Part shown: positions 1-64,000 of the stretch, piece after piece
Layout of the letters: each line of letters begins with the position of its first letter
How positions within the stretch are numbered: the first letter of the stretch is position 1
Assembly (NCBI RefSeq): GCF_965213655.1
Contig: NZ_CBDBZT010000003.1
Location: 2,637,389-2,701,388, forward strand
Source of the DNA: Candidatus Palauibacter sp.
GTDB taxonomy: Bacteria; Gemmatimonadota; Gemmatimonadetes; Palauibacterales; Palauibacteraceae
DNA length: 64,000 bases
Reading direction: 5' to 3'
The notes under the pieces: generated by a model
Told to the model about the DNA's origin: nothing
What the model saw: only the letters and a program-made list of their open reading frames with translations
Databases searched by the model: none
Program-made: the position numbers and the translations under genes

Positions 1-1
1 T

Positions 2-166
2 GCTGCACGATGTGGAGGGATGGACGCACAACGACATCGCCAAGGCTCTGGGTTGTGCGCCCGGCACGTCGAAATCGCAGTTGCACAAGGCGCGAGCGCG
101 CATGCGGAAGCTCATCGCTCCGGAAGATTCCGGGAACGGCGGTGCGCGGGGCGAAGCGCGCCTGTG
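2..166 (+). CDS. ECF (sigma-70 family) sigma factor, C-terminal fragment (region 4 HTH); the gene begins upstream of the window
   Basis: Frame 2 translation [37 protein letters not shown]... is a typical sigma-70 region-4 HTH; stop at 164-166; followed 24 nt later by an anti-sigma gene. Confidence 0.6.
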
Positions 167-189
167 AGAGGGATAGAAGAGGGATAGAA

Positions 190-885
190 ATGGCGAACCA
201 CATGGATGCCGAACGCATCTCGGCACTGCTCGACGAGCCGTGGGCCGACCGGGACTGCCGGGCCCACCTCGAGGCGTGCGGGGATTGCCAGGCGGAGTTC
301 GAGAGATTGAGTCGGCTGCGCATGGCGTTGTCCGCACTCCCGGATGAGAAGGCGCCGGGCGGGCAGTGGGCTGCGATCGAGGCCGCGCTCGATGCCGGCG
401 AGGCGCGTGCCGGCACGCGTTGGATCGGCAGGGGCTTCGCGGGCCGTCTCTTCGTCCCGGGGCCGCTCCAGGCCGCCGCGGCCCTCGTGTTGTTTGCCGG
501 CGGCGTGATCGCCGGCCTGCAGTTCACAGGCGGGCGGGGCGCGAACTTGCCGGATCCGGCCTCGGCTCTTCCGACCGTCGTCTCGACTGATGATGGTCGC
601 GCCCTCATGGACGGGCTCACCCGGATGGAATCGTTGCGGTCGCCGCTCAGGCAGGTGGGTGAGGGCGGGGCGGACCCCGCATCGGAAGCCGGGTTGGGGG
701 AGACGGATCCCCTGGAGACGGCACAGAGGCTGGCGAGGCTGGAGGGGTTGATCCGGGCACTGCGTGACGGTCTCGAGACGAATCCCGACGATCCCCTCGC
801 CAGCGCCTACCTACTGGAACTCGTGGAGGCGCGCGATCGGCTCACGGAGGATCTCGGCCGCGCGAGCGGGACGCGAACCTGGTGA
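190..885 (+). CDS. Membrane-spanning zinc-finger (ZAS-type) anti-sigma factor
   Basis: N-terminal HLEACGDCQ = H-x3-C-x2-C ZAS motif; one predicted TM helix (AAAALVLFAGGVIAGL); sits directly downstream of the ECF sigma; stop overlaps the next start (ATGA). Confidence 0.7.
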   Translation: MANHMDAERISALLDEPWADRDCRAHLEACGDCQAEFERLSRLRMALSALPDEKAPGGQWAAIEAALDAGEARAGTRWIGRGFAGRLFVPGPLQAAAALVLFAGGVIAGLQFTGGRGANLPDPASALPTVVSTDDGRALMDGLTRMESLRSPLRQVGEGGADPASEAGLGETDPLETAQRLARLEGLIRALRDGLETNPDDPLASAYLLELVEARDRLTEDLGRASGTRTW

Positions 886-2003
886 CCGTGCTTCTCTCGC
901 AGTCCCTGCGCCCGCTCGCCGCGGCTCTCGCCTTCGGCGCCCTGTTGCTCGCGCCCCTGCCCGGTGCGGCACAGGAGACCCCGGCGGCCGAAAGCCCCGG
1001 CTGGATCGGGGTGCGGGTCGACGAGCGCTACAACTGCGGCTGGGAAACACCGGAAGACTGGAAGAACTGCACGCTCGTCATGCAGGTTCGCGAAATGCAG
1101 GAAGACGGGCCGGCGGCGCGTGCGGGGCTCCTCGTCGGCGATCGACTGGCGGCGATGAACGGCGTGAGGATGACCCTCGCCAATCTGCCCGACCTGCTCG
1201 CATCGATCCGCCCGAGCGTCCCGGTACGCTTGCAGGTCACGCGGGACGGAGCAGACCGCACCCTGGAAGTCATTCCCGACACCCGGCCGCCGGATGCGGA
1301 CGACGTACCGATGGTGGGCCGCCGGACGATCGTGACCACGACCAGGAACCCGGGGCGCGGCACGTTCGTTCTGTGGCTGACGGCCGCCACCGAGCCCGAC
1401 TCCGCCGAGCGCGGCCGCGCGGGCGTCGCCCTCGCCTTCCGCGATACGGACGAAACCGGCGTGGCCGTCGAGCCCTCCGCCGTGCGGGTCGTGGACGGTC
1501 GACTCAACGTGCTCCCCGCGCGTGGCCGACCGGTCTCGGAGTTGCCGGCGATCCGTGCGGAAATACTCCGTGATCTTCAGCGCGAGACGGAATCGGCCTA
1601 CCGGGACTTCACGCTGGCACTCCAGCATGTGGGCGCCGTGCGGGCGCGCCTCTCGGCGACGGAGTTCCGTCGCCGCATCGCGCGTGCCGCCCAGGTGGCG
1701 CTGCCGGAGCCCGGTCTCGCCACCCGCATCCACCGCACGTTCGCCGGGGCGGAGTTCGAGCCTGTACGCGACTTCTCGGACCAGGCCGGTCTCGAGGGTC
1801 TCCTCGTGCTCAGGGTCGCGCGGGGGACGGTCACCGCCCGGCTCGGGCTCAGGCCGGGAGACCTCCTCATGAGAGCCGCCGACCGACCGATACGGGACCT
1901 TGAGGAGCTCGTCACCGCGCTCGATTCGGAACCCGGATCGGGCCCGAGCGTGGTGTGGGTCCGGGGAGGTCGCGAGATGAGCGCAGTCTGGCCCCGACGC
2001 TGA
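882..2003 (+). CDS. Exported PDZ-domain protein (two PDZ-like segments), co-operonic with sigma/anti-sigma
   Basis: Signal peptide (LLAPLPGAAQE); GLLVGDRLAAMNG and RPGDLLMRAADRPI are PDZ-type motifs; ATGA overlap with the anti-sigma stop. Confidence 0.65.
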   Translation: MTVLLSQSLRPLAAALAFGALLLAPLPGAAQETPAAESPGWIGVRVDERYNCGWETPEDWKNCTLVMQVREMQEDGPAARAGLLVGDRLAAMNGVRMTLANLPDLLASIRPSVPVRLQVTRDGADRTLEVIPDTRPPDADDVPMVGRRTIVTTTRNPGRGTFVLWLTAATEPDSAERGRAGVALAFRDTDETGVAVEPSAVRVVDGRLNVLPARGRPVSELPAIRAEILRDLQRETESAYRDFTLALQHVGAVRARLSATEFRRRIARAAQVALPEPGLATRIHRTFAGAEFEPVRDFSDQAGLEGLLVLRVARGTVTARLGLRPGDLLMRAADRPIRDLEELVTALDSEPGSGPSVVWVRGGREMSAVWPRR

Positions 2004-2056
2004 CAGCGTTGGCGTTCTGGACATTGGCGCCGGACCACGGATAGCTTTTTTTATGG
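2004..2056 (+). terminator. Possible intrinsic terminator region (GC palindrome ggcgcc followed by a T7 run) after the PDZ gene
   Basis: ttggcgccggaccacggatagcttttttta; a T-run is rare in this GC-rich DNA; stem is weak. Confidence 0.3.
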
Positions 2057-2088
2057 CTCGAACGCGTTCGCGACAGTCGACAGGGATT

Positions 2089-2520
2089 ATGCGAAAAGGG
2101 CCAGTGCGCCTCCGACTCGACGCGCTGTCCGTCATCGGGGCCTTCCTCATCGGAATCGGGCCGGGGACGGCCGTTCAGCCCTGTCCGAAGCATCGTGCGG
2201 CGCACGGCGACGAGCTGGAGCCCCGGACCGCCACACTCCTAGAGACGCATGCGGAGGCCGCCCCCGCACACAGCCGCGCGGGGCACGCCCACGCCGATGG
2301 CGCCGGCGCCAGCAAGAATTCGCATCCCCACTCGGGCGGACCGTGTGACTGTCTCGGCACCTGCCTGACCTGCTGTGGTCCGGCGCTCGTGGCCTCCTCC
2401 CCGCGCGCCGCCCAGATCACCTCTGCAGACTACGCATCGCGCGGGACGCGGCCCTACCTCCGGCTCGCCCCGGACCCGGCTGCCTACCTCAGACCGTTCG
2501 GCCAACCACCCCCCGCCTGA
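2089..2520 (+). CDS. Hypothetical membrane-anchored Cys/His-rich protein (putative metal-binding)
   Basis: TM-like N-terminus (ALSVIGAFLIGIG); HAHADGAGASKNSHPHSGGPCDCLGTCLTCCGP cluster; GC3 approximately 80%; start uncertain (first Met of the ORF is at 2053). Confidence 0.35.
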   Translation: MRKGPVRLRLDALSVIGAFLIGIGPGTAVQPCPKHRAAHGDELEPRTATLLETHAEAAPAHSRAGHAHADGAGASKNSHPHSGGPCDCLGTCLTCCGPALVASSPRAAQITSADYASRGTRPYLRLAPDPAAYLRPFGQPPPA

Positions 2521-2688
2521 CTCCTCGACAACAAACCGCACCGTTGCCCGGGAGCGCGACTCCCGCCGGCCAGAGGGTCGGCGTGCGTACGCGTGCCGGT
2601 CGCCGAGCCGATGCCCGCGCTCACCAGCGGCGGACATCGGTCGGCGCGCATCCCCAGTCGAACGAGGAGTCGAAAATTGAAGAAGTGC

Positions 2689-3699
2689 ATGACGTTCAGC
2701 GCGTTCGCGCTGCTGGTCCTTGCCGCACCCGTCGCCGCGCAGTGGAACGCCTCGCGCGCTGACAGCCATGCCCCCATCGGCGTGATGGCGGACCACCGCC
2801 ACGAGGCGGGCGAGGTGATGCTCTCGTACCGCTACATGACGATGACCATGGAGGGGAGCCGCATCGGCACGGATCCCGTCGCCGAAGCGGACATCGTGTC
2901 TCCGGGCGGGGGTTTCATGGTCACGCCGACCCGCATGCCCATGACGATGCACATGTTCGGGGCCATGTTCGCGCCGTCCGACCGCATCACCTTCATGGCG
3001 ATGCTCCCCTTCACTTCCAGTTCGATGGACCACATCACGCGCGCGGGCGGGTCGTTCACGACCGAGTCAGCCGGCATGGGTGACATCAAGGTAGGCGCCA
3101 TGATCGGCCTGGCCGACTGGGCGAACCAGTCGCTTCATCTGAACGCCATGGTCGGCCTGCCGACCGGATCGATCGACGAGATGGATGTGCTCCCCAACAG
3201 CCAGGGGATGGACGTCCAACTCCCCTACCCCATGCAGATCGGCTCGGGCACCCTTGATCTCCGCCCCGGCCTTACCTGGCTGGGCCAGGCCCGTGACTGG
3301 TCCTGGGGAGCCCAGGGCAACGCCGTGCTGCGCATGGGCACGAACGACCGCGACTGGTCACTGGGCAACAAGGTGCAGGGCACCGCCTGGTGGGCGCGGT
3401 TGTTGGGGCGCCACCTTTCGGCCGGGGTTCGGCTCGTCGCCACCCGGACCGGGAACATCGACGGGAGAGACGCCGCGCCGAGCGTGAACCCGCAACTGGT
3501 GCCCACGGCCCGCACCGACCTCCGTGCCGGCACCGTGGTCGAAGGAGGGCTGAGCCTCAGCCTCTACATCCCCCGAGCCAAGGCCTTCAGGGTCGCCGGC
3601 GAGGTGCTCCTGCCCCTCGTCCGCGACCTCGACGGTCCCCAACTCGAGACCGATCTGACCTTCTTGCTCGGCCTGCAGATCGTACCCGTAAGCCATTAA
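2689..3699 (+). CDS. Outer-membrane beta-barrel protein with Met/His-rich N-terminal region (CopB/PcoB-like or MetA-pathway 'transporter' family)
   Basis: Signal peptide MTFSAFALLVLAAPVAAQ; Met-rich motifs MTMTME, MPMTMHMF, MADHRHE; alternating beta-strand pattern; C-terminal aromatic-rich strands. Confidence 0.6.
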   Translation: MTFSAFALLVLAAPVAAQWNASRADSHAPIGVMADHRHEAGEVMLSYRYMTMTMEGSRIGTDPVAEADIVSPGGGFMVTPTRMPMTMHMFGAMFAPSDRITFMAMLPFTSSSMDHITRAGGSFTTESAGMGDIKVGAMIGLADWANQSLHLNAMVGLPTGSIDEMDVLPNSQGMDVQLPYPMQIGSGTLDLRPGLTWLGQARDWSWGAQGNAVLRMGTNDRDWSLGNKVQGTAWWARLLGRHLSAGVRLVATRTGNIDGRDAAPSVNPQLVPTARTDLRAGTVVEGGLSLSLYIPRAKAFRVAGEVLLPLVRDLDGPQLETDLTFLLGLQIVPVSH

Positions 3700-3715
3700 A
3701 TGGCAACGCGTTATG

Positions 3716-3745
3716 TACGGGGGTCGCTCCGTCGCGGCCCCCGTA
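3716..3745 (+). terminator. GC-rich hairpin immediately after the OMP gene stop (12-bp stem tacgggggtcgc / gcggcccccgta, loop tccgtc)
   Basis: Near-perfect inverted repeat 17 nt after the TAA at 3697-3699; no T-tail. Confidence 0.4.
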
Positions 3746-3791
3746 GGTGCCCTGCCTTGAGAATCTACTTGAACTCCCGCCACGAGCGATT

Positions 3792-3828
3792 CGTATACGT
3801 AACATGTCATCGTATACACCGTATATGG
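3792..3828 (+). promoter_or_regulatory. AT-rich operator-like element upstream of icd: CGTATACG / GTATAC / GTATAT repeats around an ACATGT palindrome
   Basis: tcGTATACGtaACATGTcatcGTATACaccGTATATgg lies in the 226-nt icd upstream region; local GC is far below background. Confidence 0.35.
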
Positions 3829-3925
3829 TTTGTCAGCGGCGAGGGCCGGTCGTACTCTCCCCACCCGCCGCCACCGATCCCGGTGAGCGAAGAAGGATCC
3901 CCGGAACCAATTCGAGAGAACCCCC

Positions 3926-5179
3926 ATGTCCGACGCGCCTCCCGCATACGACACCCTGTCCACTCCAGCGGGCGGGGAAAACATCCGCATGGCGGGCAGC
4001 CGCCTCGACGTGCCCGACCGTCCGATCATTCCCTTCATCGAAGGCGACGGGATCGGTCCCGACATCTGGCACGCCGCGAGCGCGGTCTTCGAGGCGGCCG
4101 TCGAGAAGGCATACGGCGGCGCCCGCAGGATCGTGTGGTTCGAGGTGCTCGCCGGCCAGAAGGCGTTCGACCGCACCGGGGACTGGCTCCCCACGGACAC
4201 GCTGCGTGCGATTCGGCATCACCTCGTCGCGATCAAGGGACCCCTGACGACGCCCGTGGGTGGAGGGATCCGATCGCTCAACGTGGCACTGCGCCAGAAA
4301 CTCGACCTGTTCGCGTGCGTCCGCCCCGTGCGCTGGTTCGAGGGTGTGCCGTCTCCGGTCCGGCAGCCGGACCTCGTCGACATGACGATCTTCCGCGAGA
4401 ACACCGAGGACATCTACGCCGGCATCGAGTGGGAGGCCGGGAGCGATGAGGCCCGCCGTCTGCGTGCCTTCCTGTGCGACGAGATGGGCGTCTCGACGAT
4501 CCGTTTCCCCGAGACCAGTTCCTTCGGTGTGAAGCCGATCTCGAGGGAAGGGACGCGGCGGCTCGTCCGCGCCGCGATCCGGTACGCCCGCGCCCGGGGA
4601 TCCGGCAGCGTCACGCTGGTCCACAAGGGGAACATCATGAAGTTCACCGAGGGCGGCTTCCGCGACTGGGGCTACGAACTCGCCAAGGACGAATTCGGGG
4701 CGGAGGAGTTCGGCGGCGGCCCCTGGTGCCGGACCCCGGACGGGATCGTCGTCAAGGACGTGATCGCGGACGCCTTCCTGCAGCAGATCCTCACGCGGCC
4801 CGCGGAGTATGACGTGATCGCGACCATGAACCTGAACGGCGATTACATCTCGGACGCGCTGGCCGCGCAGGTGGGCGGGATCGGCATCGCGCCCGGCGCC
4901 AACATCAACTACGAGAGCGGCCACGCGATCTTCGAGGCGACGCACGGCACCGCGCCGAAGTACGCGGGACAGGACAAGGTGAACCCCGGTTCCGTCATCC
5001 TTTCCGGCGAGATGATGTTGAGGCACCTTGGCTGGAACGAGGCCGCCGACCTCATTGTATCTTCTTTGGGCGCAACGATAAGCGAGAAGCGCGTGACGTA
5101 CGACTTCGAGCGCTTGATGGACGGGGCGACACTCCTCAAGTGCAGCGAGTTCGGCCAGGCCATGATCGACAACATGTGA
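3926..5179 (+). CDS. icd: NADP-dependent isocitrate dehydrogenase
   Basis: Full-length match to prokaryotic homodimeric IDH ([39 protein letters not shown]). Confidence 0.95.
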
Positions 5180-5311
5180 TGAGTCCGGCTCAGAGCCGGA
5201 ACCCCCGCGGTGGAACCTCCGTATGACGAGCTTTCGGAGGCCCGTTGTCGCCGGGCGGGAGGGGATCGGGAGGTCCGGTCTCCGCAATCGTTGTATCCGA
5301 TGGAGAGAGAG

Positions 5312-8065
5312 ATGAAGAAGAAAGGCAGGTTCGCGGCGGTCGCAGGGTTCGTGTCCGCGCTGGTGGCGCCGGGCGCGGTTCAGGCCCAGCTCCCCACGGG
5401 CATCACCGAGGTCGCAAGCGTTGAAGGCATCACGGAGTACCAGCTTGAGAACGGACTCCGCTTTCTGCTCTTCCCCGACCAGAGCAAGCAGCAGATCACG
5501 GTGAACATCACCTATCTCGTGGGTTCGAGGCACGAGGGCTACGGCGAGACGGGCATGGCCCACCTCCTCGAACACCTCGTGTTCAAGGGCACGCCGGACC
5601 ACCCGGACATTCCGAAGGAACTCGACGAGCACGGCGCCTTCCCCAACGGCACCACCTGGTTCGACCGCACGAACTACTTCGAGACGTTCCCGGCTACGGA
5701 CGAGAACCTCGACTGGGCGCTCGATCTCGAGGCGGACCGGATGGTGAACTCGTTCATCGCGGCGGAGGATCTGGAATCCGAGATGACGGTGGTCCGCAAT
5801 GAATGGGAAGCGGGGGAGAACAGCCCCCAGGGCGTGCTCCAGAAGCGGGTGATGTCAGCCGCGTACGACTGGCACAACTACGGCAACTCCACCATCGGGG
5901 CCCGCGCGGACCTCGAGAATGTGCCCATCGACCGGCTGCAGGCCTTCTACCGGAAGTACTACCAGCCGGACAACGCGATCCTCGTCGTGGCCGGACGCTT
6001 CGAACCTGCGCGCGCGCTGGAGCTGGTCGCCGAGAAGTTCGGCCGCATCCCGCGGCCGGACCGCACTGGAGCCAATCAACTCTTCCACACCTACACGGCC
6101 GAACCCGCGCAGGACGGCGAGCGGACGGTGACGCTGCGGCGCGTCGGCGACGTGCAACTCGTGATGGCGGCGTACCACATGCCGCCGGGATCGCACGAGC
6201 AGTTCGCGGCCGTCGACGTGATGACGCACGTGCTGGCCGCCCGTCCGGCCGGACGCCTCTACCAGGCCCTCGTCGAACCGGGACTCGCGGCCGGCGCCTT
6301 CGCCTTCAACTACCAGCTTAACGAGCCCGGCATGCTCCTCACCGCCGCCGAGGTGCGCGAGGAGGATTCCCTCGAGACCGCCGCCGAGACGTTGCTGGAG
6401 ACGGTCCAGGCGCTGGTCGACGAACCCCCGACCGAGGAGGAGGTCGAGCGCGCCAAGACCGACTATCTCTCCGGCATCGAACTCGCGTTCAACAACCCGC
6501 AGGGGATTGCGCTGCAGCTGAGCGAGTGGGCCTCGATGGGAGACTGGCGCCTCTTCTTCCTGCACCGGGATCGCCTCGAGCGCGTGACCCCGGAGGCGGT
6601 ACACCAGGTCGCGCAGGCCTACCTGAAGCCCTCCAATCGGACCATCGGTTACTTCTATCCGGCCGAAGAGACGCCGGCCCGGGCCGAGATCCCGCCGCCG
6701 CCGGACGTCGGGGCGCTGGTTGCCTCGTACACCGGACGCGAAGCGGTGGCGGAGGGAGAGGCGTTCGATCCGACGATCGAGAACATCGAGGCCCGGACGG
6801 AGCGGTTCGAGCTGCCCAGCGGCCTCAAGGTTGCGTTTCTCCAGAAGGAAAACCGAGGTGAAGCCGTGAGCGTGAGCTTTTCGCTTCGGCACGGAACGGA
6901 ACGTGCCCTCATGGGGAAGGCCACCGCAGCCTCGATGGCCGGCTCCATGCTGATGCGCGGCACGGCGAACCGCACGCGTCAGGAGATCTCCGACGAGCTC
7001 GACCGTTTGAAGGCGCAGGGCGGCATCAACGGAAGCATTCTCTCGGCGAGCGGTTCGTTCAGCACCGTGCGCGAGAACCTCCCGGCCGTCCTGCGGCTCG
7101 GCGCCGAGATTCTTCAGCAGCCATCCTTCGACGCGGACGAGTTCGAGTTGCTGCGCGAGGAACGCCTGGCCGGTATCGAGTCACAGATGTCGGAGCCGCA
7201 GGCCCTCGTCAGCCAGGCCTTCGGGCGTCACTTTTCGGACTACGCTGCGGATCATCCCCGCTACGCGCCGACCTATGAGGAGCAGATCGAGCGCTTCGAG
7301 GCCGCGACAGTGGAAGACGCCAGCGCCTTTTGGGAGAGCTTCTACGGCGCGCAGGGCGGTACCATGTCCGTCGTCGGCGATTTCAACGCCACGGAGATCC
7401 GCTCACTCATCGAGGACTTGTTCGGTGACTGGACTGCGAGTGAAGCCTACGCCCGTGTGCCGATCCAGTACCGCGAGGTCGACGCGCTGAGCCTCGACAT
7501 TGAGACCCCCGACAAAGCGAACGCCCTCATGCTTGCCGGGATCTCGATTCAGATGCGAGACGATCACCCCGACTACCCGGCGCTGGTGCTCGGCAACCAC
7601 ATGCTTGGTGGCGGTATGAACTCCCGCCTGTTCAGTCGCATACGGGGTGAGGAAGGGCTGTCGTACGGTGTGGGTTCCCAATACAGCGCCCCTCCGATCG
7701 ATGACAACGCCCAGTTCTTCGCGTTCGCCATCTTTGCACCCGAGAACGCGGACAAGGTGGCCGAATCGTTCCGGGACGAACTTGAGCGCACGCTTGCAGA
7801 CGGCTTTGGGCAGGAAGAATTCGAGGGTGCCAAGCGGGGTTACCTGGACCAGGCGCAGAACAGCCGCTCCAACGACGGGGTCATCGCGAACATGCTGTCG
7901 AACTACATGTTCCTGGACCGTCCGCTCTCGTTCACGAGTGAGCAGGAGGCCGCAATCGAGGCGCTGACGGCCGAGAAAGTCGTGGGTGCGATGCGGAGGC
8001 ACATCGACCCGGCGAAGCTGACGATCATCCGGGGCGGTGACTTCGCCAACAAGCTCGTGCCCTAG
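5312..8065 (+). CDS. Two-domain M16 (pitrilysin/insulinase) family zinc peptidase, secreted
   Basis: HLLEH inverted zinc-binding motif ([13 protein letters not shown]); signal peptide; about 917 aa with duplicated M16 cores; GGAGAG SD before the ATG at 5312. Confidence 0.85.
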
Positions 8066-8120
8066 CAGCCAGCCCCCAGGAGCCGGCGGCCCCCCCCCGC
8101 GCGGGCCCGGCACAGGGGGG

Positions 8121-8153
8121 GACGGCGGGCGGCCGGATCAGCGGCCGCCCGTC
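8121..8153. terminator. Bidirectional GC hairpin between convergent M16 (+) and S9 (-) genes
   Basis: gacggcgggcggccg-gatcag-cggccgcccgtc; spans the S9 gene stop codon. Confidence 0.35.
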
Positions 8154-10705
8154 TGCTCCTGCTCCACGTTCAACTGCGTGATGTCCACGGTCCAGCGCGT
8201 GTCGCCGAGCAGGTGCTTCACGAAGTATTCCGCGCGCAGCCAGAACCAGTAGTCGCTCATGTCCCCGTAGCCGTGCCGCTGGCCGGGGAAGACGAAGTAG
8301 TCGAAGCGCTTGTTGGCCCGGATCAGCGCCTCCGCCATGCGGTGCGTCCCCGCGTGGTGGACGTTGTTGTCGATGTCCCCCGTCGTCAGCAGCAGGTGCC
8401 CCTTGAGGTTCGCGGCCAGGTCCGAGTTCCGTTCGATCTCGTACTCGAAGGTCACGTTCCCGCTGTCGTCGACGACCTCACGCACGCCGTGGTGCTTCTC
8501 CGACCAGTTCTGATTGTAGACGTCGTTGTTGTGGTTCCCCGAGGATGAGACGGCGACTCTGAAGAAGTCCGGGTACACGAGCATGGCCGCCGTCGACATG
8601 AAACCGCCCCCGGAGTGGCCGTAGATCCCGACCCGGTCGATATCGATGAAGTCGTGCCGGTCGCCGAGCTGCTCGATCGCGGTCTTCTTGTCCGCCAGCC
8701 CGTAGTCGCGGAGGTTCCCGTACCCGTAGTTGTGGTACCACTTCGAGCGCGCCGGGTGGCCGCCGCGGTTCCCCACCGTGATCACGATGATCCCGAACTG
8801 GGCCAGCGCTGTCTCGTAGCGCGCCGTCGAGAACGACTTCGCGACCGCCTCCGTCTGCGGCCCCGGGTAGACGTAGGCCACGACCGGGTACGTCTTCGAC
8901 GGATCGAAGTCGAACGGCTTGTACATGACGCCGTACAGGTCGGTCACCCCGTCGGCCGCCTTCACCGTGTACGGTTCGGGGAAGCCGTACCCCGCCTCCT
9001 CCAGCTTCGAGAAGTCGGCGGTTTCGAGGTCGATGATCCGTCGTCCGTTCGCCGCATGGAGCGCCGCCGCCGGGGTCGTGTTGACCCGGGAGTAGTTGCT
9101 GACGAAAAAGCGGTTCGACTCCCCCATTGCGACCCGATGATCGAAGTCGCCGGGGTTCAGCAGCGTCAGCCCGGAGCCGTCCAGATTCACCCGGTACAGG
9201 TGCTGGTAATACGGATCCTCGCCCGCCTCGCGCGCGTTGGCCTGGAAGTAGACGACGCCGGCCGACTCGTCGAGCCCGACCACCTGGCGCACCGACCACG
9301 GACCCTCCGTGAGGCGGTTGCGCAGCGTGCCGTCCGGCCCGAAGCGGTACAGGTGGGCCCAGCCGTCCCGCTCCGACCACCACAGCATGTCGCCCGACTC
9401 GAGGAGTTCGAGCCGCTGGAACTCCACGTACGTGTTGAGCCGCTCCTCGAACAGCACGCGCGCCTCGCCCGTCGCGGCGTCCGCCACCATCACGTCCACG
9501 CGGTGCTGGTCGCGGCTCTGCCTCACGAAGTGGAGTTCGTCCGAGTTCGGCGCGAGCCACAGCGAGCGGAACGGCTCCTCGCTGTCCGGATAGCGGAACT
9601 GGCGCGCAGAGGTCGTGAACAGTCGGTGGTCCTTCCACTCCTCGGGCATCGCGACTTCGACCATGCCGCGTTCCTGCAGGTCGTAGATCAGGAGTTCGGG
9701 CTGACTCACGGTCTCCTCGCCCGGCATGTCGTATTTGTAGGACTCGAGTTCGGGCCGCTCGTTGCCGACCATGTGGATGACCCAGAGATCTCCCGTCTCC
9801 CGCCGGTCGCGGCGTATCAGGGAGAAGCGGCGTGAGTCATGCGACCAGGAGAGCGACACCCGCTTGCGCTCGTCCGCGTTCTCCTCCCGCTCGATGTCCG
9901 TGTCCCCGCGGTCGAACACGGCGTAGCTGTAGTGCTCCTCGCCGTCCGTCGTGAGCTGCGTCTCCTCGACCTCGATCCCCTCCTCCGCTTCGTCGGCCTC
10001 GTCCCCGCTCTTGCCTCGCCGCGCCTCGAGAAACTGCTGGTAGTCATCCCCGCTCATCATGTACAGGTTGTGGTGGCGGGCGAAGATCACGGTCTGCCCA
10101 TCGGGGGACACGCTGGCCCATGAGGGGTGGTTGTCCGGCGCCTCCCAGTCCTCGAGTTCGCGTAGCACGCGGGTGTTCACGTCGTACTCGAAGTGGAACA
10201 CCTTCTTCCGGGCGCGCTGGCGCTGCTGTTCTCCCTCTTCCTCCTCCTCGTCCAGCTCCTCCATCTCCGTTTCCGTCTCCTCCTCCTCTTCGTCCTGAGA
10301 GGACTCGACCTCGAACTGGAGCGTGTTCGCATCGATGAACTTGATCGAGCGGATCGGGAGGTGCTGGCCGTCCCAGGGATCGCGCGTGATGCGGGTGAGT
10401 TCGGCCGCGATCCGGTCGTTGTCGAAGATCTGTCGCTTCGTCCCGGCCACCGGATCCACGATGTAGTAGAAGGAGCCGTCCGAACTCTCCCATTCATACC
10501 AGAAGGACTCCGACCCCTCGATCCAGCGCGGATTGACGGACGTGGAGTAGACGAGGTCCTGGATCTTGTACGGCGCGAAGCGCGCCGCGAGGCGGTAGTT
10601 CGCCGGGCCTTCGGCGGCCTCCTGCGCGGCGAGGGAGGGCGTCAGCAGGATCACGGCGGCGAGCCAACCGAAGGAGCGGAGGCTGAAACGCGCTGCGCGG
10701 TTCAT
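8138..10705 (-). CDS. S9 family serine peptidase (dipeptidyl-peptidase IV / prolyl oligopeptidase family) with acidic low-complexity insert
   Basis: C-terminal alpha/beta hydrolase with GHSGGG (IGIYGHSGGGFMSTAAML); N-terminal beta-propeller region; signal peptide after MNRAARFSL; E-rich insert (DEEEEETETEMEELDEEEEEGE). Confidence 0.85.
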   Translation of the reverse strand: MNRAARFSLRSFGWLAAVILLTPSLAAQEAAEGPANYRLAARFAPYKIQDLVYSTSVNPRWIEGSESFWYEWESSDGSFYYIVDPVAGTKRQIFDNDRIAAELTRITRDPWDGQHLPIRSIKFIDANTLQFEVESSQDEEEEETETEMEELDEEEEEGEQQRQRARKKVFHFEYDVNTRVLRELEDWEAPDNHPSWASVSPDGQTVIFARHHNLYMMSGDDYQQFLEARRGKSGDEADEAEEGIEVEETQLTTDGEEHYSYAVFDRGDTDIEREENADERKRVSLSWSHDSRRFSLIRRDRRETGDLWVIHMVGNERPELESYKYDMPGEETVSQPELLIYDLQERGMVEVAMPEEWKDHRLFTTSARQFRYPDSEEPFRSLWLAPNSDELHFVRQSRDQHRVDVMVADAATGEARVLFEERLNTYVEFQRLELLESGDMLWWSERDGWAHLYRFGPDGTLRNRLTEGPWSVRQVVGLDESAGVVYFQANAREAGEDPYYQHLYRVNLDGSGLTLLNPGDFDHRVAMGESNRFFVSNYSRVNTTPAAALHAANGRRIIDLETADFSKLEEAGYGFPEPYTVKAADGVTDLYGVMYKPFDFDPSKTYPVVAYVYPGPQTEAVAKSFSTARYETALAQFGIIVITVGNRGGHPARSKWYHNYGYGNLRDYGLADKKTAIEQLGDRHDFIDIDRVGIYGHSGGGFMSTAAMLVYPDFFRVAVSSSGNHNNDVYNQNWSEKHHGVREVVDDSGNVTFEYEIERNSDLAANLKGHLLLTTGDIDNNVHHAGTHRMAEALIRANKRFDYFVFPGQRHGYGDMSDYWFWLRAEYFVKHLLGDTRWTVDITQLNVEQEQTGGR

Positions 10706-10894
10706 GGCAACCTCTGTCTTTGTGCGGAAGAAGGACGAAAGGACGTCGGAGAACGTGGAGGCGGCCACATCGGCCTGTCCAGATGGCCGCGCCAGGAGGG
10801 CGCCTTGCCGCGGGTGCTGCACGCACCCCGTCAGCGGGAGCCGGTCCGGGCGACCGGCCCCCCGCCGACAGGGGTTGAAGGAATTCGCCGGTCG

Positions 10895-11302
10895 CTAGTC
10901 GCCGCGTCCGAGCATGATGCCGACCACAGCGCCCGCCGCGCCCCACAGGACTGCGGCGACGACGACATCGACGACGGCCCAGGTGAGCGTCGAGATGTTC
11001 ATCGTGCCCAGCATCACGAACCCGAAGGCGACAGCGAGAAGTGCGCCGATCTTGGCGCCCGCCTTGGCGCCGCCTGCGGCGTCCGTCGCGCCCGCCCAGC
11101 CGAGGACCGTGGCGAGCACGCCACCCGAGGCGAGCTGGCCTACCGCGATCCAGAGGAAATTGGGGGTTTCCTTCATGACACCGGTGGCGGAGCCCATGTT
11201 CGCTTCCATGAATCCGCCGAGCACAAGCTCGTAGAGTACGTAGCCCCCCACGAAAAGGACGACGGCACCGGCGAGTGATGCGACGAGGCACTTCGTGTTC
11301 AT
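10895..11302 (-). CDS. Small integral membrane protein (about 135 aa, 3-4 TM), unknown function
   Basis: Strong SD (GGCGGAGGTAACGCC-ATG); hydrophobic Gly/Ala-rich helices; sits directly downstream of the sterol-reductase-family gene. Confidence 0.55.
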   Translation of the reverse strand: MNTKCLVASLAGAVVLFVGGYVLYELVLGGFMEANMGSATGVMKETPNFLWIAVGQLASGGVLATVLGWAGATDAAGGAKAGAKIGALLAVAFGFVMLGTMNISTLTWAVVDVVVAAVLWGAAGAVVGIMLGRGD

Positions 11303-11465
11303 GGCGTTACCTCCGCCTGAGGCTGGGTGGCCTCCCCTGACACGTCCCGTCCCCGATTTGGCGCAGGCTTGAGACCGAGCCTGCCGACTCTGAACATGGG
11401 AATCCGTAAAGGCAGCCGGCAAGAGAGGTTAGGTGGAGAGCCCGCCGGGACGGCTCGTACAGCCG

Positions 11466-12548
11466 CTAGTACAGCCGCGGCACGATCCTCCAGGGGACCC
11501 GCTCGCGGTAGCGTTCCCACAGCTCACCATACTTTGCCGCGCAACGCCGATCGTCGTCGCGCTCTCGCGGGACGAGGAGCAGCAGGTAGTAGAGCGGATA
11601 CAACCAGGGGCCAAGTTCCGATGGCCGCCCCAGCGAGAGCGCGAGACCCGTCGCCATCAGGATTTCGCCCAGGTAGTTGACGTGTCGGGAAACGCCCCAG
11701 AAACCGCCGCACAGAAGGCGCCGCCGGCCGTCGGAGATCGACGTCTGCGGGAACCGCTCCAGGAAGGGACGGCCGGGATCCCGCTTGAAGGCGTACTTCT
11801 GCATGTTCGCGCCCCGCGCCAGAGTCCAGCCCGCGAAGAACGTCAGGGACGCGAGGACAAGGAGCCACGCGGGCGCCCCCGCATTCGGAAGCGCCGCGAC
11901 GGCCCACAGCCCCACGCAGTAGAACCAGGGGTACCAGGCCAGGCAGCCCCAGATGAGCTTGAAGCCGACCCGCTCCGCGAAGAGGTCGTACGTGTAGAGG
12001 TGGACTCGTTCGAACACCAGGTAGTCGACCACGAACCAGGTCAAAAGGGCGGCATACAGGATGACGCCGGGGGAGGGATCGCCGGGGTACGCCAGCACAT
12101 GGTGGGCGACGAAGGAGAGCAGGTTGAGTTCGAGCAGGATGGCCCCGACGAGATAGAGGACCATCTTGGCATCCGCGCGCCCGCCGAAAAGGCGCGGGTT
12201 CTCCGCCCGCCCGAAAAAGTACTGGGCGACGAACGAGCGGCCGGTCGACGGCGCCCACGCCATCGCCGCCAGCGATAGCAGCACGCCGAGCACGCAGGCC
12301 CCCGCCGCGCCCCACCAACGGTGCTGCCACAGCCAGTCCCAGGGCAGGACGCCGCTGTATCCGGCGATGGCCCAGATCACGAGGCTGACCGCGAAGGTCA
12401 GGAGCCCGTTGATTCGATAGCGGAGGCGCTCCCCGCGCCCATCGATCGCGTAGCCCTCGATGCTGCGGGCCGGGAGCACCACATGGAGCCCGAGAATCCC
12501 CGTGTATACGAGCCAGGGCGCGAAGAAGCCGAGGACGGGATTCGTCAC
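11466..12548 (-). CDS. ERG4/ERG24 family sterol reductase homologue (7-dehydrocholesterol / delta14-sterol reductase-like)
   Basis: Multi-TM; C-terminal signature LLCGGFWGVSRHVNYLGEIL ... RDDDRRCAAKYGELWERYRERVPWRIVPRLY matches the sterol reductase family motif and NADPH-binding tail. Confidence 0.8.
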   Translation of the reverse strand: MTNPVLGFFAPWLVYTGILGLHVVLPARSIEGYAIDGRGERLRYRINGLLTFAVSLVIWAIAGYSGVLPWDWLWQHRWWGAAGACVLGVLLSLAAMAWAPSTGRSFVAQYFFGRAENPRLFGGRADAKMVLYLVGAILLELNLLSFVAHHVLAYPGDPSPGVILYAALLTWFVVDYLVFERVHLYTYDLFAERVGFKLIWGCLAWYPWFYCVGLWAVAALPNAGAPAWLLVLASLTFFAGWTLARGANMQKYAFKRDPGRPFLERFPQTSISDGRRRLLCGGFWGVSRHVNYLGEILMATGLALSLGRPSELGPWLYPLYYLLLLVPRERDDDRRCAAKYGELWERYRERVPWRIVPRLY

Positions 12549-12552
12549 GCGG

Positions 12553-14043
12553 TCACGGGATCGGGGGTTTCTGGTCCCTCGGGATCGGGGATTGCCACGG
12601 CCGGCCCGCCGTGGATCGACCGTGCGCCCCCTTCGCCGCGGCGAGCAGGTCGGGGTCGGTCAGGAGATCCACGCCCGTCATCGCCATGACCCGCGCGGCC
12701 ACATCGGCCGCGGCCGCCGCCCACTCGGTCCCGTGCGAAGCGCTCGTCGCCCAGGAATGCCACGGGACGCCCTTCGGGGCGGACGTCACTTCGAGCTGGA
12801 CCGTCGGCGTGAGCCAGCTCACTTCCGCCACATCGGTGGATCCGCCCTGCGCCGGGGTCGGGCGGGCCGCGAGCGGTTGTACGTCGATGTCGAGTCCCAC
12901 CTGCTCGATGTCGAGGCCGGCCTGCATCTCACGGCCCCAGGCCTGGAAGGCATCCGGGAATCGCGGCCCTCCGACCGCCTCCAGGTTGGCCTGCATCGCC
13001 TCCTGCAGGGGACGGTTGAGCAGCAGGGCATGGACGCCCGTGATGAGCGAGACCTCGTGCTCGGTGCGGGTCGCCTGGGCGGCGGCGTCGGCGATGTCGA
13101 GCAGCCACTCGTAGTACTCATCGACGTTCGCCCGCAGCGTGTCGCGAACGTAGTACCACACCTTCGCGTACTCGGGCACGACGTTCGGCGCCTCACCGGC
13201 GTTCGGCATCACATAGTGGATGCGGGTCGAGGGATAAACGTGCTCGCGCATCAGGTTCGCGCCGTAGTTCATCATCTCCGCGGCATCGAGCGCGCTGCGC
13301 CCGTTCCACGGATCCGCCGCGGAGTGCGCGGCCTGACCCCGGAACTCCACCGTGAAGTTGTTCATGGCCTGCGTCGAGGCGTTCGTGACCCGCGTCTCCG
13401 TCATGGGGTGCCACACCAGCGTCGCGTCCACCCCGTCGAACACCCCCGCGTTGGCCATGTACACCTTGCCGACGACCGTCTCCTCCGCCGGCGTGCCGAA
13501 CAGGCGCACCTCGCCGGCGATATCCCGATCCACCATCGCACGCTTGATCGCGATCGCGGCGCCGACCGACCCCGCCCCGAACAGGTTGTGCCCACAGCCC
13601 TGCCCGCTCGTGACACCGTCCGCCCGCGACTGCCGATGCGGCACCGGTTCGTTCCCGACGCCCGGCAGCGCGTCGTACTCCGCCAGGACTCCGAGCACGG
13701 GGCCCCCGCTGCCGTGGCTGAAGGTCGCCGTGAAAGCGGTGGGCATGCCGGCGACACCGGTTTCGACCTCGAACCCTTCGGCCGCCAGCAGGCCGGCGAG
13801 ATACTCCGCCGAGCGATGCTCGAGCAGCGCGATCTCCGAGTACTCCCACAGCGTCATCGACATCTCCCGGATCTCGTCCGCCAGGTCGTCGAGCGCTTCC
13901 AACGCGGCGATCTTCTCGGCCGACACGCCCCGCATGAGGGCGGTGGGCGTCTGCGACGCCAGAGGCACGGGGGCGGTGAAGAACACAAACGCCGCGACAA
14001 CTGCCGGGAATGCGGCGGTCCTCGTAAGTGATGTCCGGTGCAT
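12553..14043 (-). CDS. M20D-family amidohydrolase (AbgB / aminobenzoyl-glutamate hydrolase-like), exported
   Basis: Signal peptide; GQGCGHNLFGAGS, LFGTPAEE, M20 dimerisation region; C-terminal tail may be over-extended. Confidence 0.75.
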   Translation of the reverse strand: MHRTSLTRTAAFPAVVAAFVFFTAPVPLASQTPTALMRGVSAEKIAALEALDDLADEIREMSMTLWEYSEIALLEHRSAEYLAGLLAAEGFEVETGVAGMPTAFTATFSHGSGGPVLGVLAEYDALPGVGNEPVPHRQSRADGVTSGQGCGHNLFGAGSVGAAIAIKRAMVDRDIAGEVRLFGTPAEETVVGKVYMANAGVFDGVDATLVWHPMTETRVTNASTQAMNNFTVEFRGQAAHSAADPWNGRSALDAAEMMNYGANLMREHVYPSTRIHYVMPNAGEAPNVVPEYAKVWYYVRDTLRANVDEYYEWLLDIADAAAQATRTEHEVSLITGVHALLLNRPLQEAMQANLEAVGGPRFPDAFQAWGREMQAGLDIEQVGLDIDVQPLAARPTPAQGGSTDVAEVSWLTPTVQLEVTSAPKGVPWHSWATSASHGTEWAAAAADVAARVMAMTGVDLLTDPDLLAAAKGAHGRSTAGRPWQSPIPRDQKPPIP

Positions 14044-14096
14044 TTGAAGATCCTCGCGTAGCTGGGTACGTCTCGCCCGGGCCGACCCGAGGCCTG

Positions 14097-15383
14097 TTAG
14101 AACCGGTCCAGCCGCGGGTTCACGACGTTGGAATAGATCGATCCGAACGTGTAGGAGAAGCCCACCGACACGCCATACTCGAAGCCGCTCTGGAGGATCC
14201 GCTGGCGAAGGAGGACCTCCTCCGTCGTGGCATCGCCGGCCGGTACGTTGAGCTGATCGCGGATGCGGGAGTAATTCGCGTCCAGCCGCAGCGACAGTCC
14301 CCGGAAGATCCGGAAATCAGCCCCGGCGAAAGCCGTGAAGCGGTTCTTGGACGGATCGTGGAGGAACTGGGAGAACGTCAGAAAACCGTACGATTCGCCC
14401 CACGGCTGGCGGACGCTGAGGCGGACGCTGAACCGGTGGTGGGGGAGGGTCTCCTCGTCCTTGAGGAAGACGGTCTGCTCGATGTAGTCGTGGTACCGGA
14501 GGCCGATCGTGTAGAGGAAATTGAACTGCCTGCGGGTCGACTCGGAGTAGGGGAAGATATTGTACTCCAGCGCCGGCCCCACCTGGAGTTGCAGGTCTTC
14601 GTTCGCGAAGCTGGAGTGCCCCAACTCGAACGCGGTCCCCGCCGACCAGTGGTCCGACAGGCTCCACACGGTGAGACCCTCCGCATCGTAGCTCTCGCGG
14701 ATGCTGGTCACCGAGGTGGTGTCGGAAGTCTCGAAGAGACTCCGGTCGTAGCTCCCATCGATGGAAAACTCGAGCTTCAGAGCGTCCGTGACCCGGTCGG
14801 CCGAGAACCCGCTTTCGAGTTCGTACGATTCGGTGCGCTCGTCGACGTCGAGTTCAACGTGGGCGCGCAGCCGGAAGGTCCAGAAGTTCCAGGGGTCGTC
14901 CTCGGGCCGGGCGGGGATCTCGCCGTGTTCCGCTCCGTCGTAGTGGATATCGATGCTGGGAGCCTGACCGGTGCGGGCAATGTAGCGAAGGAGCCCCAGT
15001 TCGAGGGTGTGCGCCACCTCGGTCAGTCGCTGTTCCACCGCGAGATTCGCGCGGGTCACGACTTCGAGCCGGTCCGTGACCTCGATGAACTCCTCCCGGC
15101 CTATGAAGTCCAGCGTGAAGCGCTGGCCTCCGCTGCCCGTGCCCTCCGAGGTCATCAGGACATGGACCTGCGCGTCCTCGCGGTCGCGCGTGTAGTTCAC
15201 GTACGGGATCTCGCGCCGGTAAAAGTCGAAGTCGCACATCCCTCGGCCGCCCTCGCAATCGAAGAAGACGCGAAGGGCGCCGTTGCCGTTGGCGACGGGC
15301 GTCACCTCCTGCGCGGTCAGGGGGACGGCGACCAGGCAGGCCGCGGCGACGAGGCCGGCTGCGATGCTCGAAGAGGGTTTCAC
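14097..15383 (-). CDS. Hypothetical outer-membrane beta-barrel protein
   Basis: Signal peptide (AACLVAVPLTAQE); alternating amphipathic strands; terminal ...RLDRF aromatic C-terminus. Confidence 0.55.
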   Translation of the reverse strand: MKPSSSIAAGLVAAACLVAVPLTAQEVTPVANGNGALRVFFDCEGGRGMCDFDFYRREIPYVNYTRDREDAQVHVLMTSEGTGSGGQRFTLDFIGREEFIEVTDRLEVVTRANLAVEQRLTEVAHTLELGLLRYIARTGQAPSIDIHYDGAEHGEIPARPEDDPWNFWTFRLRAHVELDVDERTESYELESGFSADRVTDALKLEFSIDGSYDRSLFETSDTTSVTSIRESYDAEGLTVWSLSDHWSAGTAFELGHSSFANEDLQLQVGPALEYNIFPYSESTRRQFNFLYTIGLRYHDYIEQTVFLKDEETLPHHRFSVRLSVRQPWGESYGFLTFSQFLHDPSKNRFTAFAGADFRIFRGLSLRLDANYSRIRDQLNVPAGDATTEEVLLRQRILQSGFEYGVSVGFSYTFGSIYSNVVNPRLDRF

Positions 15384-15410
15384 GCGAGGATTCCTTGAGG
15401 GACGGCTACG

Positions 15411-15788
15411 CTAGAAGAACTGGTCGATGAGGATCGGGTTCCCGTCGGGATCCTCGAGAACGATGTGCGCGGGTCCGGAATCGCCCGCCTCCCCGGTGTC
15501 GTGCGAGACCTCCACCCCCTGTTCACGGAGCGTCAGCTCGATCTCACGGACATCCGTGAAGGACTCCATCGGCTTGCCCTCAAGCGTGAGACCCGGGTTG
15601 AAGGTGAGGATGTTCTTCTCGAACATGCCGTGGAAAAGGCCGACCACCGTCCCTCCGTTCATCATGATCAGGTAGTTTGCCTCGGGGTCGCCACCCGTCT
15701 GCACGAAACCGAGCTTCTCATAGAACGCCTTCGAGGCGGTGAGGTCCTTTACCGTGAGACTGATCGAGAACAGGCCGAGTTCCAAGGG
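15411..15788 (-). CDS. VOC family protein (glyoxalase/bleomycin-resistance fold)
   Basis: [15 protein letters not shown]...[22 protein letters not shown] typical VOC fold; start uncertain (TTG/GTG; the ORF track extends to 16019). Confidence 0.55.
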
Positions 15789-15905
15789 TTTGCTCCGGGT
15801 TGAGGACGTTGCGGCGACGGTTGCCGGGAAACCGATACCCGAGAGCCGCGCGACCAACACCAGCCGACGAGACCGCCCGGCCCTCAAGTTCCGCCCCCCC
15901 GGACG

Positions 15906-17045
15906 ATGAGCGTGCTCCGTCTTTCGCTCCGCTCGCCGCAGTTGCGGCGCGCGGTCCCGGAAGGGGTCCTCGACCCGGCCGCGGCTGCGGCGGCTCGGGA
16001 CGTGATCCGAAGCTGGCACAAGTACGGCCCGACGCCGATGGTAACACTGCCGGGCCTCGCCGCGTTGCTCGGCGTCGAAACCGTCTGGGTGAAGGACGAG
16101 TCGCCGCGCTTCGGGCTCGGCTCGTTCAAGGCGCTCGGCGGGGCGTTCGCGGTCCTGCGAGCGCTGCAGGACGAGATCGAGCGCCGCAGCGGTAGCCGGC
16201 CGACGACGGCGGAACTACGGGCCGGGCATCCGCTGGCGGCCGAGATCACGGTCACGACCGCCTCGGCGGGGAACCACGGCCGGTCCGTGGCGTGGGGAAG
16301 TGCCGAGTTCGGCTGCCGCTGCGTGACCTTCCTCCCGGAAGACGCGATACCGGCGCGCGCCCTTGCGATCGAGGGACACGGAGCGAAGGTGGTCCGCGTA
16401 CCCGGCGAGTACGACGGTGTCGTCGGGCACACCGACCGGGAGGCCGCGCGGAATGGCTGGCTCGTCGTTTCCGACACGGCATACCGGGGCTACGAGGAGA
16501 CGCCGCGCCGCATCATGGCGGGTTACACGCTCCTCGCCGCGGAGATGCTCGACGACCTCGCGGAGGCCGGCTCGCCGCCGCTCACGCATCTGTTCGTGCA
16601 GGCGGGCGTCGGCGGCCTTGCGACCGGGGTGTGCGGGCATTTCGCACAGGTGTGCGGCGAGGGGCGGCCGCGCTTCATCGCGGTCGAGCCGTGGCGGGCC
16701 GACTGCTTCGGCCGGAGCCTGCGACTCGGCCGGCTGAGCGTCGCCGAACCGCCGTTCCACACCGCGATGGGCGGTCTCGCCGCCGGCGTCGCGTCGACGA
16801 TCGCCTGGGACTATCTGGCTCCACTGCTCGACGCGGCAATCGCGCTCCCGGAACCCGTATGGACCGCCGGCGCCGAGGCGCTCGCGTCCGGTCGACTGGG
16901 CGCCCGCATCATCGCGGGCCCGTCCGGCGCCGCCGGCGCAGGAGCGCTCGTCGCCCTGGCCGGCCTCCCCGGCCTGCGCCGGCTCCTCGGCCTCGATGCG
17001 TCGGCGCGCGTCGGCGCGATCGTCACCGAGCAGCGCTTCGACTGA
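15906..17045 (+). CDS. dpaL: Diaminopropionate ammonia-lyase (PLP-dependent, fold type II)
   Basis: [20 protein letters not shown]-lysine motif and overall length match DpaL/YgeX. Confidence 0.7.
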
Positions 17046-17188
17046 CCTCGGCGGACTGCCGGGAGGCGCGGGCCGCGTACCGCTTGCCGCGGGCCGCCGC
17101 CTCCGTATAGTCGATCACGCCGATCCTCGGGACACACGCGCGGACCGGCCCCGGCACCTTGAACTCCCGCAACCCGGCCAGGAGCTCC

Positions 17189-18562
17189 ATGTCCGCTTTC
17201 GCCGCCTACATCGACCGCGAACTCACCCGATTTCACGACGAGCTGGCGACCTTCCTCCGAATCCCCAGCATCAGCACAGACGCCGAGCACGCGGGCGACG
17301 TCCGCGCCTGCGCCGACTGGGTCGCCGGACACCTCAGGGCGGCGGGCGTCCCCGAGGCCGAGGTCATCCAGACCGGAGGGCACCCCATCGTTGTGGGCGA
17401 ACGGATCCACTCCGAAGACGCCCCCACCGTGCTCGTATACGGGCACTACGACGTGCAGCCCTCGGAGCCGGACGAACTGTGGACGAGCCCGCCGTTCGAG
17501 CCGGAGGTTCGCGACGGCCGCCTCTACGCGCGCGGATCGATCGACGACAAGGGACAGGTCCACATGCACATCAAGGCGCTCGAGACGCGGCTGGCGTCCG
17601 GGGCGGATGTGCCCGTGAATCTCAAGCTCGTCATCGAGGGCGAGGAGGAGGTGGGAAGCCGCCACCTGGCGGCGTTCCTCCACGAGCACGCCGAGCGGCT
17701 CGCCTGCGATGCGATCCTCGTCAGCGACACCGGGATGTTTTCTCCCGAGTTGCCGTGCATCACGACCGGCCTGCGCGGGATCGTCTATACCGAGATCAAC
17801 GTCTTCGGTCCCGCGTCGGACCTGCACTCCGGCACGTACGGTGGCGCGGTCGTGAACCCCGCCAACGCCCTGGCCGCCATCCTCGCCGGGCTCCGCGACG
17901 AGCACGGCCGGGCGACCGTGCCGGGGTACTACGACGCCGTCCGGCCCATCAGCGCCCGCGAACGGGCGGACCTCGAACGCCTGCCCATGGACGAAGAGAC
18001 GCTGCGGACGGGCGTCGGAGCGCCGGCCCTCGGAGGAGAAGCCGGGTTCTCGGCGCTGGAGCGCCTGTGGTATCGTCCCACGCTCGACGTCAACGGACTC
18101 CTCAGCGGATTCACCGGCGAAGGCTCGAAGACCGTCCTCCCCTCGCAGGCGATGGCGAAGGTGTCGATGCGGCTGGTTCCGGATCAGGACCCGGCACAGG
18201 TGATCGAGGCCTTCGAGGCCCGCGTGCGCGAGCTGGCGCCGGAGGGCGTGACCGTCGAGATCAAGCGCTCACACGGCGGCGCGCCGTGGGTGGCCGACAC
18301 CGGGCATCCCATCTTCGACGCCGCCTCCGCAGCGCTGGAGTCGGGTTTCGGCGCCCGGCCCGCCTACGTTCGAGAGGGCGGCTCGATCCCCATCGTCCAG
18401 GAATTCGAGGAGACCTTCGACGCGCCCGCGCTCCTCATCGGCTTCGCGCTCCCGGGATGCAACATGCACGCGCCGGACGAGTGGATCGATCTCGGCGTCT
18501 ACCGCAAGGGAATCGCGGCGCTCGCCGACCTGTACGGCCGGCTCGGCGACCATCTGCCCTGA
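17189..18562 (+). CDS. M20 family dipeptidase (Sapep/ArgE/DapE-like)
   Basis: YGHYDVQP, ARGSIDDKG, EGEEEVGS metal-binding motifs; SD before the ATG at 17189. Confidence 0.8.
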   Translation: MSAFAAYIDRELTRFHDELATFLRIPSISTDAEHAGDVRACADWVAGHLRAAGVPEAEVIQTGGHPIVVGERIHSEDAPTVLVYGHYDVQPSEPDELWTSPPFEPEVRDGRLYARGSIDDKGQVHMHIKALETRLASGADVPVNLKLVIEGEEEVGSRHLAAFLHEHAERLACDAILVSDTGMFSPELPCITTGLRGIVYTEINVFGPASDLHSGTYGGAVVNPANALAAILAGLRDEHGRATVPGYYDAVRPISARERADLERLPMDEETLRTGVGAPALGGEAGFSALERLWYRPTLDVNGLLSGFTGEGSKTVLPSQAMAKVSMRLVPDQDPAQVIEAFEARVRELAPEGVTVEIKRSHGGAPWVADTGHPIFDAASAALESGFGARPAYVREGGSIPIVQEFEETFDAPALLIGFALPGCNMHAPDEWIDLGVYRKGIAALADLYGRLGDHLP

Positions 18563-18577
18563 GCCGCCGCCGCGAGG

Positions 18578-19045
18578 TCAGGCGATAGGTACGATGTCGA
18601 GCTCCGTTGTGATGTCGATGCAGCCGGAAAGCGTACGGTAGACCGGACACTTCGGCGGATGGGCTTCGAACGCGCGCCGGATCGCATCGGCGTGTTCCTC
18701 GTCCGCCTGGAGACGATACCGGGCCCGGATCCGTCGGATCACGAGCACTCCGTCCTCCGTCTCGACCTCGCCCTCCACGTTCGCCACCAGCCGTCCCTCG
18801 TCTGCCTTTACGCCGCGCGCTTCCAGCGCGCCCCCGAAGGTTCCGGCCAGTCAGCCGCCGGTCGCGGCGATCACGTAGTCGAGTGTGGTGGCGATGTCCC
18901 GCTGATTGCGGACCCCGTAGTACGCGGCGATCGCGGAGTGGACACCGAAGTCGACCGGCGCGTCCGTGGCCGGGATCTCCGCCGTGCGGTACGGCCCCTT
19001 CTGCCGCACGATCTTCACATGCGAACGGTAGACGACGTCACTCAT
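18578..19045 (-). CDS. OsmC/Ohr-family peroxiredoxin-like protein with in-frame TGA (18851-18853) at the conserved peroxidatic-Cys position; candidate selenoprotein, or disrupted gene
   Basis: Upstream part ...DYVIAATGG-TGA-LAGTFGGAL... aligns to the AALGGC-L peroxidatic Cys motif; second conserved Cys in AHPPKCPVY is 68 residues downstream; downstream part has a GTG start only; ATGA coupling to the Nudix gene. Confidence 0.6.
18805..18840 (-). ncRNA. Candidate bacterial SECIS-like hairpin in the mRNA 3' of the in-frame UGA (cis element, not a separate gene)
   Basis: mRNA CCUU-CGGGG-GCGCGC-UGGAA-GCGCGC-GGCGU-AAGG beginning about 15 nt after the UGA; apical loop UGGAA about 30 nt from the UGA. 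Confidence 0.35.
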
Positions 19046-19731
19046 TGGCTGGTTCTCTCCATGAAGATGTCGAGGAAGTTCATGACGACCCGGTGCGTGA
19101 GCCCCCATATGGTGTCGCCCTCGTACAAGATGGAAGGCCAGATGTGCTCTCGGCCACCATCGGGGTAACGGACCTCGGAACGCCGGGCGGGGTCGCGCAG
19201 CGCCCCGAGCGGGGCCCAGATGTGGTACTGCACCTCGGCGTTCGTCGAAACCCTCACGTCCGCCTCGTGCCACGCAACGAAGGGCGAGATGAGGATCGAC
19301 GGGATCCGGCGCGTCACGGGGTGCAGGTCGTTGAGCCGCCCCAGGAACGCGCTGCGCGGGAGATCGAGCCCCACTTCCTCGCGCGTCTCGCGGCGCGCCG
19401 TCTCCAGGAGATCCGCATCGGCGGCGTCACGGTGTCCCCCGGGGAGCGCCATGTGGCCCGACCACGGGTCGCCCGGAACGTCCGCCCGCCGGACGAACAG
19501 GACCTCCAGTTCACCGCCGCGCGGACGGACAACGAGAGTTACGGCCGCGTGTCGCTCCGCCGCTCCCGGCTCGACGACGGTGTGGCCCGCCGCCGCCAGT
19601 CGGCGCGCGACCCAGCCGGCGCTCCAGTCCCCGTTCAGCGGGCCTTCTCCGCTTCGTCGAGCAGCCGCAAATAGCTCTCCAGCCGACGCCGTTCGATCGT
19701 CCCGCCCTCCACCGCTGCGACCACCGCGCAA
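19042..19731 (-). CDS. Nudix hydrolase (CoA pyrophosphatase NudL-like)
   Basis: Nudix box LPGGHRDAADADLLETARRETREEVGL; stop overlaps the OsmC ATG; start uncertain (TTG about 19731; overlaps the rsgA 3' end). Confidence 0.65.
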   Translation of the reverse strand: MRGGRSGGGRDDRTASAGELFAAARRSGEGPLNGDWSAGWVARRLAAAGHTVVEPGAAERHAAVTLVVRPRGGELEVLFVRRADVPGDPWSGHMALPGGHRDAADADLLETARRETREEVGLDLPRSAFLGRLNDLHPVTRRIPSILISPFVAWHEADVRVSTNAEVQYHIWAPLGALRDPARRSEVRYPDGGREHIWPSILYEGDTIWGLTHRVVMNFLDIFMERTSQ

Positions 19732-20550
19732 TCCGGCTCCACTCGATGGCGGCAATCCGCGAACCGACAGCCTTCGCCCGCCACGGCGATCTCGACGAAG
19801 CCCTCCGGAAGTTCGGCCGGATCGAGCCCCCACAGCGCCAGGTACTGGAGGCCCGGCGTGTCCGCGACGTAGCCGCCCGCCGGGTATCGATAGAGCGCCG
19901 ACGCCACCGTCGTGTGCCGCCCGCGTCCGCGCCGCTCGCTGATCTCGCCCACGCGCAAGTCGAGTTCCGGCACGAGCGCGTTCAACAGGCTCGACTTCCC
20001 CACGCCCGACTGGCCGCTGAGCACCGAAATCCGGCCCGCGAGGCGTTCGGCGAGCGCCTCCAGCCCTTCCCCCGACTCGATGCTCGTCCTCAGCGTCTCC
20101 ACGCCGAGCGTCGCGTAGTGTTCGAGATCGCTCCCGGCCGGCGCGGGGTCCGCGAGGTCCGTCTTGTTCACGACGAGGAAAGCGTCGATCCCGCTCAGCG
20201 CCGCCAGCGCGAGGAGGCGGTCCACCATGAGGAAATCGGGATCGGGCGCCGTCACCGAGACGACGACGGCGACCTGGTCCACATTCGCGACGATGACCTG
20301 CTCCCGCCGCTTGGAGACGCCGTGCCGGGACAGCGCGCCGCTTCGCGAACGGAGACGGACGATCCGCATCTCGTCGCCGACCCGTTCGAGTTCGACGAGA
20401 TCGCCGACCGAGACGATGCGTGAGTCCGTTCGCTTCAGGCGTCCACGCAGCGACGCCTGCACGACAGTCGTGGAATCGTCCACGTGATAGACCCCACCCG
20501 CGATCCGCAACACGCGGCCGACGGTAGCGGAGGGACCGCCGGAGGTCACG
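19635..20550 (-). CDS. rsgA: Ribosome small-subunit-dependent GTPase A
   Basis: VVNKTDL, SGQSGVGKSSLLNAL, C-terminal CRFADCRHRVEPDC zinc finger; GTG start. Confidence 0.85.
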
Positions 20551-20583
20551 CCGAGCCGCGGCTTCCGTCCGCAGTCGCCGGGC

Positions 20584-21081
20584 TCACGCGGAGGCGCCGT
20601 CGGCGTCCGTCCCGTCGCCCAGCTCCTCGAGGCAGTTCCACGCCAGCAGCGCGCACTTGATGCGGACCGGGAACTTCGAAACCCCCGCAAGCGTGCGCAG
20701 GTCGCCGAGGGTGTCGTCCGACAACAGCGCGCCATCGCCGTGCAGGAGGTGCGTGAACTTTACGGAGAGTTCCAGCGCCTCATCGAATGACTTCCCGAGC
20801 ACGCGTCCCGTGAGCATCGACGCCGACGCCTGGCTGATCGAGCACCCCCGGCCCAGGAAGCGCACCTCGGCGATGCTCCCTCCCTCCACGCGCAACATGA
20901 GTTCGATCACGTCGCCGCAGAGGGGGTTGTTCATCGTGATCACGTGCGTGGCCTCGTCCAGGCGCCCCTTGTTCCGCGGCTTCCGGTAGTGATCGAGGAT
21001 GACCTCCTGGTACAGCTGATTGAGCGAAGAAGGGATCTCCCGGTCGATGGTCCCGGGCGTCCCCGGACGAGATTCGGTCAT
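20584..21081 (-). CDS. sufU: SUF-system Fe-S cluster assembly scaffold (SufU/NifU-like)
   Basis: NPLCGD ... GCSISQAS ... KCALLAWN conserved Cys motifs. Confidence 0.85.
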   Translation of the reverse strand: MTESRPGTPGTIDREIPSSLNQLYQEVILDHYRKPRNKGRLDEATHVITMNNPLCGDVIELMLRVEGGSIAEVRFLGRGCSISQASASMLTGRVLGKSFDEALELSVKFTHLLHGDGALLSDDTLGDLRTLAGVSKFPVRIKCALLAWNCLEELGDGTDADGASA

Positions 21082-21085
21082 GGGC

Positions 21086-22426
21086 TCAGGCTATGCCGCC
21101 GAAGACTTCGGCGGCCATGGCAAGGCCATCGCACAGCGCGTCGATCTCCTCCGGCGAATTGTAGAAGTAGAAGCTCGCGCGGGCCGTGGCGCTGATCCCG
21201 TAGTGGTCCATCAGCGGCTGATTGCAGTGGTGCCCCGCCCGAATCGCGATGCCCCGCTGGTCGAGGATCGTGGAAAGGTCATGCGGATGTATGTCGCCGT
21301 ACGTGAAGGAGAAGACCGCGGTCCGCCCCTCGCGCGGGCCGTACAGGTGAAGCCCCTCGATCTCCCCGAGTCGGTTGAGGGCGGCGCTCTTCAGGGTGTT
21401 CTCATGCGACGCGATCGCCTCGGGCCCCAGGTCCGCGAGGAAGCGGGCGGCCTCGCCGAAGCCGACGACGCCCGAGATGTTGGGGGTCCCGGCCTCGAAC
21501 TTGTGCGGCACCTGCGCCCAGGAAGACCCCTCGAGCCTCACCTCCGAGATCATCTCGCCCCCGCCCTGGTACGGAGGCATCTCCGCCAGCAGCTCGCGTC
21601 TGGCCCACAATGCCCCGACCCCGGTCGGACCACACATCTTGTGGCTGCTGAACGCGTAGAAGTCGCACCCGATCCCGGCCACGTCGGTCAGCATGTGGGG
21701 CGCGGCCTGCGCTCCGTCGATGAGCGTCAACGCGCCGGCGGCGTGCGCCCGGTCCACGATCTCCCGGACCGGATTGAGGGTCCCGAGGCTGTTGGAGACG
21801 TGGGTGCACGCGACCAGCCGGGGTCGCTTCTCGAGGAGCCGGTCGAAGTCGTCCAGATCGAGGGTGCCCCCGGGGGTCACGTCGACGAAGTGGAGGTCGC
21901 ACCCGGTGCGGTCTGCGAGCAGTTGCCACGGCACGAGGTTCGAGTGGTGCTCCATCTTCGTGAGCACGATTCCGTCGCCCGCGCCGACGAACGCATCCCC
22001 CCAACTCGACGCGACGAGGTTCACCGCCTCCGTCGTGCCGCGCGTGAACACGATCTCTGCCGGGTCCGCCGTACCGGCATGCGCGGCCACGGAGCGCCGC
22101 GCGTCCTCGTAGGCCTCCGTCGCCTCCGCGCTGAGCTGATGCACGCCGCGGTGCACGTTGGCGTGCTGCTCGCGCAGATAGCGCTCGACCCGGTTCAGAA
22201 CCCGTAGCGGCTGCTGCGAGCTTGCGGCGTTGTCGAGATAGGCCAGAGGGTGGCCGTTGACCTCCCGCGAGAGGATGGGGAACTGGGCCCGGATCGCCTC
22301 GAGATCCCAGCGGCCCGCCTCCGCACCGTCGCCCGCTCCGGTATCGGCGTCGCCTCCGGAGGGACGGTTGGACGCGAGCACACCCGTCGCGCGCGTCGCC
22401 TCCGTCATCTCCGTCATCTCCGCCAT
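21086..22426 (-). CDS. sufS: Cysteine desulfurase SufS (class V aminotransferase)
   Basis: LDNAASSQ, PLP-lysine region SSHKMCGPTGVG, active-site RAGHHC. Confidence 0.9.
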   Translation of the reverse strand: MAEMTEMTEATRATGVLASNRPSGGDADTGAGDGAEAGRWDLEAIRAQFPILSREVNGHPLAYLDNAASSQQPLRVLNRVERYLREQHANVHRGVHQLSAEATEAYEDARRSVAAHAGTADPAEIVFTRGTTEAVNLVASSWGDAFVGAGDGIVLTKMEHHSNLVPWQLLADRTGCDLHFVDVTPGGTLDLDDFDRLLEKRPRLVACTHVSNSLGTLNPVREIVDRAHAAGALTLIDGAQAAPHMLTDVAGIGCDFYAFSSHKMCGPTGVGALWARRELLAEMPPYQGGGEMISEVRLEGSSWAQVPHKFEAGTPNISGVVGFGEAARFLADLGPEAIASHENTLKSAALNRLGEIEGLHLYGPREGRTAVFSFTYGDIHPHDLSTILDQRGIAIRAGHHCNQPLMDHYGISATARASFYFYNSPEEIDALCDGLAMAAEVFGGIA

Positions 22427-22454
22427 CGGGCTCCGGTCCTCGGCTGGGTCCGGC

Positions 22455-22766
22455 TCAGTCGAGGTCGACCTGGATGTCGTCCCCGTCGATCCGTACGTCG
22501 AAGCGCCGGACGGGCATGACCGCGGGTAGCGCCCGCGGCGCGCCGGTCGCGAGATCGAAGCGCGCCCCGTGCAGGAGACAGGTGACTTCCCCCGCCTCGA
22601 CCTCGCCATCGGAGAGCGGGAACTCCTCGTGCGAGCAGCAGTCCTCGAGCGCGTAGATCTCCCCTCCGCTCCGGATGAGTGCGATCGCCAGATCTCCGGC
22701 CATCACGCCGCACGTCCCGTTCTCCGGTACGTCGTCGACTCTGGCCACCGTGACGAATCGGCTCAT
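22455..22766 (-). CDS. Rieske [2Fe-2S] domain protein embedded in the suf operon
   Basis: CSHEE ... CLLHGARF = CxH-x17-CxxH. Confidence 0.8.
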   Translation of the reverse strand: MSRFVTVARVDDVPENGTCGVMAGDLAIALIRSGGEIYALEDCCSHEEFPLSDGEVEAGEVTCLLHGARFDLATGAPRALPAVMPVRRFDVRIDGDDIQVDLD

Positions 22767-24094
22767 AGCCCGATCTTCTCCTCGATCGCTTCGCGTACGC
22801 GTGCCCGCACGCCCTCCATGGGGAGGCGTCCCAGCACCTCATCGAAGAACCCGAACACGAGCAGGCGCTCGGCCTGCCGCCGCGTGAGGCCGCGGCTCAT
22901 CAGATAGAAGAGTTGTCCGTCCTCCACCTGTCCGATCGTCGCTCCGTGCGAGCAGCGCACATCGTCGGCCTCGATCTCCAGATTGGGAAGCGCCGAGGCG
23001 TGGGAGCCCGCGCTCAGGAGCAGGTTGCGGTTCGTCTGATAGGCGTCGGTGAGCTGGGCTCCCTTGTCGACCCGGATCAGCCCTCGGAAGACGCTCGAAC
23101 CCGCGTCCGTCAACGCGCCCTTGAACAGAAGGTCGCTGTGCGCGTGCGGGGCCGCGTGATGCTGCAGCGTGTGGTGGTCGAAGTGCTGGTTGGAATCGCC
23201 GAACCACAGCGCGAGCATCTCGCTGTCGCTCCCCGGGCCGTCGAGACGGCTCGTGACGTCCGCCCGCGAAAGGTCACCCCCCAGCGCGACGTTGAAGGTC
23301 ACGACGCGCGAGTCACGGCCCGCAGTCACGTGCTGCGTCGAGAACCGCTTCACGCCCCGGCCGAAGCGCTGCAGCGCGACGTACTCGATGCCGGCGCCGC
23401 CCTCGCCCGTGATCGTCGCGCCGTGAAGCGAGACCGTCTCCGCATCGAGGTCGTCGGAGAGGAACTCGTCGATGACCGCCGCCCGCGCCCCCGACTCGCC
23501 GTACACGAACGAGTGCGCCGAGGACAGCGTCCCCGCCCGCTCGACGATGTGAAACGCATGGATGGGCGCCGGCATCTGCACCCCGCGCGGCACGTGCAGG
23601 AAATAGCCCCCGCCCAGGATGGCGAGGTGCAGCGCCCACAGCTTCTCCTCGGCCGGTCCCGGCTGCGCCTCGAACAGCGCGCTCCGCAGCAACTCCGGAT
23701 GCCGGGCCGCGGCGTCCCGGATCGAGCACAGGACGACGCCGGTCCGCGCCACCTCGGGTTCGAGTTCGAGGTGCGCGATCCGTCCGTCCCGCAGCACGAC
23801 GACGCCGGCGCGTTCCCCGGAATGGCCGAGCACCTCGCGTACGTCCGCCGGCAGCGCTTCCACCGCGGCGGGCGTCGGGACCACCGGCGTGAGCGCCTCG
23901 AAGCCGATCTTCGTGAGGTCGGTGTAACGCCACTCTTCCGACTTCTTCGTCGGCCAGGGAAGGGCTGTGAACCGTTCCCATGCGGCGGCGCGAGCGCCCG
24001 CGAGCGTTTCCGGCTCCGTCAGCTCGCCGGAAAGCGTATCAAAATCCGTCGCGGCCAGCGTCGACTCCGCCGGCCCGGCCGTCAGCGTACTCAT
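22763..24094 (-). CDS. sufD: Fe-S cluster assembly protein SufD
   Basis: SufBD beta-helix family; position between sufB and sufS; 4-nt overlap with the Rieske gene. Confidence 0.85.
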   Translation of the reverse strand: MSTLTAGPAESTLAATDFDTLSGELTEPETLAGARAAAWERFTALPWPTKKSEEWRYTDLTKIGFEALTPVVPTPAAVEALPADVREVLGHSGERAGVVVLRDGRIAHLELEPEVARTGVVLCSIRDAAARHPELLRSALFEAQPGPAEEKLWALHLAILGGGYFLHVPRGVQMPAPIHAFHIVERAGTLSSAHSFVYGESGARAAVIDEFLSDDLDAETVSLHGATITGEGGAGIEYVALQRFGRGVKRFSTQHVTAGRDSRVVTFNVALGGDLSRADVTSRLDGPGSDSEMLALWFGDSNQHFDHHTLQHHAAPHAHSDLLFKGALTDAGSSVFRGLIRVDKGAQLTDAYQTNRNLLLSAGSHASALPNLEIEADDVRCSHGATIGQVEDGQLFYLMSRGLTRRQAERLLVFGFFDEVLGRLPMEGVRARVREAIEEKIGL

Positions 24095-24137
24095 ATCAGG
24101 AAGATTCCTCGTGGTCTGTGGCTGGGACTGCGGTTGG

Positions 24138-25553
24138 CTATCCGACCGACCCTTCCATCTCCAGTTCGATCAGCCGGTTCAGCTCGATCGCGTACTCGAG
24201 CGGCAACTCCTTGGCCACCGGCTCGATGAAGCCGCGCACGATCATCGCCATCGCCTCCGCCTCGTCGAGGCCGCGGCTCATCAGATAGAAGAGCTGTTCG
24301 TCGCCGACCTTGGAGACGGTGGCCTCGTGCCCGATCGACGCCGTGTTCTCATCGATCTCGATGTAGGGGTAGGTATCCGTGCGGGACTGCTCGTCGAGCA
24401 GCAGGGCGTCGCACTCGACGTTGGACTTCGCGCCCACGGCGCCGTCGTACACCTTGCACAGCCCACGGTACGATGAGCGCCCGAGCCCCCTCGAGATCGA
24501 CTTCGACGTGATCTGCGACGTCGTGTTGGGGGCGGCGTGGATCACCTTCCCGCCCGTGTCCTGGTGCTGTCCGTCACCAGCGTACGCGATGGAGAGGATC
24601 TCGCCGTGCGCCCGCTCTCCGACGAGGTAGCACGACGGATACTTCATCGTGAGCTTCGAGCCCAGATTCCCGTCGAGCCATTCCATCTTGGCCTCCTCGT
24701 GCACGAGCGCCCGCTGCGTGACGAGGTTGTACATGTTGTTCGACCAGTTCTGGATCGTCGTGTACCGGAAGCGCGCGCCCTTCTTGACCACGATCTCGAT
24801 CACACCGGAGTGGAAGGAGTCGGTCGAGTAGACCGGCGCCGTACAGCCCTCGATGTAGTGGGCTTCGGCCCCCTCTTCGCAGATGATGAGGGTGCGCTCG
24901 AACTGGCCCATCTTCTCGGCGTTCACCCGGAAGTAGGCCTGGAGCGGAATTTCTACTTTCACCCCTTTCGGGATGTAGACGAACGATCCGCCGGACCAGA
25001 CCGCGGAGTTCAGCGCCGCGAACTTGTTGTCGTGCGTGGGGACGATGGTCGAGAAGTACTGCCGGAACAGTTCGGGGTGCTTTGCGAGCCCGTCCTCGAT
25101 CGACTCGAAGATCACGCCCTGCTCCTCCCACTGCTCCTTCAGCGAGTGGTAAACCATCTCGGACTCGTACTGCGCCCCGACCCCGGCGAGCGCCTTACGC
25201 TCCGCTTCGGGAATCCCGAGCTTCTCGAACGTGTCCTTGATCTCCTGCGGGACGTCGTCCCAGGACCGCTCCATCTGATCCTGCGGCTTGAGATAGAAAT
25301 AGATCTCGTCGAGCGTGTCCTCGAGCCTCGACAGATCCCCGCCCCACTTCGGCATGGGCTTGGAGTAATAGACGTCGAGCGCCTTGAGTCGGAACTCGAG
25401 CATCCACTCCGGCTCTTCCTTGTGATGCGAGATCTGTCGGACGATGTCGCTGGAGAGGCCGGGGACGGCCTTGAAGACGGGCTTGTCCTCCGTGACGAAT
25501 CCGTACTTGTATTCGTCGAGTCCGAGTCCGGTGATCGTCTCGTTCTGGGGCAT
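24138..25553 (-). CDS. sufB: Fe-S cluster assembly protein SufB
   Basis: Highly conserved SufB sequence ([11 protein letters not shown] ... [27 protein letters not shown]). Confidence 0.95.
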
Positions 25554-25599
25554 GTCTCTTCCTTCCTTTACCGTCTCGGATACAGCCGAGGCTAAAGCG

Positions 25600-26373
25600 T
25601 CAGACCGCCGCCACCGCCCGGTGGAGCCAGTCGTAGCCCTCGGCCTCCAGCTTGTCGGCGAGCGAGGCGCCGCCGCTCTCGGCGATGCGGCCCGCCATCA
25701 TCACGTGTACTCGATCCGGCTGGATATAGTTCAGGATCCGCTTGTAGTGCGTGATGAGCAGGACCCCGAGCGCCTCGTCGGCTTCGGCGAGGCGGTTCAC
25801 GCCGTTGGCCACGACCTTGAGCGCGTCGATATCGAGTCCGCTGTCCGTCTCGTCCAGGACCCCGAGCGCCGGCCGAAGCACGGCCATCTGCAGGATCTCG
25901 TTCCGCTTCTTCTCGCCGCCGGAGAAGCCGTCGTTCACATACCGGGTGGCGAAGCCCGGATCCATCTTCAGCATCTCCATCTTCTCCATGAGCGTGCGCT
26001 GGAACCCGAACACGTCCATTTCCTCGCCCTCACCCAGCCGCGCGTTCACGGCGGTGCGCAGGAAATTGGCGATCGACACGCCCGGGATCTCGGCCGGATA
26101 CTGGAAGGCGAGAAAGATCCCCGCGCGGCTCCGCTCATCCGGCTCGAGTTCGAGGACATCCTCCCCCTCGAACAGGATCTCGCCGGCCGTCACCTCGTAG
26201 GCGGGGTGGCCGGCGATGACCTTGGCGAGCGTGCTCTTTCCCGAGCCGTTGGGTCCCATCAGCGCATGCACCTCGCCGCGCTCGACATCCAGATCGACGC
26301 CGCGGAGGATCTCCCCGTCCTCGCCTTCGACCCTCGCCCGGAGTCCGCGTATCGACAGAAGCGGTTCTGACAT
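25600..26373 (-). CDS. sufC: Fe-S cluster assembly ATPase SufC
   Basis: Walker [13 protein letters not shown] signature FSGGEKKR, Walker [13 protein letters not shown]. Confidence 0.95.
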
Positions 26374-26450
26374 TCGTGTCCTCTTGCGTTGCAAAAGGCC
26401 GGTCACCCAGGGGCGCCGGCCTGGAAATACAGCGATCAATTCAAGCTGAA

Positions 26451-26467
26451 CCGACAACAGTTATCGG
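26451..26467. promoter_or_regulatory. Imperfect 17-bp palindrome CCGAnAACnGTTnTCGG in the divergent suf / ADH promoter region
   Basis: ccgacaacagttatcgg; 78 nt upstream of the sufC start; in a locally AT-richer stretch. Confidence 0.35.
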
Positions 26468-26507
26468 CGGGACAACGTACGCGGCGCAGGACCCCTTATC
26501 AAGCCTC

Positions 26508-26526
26508 GTTGAGACCCGTTCTCAAC
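26508..26526. promoter_or_regulatory. Perfect 7-bp inverted repeat GTTGAGA-N5-TCTCAAC in the same divergent region
   Basis: gttgagacccgttctcaac, 72 nt upstream of the ADH start. Confidence 0.35.
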
Positions 26527-26597
26527 TTTCCCGCCCGGCCGGGATGGGGCCGGCGGCTCCTGCACGCACCGCGGCACGCCCATAGGTTTGGCGCCCT

Positions 26598-27632
26598 ATG
26601 AAAGCGGCTTACTTCGAACGACACGGCGGCCCCGACGTCATCCGGGTCGGCGACCTGCCCGAGCCGACGGCGGGTCCGGGCGAAGTGCTGATCCGCGTGC
26701 ACGCGGCGGGACTCAACCACCTCGACCTGTGGACGCGGCGCGGACTGCCCGGGCTCACGCTGAAGATGCCGCACATCGGAGGGTCCGATGTGGCGGGCGA
26801 AATCACGGTGCTGGGGGATGAGGTGGAGGACTGGGCGCCGGGCGACCGGGTCACGGTGAACCCGGGCCTGTGGTGCGCCCACGACGGCTGCGAGTGGTGT
26901 GCCCGTGGCGAGCACCCCCTCTGCACCTCCTACCGCATCCTCGGCGAACACGTACCGGGCGGTTTCGCGGAGAAGGTCGCGGTCCCGGCGCGCAACCTGG
27001 TGCGGCTCCCGGACGGGTTCCCGTTCGCGACCGCGGCCGTCGCGCCGCTCGTATACCAGACGGCGTGGCGCGGCCTTCTCTCGCGGGGGCGTCTGGCGCC
27101 GGGAGAGACGGTCCTCGTCACGGGGGCATCGGGCGGCGTCTCCACCGCCGCGATCCAGATCGCGAAACACCACGGCGCGCGTGTGTTCGCGGTCACAAGC
27201 GGACCCGGGAACGCGCGGCGCGTCGAGGCGCTGGGGGCGGACCTCGTCATCGACCGTCTCGAGGAGGATTTCTCGCGCCGCGTGTGGGCGGAGACGGGGA
27301 AGCGCGGCGTCGATCTCGTGCTCGACAGCGTGGGGGCGGCGACGTGGGAGGGCTGCGTTCGCGCTTTGGCGCGCGGGGGACGAATGGTCGTGTACGGGGC
27401 GACGACCGGGCCGCAGGGCGCGCTCAACATCGCGCGCCTGTTCTGGAGCCAGACATCGATCATGGGGACCACGATGGGGACGCGCACCGAGTTCGAGGCC
27501 GTAATGGGACTCGTGCTGGACGGCACCCTCACCCCGATCGTCGATGACGTGTGGCCGCTGGGCCGGGCTCGTGCGGCCCATGAGCAGTTGGAGGCGGGCG
27601 GAGTCTTCGGAAAACTCGTCCTCGAGCCGTGA
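26598..27632 (+). CDS. Zinc-type alcohol dehydrogenase / quinone oxidoreductase (MDR superfamily)
   Basis: GroES-like N-terminus (GEVLIRVHAAGLNHLD), structural-zinc Cys cluster CAHDGCEWCARGEHPLC, Rossmann VLVTGASGGVS. Confidence 0.85.
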   Translation: MKAAYFERHGGPDVIRVGDLPEPTAGPGEVLIRVHAAGLNHLDLWTRRGLPGLTLKMPHIGGSDVAGEITVLGDEVEDWAPGDRVTVNPGLWCAHDGCEWCARGEHPLCTSYRILGEHVPGGFAEKVAVPARNLVRLPDGFPFATAAVAPLVYQTAWRGLLSRGRLAPGETVLVTGASGGVSTAAIQIAKHHGARVFAVTSGPGNARRVEALGADLVIDRLEEDFSRRVWAETGKRGVDLVLDSVGAATWEGCVRALARGGRMVVYGATTGPQGALNIARLFWSQTSIMGTTMGTRTEFEAVMGLVLDGTLTPIVDDVWPLGRARAAHEQLEAGGVFGKLVLEP

Positions 27633-27654
27633 CGCACCACGGGCTGCCAGGCCC

Positions 27655-29373
27655 GTGACGGCTCCGCGGCGCGGCGAGCAGTTCCGGAGCCTCGCGGAGA
27701 CCGCCTTCGACATCCTCGTCATCGGGGGTGGTATCTCGGGCGCGGCCGTCGCGCGCGACGCGGCCCGCCGCGGCTTTCGCACCGCTCTCGTCGAGGCCGC
27801 GGATTTTTCGTCGGGTACGAGCAGCCGTTCCTCCCGCCTCGTCCATGGCGGCCTGCGCTACCTGGAACACTTCGAGTTCGACCTCGTGTTCGAGGCGAGC
27901 CGGGAGCGGCGGACCCTGCTCCGGATCGCGACCCACCTCGTGCGCCCGCTGGAGTTCCACTTTCCCATCTTCCGGGACGGCCGCATCGGCCGGAGGAAGC
28001 TGGACGCGGGGATGTGGCTCTACGACGCGCTCTCGCTGTTCCGGAACATCGAACGCCACCAGATGCTCGATACCGAGGCCATGCTCGCCCGTGAACCGGG
28101 GCTGCGCGCCGACGGGCTCCTCGGCGGCGCACGCTACTTCGACGCCCAGGTCGACGACGCGCGGCTCGTCGTCACGACCATCGTGGCGGCGCTCGAGGCG
28201 GATGCGACGGTGGTCAACCGTGCCGAGGTCGTCCGCATCGACGCTTCGGACTGGCCGGGCCACCGCACGCTAGTGAGAGATGTGGAGAGTGGCCGGGAAG
28301 TGAGCGTCGACGCCCTCGCGATCGTCAACGCCACCGGCGCATGGGCCGAACAGTTGCTCGACCGCGTCGCCGCGGGCCCCGGCGCGCCCGGCTTGGAAGA
28401 GGGGGCGGCCTCCGCCGTGCGCCTCCGGCCCTCGCGGGGGACACATATCCACGTGGCGCGAGGGCGAGTGGGCCACTCCGGCGCTCTGATATTCGAGGCG
28501 CCGCAGGACGGCCGCGTGATGTTCATCCTGCCATGGCGGGAGGACCTGACCCTCATCGGGACCACGGACGAGTTCTTCGACGGCCGGCCGCACGAGGTCG
28601 CCGCCACGCCCGGGGACATCACCTACCTGCTCGAAGCCACTAATCGCCTGCTCCCCGCGTCGAAGCTGGGCCCGGAAGATGTGATCAGCGCCTGGGCCGG
28701 GTTGCGGCCCCTCGTCGCGCCACCCGCGGATGGTGCGGACGAGGGCGCCGTCTCGCGGGAGTTCGAGGTGCATCAGAATCCCCCCGGCGTCTTCACCCTC
28801 AGCGGCGGAAAACTGACCTCTCACCGGCGCATGGCCGAGGAAACGGTGGATCGTGTGCAGGCGTTCCTCGCGCCGGCCGGCGTGAAGGCGCTTCGGAAGG
28901 TGGACACGGACAAGGTCCCGCTCCCCGGTGCCCGGTTCCGGGATCTCGATGGACTCCGCCGCCGCATCCGGGCGCGGGCCCGCGGCCACGGGCTCGACCC
29001 CGCCTCGGCCGATCGCCTCACGCGCGCCTACGGGACGAGGGCGAGCCGGGTGCTCGACCTCATCGAGCGCAACCCGCAGCTCGGTGAGAGAGTCGTCGAG
29101 GAGAGGCCGCACCTTCTGGCCGAAGCGGTGTATTCGGCACGGAGCGAGATGGCCCTTCACGTCGAGGACGTTCTCTTCCGGCGGATGCGGGTGGGTCTCG
29201 AGACGCGCTCCGGAACGCCGGATGCGGCGCGGCGCGTCGCCGAAGTCATGGCCCCGGAGCTGGAGTGGACAGCCGCACAGCAGGCGGAGGAGGTAAGACG
29301 GGCGCTGACCTGCAGGGCGTTGGACGACGGTGCGATCCACGAGGTTGCGGAGTGGGGGAGGGTGGCCCGCTGA
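27655..29373 (+). CDS. glpD: FAD-dependent glycerol-3-phosphate dehydrogenase
   Basis: FDILVIGGGISGAAVARDAARRG dinucleotide fold; RLVHGGLRYLE motif; GTG start at 27655. Confidence 0.8.
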   Translation: MTAPRRGEQFRSLAETAFDILVIGGGISGAAVARDAARRGFRTALVEAADFSSGTSSRSSRLVHGGLRYLEHFEFDLVFEASRERRTLLRIATHLVRPLEFHFPIFRDGRIGRRKLDAGMWLYDALSLFRNIERHQMLDTEAMLAREPGLRADGLLGGARYFDAQVDDARLVVTTIVAALEADATVVNRAEVVRIDASDWPGHRTLVRDVESGREVSVDALAIVNATGAWAEQLLDRVAAGPGAPGLEEGAASAVRLRPSRGTHIHVARGRVGHSGALIFEAPQDGRVMFILPWREDLTLIGTTDEFFDGRPHEVAATPGDITYLLEATNRLLPASKLGPEDVISAWAGLRPLVAPPADGADEGAVSREFEVHQNPPGVFTLSGGKLTSHRRMAEETVDRVQAFLAPAGVKALRKVDTDKVPLPGARFRDLDGLRRRIRARARGHGLDPASADRLTRAYGTRASRVLDLIERNPQLGERVVEERPHLLAEAVYSARSEMALHVEDVLFRRMRVGLETRSGTPDAARRVAEVMAPELEWTAAQQAEEVRRALTCRALDDGAIHEVAEWGRVAR

Positions 29374-29830
29374 GGGGACGACCTCTCCGACCGGGTCGCA
29401 CGCTGTGCGCGCTTGTGTGGCTGACGGCGTCGTGCGCCCCGCCCGACGACACCTCCGAGTCGTCCGGGGTTCTGTCGGATTCCCTGCCGCAGGACGACGC
29501 CGTGCCGGTCGCTCCGCTCCCCGGCGACGGTCCGCCCCGCCAATACCGGTTGCTCATCGTAAACGCGCTCGACATCGACGCTTACGTCTTCGCCGCAGCC
29601 GGAGCCGCGAGCGTCGTGCTCGACACCGTACCCCGCCGGGACTCCGTGCGGGTGGATATTCGGCTGCGCGCCGACATCGTAAGCCTCGAGGCACATGATG
29701 CGCAGGGCGGGCTCCTGCGGACGATCGACCTCGCGCTGACCCGTGACACCCTCAACCGGTGGCTCATCGCGGCCAACACCCCCGCCGCGGGTGTCACCCA
29801 GGGGCCCGCGCGCGTCACCAATGGGTCCGA
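29352..29830 (+). CDS. Hypothetical lipoprotein (5' GC3-rich part of ORF-track 29265..30173; true 3' end unresolved)
   Basis: Lipobox LTASC after a GTG start overlapping the glpD end; high GC3 up to about 29830; beyond that GC3 collapses and no stop occurs in this frame until 30173. Confidence 0.3.
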
Positions 29831-29888
29831 GAGTTCGTTAATTAGTTGGGAAGCCTTATACTGTGGGAGCGGTCTGTGTCGGAATCGG

Positions 29889-29912
29889 GCGTTAGGTGCG
29901 GCGTTAGGTGCG
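29889..29912 (+). repeat. Tandem 12-mer gcgttaggtgcg x2 inside an AT-rich island (29838-29870), just upstream of a small ORF
   Basis: gggcGTTAGGTGCGgcGTTAGGTGCGggg; preceded by gttaattagttgggaagccttatactgtg. Confidence 0.5.
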
Positions 29913-29937
29913 GGGACGATGGAGGAGGGGGGACGCC

Positions 29938-30084
29938 ATGAAGAAGCTGAGGATCGCGCTGGCGCTCGTCGCGAGCATCGCGATGATCGTCGTCGGGCAG
30001 CGTCAGGTGGGCCAGAAGGACGTGCGGACGCAGAAGGCCGACATCCAGGGGGTCGATTCCGAGAACGAGGCCTTGTTCATCTAG
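29938..30084 (+). CDS. Small ORF (48 aa) encoding a hydrophobic-N-terminus peptide, strong SD
   Basis: GGAGGAGGGGGGA 4 nt before the ATG; GC3 about 96% in this frame, versus low GC3 in the overlapping long ORF frame; MKKLRIALALVASIAMIVVGQRQ... Confidence 0.5.
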   Translation: MKKLRIALALVASIAMIVVGQRQVGQKDVRTQKADIQGVDSENEALFI

Positions 30085-30169
30085 CGGCTTCGCCGGCTCT
30101 TCCGTCTGAAGAACCGTCGGGCACTCTCGCGTCGGACGGTGACGGAGGATCACAGGTGCGAGGCGCCGG

Positions 30170-31426
30170 ATGAGTCCAGTCAGGTGCGACATCTCTCGGC
30201 CGGTCGGCTCGCTGACTCGCGCGGCCCGAATCGGCCTGGTGCTGCAAGCGGTGGGTCTCGCCGCATGCACCGGAGAGAGCTTTGGCCCGCCGCCCCCGTT
30301 CTCGGATTGCTCGCTGCCGCTCAGGAACTTCACGGATGCCGGCTCCGAGCGTTCGAGCATCCCTGCGCTCACGAATCCGGATGTCGCCACGCGGCTCATC
30401 GCCCCCCAGGTCGGTTACGTCAATCGTGGCGATCTCGTGATCGGGCTCCAGTTCAACGACCAGCCCCTCGCCATACCTCTGAAGCTCCTCTGGTACCACG
30501 AGGTTCTGAACCTGCAGGCCGACACCGACCTCGCCGACCCGGATACGCCGGGAGAACGGCTCACCATCACCTACTCGCCGCTCACCGGGTCCGTCCGCGT
30601 CTTCGATCCCGCAGCGACGGAGACGCCCGACTTCGAGGTGTCCAACTACGTCCTCGACAACAACCTCGTGATGGACGATGGTTCCGGGACGCTCTACCCG
30701 CAGTTGACGCGCTCGGCCACCTGTGGCCCCAATGACGGCAGCAGGCTGAAGCGCGTACCGTACGAGTTGTTGTTGTACGGGGCCTGGCTCCAGATCTTCC
30801 AGGACACCTGGATCGCGACCCGCGCAACGGGGCACGACTTTCTCTACACGCTCTACCCGTACGGGAACTACCGGGACCCGGACAACGCTTCGCTCTTCTA
30901 TCCGACGTCGACCCCGATCGACCTGCGCCGACGGCCCAAGGAACGCATGGTCGGAGTCCCGTCGGGCACCGGCGGCGTCGCGTTCGCCATCTCGGATTTG
31001 AGGGAAGTTGCCGCGCGGGACCAGGAAGGGCAGAACTTCACCGTGTGGGCTGCGAGTGCCCGTGCCGGTGGAGAACCTGTGGTCGCGTTCTGGAACTCCA
31101 TCGCTCAGAGTGCGCGGATCTACCACGCGCGAGTCAACGGCCGGCCGCTCACGTTCGAGGTCGTCGACGGTCGCCGGCAGGACGTGGAGACGGGGAGCGT
31201 GTGGAACTTCGGGGGCGAGGCGGTGGCCGGACCGCTCGACGGCGAACAGCTCGAGGCTCACGCCGAGGCGTACCACGCCTTCTGGTTCGCGTGGGCCGCC
31301 TTCCAGCCGGACACCGAGGTATGGGTGGCACCGATTCCTCTCACCGGCTCCGCGGACTTCGTTCCGACGGACGAAGCGACGCTGCTACCGCCGGACCCGG
31401 ACCTGATCAGACGCCGTCCGCGCTGA
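30170..31426 (+). CDS. DUF3179 family lipoprotein
   Basis: Lipobox LAAC; WYHEVLN ... LTITYSPLTGS resembles the DUF3179 core. Confidence 0.65.
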   Translation: MSPVRCDISRPVGSLTRAARIGLVLQAVGLAACTGESFGPPPPFSDCSLPLRNFTDAGSERSSIPALTNPDVATRLIAPQVGYVNRGDLVIGLQFNDQPLAIPLKLLWYHEVLNLQADTDLADPDTPGERLTITYSPLTGSVRVFDPAATETPDFEVSNYVLDNNLVMDDGSGTLYPQLTRSATCGPNDGSRLKRVPYELLLYGAWLQIFQDTWIATRATGHDFLYTLYPYGNYRDPDNASLFYPTSTPIDLRRRPKERMVGVPSGTGGVAFAISDLREVAARDQEGQNFTVWAASARAGGEPVVAFWNSIAQSARIYHARVNGRPLTFEVVDGRRQDVETGSVWNFGGEAVAGPLDGEQLEAHAEAYHAFWFAWAAFQPDTEVWVAPIPLTGSADFVPTDEATLLPPDPDLIRRRPR

Positions 31427-31454
31427 GTCGCGGCACCATTGCGGGCGTTCGGGG

Positions 31455-32660
31455 TCAGCGCGCCCCGGGCAGCGCCGGCATCGAATACCGCTCGAGCCAG
31501 GCGAAATCGAATTCGTCGCTCCGGACCAGGTAGGCGCTCTCAGCTCCGAAGGCGACGAGACGCCGGTCCTCCGGCAGCTCCACTTGGGCGATCCGCTGTC
31601 CGCGTGCATCGAACACATCGTACAGGTGCACCTCCCCGGCTCGGACATGACGCCGGACCCACGCCCGGCCTTCCGCATCGATCTCGACCGCCGCGGCCGG
31701 GATGACCGGCTTCACGTCGGGCCACTCGAAGTCGGAGGGGTCCGCATCGCCCGCACCCGAAGACGCACGGCTCATGGACATCCGCATCCCGCCCCCGTCG
31801 TCCGTCATCTCGACGCGCAATCCTCCGCCGAGGCCTTCGAGCCACTCATCCTGGTCGGCGCGGCCCACCCGCACCGGTTCGTACGGGATCTCGGGCCCGC
31901 GCGTGACGCTGCCGGCCGGGCCCATCCACTCAAGCCGGTAGTCATCCGCGCGGGCGATCGCCACCCGCCCGTCCCAGGCCACGTTCCACGAGTCCTGGTC
32001 GGAGAACGGCACGGGCCGGATGCTCACGCTGCGGTTGTTCGCGTCCCCTGATTCCGTCCGCTTCTGCGCCGCGAGCCGGACCCGGCCGGCTTCGGAAATC
32101 TCGCCGGTGGCCGGATCGAAGCGCGCCACGGCCGCCGAATCCGAAGTCCCCGCCATCCCGTCGAGTCGCTGCTGGAAGTAGATGCCGCCTTCGCGGTCTG
32201 TCCCGACCGGAATCATCATCGTCATCCCGGTATTCGGCGCGCCCTGGGCGATGGGCCACGTCTCGCTGAAGCCGAGGTCCGCTTCGATGCGCGTGAGCCG
32301 CGCGTTGCCGAGATCGACGAGAAGCGTCCCGCCGTCCGGAAGCGGGAAAAGACCGTCCGGCGTCCGATACTCCTCCGGTCCCTGGCCCGTGTTCGTCAGT
32401 GTGTCCGCGCCGGCCGCGGGCGTCCACACGATGACCGCGGCGCCGAAGCCGTCCGCTATGAGCACGCGCCCATCCTCGAGTTCGCGTACACCGCGCATGG
32501 AGCCCAGACCGTCCTCGAAGGCCGCAACCGCCGGCCCGAACGAAACCCGCGGCACGTCCTGCGCCGCCGCCACGCGGACCCCAGCCGGCGACAGCACCAT
32601 CGCCGCCGCCAGCCCAAAGGGGATCACGCCGGAGCCCAGCGCCGTGTTCGTCTTCGTCAT
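31455..32660 (-). CDS. Hypothetical secreted protein (beta-propeller-like repeats)
   Basis: Signal peptide; repeated Gly/Asp-rich strand motifs; GC3-rich. Confidence 0.55.
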   Translation of the reverse strand: MTKTNTALGSGVIPFGLAAAMVLSPAGVRVAAAQDVPRVSFGPAVAAFEDGLGSMRGVRELEDGRVLIADGFGAAVIVWTPAAGADTLTNTGQGPEEYRTPDGLFPLPDGGTLLVDLGNARLTRIEADLGFSETWPIAQGAPNTGMTMMIPVGTDREGGIYFQQRLDGMAGTSDSAAVARFDPATGEISEAGRVRLAAQKRTESGDANNRSVSIRPVPFSDQDSWNVAWDGRVAIARADDYRLEWMGPAGSVTRGPEIPYEPVRVGRADQDEWLEGLGGGLRVEMTDDGGGMRMSMSRASSGAGDADPSDFEWPDVKPVIPAAAVEIDAEGRAWVRRHVRAGEVHLYDVFDARGQRIAQVELPEDRRLVAFGAESAYLVRSDEFDFAWLERYSMPALPGAR

Positions 32661-32679
32661 CGAATGCCTGCCAGTCCTC

Positions 32680-32916
32680 TTACCAGTCCTCTTCGGGCTT
32701 GTCCCACGTCTGGGCCCAGAATTCGTCCTCCTCGGCCCTCGCCAGTTCGAGATCCACCGGTTCCACGTCCTCCGCGTCCACGCGGCCCACCGTCTCGATG
32801 CGTTGGACGATCTCGTCCGTCACGCCGCTACGGGTCTGACGGCGCAGCCGGTGCCGCGCTCTCCAGCCGGCCACCGCCACGATCACCGCCAACGCCAGAA
32901 AGATGGAACTGGTCAC
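32680..32916 (-). CDS. Small single-TM protein upstream of the secreted protein
   Basis: SIFLALAVIVAVAGW TM then an acidic tail; GTG start; 20-nt gap to the next gene. Confidence 0.4.
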   Translation of the reverse strand: MTSSIFLALAVIVAVAGWRARHRLRRQTRSGVTDEIVQRIETVGRVDAEDVEPVDLELARAEEDEFWAQTWDKPEEDW

Positions 32917-32964
32917 CGCTTCTCACCGCTCTCCGTGCGACGCGGGGTCTCGCCACGAGCCGGG

Positions 32965-35649
32965 CTAGAGCCCGAGCCAGTGCTCGAACTTTATGAGGAA
33001 GATATTGGTGGAGGGAATCCGCGCGATGTCCGTCAGGTCTTCGCCCAGGCGGAACGAGCCATCGTTACGAAACGATTGCTGGTCGCGGCTCCAGACGAGG
33101 AACACGGTCGACCCGGGCCGATACTGCCAGCGCAGGACCAGGTTGGACCGGAACGACTTCACGTTGAAGTCGGGGTCGCCGAAGCCGAAGTCCGCGGTCC
33201 CGTCTCGATTGGCGTCGACCTGGTAGAGTCCGAAGCCGTTCGCCTCGAGACGCCTGATCTCGTTCTCCCCGTACCTCCGGAACCGGTCCGCGAAGGCTGA
33301 AGCTCGCGGGGCGTCGACCTCCATGAAGCGGTCGTAGCTACCGGCGCTTACGAAGGGCTGCCCGTAAAATTGCAGGGAAAGGTCCGGACTGAACGTGTAG
33401 TTCAGCCGGGTCGTGATGGAGATCGTCTGCTGGCTCAGGCGTGCAAACACATAGTGCGTTCCCGTGGAGGACCGGGGCTGTGAGACGTACTGCCAGGCCC
33501 GTTCGTTCCACTGCAGGCTCGGGCCGATGTTGAACTGGAGACGGCTCGACGCCTGAAGCATGACGTTGGGCGAGACTCCCAAGCGGAGCGTCGAGGTGCT
33601 GTACTCCCCGCCGGCGTTGAAGATGGCTCCCAGCCGCACGGGCTTCCGGGAGTCCGTGAACACGCCGCCGAAGCTGTTCCACTGGCTCGGCTGATGGAGG
33701 GCCGGGCCTCCGCGCAGGGCCGTCGTGGCGAGGCCCGCCCACTCCTGGTTGAATCCGGCGAAGCCGTTCCAGAAGTTCTTGAACTGGAAGTTCCCGTTCA
33801 CGTTACCGCCCGTGAACTGCCGTTCGCCGCCGAACGTCCAGCCGGACCACGTCGCCGCGTTCACCCCCCAGTTCCGAAACGGCCCCTGGGGCCGGAACTG
33901 CTGGTAGCTCACCCAGGCCGCGCCCACGCGGTAGTCCGCGTTCTGCTGGAAGCCGAGATCGTTGGACTCGAAGCCGGGTGACCGGTTCTCGCCGAACAGT
34001 CCGAAGCGCCAGTTCCCGCCTCCGATCTTGGAGAAGCTGATGGTCGAGGTGCTGCCCGAGAGCCGCGTGCGGGTCGGGTCCAGGCCGACGTGCTCGGAGT
34101 CCGGGCGCTGCAGGTAGCGTACCGACGAGCGCTGGATGCGCTCGATCGCCTCCGCGCTCCCGCTCACCGTGCTCCCGATCACGTGGCCGTTGATCTCGTA
34201 GTTGCCGTTCCCGAAACGGTGGCGGAAGTCGATCCCTCCCGTGTACGCCTCGTCCGCCAGGAAGGCGAGCGCTCCCCCGGCGTCCAGGCGCCGGTTCGTG
34301 GCGGTGGCGATGAGTCCGACCGCGCTCTCCCCGTCGCGAAAGTCCCGGATTACCCGCCCGACGGCGTAGTTCGTGACCGGCTCCACCAGTTGCTCGCTCA
34401 GCGCCCCGCCCGGGGTAGAGAAGCGCGCCATCTCGCTCGAAGTGAGCGCGTTGAGGAGACCGACCGACCACCCGCCCGCCGTCTTCCCCGACAGCTTCGC
34501 CGCGCCGAGGATCCGCGTCGCTTCAGGCACCTGCTGATAGTCCGACGGGTCCGTGACGAATCCCTGTGGCGCACGTCCGACCCGCCGGCTGTAGAAGAGC
34601 GACTCGTTGTTCTCATCGTCCGGCGCGCCGATCGCGAAGTCGAAGATGTCGGCGCCCTCCTGGAAGAAGGGGCGTTTCTCGGGAAAGAACGTCTCGAACG
34701 CCGTGAGGTTCACGACCGACGGGTCCGCCTCGACCTGCCCGAAGTCGGGGTTCACCGTGAGGTTCAGCGTCAGGTTGTCCGTGATCCCGTACTTCAGGTC
34801 GCCGCCCACCGTCTGCCGCAGGGCGGTCGCGGAATAGAAGGGATCGTCCGCCGTTCCGGGTGCGCGCGCGGCGGACGAAAGGACGTAGGGACGGATCTCG
34901 AGGTTACGGCGCGGTCTGATGTCTTCGAGGTTCCGCAGCGTCCCGAATGCGGACACGACGCGCGAACCGTCCTCCGGCAGGGGCGACCACACGCTCGACT
35001 CTTCGAGGCGGGCGATCTCCCGCCGGAAGTTGATGCCCCATGTGCTCGAGCCGCCATCCCGCGCGGATGCCGTGAACCTGAGTTGAGAGAACGGGATCCG
35101 CAGTTCCGCGGTCCAGCCCGACGCGTCCGTTCGGGTGGCGCTCTCCCACACCGCATCCCATTCCGAGTCTTCCTCGGTGTCGGAGAAGAGAAGCCCATCG
35201 CTTTGGACCCCTGCCACGCTGACCGAAAAACGGAAAGCCGTGCGGTGGTCGAAATAGCTGTCGATCGCGACGTGGAAGGCGTCCGTCGTCACTTCCTCGT
35301 CGCGTCTGGCGAGCCTGCGGATGATCCCGCCGGGGTCGTCGTCGAACATGCGAGCGCCGATGTAGACCGCGTCGTCGGTGTAGAGGACGCGCACTTCGGT
35401 GCGCTCGCTCGCGGGCCGCCCCGGGTCCGGCCGGAACTGGACGAAATCGCGCGCGACCGGCGCTTCGCTCCAGGCATCGTCGTCGAGGCGCCCGTCGATC
35501 CGGGGCAACTCGGCCGCCCGAACGGCCGGAAGCGCCGGCGCCGCCGCGGAGCGCGCGTGGGTTTCCCCGCCGATCAGCGCATCCTGGGCCGCCAAGGGAC
35601 CCGCGGGCGCCATGAACAGAAGGAGCGTCGGCCACCGTCGCGGCGGCAC
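32965..35649 (-). CDS. CBM9-like / DUF5916 family exported protein (carbohydrate-binding-family-9-like N-terminus plus large beta-rich C-terminal domain)
   Basis: LPRIDGRLDDDAWSEAP...FVQFRPDPG CBM9/DOMON-like motif; about 890 aa; signal peptide PPRRWPTLLLFMAPAGPLAAQ; start may lie up to 35724. Confidence 0.65.
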   Translation of the reverse strand: MPPRRWPTLLLFMAPAGPLAAQDALIGGETHARSAAAPALPAVRAAELPRIDGRLDDDAWSEAPVARDFVQFRPDPGRPASERTEVRVLYTDDAVYIGARMFDDDPGGIIRRLARRDEEVTTDAFHVAIDSYFDHRTAFRFSVSVAGVQSDGLLFSDTEEDSEWDAVWESATRTDASGWTAELRIPFSQLRFTASARDGGSSTWGINFRREIARLEESSVWSPLPEDGSRVVSAFGTLRNLEDIRPRRNLEIRPYVLSSAARAPGTADDPFYSATALRQTVGGDLKYGITDNLTLNLTVNPDFGQVEADPSVVNLTAFETFFPEKRPFFQEGADIFDFAIGAPDDENNESLFYSRRVGRAPQGFVTDPSDYQQVPEATRILGAAKLSGKTAGGWSVGLLNALTSSEMARFSTPGGALSEQLVEPVTNYAVGRVIRDFRDGESAVGLIATATNRRLDAGGALAFLADEAYTGGIDFRHRFGNGNYEINGHVIGSTVSGSAEAIERIQRSSVRYLQRPDSEHVGLDPTRTRLSGSTSTISFSKIGGGNWRFGLFGENRSPGFESNDLGFQQNADYRVGAAWVSYQQFRPQGPFRNWGVNAATWSGWTFGGERQFTGGNVNGNFQFKNFWNGFAGFNQEWAGLATTALRGGPALHQPSQWNSFGGVFTDSRKPVRLGAIFNAGGEYSTSTLRLGVSPNVMLQASSRLQFNIGPSLQWNERAWQYVSQPRSSTGTHYVFARLSQQTISITTRLNYTFSPDLSLQFYGQPFVSAGSYDRFMEVDAPRASAFADRFRRYGENEIRRLEANGFGLYQVDANRDGTADFGFGDPDFNVKSFRSNLVLRWQYRPGSTVFLVWSRDQQSFRNDGSFRLGEDLTDIARIPSTNIFLIKFEHWLGL

Positions 35650-35830
35650 GGCGCAATCTATGGAAAACACGGAAGATCTCACGGTTACGTTCCTGAATTC
35701 ACAGCCCCGAACCCGCGGGCCCACCCACGAGGGTTCGCCTGGGCCCCACCCCCCCAGTCAGGGGATGGGACGCGTCGCCCCACCGAAACGTTGGAATCCG
35801 GGAGAAAGTTTCCCCGGCGGCCCGCGTCCG

Positions 35831-36802
35831 CTACGCGCCGCCCTCGAGGCGGGCGATGTCGGCTTCGGACGCGATATAACCGAAGCCCGCCCAGCCCGAA
35901 CCTTCGAGAATGCGTCGGTACATCTCCGCCGCCTGCGCCTCGCGGCCGTTGTAGAGGTGCCAGGTCGCGACCCCGTACGCGACCGCCACGCCCGCCGGGT
36001 CCCCGCTCTCGGGGTCCCACAGTTCGTCGGCCGTGAGCTCCCCCTTGTACATGAGGAGAAGCCGGTGATAGCTGGTGTTCTCGATCACATCGAGATCGGC
36101 CGTCACCGGTTCGAGGACCGTTGCCGCCTCGGCGTCGCGGCCGAGCCGACGGAGCGCCATGTACCACCAGTGCGAGATCGCCACGAGCTGGTCGGGGTTC
36201 GTCGTCACCGCCAGGTACGCCTCGTAGGACGGCAGCGCGCCCTCAAAGTCGCCCTTCAGGTAGCGGGCCAGCGCGAGGTGGTAGTGGATGTTCGACTGAA
36301 GCGTGCTCGTGGGGATCCCCCGCTCGTTGGGCTGGCCGTCCGGCTCCACCTCATCCTCCTCGCCCCGGACCAGGTCGGCCGCGTGCGAAAGGTCCTCGAT
36401 CGCCCGGTCGAACTCGCGCACGCTGATCCACCGGTGCCCCCGGTGGCGGTACATGCGGGCATCGCCCGGGTGCTTCTCGATCCCCTCCGAGAAGATCTCG
36501 ATCGCGTGACGGAAGGCCCCCGTGTACCCGACGCGCCGGCCGAGCCAGATGATCGCGTCGGCGTCATCCGGGTCTGCGTCGTAGTCCGCCCGGGCGACCT
36601 CGATGTCGCGCGCCTGCTGCGCCGCCACCTCCGCCGGGGCGGGAGACGGATAGAGAGGTTCGCCGAGAAGGGAGATCGCCTCCGCCCCCTCCGGGAGCGT
36701 CTCCGCCCCTCCGGAAGTTCCCGCCTCGTCCGCCGCCTCCCCGCAGGCCGCGAGGCCGAGGGCGAGCAGGAGAGCGCCGAGTTTCATTCGATTGCGTTTC
36801 AT
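35831..36802 (-). CDS. TPR-repeat lipoprotein
   Basis: Lipobox LGLAAC; TPR-like helical repeats; GAGGAA SD. Confidence 0.6.
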   Translation of the reverse strand: MKRNRMKLGALLLALGLAACGEAADEAGTSGGAETLPEGAEAISLLGEPLYPSPAPAEVAAQQARDIEVARADYDADPDDADAIIWLGRRVGYTGAFRHAIEIFSEGIEKHPGDARMYRHRGHRWISVREFDRAIEDLSHAADLVRGEEDEVEPDGQPNERGIPTSTLQSNIHYHLALARYLKGDFEGALPSYEAYLAVTTNPDQLVAISHWWYMALRRLGRDAEAATVLEPVTADLDVIENTSYHRLLLMYKGELTADELWDPESGDPAGVAVAYGVATWHLYNGREAQAAEMYRRILEGSGWAGFGYIASEADIARLEGGA

Positions 36803-36953
36803 GACGTTCCTCGGGAAAGGGGTTTCCGCGCGCCGCAAAACCCGCGCAGGATTCCGAGCGTACGGTCTGGACAGCTCGCGGCAATAGCCCTGCCGGATTC
36901 GAGCGGAGATCCAACATCAAGCAAACTCGCGCGTTCGCCGCAAGGGAGATGAC

Positions 36954-37241
36954 ATGGCCGAAGAACACAGAGTGCCGGGCGAGAACCTCGTCCGGAAGAT
37001 CAAGGAGATCATCCGCGAGGGGAATGTTCGCCGTCTCACGATCCGGAACGAGGACGGCAAGGAACTCATCGAGGTGCCGCTCTCCATCGGTGTCGTGGGC
37101 ACGCTGATGCTGCCCGCCTGGGCGGCGATCGGCGCCATCGCAGCGCTCGTCACGAACTGCTCCATCGTCGTGGAGCGCGACGGCGCCGAGGGGGAAGGGG
37201 ACCGGCACCCGGTACCCACAGACAGCGAAGACAGCGAATAG
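36954..37241 (+). CDS. DUF4342 domain protein
   Basis: IKEIIREGNVRRLTIRNEDGKELIEVPLSIGVVGTLMLPAWAAIGAIAALVTNCSIVVER matches the DUF4342 pattern. Confidence 0.75.
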   Translation: MAEEHRVPGENLVRKIKEIIREGNVRRLTIRNEDGKELIEVPLSIGVVGTLMLPAWAAIGAIAALVTNCSIVVERDGAEGEGDRHPVPTDSEDSE

Positions 37242-37332
37242 AGCGGAGGGGCCGCCGCCGGAGACGCGGCGTCTGGCGTCCCCGGCACGCAACGCGTCGA
37301 TTTGACGGCCTACTCGAATAGAGGCATCGCTC

Positions 37333-40194
37333 ATGTCCAATCCCCGTCAGATCCGCCGCTTCCGGTTCGTCGCCCTCGGCTTCGCCACGGTCCTCGCCGC
37401 CTGCTCCACCGGTGGCGGCGGCTTTACGATCGACTACGAGAAGTACGAACTGCCCAACGGGCTCGACGTGGTCCTGCACGTGGATCGCTCCGATCCGATC
37501 GCCGCCGTCGCGATGACCTTCCACGTCGGCTCGTCACGTGAGGTCCCCGGCAAGACCGGCTTCGCGCATCTCTTCGAGCACCTCTTCTTCCTCGATTCCG
37601 AGAACCTCGGCCCCGGCGGCCTCGACCGTCTCATGACGCGCGTGGGAAGCTCGACGAACGGATCCACGAGCCGCGACCGAACGAACTACTTCGAGGTCGT
37701 GCCGAGCGACGCGCTCGAGAAGGCGCTGTGGGCGGAGGCGGACAAGCTCGGCTTCTTCATCAACACCGTGACCGAGGACGTCGTCGCGAAGGAAAAGCAG
37801 GTCGTCAAGAACGAGAAGCGCCAGTCGGTCGACAACCGCCCCTACGGCCACTCGAGCTTCGTCCTCGACCAAGCAATGTATCCCGAGGGACACCCGTACC
37901 GGTGGCAGGTCATCGGCTCGCTGGAGGATCTCGACGGCGCGACGCTCGCCGACACGAAGGACTTCCACTCGAAGTGGTACGGGCCGAACAACGCCACCCT
38001 CGTCGTCGCCGGCGACATCGATGTAGCGCGGACGAAGGAATGGATCGAGCGCTACTTCGGCGAGATCCCGTCGCGACCCATGCCGGACCGCGCGCCGCTC
38101 CCCGACGTCACGCTGGAGGATGCGGAGCGGTTCGTGCACGAAGACAACTTCGCGCAGCTTCCGCAGCTCACGCTCGCGTGGCCCACCGTCCCTCTCTATC
38201 ACCCGGACGCCTACCCGCTCTCGCTGCTCGCCACGCTCCTGACGGACGGGAAGACCGCGCCCTTCTACGAGGTGATCGTGGAAGAGGAGAAGCTCGCGCC
38301 CTCGGCGAACATGTTCGCCTTCCATCAGGAACTCGCCGGCCAGATGCGGCTCACGATCCGCGCCTTCCGCGATACCGACCTCGATGCGGTGCACGCGGGG
38401 GTGGACCAGGCCTTCGCGCGCTTCGAGGAGGAGGGCGTGCCGGCCGCGGATCTGGAGCGCGTGAAGGCGGGGTACGAGACCTCCTTCTACGGCGGGCTCT
38501 CCAGCGTGCTGGGCAAGGCGTTCCAGCTCGCCCAGTACAACATCTTCGCGGGCGATCCCGGATATGTCGCGGAGGATATCGAACGCATTCTCGCGGTGAC
38601 GGAGGCTGATGTCCTGCGCGTGTACGAGACGTATCTCGCGGGTCGGCCTTCCATCGCGAGCAGCTTCGTCCCGCGCGGACGGCCGGAGCTGGCGCTCGAG
38701 GGCTCGGTCCGAGCCACGGTGGTGGAGGAACCCATCGTTCTCGGCGCCGAGGCGCCGGTCGCGATCGACGACCGGAGCGATATTCCGCGCACCCCATCGG
38801 AGATCGACCGCTCGGTGGAGCCCGGGTTCGGGCCGCCCCCCAGCCTCTCGGCACCGACCGTGTTCACGGAGTCACTGACCAACGGGGTCTCCGTGAAGGG
38901 GATCGAAGACCGGGAGACCCCGCTGGTCCAGTTCGAACTGCGGCTGGCCGGCGGGCTCCTGCTCGAAGATCCGGCCCGCGTCGGCGCGGCGAACCTCCTC
39001 GCGCAGATCATGACAGAGGGGACCGCGAGCCGCACGCCGGAGGAACTGGAGTAGGCGATCGACGCCCTCGGCGCTTCGATCTCCGTCTCATCGGGCCGTG
39101 AGAGCTTCGTCATCCGGGGGTCGAGTCTGAACCGCAACTTTCCGGAGATGATGGCGCTCGTCGAGGAGATCCTCCTCGAGCCCCGCTTCGACCCCGAGGA
39201 GTTCGATCTCGCCCGCGACCGCGTTCGGAACCAGCTGCGTCAGGCCTCGTCGTCTCCCGTCTCGATCGCGGGTGACGTCATGACTCGGCTCCTCTATGGA
39301 GACCACATCCTGGGCAGCAACGCCCGCGGTAGCGTGGAGGGGGTCGAAGCCCTGACGCTCGATGACGCGCGGGAGTACTACGAGCGCGTGCTGACGCCGG
39401 GCCGGGCGTCCGTGCACGTCGCCGGTGCGGTGGCCCCGGGGGAAGTTCTGGCGGCGCTGGAAGGGATCGGCGCCCGCTGGGGCGGCGAGGCGCCCGCGTT
39501 GCCGGACGCCCCGGAGGCCCAGGCCGCGGCGCCGGGACTCTATTTCGTCGATGTACCGAACGCGAGCCAGTCCGTCCTTCAGGTGGGGTACCTCGCGCTC
39601 GCCGAGACGGACCCGGAGTTCTGGCCGGCCCAGATTGCGAACTTCCGGCTCGGAGGAGGCGGCTTCGCGTCGGACCTCACGCAGATCCTGCGTGAGGGGA
39701 AGGGCTACACCTACGGGGCCGGCTCCGGGTTCCGGGGCACGAATCTGCGGGGTCCCTTCCTCATCTCATCCTCCGTGCGCTCCAACGTGACGTACGAATC
39801 GCTCGAGATCATCCGCGATCTGCTGGACAGCTACGGGCCCGAGTTCGACGAAGAGGACCTTGCGGCCACGAAGAGCTTCCTCCTCAAGACCAACGCGCGG
39901 GCGTTCGAGACGCTCGGGAACAAGCTCGGCATCCTGGCCGACATGAGCGCGTACGGCTTCCCGCCGGACTACCTGCTGCGGCGCGAGGGCGTGGTTCAGG
40001 AGATGACGGTCGAACGGATCCGCGAAATCGCGGACGCTCACCTGGACCGCGGGCGTTTCATCTGGCTCGTGGTCGGCGACGCCGCCACGCAACTGGACCG
40101 GCTGTCCGCGCTCGGCATCGGCGAGCCCGTTCTCCTCGATCGCTCCGCCGCTCCCGCCGCAGCGCCGGGAGCGGGAGGCGGAGATGGGCAATGA
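37333..40194 (+). pseudogene. Two-domain M16 family zinc peptidase (lipoprotein) interrupted by a single in-frame TAG at 39052-39054
   Basis: HLFEH zinc motif (GFAHLFEHLFF); lipobox LAACS; ORFs 37333..39054 and 39148..40194 share one frame and continue as ...TPEELE*AIDALGASISVS...; total 953 codons, like the intact paralogue at 5312..8065. Confidence 0.7.
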
Positions 40195-41878
40195 GCGCGG
40201 TACGTGGCGGGGAGTGCCCGTTCGTGAGGCCGTCTGCGGGGGTCTGCTGATGCTCTCCGGGGCGTGCGCGCCGGACGCCGCGCCCCCCGCGGAGGCGGTG
40301 CGGGGGATCGAGGACGCCGGGCTGCGGGAGCACATCGCGGTCCTCGCCTCGGACGAGTTCGAGGGGCGTGCCCCCGTCTCCCGCGGCGAGGAACTGACGA
40401 TCGCGTATATCTCCGAGGCGTTCGAGGCTGCGGGGCTCGAGCCCGGGAACGCCGGGGCCTGGCTGCAGGAGGTTCCCCTGGTGTCGATCACCGCCGACCC
40501 CGGGATGCGGCTCGCCATCGCCGGAGAAGGGCGCGACACGCCGCACGAGTACGGCACGGAGATGATGGCTTGGACGAAGCGCGTCATCGACCGCAGCGGG
40601 CTGCAGAGTTCCGAGCTGGTCTTTGTCGGGTACGGCGTCGTGGCGCCCGAGTACGGTTGGGACGACTACGCCGGGATCGACGTGACCGGGAAGACGGTCG
40701 TCATGCTGGTGAACGATCCGGGCTACGCGACGGGCGACCCCGCGCGCTTCAACGGCCGGGCGATGACGTACTACGGCCGGTGGACGTACAAGTTCGAGGA
40801 GGCCGGTCGGCAGGGGGCGGCCGGAGCTTTCATCATCCACGAGACGGAGGCGGCGGGCTACCCGTGGGAGGTCGTCACCAGCAGTTGGTCCGGCCCGCAG
40901 TTCACCCTCGTCGCCGAGGACGCGAACCTGTCGCGGCCCGCCGTCGAGGGCTGGCTGACGCACGATGCCGCGGCGGTGCTGTTCGAGCGCGCGGGGCTTG
41001 ACCTCGCAGCCCTGCGTTCCGACGCGGCAAGAGAAGATTTCCGGGCGGTATCCCTGGGGCTGACCGCGAGTCTGGAGATCCGCAACACCATCGAGCGCTC
41101 GACATCGCACAACGTCGTCGGCCGGCTCGCGGGATCGCACCGCGCGGATGAAGCGGTCGTCTACATGGCGCACTGGGACCATCTCGGGAAGGACGAGACG
41201 CTGGACGGCGACCGCATCTACAACGGGGCACTCGACAACGCGACCGGCGTCGCGGGCCTCATCGAGATCGCCGCGGCCTTCGGCGGCCTCGAGCGCCCGC
41301 CCGCCCGCACCATCCTGTTCCTCGCCGTCACCGCCGAGGAACAGGGCCTCCTCGGTTCGGACCACTACGGCGAACGGCCGGTCCATCCGCTCGACCGGAC
41401 GATTGCGGCCATCAACATGGACGGCCTGAACACGGCGGGGCCGATGAACGACATCACGGTGGTCGGTCTCCGCAACTCCGATCTGGACGTGTACCTTGAA
41501 GCGGTCGTCTCGGCGGCAGATCGCGTGATACGCGCGGACCCGGAGCCCGAAAAGGGCTTTTTCTATCGCTCCGATCACTTCAACTTTGCGAAGCGGGGCG
41601 TGCCGGCCCTGTACACCGACGCCGGAATCGACCATGTAACTGAAGGGGAGACGTACGGTCGCCGGATGCGCGAGGAGTACACGGCGGAACGGTATCACAA
41701 GCCGACGGACGAGTACGATCCGTCCTGGGACCTGAACGGCGCCGTGGACGACTTGAGGCTGTTGTTCGAGATGGGCTACCGGCTGGCCCAGGGTGCCGAG
41801 TGGCCCAACTGGCGCGAGGGGAACGAGTTTCGTGCCGCACGTGAGCGAATGATGGAAGGAGCGGGTGGGGGCGACTGA
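40184..41878 (+). CDS. M28 family zinc aminopeptidase with PA domain
   Basis: SHNVVGRL, AHWDH, GALDNATGVAGLIEIA, SDHFNF motifs; signal/lipoprotein N-terminus. Confidence 0.85.
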   Translation: MGNERGTWRGVPVREAVCGGLLMLSGACAPDAAPPAEAVRGIEDAGLREHIAVLASDEFEGRAPVSRGEELTIAYISEAFEAAGLEPGNAGAWLQEVPLVSITADPGMRLAIAGEGRDTPHEYGTEMMAWTKRVIDRSGLQSSELVFVGYGVVAPEYGWDDYAGIDVTGKTVVMLVNDPGYATGDPARFNGRAMTYYGRWTYKFEEAGRQGAAGAFIIHETEAAGYPWEVVTSSWSGPQFTLVAEDANLSRPAVEGWLTHDAAAVLFERAGLDLAALRSDAAREDFRAVSLGLTASLEIRNTIERSTSHNVVGRLAGSHRADEAVVYMAHWDHLGKDETLDGDRIYNGALDNATGVAGLIEIAAAFGGLERPPARTILFLAVTAEEQGLLGSDHYGERPVHPLDRTIAAINMDGLNTAGPMNDITVVGLRNSDLDVYLEAVVSAADRVIRADPEPEKGFFYRSDHFNFAKRGVPALYTDAGIDHVTEGETYGRRMREEYTAERYHKPTDEYDPSWDLNGAVDDLRLLFEMGYRLAQGAEWPNWREGNEFRAARERMMEGAGGGD

Positions 41879-41912
41879 CCCCGGCCGCGGCATTCAACGA
41901 ACCGGAGGATCC

Positions 41913-42371
41913 ATGAAGAAGCGTCTGTTCATGTTGTTTGTGCCGATGGTCGTCGCCACGCTTGTCGCGGGCTGCGGCGGTGACGACACGATGGAACCGG
42001 AGCCGCCCGCCGAGGGGCCGCCCAACCTGACCGGGACGTATACGCTCGTCTCCCTCTCGTCTCCGCTCACGGGCGGACTCACGGTGACGCCACCGCTCGT
42101 CAACGGGATGTTCACGTTGACCCAGACATCCACCAGCGGCGATGAGGCGAGCGGCACCCTGAGCCTCAACCTCATGTATCCGGATGGAGCCGGCGGCTTG
42201 GCGACCCTGATGGATGAGGGCACCTTCGTGATTCGGACCGACGGATCATGGGAGCAGACCGGGGCCCTTCAGCAGGCCGTGGGTACCTATTCGGTCGCGG
42301 GCACCGCGCTCACCGTGGTGGTCTCGCAGCCCCCCACCGCCGCGGGGACAACCGTTTGGCAGCGGCAGTAG
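41913..42371 (+). CDS. Hypothetical lipoprotein
   Basis: GGAGGAT SD; MKKRLFMLFVPMVVATLVAGCGG lipobox. Confidence 0.6.
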   Translation: MKKRLFMLFVPMVVATLVAGCGGDDTMEPEPPAEGPPNLTGTYTLVSLSSPLTGGLTVTPPLVNGMFTLTQTSTSGDEASGTLSLNLMYPDGAGGLATLMDEGTFVIRTDGSWEQTGALQQAVGTYSVAGTALTVVVSQPPTAAGTTVWQRQ

Positions 42372-44578
42372 CGGTCGGTATCCGCCGACGTCTCACGGCA
42401 GGCGCCGCGCTCGTCTTCTTCTACACGCGCGCGGTGTTCGCCTCCTTCTACGCGCGGGCGGCGCTCGCCTCCTTCTACGCGAGCGCCCCGCTCGCCGCCC
42501 AGGCTCAGGACGAATTCGTGCGAGGCCGCGTCCTGGACGCGGAGACGGGCGCCCCGCTCGCGGGGGCCACCGTCTTCATCCGAAACACCCCGTTGACGGC
42601 GACGACGAGGGCCGACGGCGGCTTCGCGATCGTCTCACCGTCCGATGGCCCGTACACGCTCGTCGTGGTCGCGGACGGCTTTCGGGTTGCTGAACGGGAA
42701 CTGCAGGCCGATCCCTCGGGCGAAATCCGTTTCGTGCTGGACCGCCGGATGTTCGACGTTCCAGAGTTGACCGTGACCGCGAACCGCTCCGCGGCCCGCC
42801 CGGGGGAGGCTCCGGTGAGCGTCGCGGTCATGAGCGGCGACGAACTCGACACGCGCAACATCGTGACCCTTGACGAAGCGCTCCCCTTCGCGCAGGGGGT
42901 GATCTTCAACTCCGGCCAGATGGACATCCGCGGCGCCACCGGACTGGCGCGAGGGGTCGGAAGCCGCGTCCTCATGCTCCTCGACGGCCACCGCGTCCTC
43001 TCGGGCGTCGGCGCCTCGATCGATTTCAGCGGTCTCCCCGTCCTGGACGTGGACCAGATCGAGATCGTGAAGGGCCCGCATTCCACGCTGTGGGGGACGA
43101 ACGCCCTGGGCGGCGTCGTGAACGTGATCACGAAACGTCCACCGGCCGAGCCCCAGACCATCGTGCGCGGGTACTTCGGCCTCTACGACACTCCGGCCCG
43201 ACATTCGTTCACGGAGGAGAGGCTGAGCAGGGAAGGGATCGCGCTCCAGCATTCCCGCCGCCTCGGCGATGTCGGCACCACGCTGTACCTGGCGCGTGAG
43301 GAATCGGACGGGTTCCGGCAGAACGGCGCGCTCGAGCGCTGGCGGCTGCGGTTCAAGACCGTATTCCCGGCGGAGTCCTCCAATCCCTGGGAGATCTTCG
43401 TCAACTGGACGCGCAGGGATGAGGAGGAATTCTTCACGTGGCTGTCGGCGGACCGACCGCTGGAGGTCGATCCGGCCGAACTCGGCGACTGGATCCAGAC
43501 GGACGACGTCGTCCTCGGCGTGACGGCCAATCCGATCGTCACGCCGAAGCACCGCGTGCAGGTGCGGCCGCACGTCTATCACGCGCGGGGCCAGAACTAT
43601 TTCCACGACAACGAGGATTTCCACCGCTCAACGAGGGTCGGTACCGATATTCAGTGGTCCCTCTTCCCGAACCGGTCGCATTCGCTGACGATCGGTGGAG
43701 AAGGCGCCCTGACTGGCGTGAGCTCCAATTTCCTCGACCCGACGCCCGAGGTGACGGACCTCGCGGTGTTCGCACAGGACGAGATCACTTTCTCGGACCG
43801 GGTTCGCGGCTCGGTGGGCGTGAGGCTGGACTACCACGAGGCCACGGCGGCGATGAAGGATGTCGTGCTCAACCCGAAGCTCGGCGTCGTCTACCAGGCG
43901 AGCGAACGGGTGAGCCTCCGAGGATCCTTCAGCCGAGGCTACAGGTCGCCCAGCGTGTCCGAGCAGTTCACGTCGACGACGCAGTTCGGCTTCCGCGTCG
44001 TCCCGAATCTCGAGTTGAGGGGAGAGTCCGCCTGGGCGCGCGAGATCGGGACGACGGTGAACCTCAGCGACCGGGTCTGGTTCGACGCGGGGTTGTTCTG
44101 GAGCGACTACACCGATCTCATCGAGCCCACTGCGGCCCCGGACCAGTTCTTCACCTTCCAGTTCCGCAACGTCTCGGAAGCGATGGTGCGGGGAGTGGAC
44201 GCGGGCCTGCGGGTCGGCGTGATACCGAATCGGCTGGACCTCAACACGAGCTACACGTTCCTCGACACCGAGGACCATGTGACCGGACGCGAGCTCCCCT
44301 ACCGGTCGCGGCACAATTTCACCGCGACGGCCTCCGGCTGGAGGGGCGCGGTCGCCGTCGACTTCCGCTACCGGAGCCGGGTGGAGCAGGTGCTCGCCTT
44401 CCCGCTCGACGAGCGTAACGGGATCACCCTCGTCGACCTTCGCGTGGGCGGCCGGATTCTGGGGACCCGCGTACAGGCGAAGATCGAGAATCTGCTCCAG
44501 ACGACGTACGTGGATGTCCAGGAGCGGAGTCCGGGACAGAGCCGAAGCTTCCGCCTCACCGTAACCCCCCGCTTCTAG
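42353..44578 (+). CDS. TonB-dependent receptor with CarboxypepD_reg-like N-terminal domain
   Basis: VRGRVLDAETGAPLAGATVFI (CarbopepD_reg), plug motifs (IEIVKGPHSTLWGTNALGGVVNV), C-terminal ...TPRF; start uncertain (TTG about 42353). Confidence 0.8.
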   Translation, partial: RLAAAVAVGIRRRLTAGAALVFFYTRAVFASFYARAALASFYASAPLAAQAQDEFVRGRVLDAETGAPLAGATVFIRNTPLTATTRADGGFAIVSPSDGPYTLVVVADGFRVAERELQADPSGEIRFVLDRRMFDVPELTVTANRSAARPGEAPVSVAVMSGDELDTRNIVTLDEALPFAQGVIFNSGQMDIRGATGLARGVGSRVLMLLDGHRVLSGVGASIDFSGLPVLDVDQIEIVKGPHSTLWGTNALGGVVNVITKRPPAEPQTIVRGYFGLYDTPARHSFTEERLSREGIALQHSRRLGDVGTTLYLAREESDGFRQNGALERWRLRFKTVFPAESSNPWEIFVNWTRRDEEEFFTWLSADRPLEVDPAELGDWIQTDDVVLGVTANPIVTPKHRVQVRPHVYHARGQNYFHDNEDFHRSTRVGTDIQWSLFPNRSHSLTIGGEGALTGVSSNFLDPTPEVTDLAVFAQDEITFSDRVRGSVGVRLDYHEATAAMKDVVLNPKLGVVYQASERVSLRGSFSRGYRSPSVSEQFTSTTQFGFRVVPNLELRGESAWAREIGTTVNLSDRVWFDAGLFWSDYTDLIEPTAAPDQFFTFQFRNVSEAMVRGVDAGLRVGVIPNRLDLNTSYTFLDTEDHVTGRELPYRSRHNFTATASGWRGAVAVDFRYRSRVEQVLAFPLDERNGITLVDLRVGGRILGTRVQAKIENLLQTTYVDVQERSPGQSRSFRLTVTPRF
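42381..42480 (+). repeat. Three imperfect about 27-nt tandem nucleotide repeats within the receptor signal-peptide coding region
   Basis: Encodes LVFFYTRAV / FASFYARAA / LASFYASAP. Confidence 0.5.
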
Positions 44579-44585
44579 AACGCCC

Positions 44586-46751
44586 TTGATTCGCCGCAAG
44601 CCGGGTGCCCGGCTGCCGGCCGGCGCACTGCTCGCCGTCTGCGCGGTGGCGGCCTGCGAGACTTCGCCGCCGGGACACGCCGCCGGAGCTGTCGACCGTG
44701 ACCGGCTGCTTGCGACGGATACGGTCCCCGCCGAGTGGCTCACTTCCGGCCGCGACTTCGGGGAAACCCGCTATTCCCCGCTCGGGCGCATTCACGTCAT
44801 GAACGCGGCCGCTGTGGGTCTCGCCTGGGAGTACGAGTGGCGGTCGCACGTCGGCTCCGTGCATTGGGGGCTGGAGGCCACGCCCGTCGTTGTCGACGGC
44901 GTCATGTACTCGCCCGGACCGTGGGGCAGCGTCGCGGCGCTCGACGCGGCGACGGGAGAACTCGTGTGGCGCTACGATCCGCAGGTAGACCCAAGCTATA
45001 CCAGAAAGGGTTGCTGCGGTCCCATCAATCGCGGCCTGGAGGTGTGGGAGGGGCGCGTCTACATCGGCACCTTCGACGGCTGGCTGGTCGCGCTCGACGC
45101 GACAACGGGCGAGGAGATCTGGCGCGCCGACACCTTCATCGACCGGTCGCTCTCCTACACGAGCACCGGCTCGCCGCAGATCGCCGGCGATGTCGTCGTC
45201 CTGGGCAACGCCGGCGGGGACTTCGGCGTGCGCGGGTACATCACCGCCTACGACCTCGAGACGGGCGAGGAGGCGTGGCGCTTCTTCACGGTGCCCGCCG
45301 ATCCTGCGCACGGCTTCGAACACCCGGAGATGGAGGTGGCCGCGGCGACATGGGACCCGGACGCGGCCTGGGAGGGAGGCCTCGGGGGCACCGTCTGGGG
45401 GGAGATGGCCTACGACCCCGTGCTCGATCTGCTGTACGTGGGCACGGGAAACTCCTACCCCTATCCGATCTGGCACCGGAGCCCGGCGGGGGGCGACAAC
45501 CTCTACCTCGTCTCCATCCTCGCGATCGATCCGAAGACCGGACGCCTCGTCTGGCACTACCAGACCGTGCCGGGGGAGATCTGGGACTACACCGCGACGC
45601 AGAACATCATCCTGAGCACGCTCATGATCGGCGGTGAGCCGCGCGAGGTCCTGCTCCAGGCCCCCAAGAACGGCTTCTTCTACGTGCTCGACCGCGCCAC
45701 GGGCGAACTGTTGCAGGCGGAGAACTTCGTGACGGTCACCTGGGCGCACGGGATCGATCTCGAGACGGGTCGACCGATCCCGAACTCCGCCGCGGACTAC
45801 CGCGACGAGCCGCGAGTCGTCTTCCCCTCCTCCGCGGGCGGACACAATTGGCAGCCGATGTCGTTCAATCCCGAGACGGGCATCGCCTACATCCCCGCCC
45901 GCGAACAGGCCATGCTGTGGCGTTCGCTGGACGAGTTCGACCATCGCCCCCAGGTCGCATACGAAGGCTTCACGGCCTCCTGGCCTCCGTTCCCGGAGGA
46001 GTTCGCGCACCTCGCCGAGGGGCTCCCGGACATCGGACCGAACGAGTTTCTCCTCGCGTGGGACGCCGCCGCGGGCCGCGAGTTGTGGCGTGTTCCGCGG
46101 GGCAGCATGTGGAACGGCGGCACGCTCGTGACGGGCGGCAACCTCGTCATCCAGGGCACGGCCACGGGTACGCTCGACTTCCAGCAGGCCGACACCGGCG
46201 ACCGCATCCACAGCATCCATCTCGGCAGCGGCGTAATGGCGGGGCCCATGACGTACGAGGTCGACGGCGTGCAGTACATCGCGGTCATGGCCGGCTACGG
46301 CGGGCCGCGGGGGTCGGCCTATCCGCTCGGCTCGGCGCCGTACGACTACGAGAGCACGGGACGCCTGCTCGTGTTCCGGCTCGACGGTGGGGAGGTGCCG
46401 CTACCTCCCGCGCAGATCACGCCCGCGACGCCGGAACCGCCGGATCTCGCGCTCGACGCGGCTCGCGTCCAACTGGGAGCGGAACTCTTCGGCGTCCACT
46501 GCAGCATCTGCCACCGGGCCTCGGACGAGCACCTCTCCGCCTATCCCGATCTCCGCAGGATGGATGGCGGCGCGTGGGAGAGCTTCGACGCCGTGGTCCT
46601 GGGTGGCGCGCTGGCCGCCAACGGCATGGCCGCTTTCGGCGACCTCCTCTCGATGGAGGACGCGACCGCGATCCGGCACTTCCTCACGAGCGAGCAGCGG
46701 CGCCTGTGGGAGTCGGAGTCGGCCGCCGGCGCGGCCCCGGAAGGCCGCTGA
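44586..46751 (+). CDS. PQQ-dependent quinohemoprotein alcohol dehydrogenase (type II, with C-terminal cytochrome c domain)
   Basis: PQQ beta-propeller W-motifs; CC disulfide (KGCCGP); C-terminal CSICH heme-binding CxxCH. Confidence 0.85.
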   Translation: MIRRKPGARLPAGALLAVCAVAACETSPPGHAAGAVDRDRLLATDTVPAEWLTSGRDFGETRYSPLGRIHVMNAAAVGLAWEYEWRSHVGSVHWGLEATPVVVDGVMYSPGPWGSVAALDAATGELVWRYDPQVDPSYTRKGCCGPINRGLEVWEGRVYIGTFDGWLVALDATTGEEIWRADTFIDRSLSYTSTGSPQIAGDVVVLGNAGGDFGVRGYITAYDLETGEEAWRFFTVPADPAHGFEHPEMEVAAATWDPDAAWEGGLGGTVWGEMAYDPVLDLLYVGTGNSYPYPIWHRSPAGGDNLYLVSILAIDPKTGRLVWHYQTVPGEIWDYTATQNIILSTLMIGGEPREVLLQAPKNGFFYVLDRATGELLQAENFVTVTWAHGIDLETGRPIPNSAADYRDEPRVVFPSSAGGHNWQPMSFNPETGIAYIPAREQAMLWRSLDEFDHRPQVAYEGFTASWPPFPEEFAHLAEGLPDIGPNEFLLAWDAAAGRELWRVPRGSMWNGGTLVTGGNLVIQGTATGTLDFQQADTGDRIHSIHLGSGVMAGPMTYEVDGVQYIAVMAGYGGPRGSAYPLGSAPYDYESTGRLLVFRLDGGEVPLPPAQITPATPEPPDLALDAARVQLGAELFGVHCSICHRASDEHLSAYPDLRRMDGGAWESFDAVVLGGALAANGMAAFGDLLSMEDATAIRHFLTSEQRRLWESESAAGAAPEGR

Positions 46752-46754
46752 CGC

Positions 46755-47171
46755 TCAACTCCCGGGCGGCGGCACTCGCTGTTCGGCCGGCGAGACCTCC
46801 AGTTCCACCGTTCGCTTCAGATCCCGGTTGATGAAGATCGGAAACGTGTACCCGCCGAACTTCTGAAACGTCAGGTTGTTGATGCCCACGACGTGATTGA
46901 AGGTGGCCGCCTTCCCCGGCGGGGCCTGGACGGAGAACCCGCCCGTCACCTTGAACAGTTCCTGTCCATCCTCGTCCATGCACCGGATTTCCAGTTCGTG
47001 CTGCCGGTCGGTTTCGGACGGCTCCGCCCGGATCCTGAGGACCAGTTGCATGGACGGATGGGCCACCGGCATGGCTCCGGCGTAGAGCGTGTCGAACAGG
47101 CCCATGAGGTTGAGCTTGCCGTCGCTCGACGTATTGGCGGCGTCGGCCAGTGTGGCCAGCACGATTTCCAT
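46755..47171 (-). CDS. Hypothetical protein (138 aa)
   Basis: GGAGAA SD; GC3-rich; last gene of the minus-strand symporter cluster. Confidence 0.5.
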   Translation of the reverse strand: MEIVLATLADAANTSSDGKLNLMGLFDTLYAGAMPVAHPSMQLVLRIRAEPSETDRQHELEIRCMDEDGQELFKVTGGFSVQAPPGKAATFNHVVGINNLTFQKFGGYTFPIFINRDLKRTVELEVSPAEQRVPPPGS

Positions 47172-47263
47172 TCGGCGGTTCTCCAGGGGGAGTACAGGTG
47201 CAAGTGGTCTGAGTAGGCTCGAAGTGTAACGGTTGGGGCGTCGTGGCGAATCCGGAAAGGGCG

Positions 47264-47932
47264 TCAGCCGAAGATGCCGCCCACGATCTCGAGGATCGCC
47301 TCGAACACGCTTGCGGCGGCATCGCCGACGGCGTCGAGTGCGGCCGGCGCCACTTCCGCCGCGGCCGCCACGGCGTGACCCGCCACGTGCGCGCCCACGA
47401 AGACGAGTTCCGGCGCCCAGAAGAGCGTCTCGAACAGGACATCGGCTCCGGTCCCCGCCGTGCGCGCGACGGCTCCGTCGCGTCCCCGCCTCGCGACGAG
47501 CCGGTCCCTCTCCATCTCCCAGATCGCCTCGAGTTCGTGGTGGTCGAACCACACGCCCTTGCACCGTTTGCACACATCGAGCGTGAGCGTGGACTGGCTC
47601 ACCTGCAGCATCCGCGTGTCGCAGGCCGGGCAGTTCAGCTTCGTCTTCGCCCCACACGCGCCGCATTTCGGCGCGTCGCGGTCCACGAACGCGCGGCACG
47701 TATGGCACTGGGCCCGGTGCCGCTCCTCCCGCGCCGGAATCTGTGCCCACAGCGACTCCGGCCGTTCGGAACGAAGGCGCTGCACCTCGCCCAACTCGAA
47801 CCACATCCCGCCGCAGCGGGCGCAGTGGTCGAGCGTCAGCGCGCCCGAGGCGTCTCCGGCCCGGCCCCCCAGAGACGTCTTCTCCATCTTGACCCCGAGA
47901 CAGACGGGGCACGGCCAGCGCGTCTCGCTCAC
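47264..47932 (-). CDS. Double zinc-ribbon protein (two zf-TFIIB-like CPxC...CxxCxGxWFD modules) with hydrophobic Ala-rich C-terminal tail
   Basis: CPVC...CARCGGMWFELGE and CPAC...CKRCKGVWFDHHELE. Confidence 0.6.
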   Translation of the reverse strand: MSETRWPCPVCLGVKMEKTSLGGRAGDASGALTLDHCARCGGMWFELGEVQRLRSERPESLWAQIPAREERHRAQCHTCRAFVDRDAPKCGACGAKTKLNCPACDTRMLQVSQSTLTLDVCKRCKGVWFDHHELEAIWEMERDRLVARRGRDGAVARTAGTGADVLFETLFWAPELVFVGAHVAGHAVAAAAEVAPAALDAVGDAAASVFEAILEIVGGIFG

Positions 47933-47948
47933 GACAACGGCCCTCTCC

Positions 47949-48398
47949 TCACGGCTCCAGCAGCCCGCGCGCGGTTTCCTTCTCCGAGAGATGCCGCACG
48001 TCGTGGAAGGTGTACACGAGCAGGCCCGAATCGGTGATCTCGATGTCGGCCATTTCCCGCGCCATCAGTTCGTTCAGAAGCTCCTCGGCCAGCGTCGTCG
48101 GCACCGCCAGTTCCCCCGCGACCTCGACCGACGTCAGCCGCCCGCCGTGGCGCCCCGCCATCTTCAGGATCTCGGCCTCGAAGGTGTCGCGGCGGAGTTC
48201 TTCCCGCCGGCCTTCGATGCGGCGTCCGACCCCGAAGTGGCGCGCAAGGAGAAAGCCGCCGCCCGCAGCTGGCAGTCCGGCCGCGATGAAGAGCGCGAAC
48301 AGCGTCCTCAGGGCGAACGGATCGCTCGTGCGAAGGAACCCCCAGAAAACGAACAATGCGAGCGCGAGGAGAGCGACGCCTCCCACGAGTTTGCCCAC
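47949..48398 (-). CDS. Membrane protein (2 TM) with C-terminal winged-helix-like soluble domain
   Basis: N-terminal TM pair; C-terminal LTSVEVAGELAVPTTLAEELLNELMAREMADIEI...LLVYTF resembles a wHTH. Confidence 0.45.
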   Translation of the reverse strand: MGKLVGGVALLALALFVFWGFLRTSDPFALRTLFALFIAAGLPAAGGGFLLARHFGVGRRIEGRREELRRDTFEAEILKMAGRHGGRLTSVEVAGELAVPTTLAEELLNELMAREMADIEITDSGLLVYTFHDVRHLSEKETARGLLEP

Positions 48399-48419
48399 AG
48401 CGTCAGCCCCGGGTCGCGC

Positions 48420-49913
48420 TCACGCGGGGTCGCCCTCGTACACGAAGCGTTCGACCGCGCCATGGATCCGCGACACGGTCACGTCGCTGGGCGGGAGCGT
48501 GAACCGACTCACGACCCACGTCACGAGGAAGTTCACCAGCAGTCCCCACACCCCGCCGTGCAGGCCCAGAGGGTGGGGCACGAGGATGAGCGTGAGGCAC
48601 AGCGTGACGAGCCCGGCCCCGATGCCCGCGATCACCCCGGTCTTCGTCGTCAGGCGCCGGCTCGGGAAGCAGACGCCGAGGATCGCCGGCATCAGTTGCA
48701 GCGCCCCCGAACCCGAGAGAGCCACGAGTTGCACGAGCAGATCGAACGTGCTCACGGAGAGGAAGTAGCCGACCGCCAGAAGGGCCACGACGATGAGCCG
48801 GCCGATGAAGATGTAGTGATTCTGGCTCGCGCCCGTTCGAATGTAGCGCTGGTACACATCGCGCGTCAGCACCGTCATGTTCGCGTGCAGCATCGAGTCG
48901 AGCGTGGACATCGCCGCCGCCGTCGCGCCGGCCAGGATCGCACCCGTAAGCCAGGGCGGGGCGTACGCGAAGAGCATCTCCGGGAAGATCCGGTCCGGGA
49001 TCGCGATGTCCGGCATCACGAGCGCGCCGCCCAGCCCGACGAGCGCCGCCGGGATGTAGAGCGTCATGAGATAGATCGGCGTCGTGGCGCCCAGCAGCTT
49101 GATCGTGCGGGCCGAGACCGCCGTGTAGTAGCGGATGAGGAGGTGCGGCTGGAAGATGATCCCGAACGAGAGCACGACGATCATCCCGAACCACATCCCC
49201 GGCGTGAAGAAGCCCTCCGGCCCCGGAAGCGTGAGGAGATCGGGGCGCTGCACCCCGACCTGCCGCCACAACTCGAACGGCCCGCCGAAGAGCTTGAAGG
49301 CGAGCACGAGGGCGCCGGCCCACACGGCGATGTACATCCACACGCCCTGGATCACGTCCGTCCAGTAGACCGCCCGCAGACCCCCCGCGATGAGGTAGCC
49401 CGCGGCGACCACGAGCAGGATCAGCGTCCCCAGTTCGAACGAGATCCGGTCGCCGGACGCGACCGAGAGGATGTAGCCCAGCCCCACCGCCTGGACCTGG
49501 ATGTAGAGGATGGTGAACAGGACCGACACGATGGCGGTCACGATTCGCACCGCATCCGACTCGTAGAAGTCCGCCAGCAGGTCGGCCGGCGTGATGTAGC
49601 CGAACGTCTTCCCCAGCGCCCAGATCCGGCTCCCGAGCACGTAGGTGATCGCCCCGACGAGCACCGTCCACGCGCCCGCCGCCCAGAACCCGATTCCGTG
49701 CGTGTAGAAGAAACCGCCCGAACCGAGGAATGCGAACGCGGAATGGTAGGTGGCGACGACCGTGAGATAGAGGACGATGAACCCGGCCTTGCGTCCGTAG
49801 AGGAGGAAGTCCTCCAGGTCCACGGACATGCGCCGGTTCGCGATCGCCCCCAGCACGATGGTGGCCACGAGATAGACGAAGATGAGACCGGTCGCGACGA
49901 CCCAGGCCTCCAT
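48420..49913 (-). CDS. Sodium:solute symporter (SSS family, VC_2705-like)
   Basis: 13-14 TM; typical SSS N-terminus; ATGA overlap with the upstream small subunit. Confidence 0.85.
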   Translation of the reverse strand: MEAWVVATGLIFVYLVATIVLGAIANRRMSVDLEDFLLYGRKAGFIVLYLTVVATYHSAFAFLGSGGFFYTHGIGFWAAGAWTVLVGAITYVLGSRIWALGKTFGYITPADLLADFYESDAVRIVTAIVSVLFTILYIQVQAVGLGYILSVASGDRISFELGTLILLVVAAGYLIAGGLRAVYWTDVIQGVWMYIAVWAGALVLAFKLFGGPFELWRQVGVQRPDLLTLPGPEGFFTPGMWFGMIVVLSFGIIFQPHLLIRYYTAVSARTIKLLGATTPIYLMTLYIPAALVGLGGALVMPDIAIPDRIFPEMLFAYAPPWLTGAILAGATAAAMSTLDSMLHANMTVLTRDVYQRYIRTGASQNHYIFIGRLIVVALLAVGYFLSVSTFDLLVQLVALSGSGALQLMPAILGVCFPSRRLTTKTGVIAGIGAGLVTLCLTLILVPHPLGLHGGVWGLLVNFLVTWVVSRFTLPPSDVTVSRIHGAVERFVYEGDPA

Positions 49914-50137
49914 CAGAGCCCCCGCCTCTGCACCCGGATCAGAACGCCGATGAGGAGGACGTAGAAGACGAGCAGGTACACGTAGAGGAAGGGCATGCCC
50001 CCGATCCACGGCTCGACGCGGTTGCCGAGCCAGTACACGAGCGGTGGCTGCGTGAACGCGAACAGAACAAGGAAGAGGACGACGAGCCGGCGGCCCGTCG
50101 GCGTTCGCGGCAGGAAGTGGGAACGAAAGCGTGTCAT
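49913..50137 (-). CDS. Small 2-TM protein (DUF4212-like putative symporter small subunit)
   Basis: 74 aa, two TM helices; translationally coupled to the symporter. Confidence 0.55.
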   Translation of the reverse strand: MTRFRSHFLPRTPTGRRLVVLFLVLFAFTQPPLVYWLGNRVEPWIGGMPFLYVYLLVFYVLLIGVLIRVQRRGL

Positions 50138-50216
50138 GCCGTCAAGCTAGTCGGACCTCAGCGCCAGCGGCCAGCCGTCCCACCCGGCTCCGGCCGCGCC
50201 GGGCTCGGCGGTCGGG

Positions 50217-50268
50217 CCCAGCGGTCGAGCCCAGCGGTCGAGCCCAGCGGTCGAGCTCAGCGGCCGGC
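50217..50268. repeat. Intergenic tandem repeat: 13-mer CCCAGCGGTCGAG x3 plus a degenerate 4th unit
   Basis: gggCCCAGCGGTCGAGCCCAGCGGTCGAGCCCAGCGGTCGAGCTCAGCGGCCGG; overlaps the S1 protease stop and lies 80-130 nt upstream of the small-subunit start. Confidence 0.7.
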
Positions 50269-51405
50269 GTCCTCGCCCACGATCGTCACGTCGAAGCGGT
50301 CGAGCACGAGGTCGATCGGGTTCGCGATCGTGAGCCGCCCGTCGCCGGCGAAGAGCAGGGCGACCGGCCGGCGGTCGTCCGGGCCCGCGTTTCCGTCACG
50401 GTCCTGATCGCGCGCCACGATCAGAGAACCCGAGTCGCCGCCCGCGCTGAAGCTGCAGCACACCATGATCTGACCGACAAAGCGGCCCACCTGCGACCCG
50501 GCCGACCCGTAGTTCACGTTGATCGACGCGTTGACCGCCTCCACCTCCCCGACCGTGAGGCGCGTCGTCCGACCGTACTTCTGGACCTGCAGCCCCGGCC
50601 TCGCCGCCATCGTCGTGCTGCGCGGCGACCCATAGCCCCCCACCGGCGTCTCCGGCAGCACCTCGTCCGTGCGCGCGATCGCCGCATCGATCCGGTTGGA
50701 TGCGAACGGCGACAAGGCCACCGGTTCGAACGCGGCCAGCGTGGCGATCGCATCCCCCGGGTCCGAGCCGCCGTCCACGGGGCCCGGCTGCAGGAGATTG
50801 TCGCCCACCTGTCCCTCGCCGCCCGGCACGAACACGTGCCAGTTGCTGAGCGCGTAGCGGCGCTCGCCATCGGTCACGACGGCGCCGATCGTGCCCGCCG
50901 TCGAGCGTGTGTGCCCCGTGGACACGCCCATGGGCACCGGTCGGTCGAAGCGCCCCGTCGGCACCGGGCCTTCGTCCGTCGATACCGGATCGACGCTCTC
51001 GGGCGGCAGGATGCGGAACGGGCCGGCCGGCTCGATGGTGACCGGGAAAAGACCGAGCACCTCCGGGATGCCCGGGAGTCCACGGGGCCCCGGCGACACG
51101 GCCGGATCGACGAAGACCTTGATCGTCGGCATCCCCGCGTCGGTGAAACCGATCCCCACGCCGACCACGCTCGGAACGGCGAAGAGCGTCGATTCGTTGT
51201 CGCTCTGAATCTGCATGGCGGCCGCCAGCAACTCCTGGGCGGAGGCACCCGGGGGCCGCAACGGCGGACGCGCAGGAAGCCGTGGCGGAGGCAGCGTCGG
51301 GGGCCGCGCCGGCCAGGACGTAAGCGTCCAGTGGATGCCGACCCCGACGCAGGTGGTCGCCGCGATCGCGATCGCCAGGATGAGATTCCGGCGCGGCGTC
51401 ATCAT
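50257..51405 (-). CDS. S1-family (chymotrypsin/alpha-lytic-protease-like) serine peptidase with N-terminal membrane anchor and pro-region
   Basis: ALSNWHV (His), GDSGSLIV (Ser) catalytic motifs; GGAAGAGGA SD. Confidence 0.8.
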   Translation of the reverse strand: MMTPRRNLILAIAIAATTCVGVGIHWTLTSWPARPPTLPPPRLPARPPLRPPGASAQELLAAAMQIQSDNESTLFAVPSVVGVGIGFTDAGMPTIKVFVDPAVSPGPRGLPGIPEVLGLFPVTIEPAGPFRILPPESVDPVSTDEGPVPTGRFDRPVPMGVSTGHTRSTAGTIGAVVTDGERRYALSNWHVFVPGGEGQVGDNLLQPGPVDGGSDPGDAIATLAAFEPVALSPFASNRIDAAIARTDEVLPETPVGGYGSPRSTTMAARPGLQVQKYGRTTRLTVGEVEAVNASINVNYGSAGSQVGRFVGQIMVCCSFSAGGDSGSLIVARDQDRDGNAGPDDRRPVALLFAGDGRLTIANPIDLVLDRFDVTIVGEDAGR

Positions 51406-51418
51406 CCGTCCTCTTCCA

Positions 51419-51664
51419 TTATTCGCTGCCGGCCGATGGTCCCGCCGGCCCGTTCGCCTGCGTCCGGAAAGGACCCCCGCCGACCACCCGCACGGGGTGT
51501 CCGTCGTACCGGTCCGGGATCGATTTCCGGGACGAGGACTCCGAAAGGTAGACCTTCAGGCACGGGTCCCCGTTGTCGGCTCCGATGCCCACGGCGGACA
51601 CATCCCTGCGCGAGAGCAGCTTCTCGGCGAGTCGCTGCTGCGCCTCTTCGATCGAGCGTTTCAT
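51419..51664 (-). CDS. Small protein (81 aa) homologous to the N-terminal pro-region of the adjacent S1 peptidase
   Basis: AAGGAGG SD 5 nt before the ATG; VSAVGIGADNGDPCLKVYL...PVRVVGGGPFR aligns with the protease VVGVGIGFTDAGMPTIKVFV...PVTIEPAGPFR. Confidence 0.65.
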   Translation of the reverse strand: MKRSIEEAQQRLAEKLLSRRDVSAVGIGADNGDPCLKVYLSESSSRKSIPDRYDGHPVRVVGGGPFRTQANGPAGPSAGSE

Positions 51665-51744
51665 GCGCCTCCTTACGGGAGCCCCGCTCCCAGGGTGTCG
51701 CCGTGGCGGCACGCCGCCGGGCCGCCGATGGGGGGATCGCCGCT

Positions 51745-53067
51745 TCACGGAGTCACCGCGAGCGGCCGGTGACGGTAGACCACTCCGCCACGCATGACGA
51801 GCACGACATGCTCGAGGGCTCCGATGTCGGACGTCGGATCGCCCGCCACCGCGATCACATCGGCCTCGAACCCCGGCACGAGGGCGCCCACCGTCTCCTC
51901 AAGCTCGAGCGAGGCCGCCGCCAGGCTCGTGGCCGAGACAATGGCCTCCATCGGATCCTGCCCGCCTTCACGCACCCTGTACACCAGTTCCGTCCAATTG
52001 CGCCCGTGCGCTCCGGCTACGGCGTCGGTCCCGAACACGATGTCGAGCCCTTCGACGTCGAGGGCCTCGCGGAAGGCGCCGAGCGCGGTCGGCACCGCTT
52101 GGCGCATCTGACGGAATCCGTCCTCCGTGTAGTTCCCGATGCCGAGGTAACGGTCCTGGTTCGCGAAGTAGTTCTCGAAGATCAGGTGAGTGTGCGGGTC
52201 GTAATAGAGACCGCGTTCGGCCAGGAGTTCGAGCGTCTCGCGATCGAGGAGGGCGCCGTGCTCGATCTGCCGGCATCCCGCGAGGGCCGAGCGCTGCGCG
52301 CTCTCGGGGCCGTGGGCGTGGACCACGGCGCGCAGGCCATGCTCACTCGCCCGGCCACAGGCGGCGTCGAGCTGCTCCTGGCTCAGCGTCGGCGCGCCGC
52401 CGACCCTGATGCTGGCGGACCCGAAGATCTTGATCACGTCCGCGCCCGCCTCCACCAGCGCGTCCACGCGGGCCCGGATCTCCTCCGGCCCGCCGCTCCC
52501 CGCCGTGATGGGCTCGATCGACGTCAGCACGCGCGGTCCCGGCAGCGATCCCCGCGCAATGGCGTCGCGGACCGGCACATCCTCGGGGCCGCCCAGGCTC
52601 TGCACTGTCGTGACACCGCTCGCGAGCATGTTCCAGGCGTTCTCCGCCGCGTAGAGCACGCGGTCCTCCGCCGTGTCCGTCGACTCCGCGCTGTGCAGCC
52701 GCCCCGTTTCCGCGTCGAAGTGCCAACCGAGGTGGACGTGGGTGTCGATGAGCCCCGGCAGCACGGTCGCCCCCGGCAGTTCGTATACCACGGCGCCCGC
52801 CGTGGCCCCCTCCTCGGCGATGGCTTCGATCCGTCCGTCTCGTACCACGAGTTCGCGACCCGTGAGCACGGCGCCGCGTCCGTCGAGGATCCGGTCCGCC
52901 CGGATGACGACGGCGGCGTCCGGACCGGCGGGGTGCAGATCCGAGGCGTCCTGCCCGGCGTCCGTCGAGCACCCGCTCACGACCGGGATCGCGAAAACGG
53001 AGATGGCGGCCGCCCGGGCCATCAGGGCCCTGTGGCCTCGCGTCGCATCAGTGGCGCCTGAGGGCAT
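51745..53067 (-). CDS. Metal-dependent amidohydrolase family protein (lipoprotein)
   Basis: LIDTHVHLGW metal-binding motif; lipobox VVSGCS. Confidence 0.8.
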   Translation of the reverse strand: MPSGATDATRGHRALMARAAAISVFAIPVVSGCSTDAGQDASDLHPAGPDAAVVIRADRILDGRGAVLTGRELVVRDGRIEAIAEEGATAGAVVYELPGATVLPGLIDTHVHLGWHFDAETGRLHSAESTDTAEDRVLYAAENAWNMLASGVTTVQSLGGPEDVPVRDAIARGSLPGPRVLTSIEPITAGSGGPEEIRARVDALVEAGADVIKIFGSASIRVGGAPTLSQEQLDAACGRASEHGLRAVVHAHGPESAQRSALAGCRQIEHGALLDRETLELLAERGLYYDPHTHLIFENYFANQDRYLGIGNYTEDGFRQMRQAVPTALGAFREALDVEGLDIVFGTDAVAGAHGRNWTELVYRVREGGQDPMEAIVSATSLAAASLELEETVGALVPGFEADVIAVAGDPTSDIGALEHVVLVMRGGVVYRHRPLAVTP

Positions 53068-53202
53068 GGCATCCTCCGGAGCGTGAACAGGATCCAGATT
53101 CGGAGTCCCGGAGCGGGAACTTCAGAACACTAGTTGCTCGCGGGCGGCTCAGGTAGGATCACGCGACAGCCGCAGCCCCAGCCGCCAGACCCCGAGGAAC
53201 CC

Positions 53203-53733
53203 ATGATGAACGTGATGAACAACGCCGGCCGTCGGTCGCGTCGTTTCCTGGCTCTCGTTGCCGTCCTCGCTTTCACTATCGCGTCGGCGCTCCCGGCCGC
53301 TCCCCTCGCCGGACAGGATGACGCCCGGGCCGCAGTCTCCGGGGTCCTCGATGCGCTCCACGAGGCGGCCTCGGAGGCCGATTTCGACCGCTACTTCGGC
53401 CTCTACGCCGGCGAGTCCGTCTTCCTCGGCACCGACGCGACCGAGCGCTGGACGCGCGAGGAGTTCATGGACTACACGAAAGCCCGCTTCGACACGGGCA
53501 CGGGCTGGACCTACCACATGCTCGAGCGCCACATCGCCATCGCCCCCGGCGGACGCACCGCCTGGTTCGACGAGCGCCTCGAGAACGCGAACCTCGGCGA
53601 AACGCGCGGCAGCGGCGTACTGGTAATGGAAGACGGGACCTGGAAGATCGCCCAATACAACCTCACGATCCCGATTCCCAACGAGATGGCGCGCGAAGTG
53701 GCCCAGCGGATCCGCGCACTGACGGGCGGCTGA
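53203..53733 (+). CDS. SnoaL-like / NTF2-fold exported protein
   Basis: Signal peptide; NTF2-like length and pattern; GAGGAA SD. Confidence 0.55.
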   Translation: MMNVMNNAGRRSRRFLALVAVLAFTIASALPAAPLAGQDDARAAVSGVLDALHEAASEADFDRYFGLYAGESVFLGTDATERWTREEFMDYTKARFDTGTGWTYHMLERHIAIAPGGRTAWFDERLENANLGETRGSGVLVMEDGTWKIAQYNLTIPIPNEMAREVAQRIRALTGG

Positions 53734-53772
53734 GGCGCCTGCTCGAACGGGACGGTTTCCGCCCGCGGGCTT

Positions 53773-56700
53773 CTACCGGCGAGCGACCAGTGCACCGCCC
53801 GCGTCGATCGTGACCTCCAGCGGCGTCGGCGCATCGAGCGGGGTGACCGTTTCCGAGCCGTCCGGCCAGCGCACCCACACGGCCGTCGGACCGGAGGCCG
53901 GATCCCCGGCGAGCCCCATGACCTGCACCAGGTCATCCTGCGACCAGTAGCCTCCGCCCGCGCGGACCTCGCGCAGCGGGCCCCGCGTCCCGCCGTACTC
54001 CAGCCGGATCGCGGCGCCGATGGCGGCCGGATTCTCCTCGCTCCCCAGGAGTCGGACGCGCAAGCCGGGCTTCGCGCCCGCGTTCCGGTACAGCCTCGTC
54101 CCGGCCCCGTTCTGGCTGACGAGCACGTCCACGCGCCCATCGCCGTCGTAGTCCGCGAACGCCGCGCCGCGCTGCTCGCCGTACACCGTGATGCCCGACC
54201 GCTGTCCCGGGACCGGCGTCAGCGCCCCCGTCCCGTCGCCCCGCAGCCACAGGCCGCGGCCCGCGTCGTTACGCTCCGCCTCGCCGCGCAGCGCGAACAG
54301 GTTCTGGCTCAGGAAGACATCCTCGTGCCCGTCCCCGTCCATGTCGGCCACGCCCACATGAAACGCCGGCGCCAACTGCGCTTCGCGCGGTAGGTCGAAC
54401 GCCTCGAACGACCCCCCGCGGTTGATGAACACCGTGTGCGCCAGCGTCGTCGCCTCGACCGTGGGCAGGAGGTCCGCCGGCTGCTCCAGGATCTCGTTCA
54501 CGCCCAACTGCCCGTAGTGCTCGAACCCCTGGATGCGGTTGCGGAGGAAGGGGAGGCCGCCCGCAAGCGTGAGGAGTCCCCGCACCGGAACCATCGAGCG
54601 CGTGAACTCGTCGTAGCGCGCCTCGATCACGTCGCGGAAGCCGTCGTTGTCCAGATCCGTGTGATAGGCGGTGGCCGGGTGCTCCGGGCTGGCCCGGAAC
54701 TGTGAGTTGAGCCCCCGGTTGGACGCGATGAGGTCGGGTAGCCCGTCCCCGTTCAGGTCGCCCGTCGTCACGCCGTTCCACCACCCGGTGCGGGCCTCGA
54801 GTCCGAAGCCGGCCGTCGCGTCCTCGAATCGCCCCTCGCGATTGAGGAAGAGCCGAACGGGTCCCCACTCGACGGCGAGCATGAGATCCGCGTCTCCGTC
54901 CGCGTCCACGTCGCTGAAGACGGCGCCGGACACGAGACCCACGTCGGTCAGCGCCGTCGCGTTCGACTCGTCGAGCACGTAGCGGCCGCTCTCGTTGAGG
55001 AAGAGGCGGGAGCTCGCCGCGGCCGGATACTGGCCGGGGATCACGCGTCCCCCCACGAAGAGGTCGACGTCGCCGTCCCCGTCGTAGTCGGCGGCTGCGA
55101 GGGGGCCGGTGCTCGACTCGGCCCCCGGAAGACTCTGCGCCGGGGTGAGCGTCGTGCCCGAGGCCGACAGCACCGCGGCCGAGGGTGCTGCCCGGTCGGT
55201 GCCGTCGTACGTCGCGGTGCCGACGACCACCGTGGCGCCGGCCCGGCCGGGGACGATGAGGAGGCCCGTCTGATCGCCCGGGGACGGCGCCGGCCCGGCC
55301 GCCCCGCCCCGCGCCCCCCGGTCCGGCGAGAACCCACCCTCGCCGTCGTTGTGGAAGACCGAGAGGCCGGCCCCGCCGCCGCCGCCGACCAGGGCGTCCG
55401 TGTCCCCGTCACCGTCGATATCGCCCCACGCGACGCCGGGGCCGCCCTGTCCAAGGCGCCACGTGATAAGCGGTTGCTGCGCGAAGTCGTCGAACGCGTT
55501 CTCCCGGTGACGGTGCCCGAGCAGCGCAGACACATCGTCGAACAGGGGCGCTTCCGATTCCGCCTCCCCCGCGGTGGCTCCCGCGGCGGCCCCGGCGGCG
55601 GCTCCCGCGGCGGCCTCCGGTTCGCGGATCTCGTAGATGCGGTTCGCGCGGACACCCTCCACCCGGCTCGTTGCCCCGTCCCGCCACACGACCTCGATCG
55701 TCGCCTCCCCGTCGTCCACGGCGAAGCTGGCCATCGGCTCCGAACCGGAGAGGTACAGGCCTCCCGCGACGACCTCCTTCGTCTGCGCCGGCAACTCGCC
55801 CCCCGACAGACGGACCCGCGCGCCGACGCCCGCCGTGTTGGGTCCCCGGCCGACGAGCCGCACGGCCACCCGCGGCGCCCGTCCCACGTTCCGGTAGACT
55901 CCCGCCGGCGCCAGCAGCCGGTTCGTGACAATGTCCAGATCCCCGTCCCCGTCGAGATCCGCCACGGCCATCCCGTGCGTGATGTCCTCGTCCCCCGCGA
56001 ACCCCCACGCCTCTCCCACCTCCTCGAAGGTCAGGTCGCCGCGGTTGCGGAAGGCGATGTTGGAGAGCCGGAGCGGAGGGAAGCCGAGGATGCGCTGCCG
56101 CCAGTCCATCGACCCCACCCTCTGCACCGCATCCTTGTCCATCGCGTCGTAGAAGTGCCCCGTCCCCACGAGCAGGTCCTCATACCCGTCGAGATCGACG
56201 TCCACGAACGTGCTCCCCCACGACCAGCCGGACGCGTCGAGGCCCGCGAACTGCGCGGTCTCCGCGAAGGTTCCGTCCCCCCGGCTCAGGTAGAGCGTGT
56301 TGCGTGGCTTCTGCGGCCGGTTATCGAGCCGCCCCGCGAACTGCGGATCGGCCTCGCCCCCCACCATCTGCTTCATGCGCAGCCGCTGCTCCCGGCTCAG
56401 CATCTCCACGACGAAGAAGTCCGTGAACCCGTCCCGGTCCACATCTGAAAAATCCACGCCCATGGAGGCGAAGCTCGTGCTCCGCATGGCCAGCGGCGCG
56501 AGCATCCGGAAATGCCCGGCCCCGTCGTTGATCCAGATGTGGTCGGGGCTGTGGAAGTCGTTGCAGACGTAGAGGTCGGGATCCCCGTCCCCGTCCATGT
56601 CCTGGAAACGGGCTGCGAGTCCCCACTCCAACGGCTCGGATTCCAGCGGCCGGCCCTCCTCGTCGAGGAACGCGCCCTCGGTCCACGGCACCGGCGTGAA

Positions 56701-57522
56701 CCGTCCCCCTCCGTCGTTCAGGTAGAGCCGGTCGGGCTCCGCGAGTTCGAGCCGGGGGACCATCCCCTCCTGGACCTCGCCGAGCGTGTAGTGTTCCCGC
56801 CACTCGGGGAGAAGCTCGAACCCGTCCTCCGTCTGCCGGTAGATATTGCTCGGCTGGAGGACTTCGGGCGGGAAGAGATCCTGCACCGTCGCGACCTTGT
56901 TGTTCACCACGTACAGGTCGAGGTCCCCGTCCCCGTCGACGTCGGCGAGCGTCATCGACATGCTCCCGAGCGTCGAGGTGAGCCCGGCCGCCTCCGTCCC
57001 GTCCGTGAAGTGGCCCGTCCCGTCGTTCAGGTAGAGCGCGTTCGGTCCCCCGAGCGCGTTGACGAGCAGGTCCAGGTCTCCGTCACCGTCCACATCCGCG
57101 AACACGGCGCCCGTCGAGAAGCGGCCCGCCGCCGCGACCCCCGCCTCCTCGGCGATGTCCTCGAAGCGCCAGCCGCCCAGGTTCCGGTAGAGTCGATTCG
57201 GCCCGTCCATCCCCGCGAGGTAGAGATCGACGCGACCGTCGCCGTCCACGTCCCCCGCCGCGACGCCGGACCCGTTCAGGTAGTGGCTGTTGTCGATGTA
57301 CTGCTCTTCGGTGACCACGTTCTCGAACGAGATGCCGGTCTCCGAGGGGTCGAGGCGCTCGAACCCCGGCTCGTCCTCGCCCGAGACGCGAAGCTCGGCC
57401 CAGCGATACCCGTCCTCCTCGACCCAATCGAGCGCCCCCGACCCACACCCGCCCGAGACCGCCGCCGCCACGAGCAGCGTGACGCGAACGAGCGGTCCGG
57501 CGTCTTGATGAATGTCGGGCAT
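53773..57522 (-). CDS. CRTAC1-family FG-GAP/VCBS-repeat protein with ASPIC/UnbV domains (tandem duplicated architecture), lipoprotein
   Basis: Repeated DVDGDGDLDL(YV) FG-GAP calcium-binding motifs in two blocks; about 1249 aa; lipobox SGGCG. Confidence 0.85.
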   Translation of the reverse strand: MPDIHQDAGPLVRVTLLVAAAVSGGCGSGALDWVEEDGYRWAELRVSGEDEPGFERLDPSETGISFENVVTEEQYIDNSHYLNGSGVAAGDVDGDGRVDLYLAGMDGPNRLYRNLGGWRFEDIAEEAGVAAAGRFSTGAVFADVDGDGDLDLLVNALGGPNALYLNDGTGHFTDGTEAAGLTSTLGSMSMTLADVDGDGDLDLYVVNNKVATVQDLFPPEVLQPSNIYRQTEDGFELLPEWREHYTLGEVQEGMVPRLELAEPDRLYLNDGGGRFTPVPWTEGAFLDEEGRPLESEPLEWGLAARFQDMDGDGDPDLYVCNDFHSPDHIWINDGAGHFRMLAPLAMRSTSFASMGVDFSDVDRDGFTDFFVVEMLSREQRLRMKQMVGGEADPQFAGRLDNRPQKPRNTLYLSRGDGTFAETAQFAGLDASGWSWGSTFVDVDLDGYEDLLVGTGHFYDAMDKDAVQRVGSMDWRQRILGFPPLRLSNIAFRNRGDLTFEEVGEAWGFAGDEDITHGMAVADLDGDGDLDIVTNRLLAPAGVYRNVGRAPRVAVRLVGRGPNTAGVGARVRLSGGELPAQTKEVVAGGLYLSGSEPMASFAVDDGEATIEVVWRDGATSRVEGVRANRIYEIREPEAAAGAAAGAAAGATAGEAESEAPLFDDVSALLGHRHRENAFDDFAQQPLITWRLGQGGPGVAWGDIDGDGDTDALVGGGGGAGLSVFHNDGEGGFSPDRGARGGAAGPAPSPGDQTGLLIVPGRAGATVVVGTATYDGTDRAAPSAAVLSASGTTLTPAQSLPGAESSTGPLAAADYDGDGDVDLFVGGRVIPGQYPAAASSRLFLNESGRYVLDESNATALTDVGLVSGAVFSDVDADGDADLMLAVEWGPVRLFLNREGRFEDATAGFGLEARTGWWNGVTTGDLNGDGLPDLIASNRGLNSQFRASPEHPATAYHTDLDNDGFRDVIEARYDEFTRSMVPVRGLLTLAGGLPFLRNRIQGFEHYGQLGVNEILEQPADLLPTVEATTLAHTVFINRGGSFEAFDLPREAQLAPAFHVGVADMDGDGHEDVFLSQNLFALRGEAERNDAGRGLWLRGDGTGALTPVPGQRSGITVYGEQRGAAFADYDGDGRVDVLVSQNGAGTRLYRNAGAKPGLRVRLLGSEENPAAIGAAIRLEYGGTRGPLREVRAGGGYWSQDDLVQVMGLAGDPASGPTAVWVRWPDGSETVTPLDAPTPLEVTIDAGGALVARR

Positions 57523-57652
57523 GCGCCTCGCGAAGGTTCGGGATGGGCTCGCTCCGGGTTCACGAGACACAACGAGCGAGTGGGCAGTATCATATCACCT
57601 GCCTGTGTCGCGGGAATGCGCGGCGCGCGCCGCCAACCGAAGGAGGATGTCC

Positions 57653-58240
57653 ATGAAACCGACCTTCATCGCCTCTCTCATCGTCGCCGGGGCCCTGGCC
57701 CCCGCGAGCCTGTTCGCGCAGATCCCTATCGACAACCCTCCCGTCATCGGTGAACTGACGCTGGCCCCCGTCTACACGGATCCGACCACCATCCGGGACG
57801 AGATCCTCGGCCACTTCCAGGGGTCGAGCTACAAGATCTCCGAACTCGCACGCGTCATGCCCGCGGAGAAGTTTTCGTGGGCGCCCGGTGAGGGAGTGAT
57901 GCAGGTGGGCGAGGTCTACATGCACATCGCGCGCTACAACTTCATGTACCTCGACCAGAACCTGGGCATCGCGCCCCCGAACGGATTCGACTACGCGGAC
58001 ATCGAGTCGATCCGCGACAAGGACAGGGTGCGCGAGATCCATGAGATGTCGGTCCGCCATGTCATGGAGCAGGTGGGCGCGCTGACCGCGGCTGAACTCG
58101 ACGGCGAGACGGAACTGTACGGCCGAACCGTGCAGGGCTGGGCCGTGCTCCTGCAACTCGTCTCGCACATGAACGAACACGTGGGCCAGTCCGTCTCCTA
58201 CGCCCGCATGAACGGCATCGTCCCTCCCTGGTCCCGCTGA
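57653..58240 (+). CDS. DinB/DinB_2 family protein, exported
   Basis: AAGGAGG SD; signal peptide; HMNEHVGQ conserved His motif. Confidence 0.7.
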   Translation: MKPTFIASLIVAGALAPASLFAQIPIDNPPVIGELTLAPVYTDPTTIRDEILGHFQGSSYKISELARVMPAEKFSWAPGEGVMQVGEVYMHIARYNFMYLDQNLGIAPPNGFDYADIESIRDKDRVREIHEMSVRHVMEQVGALTAAELDGETELYGRTVQGWAVLLQLVSHMNEHVGQSVSYARMNGIVPPWSR

Positions 58241-58289
58241 TGGTTTCGGCGGGGTCTCACGGGGGGACTGCATGGAGTAGCGGGGAGCC

Positions 58290-58784
58290 ATGATCGACGC
58301 GATCCGCCGAGGCGCGAGGGCGACCGTACTGATCGCCCTGTGGGCTGCGCTCGCCGATTGCGGCTACACGACGGACCCGGCCGAGATGCCCCTCGCGGGG
58401 AACTGGCTCGGCCATATCAGTCTCATCGATGGTGGCCTGGCCTGGCAGTTCCGGCTGCAGGAAGACGGGCAGGGCAACGTCTCTGGCACGGTCAGCCGAA
58501 CGGATTTCCGCCTCATCCCGCAACCGGTCGAGACCATATCTCCCGGAACCGTGACCGGGGTGCACGCCTTCTCGGAGATATCGTTGACTCTCGACTTCGG
58601 GGAATCCTCCGAGATCTATGAAGGCCGCTTCAGGTCCGAGGACCACATCCGGGGTCTCATACACCGGGGCACGGAAGTACGGAACATCGCCGCCCTGGAG
58701 ATCAGGCGGATTGCGCTGGGCTCGGATGTCGAAGCCCAGGGCGCCACAATCCCGGCCGCGACGGGTATCAGGGCGGGTAACTGA
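58290..58784 (+). CDS. Hypothetical lipoprotein
   Basis: Lipobox LADCG; GC3-rich. Confidence 0.45.
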   Translation: MIDAIRRGARATVLIALWAALADCGYTTDPAEMPLAGNWLGHISLIDGGLAWQFRLQEDGQGNVSGTVSRTDFRLIPQPVETISPGTVTGVHAFSEISLTLDFGESSEIYEGRFRSEDHIRGLIHRGTEVRNIAALEIRRIALGSDVEAQGATIPAATGIRAGN

Positions 58785-58815
58785 ACCGCGACCCACACGG
58801 ATCGGGTTGCCCAAG

Positions 58816-60273
58816 ATGGACCGATCTCGACGTTCCAATCAGCTGATCCTCGTCACCGGGGCGAGCGGCTATGTCGGCGGCCGTCTCGTCCCGGCGCTCG
58901 AAGATCGTGGCGCGAGGATCCGTTGTCTCGCCCGTAACCCGAGCTTTCTCGCCAACCGGTTCTCGAACCGGACGGAGGTCGTCGCGGGCGATGTGCTGGA
59001 TCCGGATTCCCTTACCGCGGCTCTCGCAGGGGTAGACACCGCCTACTACCTCGTCCACTCGATGGGATCGAGGGCCGACTTCGAGGAGCAGGACCGCCTC
59101 GGCGCCCGCAATTTCGCCCGCGCTGCGCGAGAGCGGGGCGTGCGTCGGATGATCTATCTCGGCGGGCTGATCGGCGACGGCGAGTTGTCGCCCCACCTCG
59201 CAAGCCGCCTCGAGGTCGGCCGCATCCTGGCGTCCGAAGGGCCGCCCACGCTGGAGTTCCGCGCCTCCATCATCATCGGATCGGGGTCGCTCTCCTTCGA
59301 ACTGCTGCGGAGTCTCGTCAACAAGCTGCCGGCCATGGTCACGCCGCGCTGGGTGCGGACGCCGGCCCAACCCATCGCGATCGATGATGTCGTGGCCTAC
59401 CTGACCCACGGACTCGATCTCGACGAGGAGGGCAGCGCCGTGTTCGAGATCGGCGGGCCCCGGCAAGTCACCTACGGCGAGTTGATGCGCGAGTACGCCC
59501 GCCAGATCGGTGTCCGGCGCGTTATGATTCCGGTCCCCCTCCTCAGCCCCCGGCTCTCGAGTCTGTGGCTCGGCCTGGTGACGCCCGTGTACGCGCGCGT
59601 GGGCCGGAAGCTGGTGACCAGCCTCCGCAACGAAACGGTCGTCCGCGACGCGGGGGCTCTGAAGCGCTTCCCGGTCCGTCCCCTTGGGGTGGGCGAGGCG
59701 ATCGCCCGCGCGCTGCGCGAGGAAGACCGGGAGATGTCCCGGACGCGCTGGAGCGACGCCGTGTCCTCGAGCGGCAGGGGACCGCTCTGGGGAGGAAAAC
59801 GCTTCGGTTCCCGCATCGTCGACCGGCAACAGGCCGTGGTCCGGGCCGAACCGGCCCGCGCGTTTGCTCCGATCCAGCGGATCGGCGGGTCCCGCGGCTG
59901 GTACTTCGCGAACTGGCTGTGGGCACTGCGGGGCGCCGCGGACCTGCTCGTGGGCGGCGTCGGAATGCGGCGCGGCCGACGGCATCCGGTCGACGTGCGG
60001 CCGGGAGACCCACTCGACTTCTGGCGCGTCGAAGCGTTCGAGCCCGGCCGCCTCCTGCGCCTGCAGGCCGAAATGAAGGTGCCCGGCCGCGCCTGGCTCC
60101 AGTTCGAGGTGGAGCCCGCGGAGGAGGGAAGCCGAGTCACGCAAACAGCGGTCTTCGACCCCCTCGGGCTGGGCGGACTGCTCTACTGGTACGGCCTCTA
60201 CCCCGTCCACTGGCTCATCTTCCGCGGCATGCTCCGTGGCATCAGCCGGCGGGCCGATTCGCGGCGCCCTTAG
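58816..60273 (+). CDS. NAD(P)-binding SDR-family (atypical) protein fused to a DUF2867-like C-terminal domain
   Basis: LILVTGASGYVGGRLV Rossmann motif; C-terminal domain typical of the SDR-DUF2867 fusions. Confidence 0.7.
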   Translation: MDRSRRSNQLILVTGASGYVGGRLVPALEDRGARIRCLARNPSFLANRFSNRTEVVAGDVLDPDSLTAALAGVDTAYYLVHSMGSRADFEEQDRLGARNFARAARERGVRRMIYLGGLIGDGELSPHLASRLEVGRILASEGPPTLEFRASIIIGSGSLSFELLRSLVNKLPAMVTPRWVRTPAQPIAIDDVVAYLTHGLDLDEEGSAVFEIGGPRQVTYGELMREYARQIGVRRVMIPVPLLSPRLSSLWLGLVTPVYARVGRKLVTSLRNETVVRDAGALKRFPVRPLGVGEAIARALREEDREMSRTRWSDAVSSSGRGPLWGGKRFGSRIVDRQQAVVRAEPARAFAPIQRIGGSRGWYFANWLWALRGAADLLVGGVGMRRGRRHPVDVRPGDPLDFWRVEAFEPGRLLRLQAEMKVPGRAWLQFEVEPAEEGSRVTQTAVFDPLGLGGLLYWYGLYPVHWLIFRGMLRGISRRADSRRP

Positions 60274-60281
60274 GTCCTTAT

Positions 60282-60318
60282 CTTGCAATCAGCCGACGCT
60301 GAAACTTGCAATCAGCCG
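60282..60318 (+). promoter_or_regulatory. 14-nt direct repeat CTTGCAATCAGCCG x2 (23-nt period) upstream of the hypothetical gene at 60347, followed by a CCGGAGTCTCCT motif
   Basis: tatCTTGCAATCAGCCGacgctgaaaCTTGCAATCAGCCGctaCCGGAGTCTCCTg. Confidence 0.5.
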
Positions 60319-60346
60319 CTACCGGAGTCTCCTGCGAGGTCACTTC

Positions 60347-60706
60347 ATGTCCGAGTCCGAACAGCAGAAGCTGGACATCATGGCGCTGATCGCCCGCGCA
60401 CCGTGGCGAGAAGCGGTGACGTTTCGCGACACGTGGCCTCACGAGTACGTCGTCAGCAAGAAGCACGGGCAGCAGGAACTCCTCGCTGCCTTCTGCGAAC
60501 GGATCGGGCGGGGCGAGGGCGTTACGTGTCATTTCTTCCATCAGACACGCCAGTACCTGTTCCTCGGCGAATACAAGTACTGGACGATGACGGAGTGCGC
60601 GGACATCGATCCGGACGGTGACTACGTCCTGAACCGCGCTCTTCTCTACCGGGACCGCCGCGATTTCGCGATCCGGCACGGCGATACGGGCAAGCGGGAT
60701 GACTGA
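60347..60706 (+). CDS. Hypothetical protein (119 aa)
   Basis: GC3-rich; conserved-looking Cys/His (FCERIGRGEGVTCHFFHQ). Confidence 0.5.
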   Translation: MSESEQQKLDIMALIARAPWREAVTFRDTWPHEYVVSKKHGQQELLAAFCERIGRGEGVTCHFFHQTRQYLFLGEYKYWTMTECADIDPDGDYVLNRALLYRDRRDFAIRHGDTGKRDD

Positions 60707-60861
60707 GGCGGCTGCTACGGGAGCCGGGTAACCCCCCAGCCGTCGGTCACCGACGCTTCGGGTCGAGCGTGGTTCCCACCGTGGAGCGGACCTTGCAGGT
60801 TACTCTCCCCATCGGGCATTAACGCCCGCAGGCGGATTACACACTCACCCGGAGTCTCCTC

Positions 60862-61368
60862 ATGATTGCTCAACAGACCGTCATGCAGTTCGACCATATC
60901 GTTGCGGGTTGTCGTGCCATGCTGGAAGCCGTGCCCGACGGCCGCCTCGACTGGCGTCCGCACGACAAGTCGTGGACCTTGGGCGAGCTGGCGACCCACG
61001 TGGCGATGATTCCGAACTGGACCACGCCGACGCTGACGATGTCCGAGTTCGACATCGACCCCGAGGGCGGCGGCCCGCCACAGAACCCCGTGCTCAAGTC
61101 TTCCGCCGAACTCGTCGCCGCCCTCGAGGAGAGCGCGGCGGGAGCCCGCGAGACAATTGAAGCGACCTCGGACGAGACCTTCGCGAGTTCGTGGACGATG
61201 AAGGTCGGTGGCGAGGATCGCTTCTCGATGCCCAAGGCGGTCGTGATGCGGAGCTTCATCCTCGACCACCTGATCCACCACCGGGCACAACTGGGCGTCT
61301 ATCTGCGGCTCTTGGATGTGCCGGTGCCGCAGATGTTCGGGCCCACCGCGGACTATCCGGATATGTGA
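60862..61368 (+). CDS. DinB family protein (DinB_2)
   Basis: HVAMIPNW ... LDHLIHHRAQL conserved His triad pattern; same CCGGAGTCTCCT motif immediately upstream of the ATG. Confidence 0.75.
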   Translation: MIAQQTVMQFDHIVAGCRAMLEAVPDGRLDWRPHDKSWTLGELATHVAMIPNWTTPTLTMSEFDIDPEGGGPPQNPVLKSSAELVAALEESAAGARETIEATSDETFASSWTMKVGGEDRFSMPKAVVMRSFILDHLIHHRAQLGVYLRLLDVPVPQMFGPTADYPDM

Positions 61369-61414
61369 CGGAGGAAGCGAAGGGGGGAGCGCGTCGCGAA
61401 GGGGCGGCGCCGCG

Positions 61415-61771
61415 TCAGTCCAGGAGCTTCAGCCAACCCTGCAGTTCACTGGCCTTGTAGGCCTGGCGGCTGATCGATTCGCGGTTGACGTCGTTGAGTT
61501 CGGTGGGCCCCCGGTCGCGGATCGCCCCCGCCTCGTCGGCGGTGGTGTAGGCCTCTTCGGCTCTCTTCACGGCTTCAACGAAGTCCCCGGCCGCGCGGTG
61601 CACGAGGGCGGCGGCATCCGCCTTCGCCTCCCGGACCGTGTCCAGCCGCTCCTCGGCCCTCTTCACCGCGAGGGTGGCGTGCGCCAGCGCCCGGTACGCC
61701 GCGTCGTACACCTCTTCCTTCGACATCGCCTTCTTGTAGGCGTCGAGAGCCCTCTTCGCCGGATCCTTCAT
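61415..61771 (-). CDS. Hypothetical alpha-helical protein (118 aa)
   Basis: GC3-rich; ORF-track N-terminal extension to 61855 was not used. Confidence 0.45.
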   Translation of the reverse strand: MKDPAKRALDAYKKAMSKEEVYDAAYRALAHATLAVKRAEERLDTVREAKADAAALVHRAAGDFVEAVKRAEEAYTTADEAGAIRDRGPTELNDVNRESISRQAYKASELQGWLKLLD

Positions 61772-61868
61772 CTCGCGTCCCTCATGGACTGGGTCCGCGT
61801 GCCACCGCACGCCCATGGGAAGATAGCGCGCAGGCTCGGCCGGCGAACACCTCACGCGGGGAAGTTTG

Positions 61869-62996
61869 CTAGGGGAAGCGGCTGCGATCGATGCCGGGGA
61901 TGATCCGGAGTGCGTTTTCGAAGTACACCTTGCGCAGGACCTCCTCGGGGAGGTCGAGGCCGTACATGCGCCAAAACGCGTGGTACTTCCGGTAGTAGGG
62001 GAAGTACTCGTCCGCGGTCTCGAGCACGCGAAAATAGGTCGGATACTCGTCCGGCGCCCAGGAATCCTTCCCCATCAGGATCCGGTCCTGGTACTCGATG
62101 AAGAACTCGCGGGCGAAGCGCGGCTGTCGGCCCGGCTCGTAGATCACCGCCCCCAGCCCGACGTTCATGTTGGGGATCTCGTCCAGGATGCGGCCGAGGC
62201 GGCCGAGATCATGGCCGAGCCACGCGAGGTGCGCGGCGATGAACGTCGTCTCCGGGTGCCGACGGAACATGGTCAACTGTTCGCCCAGCACCTGCTCGAA
62301 CGAGGGCGGGCCGACCTGCCGGCGCCGGGGCCGCAGGCGAAGCTCGAGCCAGCGCTCGTTGCGCTCGTCCATTGGTTCCCAGAACGGCGACGGGTCCCCC
62401 GAGTGGATGAGGACGGGGATCCCGAGTTCGCCCGCCTTGGCCCAGATCGGGTCGAGACGGGGGTCGTCCACCGGGACGCGCTGGCCGGCCGCGTCGGTGA
62501 TCCACAGCCCGAGGCTCTTGAAGATCTTGAGGCCGCGGGCGCCGGCTGCGACATCGGCCTCGAGGCGGGCCGCCGCGAGCGAGCCGAACTCGGGGTCTTC
62601 GATGTCACCGAAATCGACGTTCGCGAACACGGCGAAACGTCCGGGATACGCCGCCTCGAAGGCTTCGATCTGTCGCGCGAGCTGCGTTCCGGTCCCCCCG
62701 CTCAGGTTCACGCCGACCGCGAGATTGAGCGCGTCCATGTCGCGGACGAGCTGGTCCATTTGCGCCCGCGGCATCAGCCCATTGAGGTGCAGGTGGACAT
62801 CCACGAAGGGGAAGGCGGCACTCGATACCGGATGCTCGGGGACGACGAGGGTCGAACGGGGGTCGTACGCCTCGACGGTCATCGGGGCGGACGTGTCGGG
62901 CGGTACGGACGGTGGCCCGCGCCGCACCTGCGCATCGAGAGGCCAAACGCTCCCGAGCATGATCACCATGGCCGCCGCTGTCTGCGTTCGCGTCAT
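61869..62996 (-). CDS. Amidohydrolase-2 (TIM-barrel metal-dependent hydrolase) family protein, exported
   Basis: Signal peptide; HLHLNG ... HSGDP ... metal-ligand pattern of the amidohydrolase_2 family. Confidence 0.7.
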   Translation of the reverse strand: MTRTQTAAAMVIMLGSVWPLDAQVRRGPPSVPPDTSAPMTVEAYDPRSTLVVPEHPVSSAAFPFVDVHLHLNGLMPRAQMDQLVRDMDALNLAVGVNLSGGTGTQLARQIEAFEAAYPGRFAVFANVDFGDIEDPEFGSLAAARLEADVAAGARGLKIFKSLGLWITDAAGQRVPVDDPRLDPIWAKAGELGIPVLIHSGDPSPFWEPMDERNERWLELRLRPRRRQVGPPSFEQVLGEQLTMFRRHPETTFIAAHLAWLGHDLGRLGRILDEIPNMNVGLGAVIYEPGRQPRFAREFFIEYQDRILMGKDSWAPDEYPTYFRVLETADEYFPYYRKYHAFWRMYGLDLPEEVLRKVYFENALRIIPGIDRSRFP

Positions 62997-63009
62997 CCCC
63001 TGGCCTCCC

Positions 63010-63768
63010 TCACCCCCTGAAGTGCGCGGCGATCCGGTCCGCCAGCGCGGTGATCATCTTCTCTCCCAACTCCGCCGTAGCCCCCCGCGCATCGCCAAGG
63101 ATACCGTTCGGCGTGACGCTTCTGAAGCCCTCGCTGAGCACGCGGCGGATGAGTTCCGGCTCCTCGCTCGGTGTCGTCAGCTGGCCGCACGCGGCGAGTT
63201 CCTCGCGCACAAGACCGTCGTGCATCGCCATCATGATCGAGGTCTCCGCGATGTCGGCGTGCCCGCCCACGCGGTAGCCCAGACCGGCCTCCGCCTCGGC
63301 GATCTCGCGCCACGTCCCGATTACCTCGATCAGGTCCGCGTAGACATCAACTGAACAGTCGGGCCCCGCCGCTTCGTTGAAGGCGTCCCGCGCCTCGGCG
63401 AGCGGGGCGAAGTTGCCGCCGTGCGAGGGGACGAAGCAGACCCGCCGGAAGCCGTGGTGCGCGAGGCTCAGGCAGTAGTCGCGGCAGACGGCGAGGAAGG
63501 TGTCCTTACCGAGGGAGACGGTGCCGGGGAACGCCAGGTGATGGTCCGACCAGCCGATGCGGATCGTGGGGGCGACGAGCGCGTCCCCGAGCCGCCTGGC
63601 GATCTCGACCGCCAGCCGGTCGCCGTGCTCGGAGTCCATGAACAGAGGCAGGTGAGGTCCGTGTTGCTCCACCGCGCCCGCCGCGACGACGACGGTGGTG
63701 ACCCCGGCCTCGATCGCCGCTCCGATCTCGGGCGAGGTCATCCGTTCCATCCGTATTTCGACCGACAT
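63010..63768 (-). CDS. Creatininase (creatinine amidohydrolase) family protein
   Basis: VEQHGPHLP, HGGN, GGHADIAETS family motifs. Confidence 0.8.
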   Translation of the reverse strand: MSVEIRMERMTSPEIGAAIEAGVTTVVVAAGAVEQHGPHLPLFMDSEHGDRLAVEIARRLGDALVAPTIRIGWSDHHLAFPGTVSLGKDTFLAVCRDYCLSLAHHGFRRVCFVPSHGGNFAPLAEARDAFNEAAGPDCSVDVYADLIEVIGTWREIAEAEAGLGYRVGGHADIAETSIMMAMHDGLVREELAACGQLTTPSEEPELIRRVLSEGFRSVTPNGILGDARGATAELGEKMITALADRIAAHFRG

Positions 63769-64000
63769 GGGTGTCGCTCCGGCTCGCTGGGCTGGAAGGC
63801 GGGGGGGCAGGTCCCGCAACCTGTCGCGAGCCGAAGATCCGCCTACCGGAGCGAGGGCGCTACCCTGAAGACGAGGCTCGTGCGGCGGGCCTTACGTGCG
63901 GCTACTCAAACGCGACTCACGCCCGCCCGGTCGTGGAGTTCGACAGAACACTCGTCGGGTCCACCCATGTGCAGCCAGGCCCCCATCGCGAGTCCCCGGA

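Follow-up and report, generated by a model that had tools for sequence, protein, structure and literature searches.

In the stretch of DNA analysed here, 64,000 nucleotides of Candidatus Palauibacter sp. (below, the window), a short ORF lies directly 5' of a serine protease gene, and its product resembles the N-terminal part of that very protease. An earlier, sequence-only reading took the small product for a stand-alone paralogue of a pro-region of the alpha-lytic protease type, which could act in trans as a foldase, an inhibitor or an immunity factor. The coordinates of the features are collected in Table 1.

Table 1. Features of the small ORF and protease locus, with positions counted in the window.
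Feature	Positions	Strand	Basis and remarks
Small ORF	51419..51664	-	81 aa; ATG 51664, TAA 51421-51419 (interval includes stop); stand-alone NAL1_N-like domain
Shine-Dalgarno-like AAGGAGG	51668..51674	-	Sequence reading; 3 nt 5' of the small ORF ATG
NAL1-like S1-fold serine protease	50257..51405	-	382 aa; ATG 51405, stop 50259-50257 (interval includes stop)
Protease residues 4-29, N-terminal hydrophobic helix (signal anchor)	51319..51396	-	AF2 helix 4-29
Protease residues 30-55, proline/arginine-rich low-complexity spacer	51241..51318	-	Sequence; pLDDT ~51-54
Protease residues 56-137, N-domain (NAL1_N-like), paralogous to the small ORF	50995..51240	-	hhalign, AF2
Protease residues 138-152, variable linker between N-domain and catalytic domain	50950..50994	-	Low confidence in AF2; alignment
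Protease residues 153-382, chymotrypsin-fold catalytic domain	50260..50949	-	Fold match (Foldseek), alignment
Catalytic triad His190, Asp240, Ser325	50838-50836, 50688-50686, 50433-50431	-	Codons checked in the sequence
Amidohydrolase (Xaa-Pro dipeptidase-like), lipoprotein signal	51745..53067	-	Pfam Amidohydro_1 7e-33

The small ORF and its kinship with the protease

The ORF and its ribosome binding site were found where the sequence-only reading had placed them, with a gap of 13 nt between the ORF and the protease gene. Long spurious ORFs are numerous in GC-rich DNA, and the small ORF might be one of these or a decaying partial duplicate of the protease 5' region, but this explanation is refuted by the conservation data and has next to no chance of being correct. 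The start is conserved and accompanied by a Shine-Dalgarno sequence, and the aligned homologues (74-81 aa) begin with MKRSIE in every case. In orthologue comparisons synonymous codon differences dominate over non-synonymous ones (13:3, 20:4). Homologues of stable length include 15 close ones and over 3000 distant ones; clustered at 90% identity the family falls into 3260 clusters, and at 50% identity it has 1638 representatives (E<1e-10). Judged by its conservation, synonymous bias and homologues, the small ORF is a genuine gene. A longer version starting from GTG 51748, which overlaps the stop of the amidohydrolase gene, was rejected, as the in-frame extension is non-hydrophobic, is unconserved at orthologous loci and precedes the MKRSIE at which the homologues begin.

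NCBIfam and Pfam searches gave no match for the small protein of the window. Its homologues carry no Pfam domain, and the only name given, to a few of them, is 'hypothetical protein'. At minimum, the family deserves a Pfam or NCBIfam entry and the annotation 'protease-associated'.

The sequence-only reading had aligned the small protein to residues of approximately 70-135 of the protease. BLASTP recovered this alignment between residues 15-67 of the small protein and 73-131 of the protease (34% identity, E=1e-5), and the profile-profile comparison with the protease N-terminus, proposed at that time as a check, was significant. With hhalign the small-ORF family matched the protease family at a probability of 97.5% (E=6e-12), rising to 98.9% (E=1e-17, 69 columns) when a broader small-protein alignment was used, in which residues 5-74 correspond to protease residues 63-138. 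On account of these scores the similarity is far above chance, and the small protein is a separately encoded, diverged paralogue of the N-terminal domain (residues ~64-138) of the adjacent protease.

In the AF2 model of the small protein (pLDDT 75.9) helix 5-16 is followed by strands 22-30, 33-40 and 56-61, and the tail is disordered from approximately residue 62 on, the GGGPFR motif included. The N-domain of the protease is modelled as helix 56-75 and strands 80-87, 93-99 and 120-126 with an AGPFRIL motif, its pLDDT being ~94-96 up to about residue 130 and dropping in the block 131-140. The G-x-F motif has a pLDDT of ~94 in the protease model, whereas it is unstructured in the isolated small protein.

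The small proteins share a near-invariant cysteine (Cys35, in P-C-[LI]-K-V) that is missing from the protease N-domains, and with an HMM built from the window clade, distant small proteins score 1e-7 to 1e-18 as against 1e-4 to 1e-7 for protease N-domains. With such shared derived features and with HMM scores favouring small proteins, they form a family of their own.

The protease, a bacterial counterpart of plant NAL1

From the N-terminus on, the protease comprises a membrane anchor, a Pro-rich spacer and the N-domain, which a linker connects to the S1 catalytic domain. A conserved MxPRRNL motif precedes the hydrophobic helix, and an N-terminal hydrophobic segment was present in 77 of the 77 loci with a readable protease N-terminus (two loci cut by the contig end were left out). 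The spacer varies between aligned homologues both in sequence and in length. The linker, with pLDDT below 50 at residues 138-144 and insertions of up to ~25 residues in homologues, is a candidate site of processing, should the N-domain be cleaved at all. Residues H190, D240 and S325 are invariant in the alignment of 32 homologues, and the homologues of the protease number 3089.

NAL1 is a rice yield gene, and its regulation and the function of its N-domain are under active study. A PDB profile search with the protease family retrieved NAL1 at E=1e-7, the alignment to 7Y77 covering both the N-domain and the protease domain, and in Foldseek the whole predicted chain of the AF2 model superposes on NAL1 chains (E ~1e-13, ~390-420 columns). 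With the Pfam model Nal1_C (PF25819) the window protease reaches 16.3 bits, the cut-off being 26.1. The same model matches 27 of the 32 aligned homologues (best 2e-9), and many database homologues carry a precomputed PF25819 annotation. The N-domain matches Pfam NAL1_N (PF25608), and in one family member (L082) it does so above the threshold, with 32.6 bits versus a cut-off of 27. In bacteria this protease family is the counterpart of the plant enzyme NAL1. Similarly to NAL1 (PDB 7Y77, 8PMG, 8PN2; PF25608 + PF25819), it places an alpha/beta N-domain ahead of a chymotrypsin-fold domain whose triad is His/Asp/Ser. It differs in that the window protease scores below the NAL1 Pfam thresholds, and in having a membrane anchor and a Pro-rich spacer instead of residues 1-88 and the C-terminal extension of NAL1.

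NAL1_N is the 'ATP-binding domain' of NAL1, which stays attached and makes trimer contacts in the solved structures; it contacts the protease domain of the neighbour, and oligomerisation into a cage is needed for activity (PMC12012508). The structural paper mentions no separately encoded N-domain copy. ATP-Mg is contacted by the basic residues R120, R122, K123 and K139 of the N-domain hairpin and loop (PMC12012508). In the HMMER alignment these residues are not conserved in either the bacterial N-domain or the small protein: where NAL1 has 'FRIRKGD', the bacterial profile reads 'GLTEA.G', the window protease GIGFTDAG and the small protein GIGADNGD.

Kinship with the alpha-lytic pro-region, as suggested by the sequence-only reading, fared less well. 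Pro_Al_protease (PF02983) gave no match, with E up to 1-5, to the small protein, the protease or 32 protease and 65 small-protein homologues, and PDB profile searches of the families do not return 2PRO or 4PRO. The fold match has a Foldseek E of 0.23, a value at noise level for a small fold that is very common. The sequence-only reading is supported in part: the separately encoded paralogue of the N-domain stands, and that domain is no more than a candidate for a pro-region of the alpha-lytic type.

Conservation of the pair and location of its products

The synteny in related genomes, also put forward as a check, turned out to be conserved: a small-ORF homologue adjoins the protease gene in the same orientation in 71 of the 79 species-level genomes. 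Neither of the two outcomes named beforehand as refuting the sequence-only reading, an insignificant profile alignment and absence of the small ORF from relatives, was thus observed. The small gene is located upstream of the protease gene in the Palauibacter/Gemmatimonadota clade and downstream of it in Longimicrobiales, Planctomycetota, Proteobacteria and others, and such inversion of the gene order with adjacency kept speaks for the pairing as what is under selection. In 8/79 loci the protease occurs without the small gene, which is therefore dispensable in some lineages. All four distant small proteins traced to their contigs are encoded directly 3' of a gene for ~325-375 aa in the same orientation, and in three cases this gene was identified as that of a NAL1-like protease. 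The spacing is tight or overlapping, many downstream copies beginning at or inside the protease stop. This two-gene module, previously unannotated, recurs over several bacterial phyla.

Programmed stop-codon readthrough or fusion was rejected, as the two ORFs share a frame with one stop between them in approximately one third of the loci (4/28 of the upstream type and 14/43 of the downstream type), roughly the chance level; in the window they are in different frames. Natural fusions were also discarded as a surrogate for co-folding, both apparent cases (P0264, P0364) looking like chimeric or frameshifted gene calls. A promoter and terminator scan at the locus gave nothing informative, and a role in anti-phage defence was dropped after PADLOC gave no match.

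The amidohydrolase gene was said to follow the pair on the same strand. The strand is right, but in the direction of transcription the gene precedes the pair. Export of its product, likewise suggested, is plausible given the lipoprotein-type signal (..VVSGC..). The amidohydrolase matches the NCBIfam Xaa-Pro dipeptidase model at 5e-71, yet under the model cut-off, and has a tblastn match in 24 of the 79 loci, two of these weak or partial. Neither this gene nor that of the Na:solute symporter was accepted as a part of the module, each being syntenic only in the close Gemmatimonadota clade.

In the window clade the two proteins are predicted to reside in different compartments, the small protein having no signal peptide and the protease being anchored in the membrane N-in/C-out. 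Most of the distant small-protein homologues are lipoproteins. Tat hitch-hiking was rejected as an explanation for the mismatch, as the 'RR' of MTPRRNL is unconserved (RK, KR, NR, HR and SR in homologues). A second hairpin cysteine (CxxxxC) shows a suggestive association with signal peptides in the loci; the association is not clean in a larger sample, probably because of mis-called gene starts. Tandem lipoprotein versions with 2-3 copies of the small protein also exist, and multi-headed inhibitors are commonly tandem-domain proteins.

In alpha-lytic-type enzymes the pro-region is needed for folding, and the small protein might be a foldase acting in trans: as the second half of a pro-region in two parts, it would template the folding of a kinetically trapped catalytic domain together with the cis N-domain. 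Parallels are found in the two-domain pro region of alpha-lytic protease and in separately encoded steric chaperones, namely the lipase foldase Lif and the lipoprotein PrtM. The closest structures to the catalytic domain after NAL1 are those of alpha-lytic protease, streptogrisins, TFPA and Lysobacter L5 (Foldseek E ~1e-9, TM ~0.75 on target), and the lipoprotein homologues are sited where an exported protease would fold. We nevertheless consider a foldase quite unlikely. Besides the missing sequence match to Pro_Al_protease or PDB pro-region chains and the noise-level fold match, the signal-less small protein of the window could not meet a protease that folds after Sec export, the protease stands alone in the eight genomes mentioned, and the cis N-domain is always present, so that the need for a second foldase domain is not obvious.

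It is very improbable that the small protein is a generic small alpha/beta domain working on something else, be it another partner, nucleic acid through its KH type II-like fold or a metal through the cysteine, with adjacency reflecting co-regulation only. The fold, common to KH-II, BolA and CDF-transporter C-terminal domains, the cysteine missing from the protease N-domains and the different compartments in the window clade would all fit such a role. The homology is, however, specific to the N-domain of the neighbouring protease itself (E=1e-17), and adjacency is kept over phyla despite the inverted gene order and in the traced distant homologues.

A putative N-domain mimic and its precedents

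By analogy with the SpeB-Spi pair, we tentatively suggest, as the best of the explanations though at somewhat less than an even chance, that the small protein is a trans-acting mimic of the N-domain that serves as a safeguard inhibitor or assembly regulator of the protease. It would dock on the surface of the catalytic domain that normally receives the N-domain, either its own or that of a neighbour as in the NAL1 trimer, via the conserved C-terminal G-x-F-R motif, for which the protease model predicts order and the model of the small protein alone predicts disorder. Such docking would keep the enzyme inactive or unassembled and would make the small protein a dedicated regulator produced in step with the protease. 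In the window clade the signal-less small protein may act in the cytoplasm on protease folding before export, comparable to Spi-SpeB and staphostatins, and in most other lineages the lipoprotein form would act in the periplasm.

The analysis shows the homology, the reality of the gene, the conserved adjacency, the folds, the catalytic triad and which proteins carry signal sequences; that the two proteins bind, where they dock and that the enzyme is inhibited we infer. In favour of a mimic are the homology, the conserved co-oriented adjacency, the tight spacing, the separate small-protein family and the difference in order of the G-x-F motif. The tandem 2-3-copy lipoprotein forms, the inter-subunit contact in NAL1 and the SpeB-Spi, staphostatin and I9 precedents are consistent with it as well. 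Against it are the compartment mismatch in the window clade, the 8/79 loci without the small gene and the conserved cysteine, which is left unexplained. As the tail C-terminal to G-x-F varies from ~3 to ~15 residues, an exact 'product-mimic' end is no general feature. Nor would a mimic have to inhibit, since the cis N-domain of NAL1 is compatible with an active enzyme, and the foldase, inhibitor and immunity roles of the sequence-only reading each remain plausible.

The small protein might also be a structural or assembly subunit, forming a hetero-oligomeric cage or tethering the enzyme to the membrane by a lipid anchor, in either case needed for activity or substrate gating and replacing or adding to the N-domain contacts of NAL1-type trimers or hexamers. 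In NAL1 the trimer interface is formed by the homologous domain, and the enzyme depends on the cage for its activity (PMC12012508). Lipoprotein forms could tether a complex, tandem 3-copy forms could match a trimer, and the tight gene coupling suggests stoichiometric co-expression. With NAL1 R120, R122, K123 and K139 unconserved in both the N-domain and the small protein, and with the compartments mismatched in the window clade, we regard this role as unlikely.

The mimic reading can be extended to bacterial NAL1-like proteases in general, which may be two-component systems in which a dedicated small protein, an ancient stand-alone NAL1_N duplicate, competes for the docking site of the N-domain and thereby governs cage assembly or activity, as a lipoprotein in most phyla and as a cytoplasmic protein in Palauibacter-type Gemmatimonadota. 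This generalization is rather doubtful. If true, it would reveal a new family of S1-protease regulators, and the 'ATP-binding domain' of NAL1 would descend from a prodomain-like regulatory module able to act in trans. Should the small protein be an inhibitor or assembly factor, it would represent a new family, offer a handle on the control of NAL1-type cages and make the origin of the N-domain testable.

Separately encoded N-domain mimics are known for cysteine proteases and subtilases, and to our knowledge none for chymotrypsin-fold enzymes. Similarly to the pro-regions of alpha-lytic protease and streptogrisins (PF02983; 2PRO, 4PRO), the domain discussed here appears to be an alpha-beta-beta-(alpha)-beta domain preceding an S1 catalytic domain, which is of the same structural subgroup; it differs in showing no sequence match to them and in that the NAL1 homologue of the N-domain is retained. 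Yeast Ssy5 (Peptidase_S64) has an inhibitory prodomain that stays bound non-covalently and controls activity, a concept it has in common with the attached N-domain. The S64 catalytic region is matched sub-threshold by 28 of the 32 family members and also by the window protease, but the prodomain of Ssy5 is a large one without sequence kinship, and has no separately encoded copy.

The subtilisin propeptide-like inhibitors (MEROPS I9: yeast PBI2, Pleurotus POIA1 and the Plasmodium SUB1 propeptide-like protein) are likewise stand-alone and homologous to the N-terminal chaperone/inhibitor domain of a serine protease, and they act in trans as tight inhibitors (PMC6993865). They belong, however, to the subtilase clan instead of the chymotrypsin fold and generally form no operon with the target. 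The SpeB-Spi pair of Streptococcus pyogenes differs in that SpeB is a C10 cysteine protease of unrelated fold whose propeptide is known to be cleaved, and in that inhibition by Spi has been demonstrated by experiment, while the window pair is known from sequence and models. The likeness is that a small signal-less relative of the N-terminal region is encoded beside a co-transcribed exported protease (PMC2873492). Spi has been proposed there to protect against prematurely active SpeB (PMC2873492, citing Kagawa et al. 2005), and together with the staphostatins the pair provides a precedent for mimics that inhibit the adjacent protease (PMC2873492).

Gene order and the small open reading frame

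Four genes on the minus strand are arranged head to tail, coding for an amidohydrolase, an 81-aa small protein, a NAL1-like protease (NAL1 being plant NARROW LEAF 1) and a hydrophobic protein, and are followed by a sodium:solute symporter gene. The sequence-only reading located the small ORF, the protease and the AAGGAGG ribosome binding site correctly; the amidohydrolase, which it placed after the pair, actually precedes it in the direction of transcription. The small ORF stop and the protease ATG are 13 nt apart. The amidohydrolase is Xaa-Pro-dipeptidase-like, yet its score is under the equivalog cut-off. A tandem repeat begins at the protease stop codon and runs into the ~120-nt spacer that precedes the next gene, filling its first part. 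The 1265-aa protein contains seven FG-GAP-like repeat stretches, two UnbV_ASPIC domains (CRTAC1/ASPIC-like) and a weak PliI-like stretch.

Features of the window and of the protease model
Feature	Position	Strand	Remarks
1265-aa protein	53773-57570	minus	
Amidohydrolase	53067..51745	minus	Pfam Amidohydro_1 7e-33; N-terminal lipoprotein-type signal ..VVSGC
AAGGAGG (RBS)	51674-51668	minus	3 nt before small ORF ATG
Small ORF, 81 aa	51664..51419	minus	
Protease, 382 aa	51405..50257	minus	
13-bp tandem repeat, GCGGTCGAGCCCA	50208-50263	plus	4.3 copies, 95% match
74-aa hydrophobic ORF (membrane protein)	49913-50137	minus	
Sodium:solute symporter	48420-50009	minus	
Hydrophobic N-terminal helix	protease residues 4-29		AlphaFold model
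Pro/Arg-rich disordered spacer	protease residues 30-55		AlphaFold model
N-domain	helix 56-75, strands 80-87, 93-99, 120-126		AlphaFold model, pLDDT ~95
Variable low-confidence linker	protease residues ~138-152		AlphaFold model
Two-barrel catalytic domain	C-terminal to linker		AlphaFold model

Fifteen homologues of the small protein (74-81 aa, 67-96% identity) all start with MKRSIE, and synonymous codon differences outnumber non-synonymous ones among close orthologues (13:3, 11:3, 20:4). Judged by this conservation the small ORF is a gene, and a non-functional remnant is scarcely conceivable. A profile search gave 3260 clusters at 90% identity, and hmmsearch, run exhaustively over 1.84 billion representatives, returned 4399 matches at E<1e-3 and 1638 at E<1e-10, nearly all of 72-150 aa. 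The family is unannotated: none of the matches listed has a Pfam domain, and the few named ones are 'hypothetical protein' only. Two- and three-copy tandem lipoprotein versions also occur.

The protease and its N-terminal domain

The protease has no NCBIfam match, and its Pfam hits to Peptidase_S64 and Nal1_C stay under the threshold; Nal1_C is matched by 27 of 32 homologues and carried by many database relatives. Against the PDB, the family profile found rice NARROW LEAF 1 (E=1e-7, spanning the N-domain and the protease domain), followed by streptogrisins and a Glu-specific protease. His190, Asp240 and Ser325 are invariant. In Foldseek searches with the AlphaFold model (mean pLDDT 84.5, pTM 0.79) the whole chain was superimposed onto NAL1 (E ~1e-13, ~390-420 columns); next, for the catalytic domain, came Lysobacter L5, TFPA, alpha-lytic protease and SGPA/B (E ~1e-9, target TM ~0.75). 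The N-terminus is hydrophobic in all 77 homologues where it is readable (two further loci are cut at the contig end), and the charge distribution predicts an N-in/C-out topology, with a membrane-tethered enzyme in the periplasm. Ahead of this anchor, residues 1-7 (window 51385-51405) keep the pattern M-x-P-[RKNHS]-[RK]-N-L in protease loci L001-L034, down to ~50% identity and also where the small gene is absent. A Tat motif was rejected there, since the RR is unconserved.

The claimed alignment of the small protein with the N-terminal part of the protease holds. BLASTP aligned small residues 15-67 with protease residues 73-131 (34% identity, E=1e-5), and the profile-profile comparison proposed earlier, run as hhalign, was significant both for 15 small orthologues against 31 protease homologues (97.5% probability, E=6e-12) and for a broader alignment of 30 small proteins from several phyla (98.9%, E=1e-17, 69 columns, small 5-74 onto protease 63-138). 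Common to both are an initial helix that carries a conserved Gln and the motifs G-V-x-G-x-G/A-I-G, P-x-[IL]-K-V-[FY]-V, I/L-P, G-x-P-V and G-x-F-x-A/R-L; the similarity is real. The window-clade HMM favours distant small proteins (1e-7 to 1e-18) over the protease N-domains of its own clade (1e-4 to 1e-7), and a Cys that is nearly invariant across the small proteins (P-C-[LI]-K-V) is replaced by Thr, Ala or Val in protease N-domains; both observations argue for a family of their own and not a recent copy of the N-domain.

The small-protein model (pLDDT 75.9) consists of a helix (5-16), two strands (22-30, 33-40), a short turn of helix, a third strand (56-61) and a disordered GGGPFR... tail. One bacterial member of the family has an N-domain that scores above threshold for Pfam NAL1_N (PF25608; 32.6 bits, threshold 27), which six of 65 small proteins match weakly (best E 0.021). 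These matches and the model therefore identify the small protein as a distant stand-alone NAL1_N-type domain. Its topology appears to be that of the SCOP 'alpha-lytic protease prodomain-like' fold. Foldseek with the copied domain found nothing significant (alpha-lytic pro-region 2pro_A at E 0.23), and Pro_Al_protease was recovered by no sequence search with the small proteins, the protease or homologues. Of the proposed pro-region paralogue, the stand-alone copy stands. Its connection with alpha-lytic pro-regions is weak, a pro-region being plausible as the deep evolutionary origin of the domain; in NAL1, the closest solved homologue, the domain is no cleaved propeptide. There the homologous residues 89-172, called the ATP-binding domain, stay attached and pack against the neighbour's protease domain to form a trimer, and activity depends on oligomerisation (PMC12012508). 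Neither the bacterial N-domain nor the small protein conserves the basic residues that contact ATP (profile alignment against PMC12012508). A trans foldase that supplies the second half of a two-part pro-region is unlikely; a positive assembly or tethering subunit of a NAL1-type oligomer has a somewhat better, though still low, chance of being the right description.

Conservation and localisation of the pair

Among 79 loci encoding protease relatives (one genome per species), in 71 the small-family HMM detected a co-oriented stand-alone homologue adjoining the protease; the synteny that the sequence-only reading proposed to check is conserved. It lies directly upstream in 28 (L001-L027, L034; Candidatus Palauibacter and related Gemmatimonadota, down to ~57% protease identity) and directly downstream in 43, including Longimicrobiales, Gemmatimonadales, Planctomycetota, Proteobacteria, Desulfuromonadales, Thermodesulfobacteriota, Methylomirabilota and Rhodothermales. 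The same HMM found none in eight loci (L028-L033, L042 with its upstream flank cut, L074). Similarly, the distant small proteins P0183, P0136, P0259 and P0256 each lie directly downstream of a co-oriented ~325-375-aa gene, a NAL1-type protease by Pfam for the first three. Gene order is inverted between clades and the pairing kept, which argues that the pairing itself is under selection; a small-protein function unrelated to the protease is very improbable. In L016, L017, L034, L039, L041, L047, L050 and L075 both ORFs share one frame with a single stop codon between them, an arrangement regarded as probably due to chance, its frequency being ~one third across all loci.

The amidohydrolase and symporter are syntenic with the pair in the close clade only and are local context outside the module, perhaps for peptide scavenging. 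The Palauibacter-clade flanks (lipoprotein amidohydrolase resembling Xaa-Pro dipeptidase, 74-aa membrane protein, symporter) would fit periplasmic breakdown and uptake of peptides.

Small proteins of the window clade and Longimicrobiales (~70-80 aa) have no hydrophobic N-terminus, and those of Planctomycetota, Proteobacteria and others (~105-130 aa) carry lipoprotein signals, e.g., LAGC, LTGC or ILGC, often with a second hairpin Cys (GLCDDKPC). Among 273 single-domain members sampled, 185 have a signal, 127 of these with a lipobox. Long lipoprotein forms (L036, L043, L051, L054, L070; P0136-P0241) have a Met directly before the domain, at the start position of the short forms, which could be an ancestral start codon or an internal initiation site giving a signal-less isoform. 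The C-terminal G-x-F-R-x-L aligns with protease AGPFRIL; this motif is ordered in the model of the protease, but disordered in that of the small protein by itself. Many short forms stop 3-4 residues past it (...TGKVRRL*); others, including that of the window, have a longer variable tail.

Possible role of the small protein

Beside the observed homology, adjacency, folds and signals, we infer binding, the docking site and inhibition. Tentatively, and at rather less than even chances, the small protein would be a trans-acting N-domain mimic, docking on the catalytic domain and holding the protease inactive or unassembled, as a safeguard inhibitor or assembly regulator. On this model the cytoplasm would be where the signal-less protein of the window acts, in the manner of Spi on SpeB or of the staphostatins (PMC2873492). 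This docking model is weakened by the cis N-domain coexisting with activity in NAL1, by the different predicted compartments of the pair in the window's clade, by the eight genomes without the small gene and by the conserved Cys, for which it does not account.

A conserved operon-encoded N-domain mimic for chymotrypsin-fold NAL1-like proteases appears to be undescribed. Stand-alone N-domain or propeptide mimics are already known for cysteine proteases and subtilases, and the subtilisin propeptide-like inhibitors (PMC6993865) provide a further precedent for the docking model.
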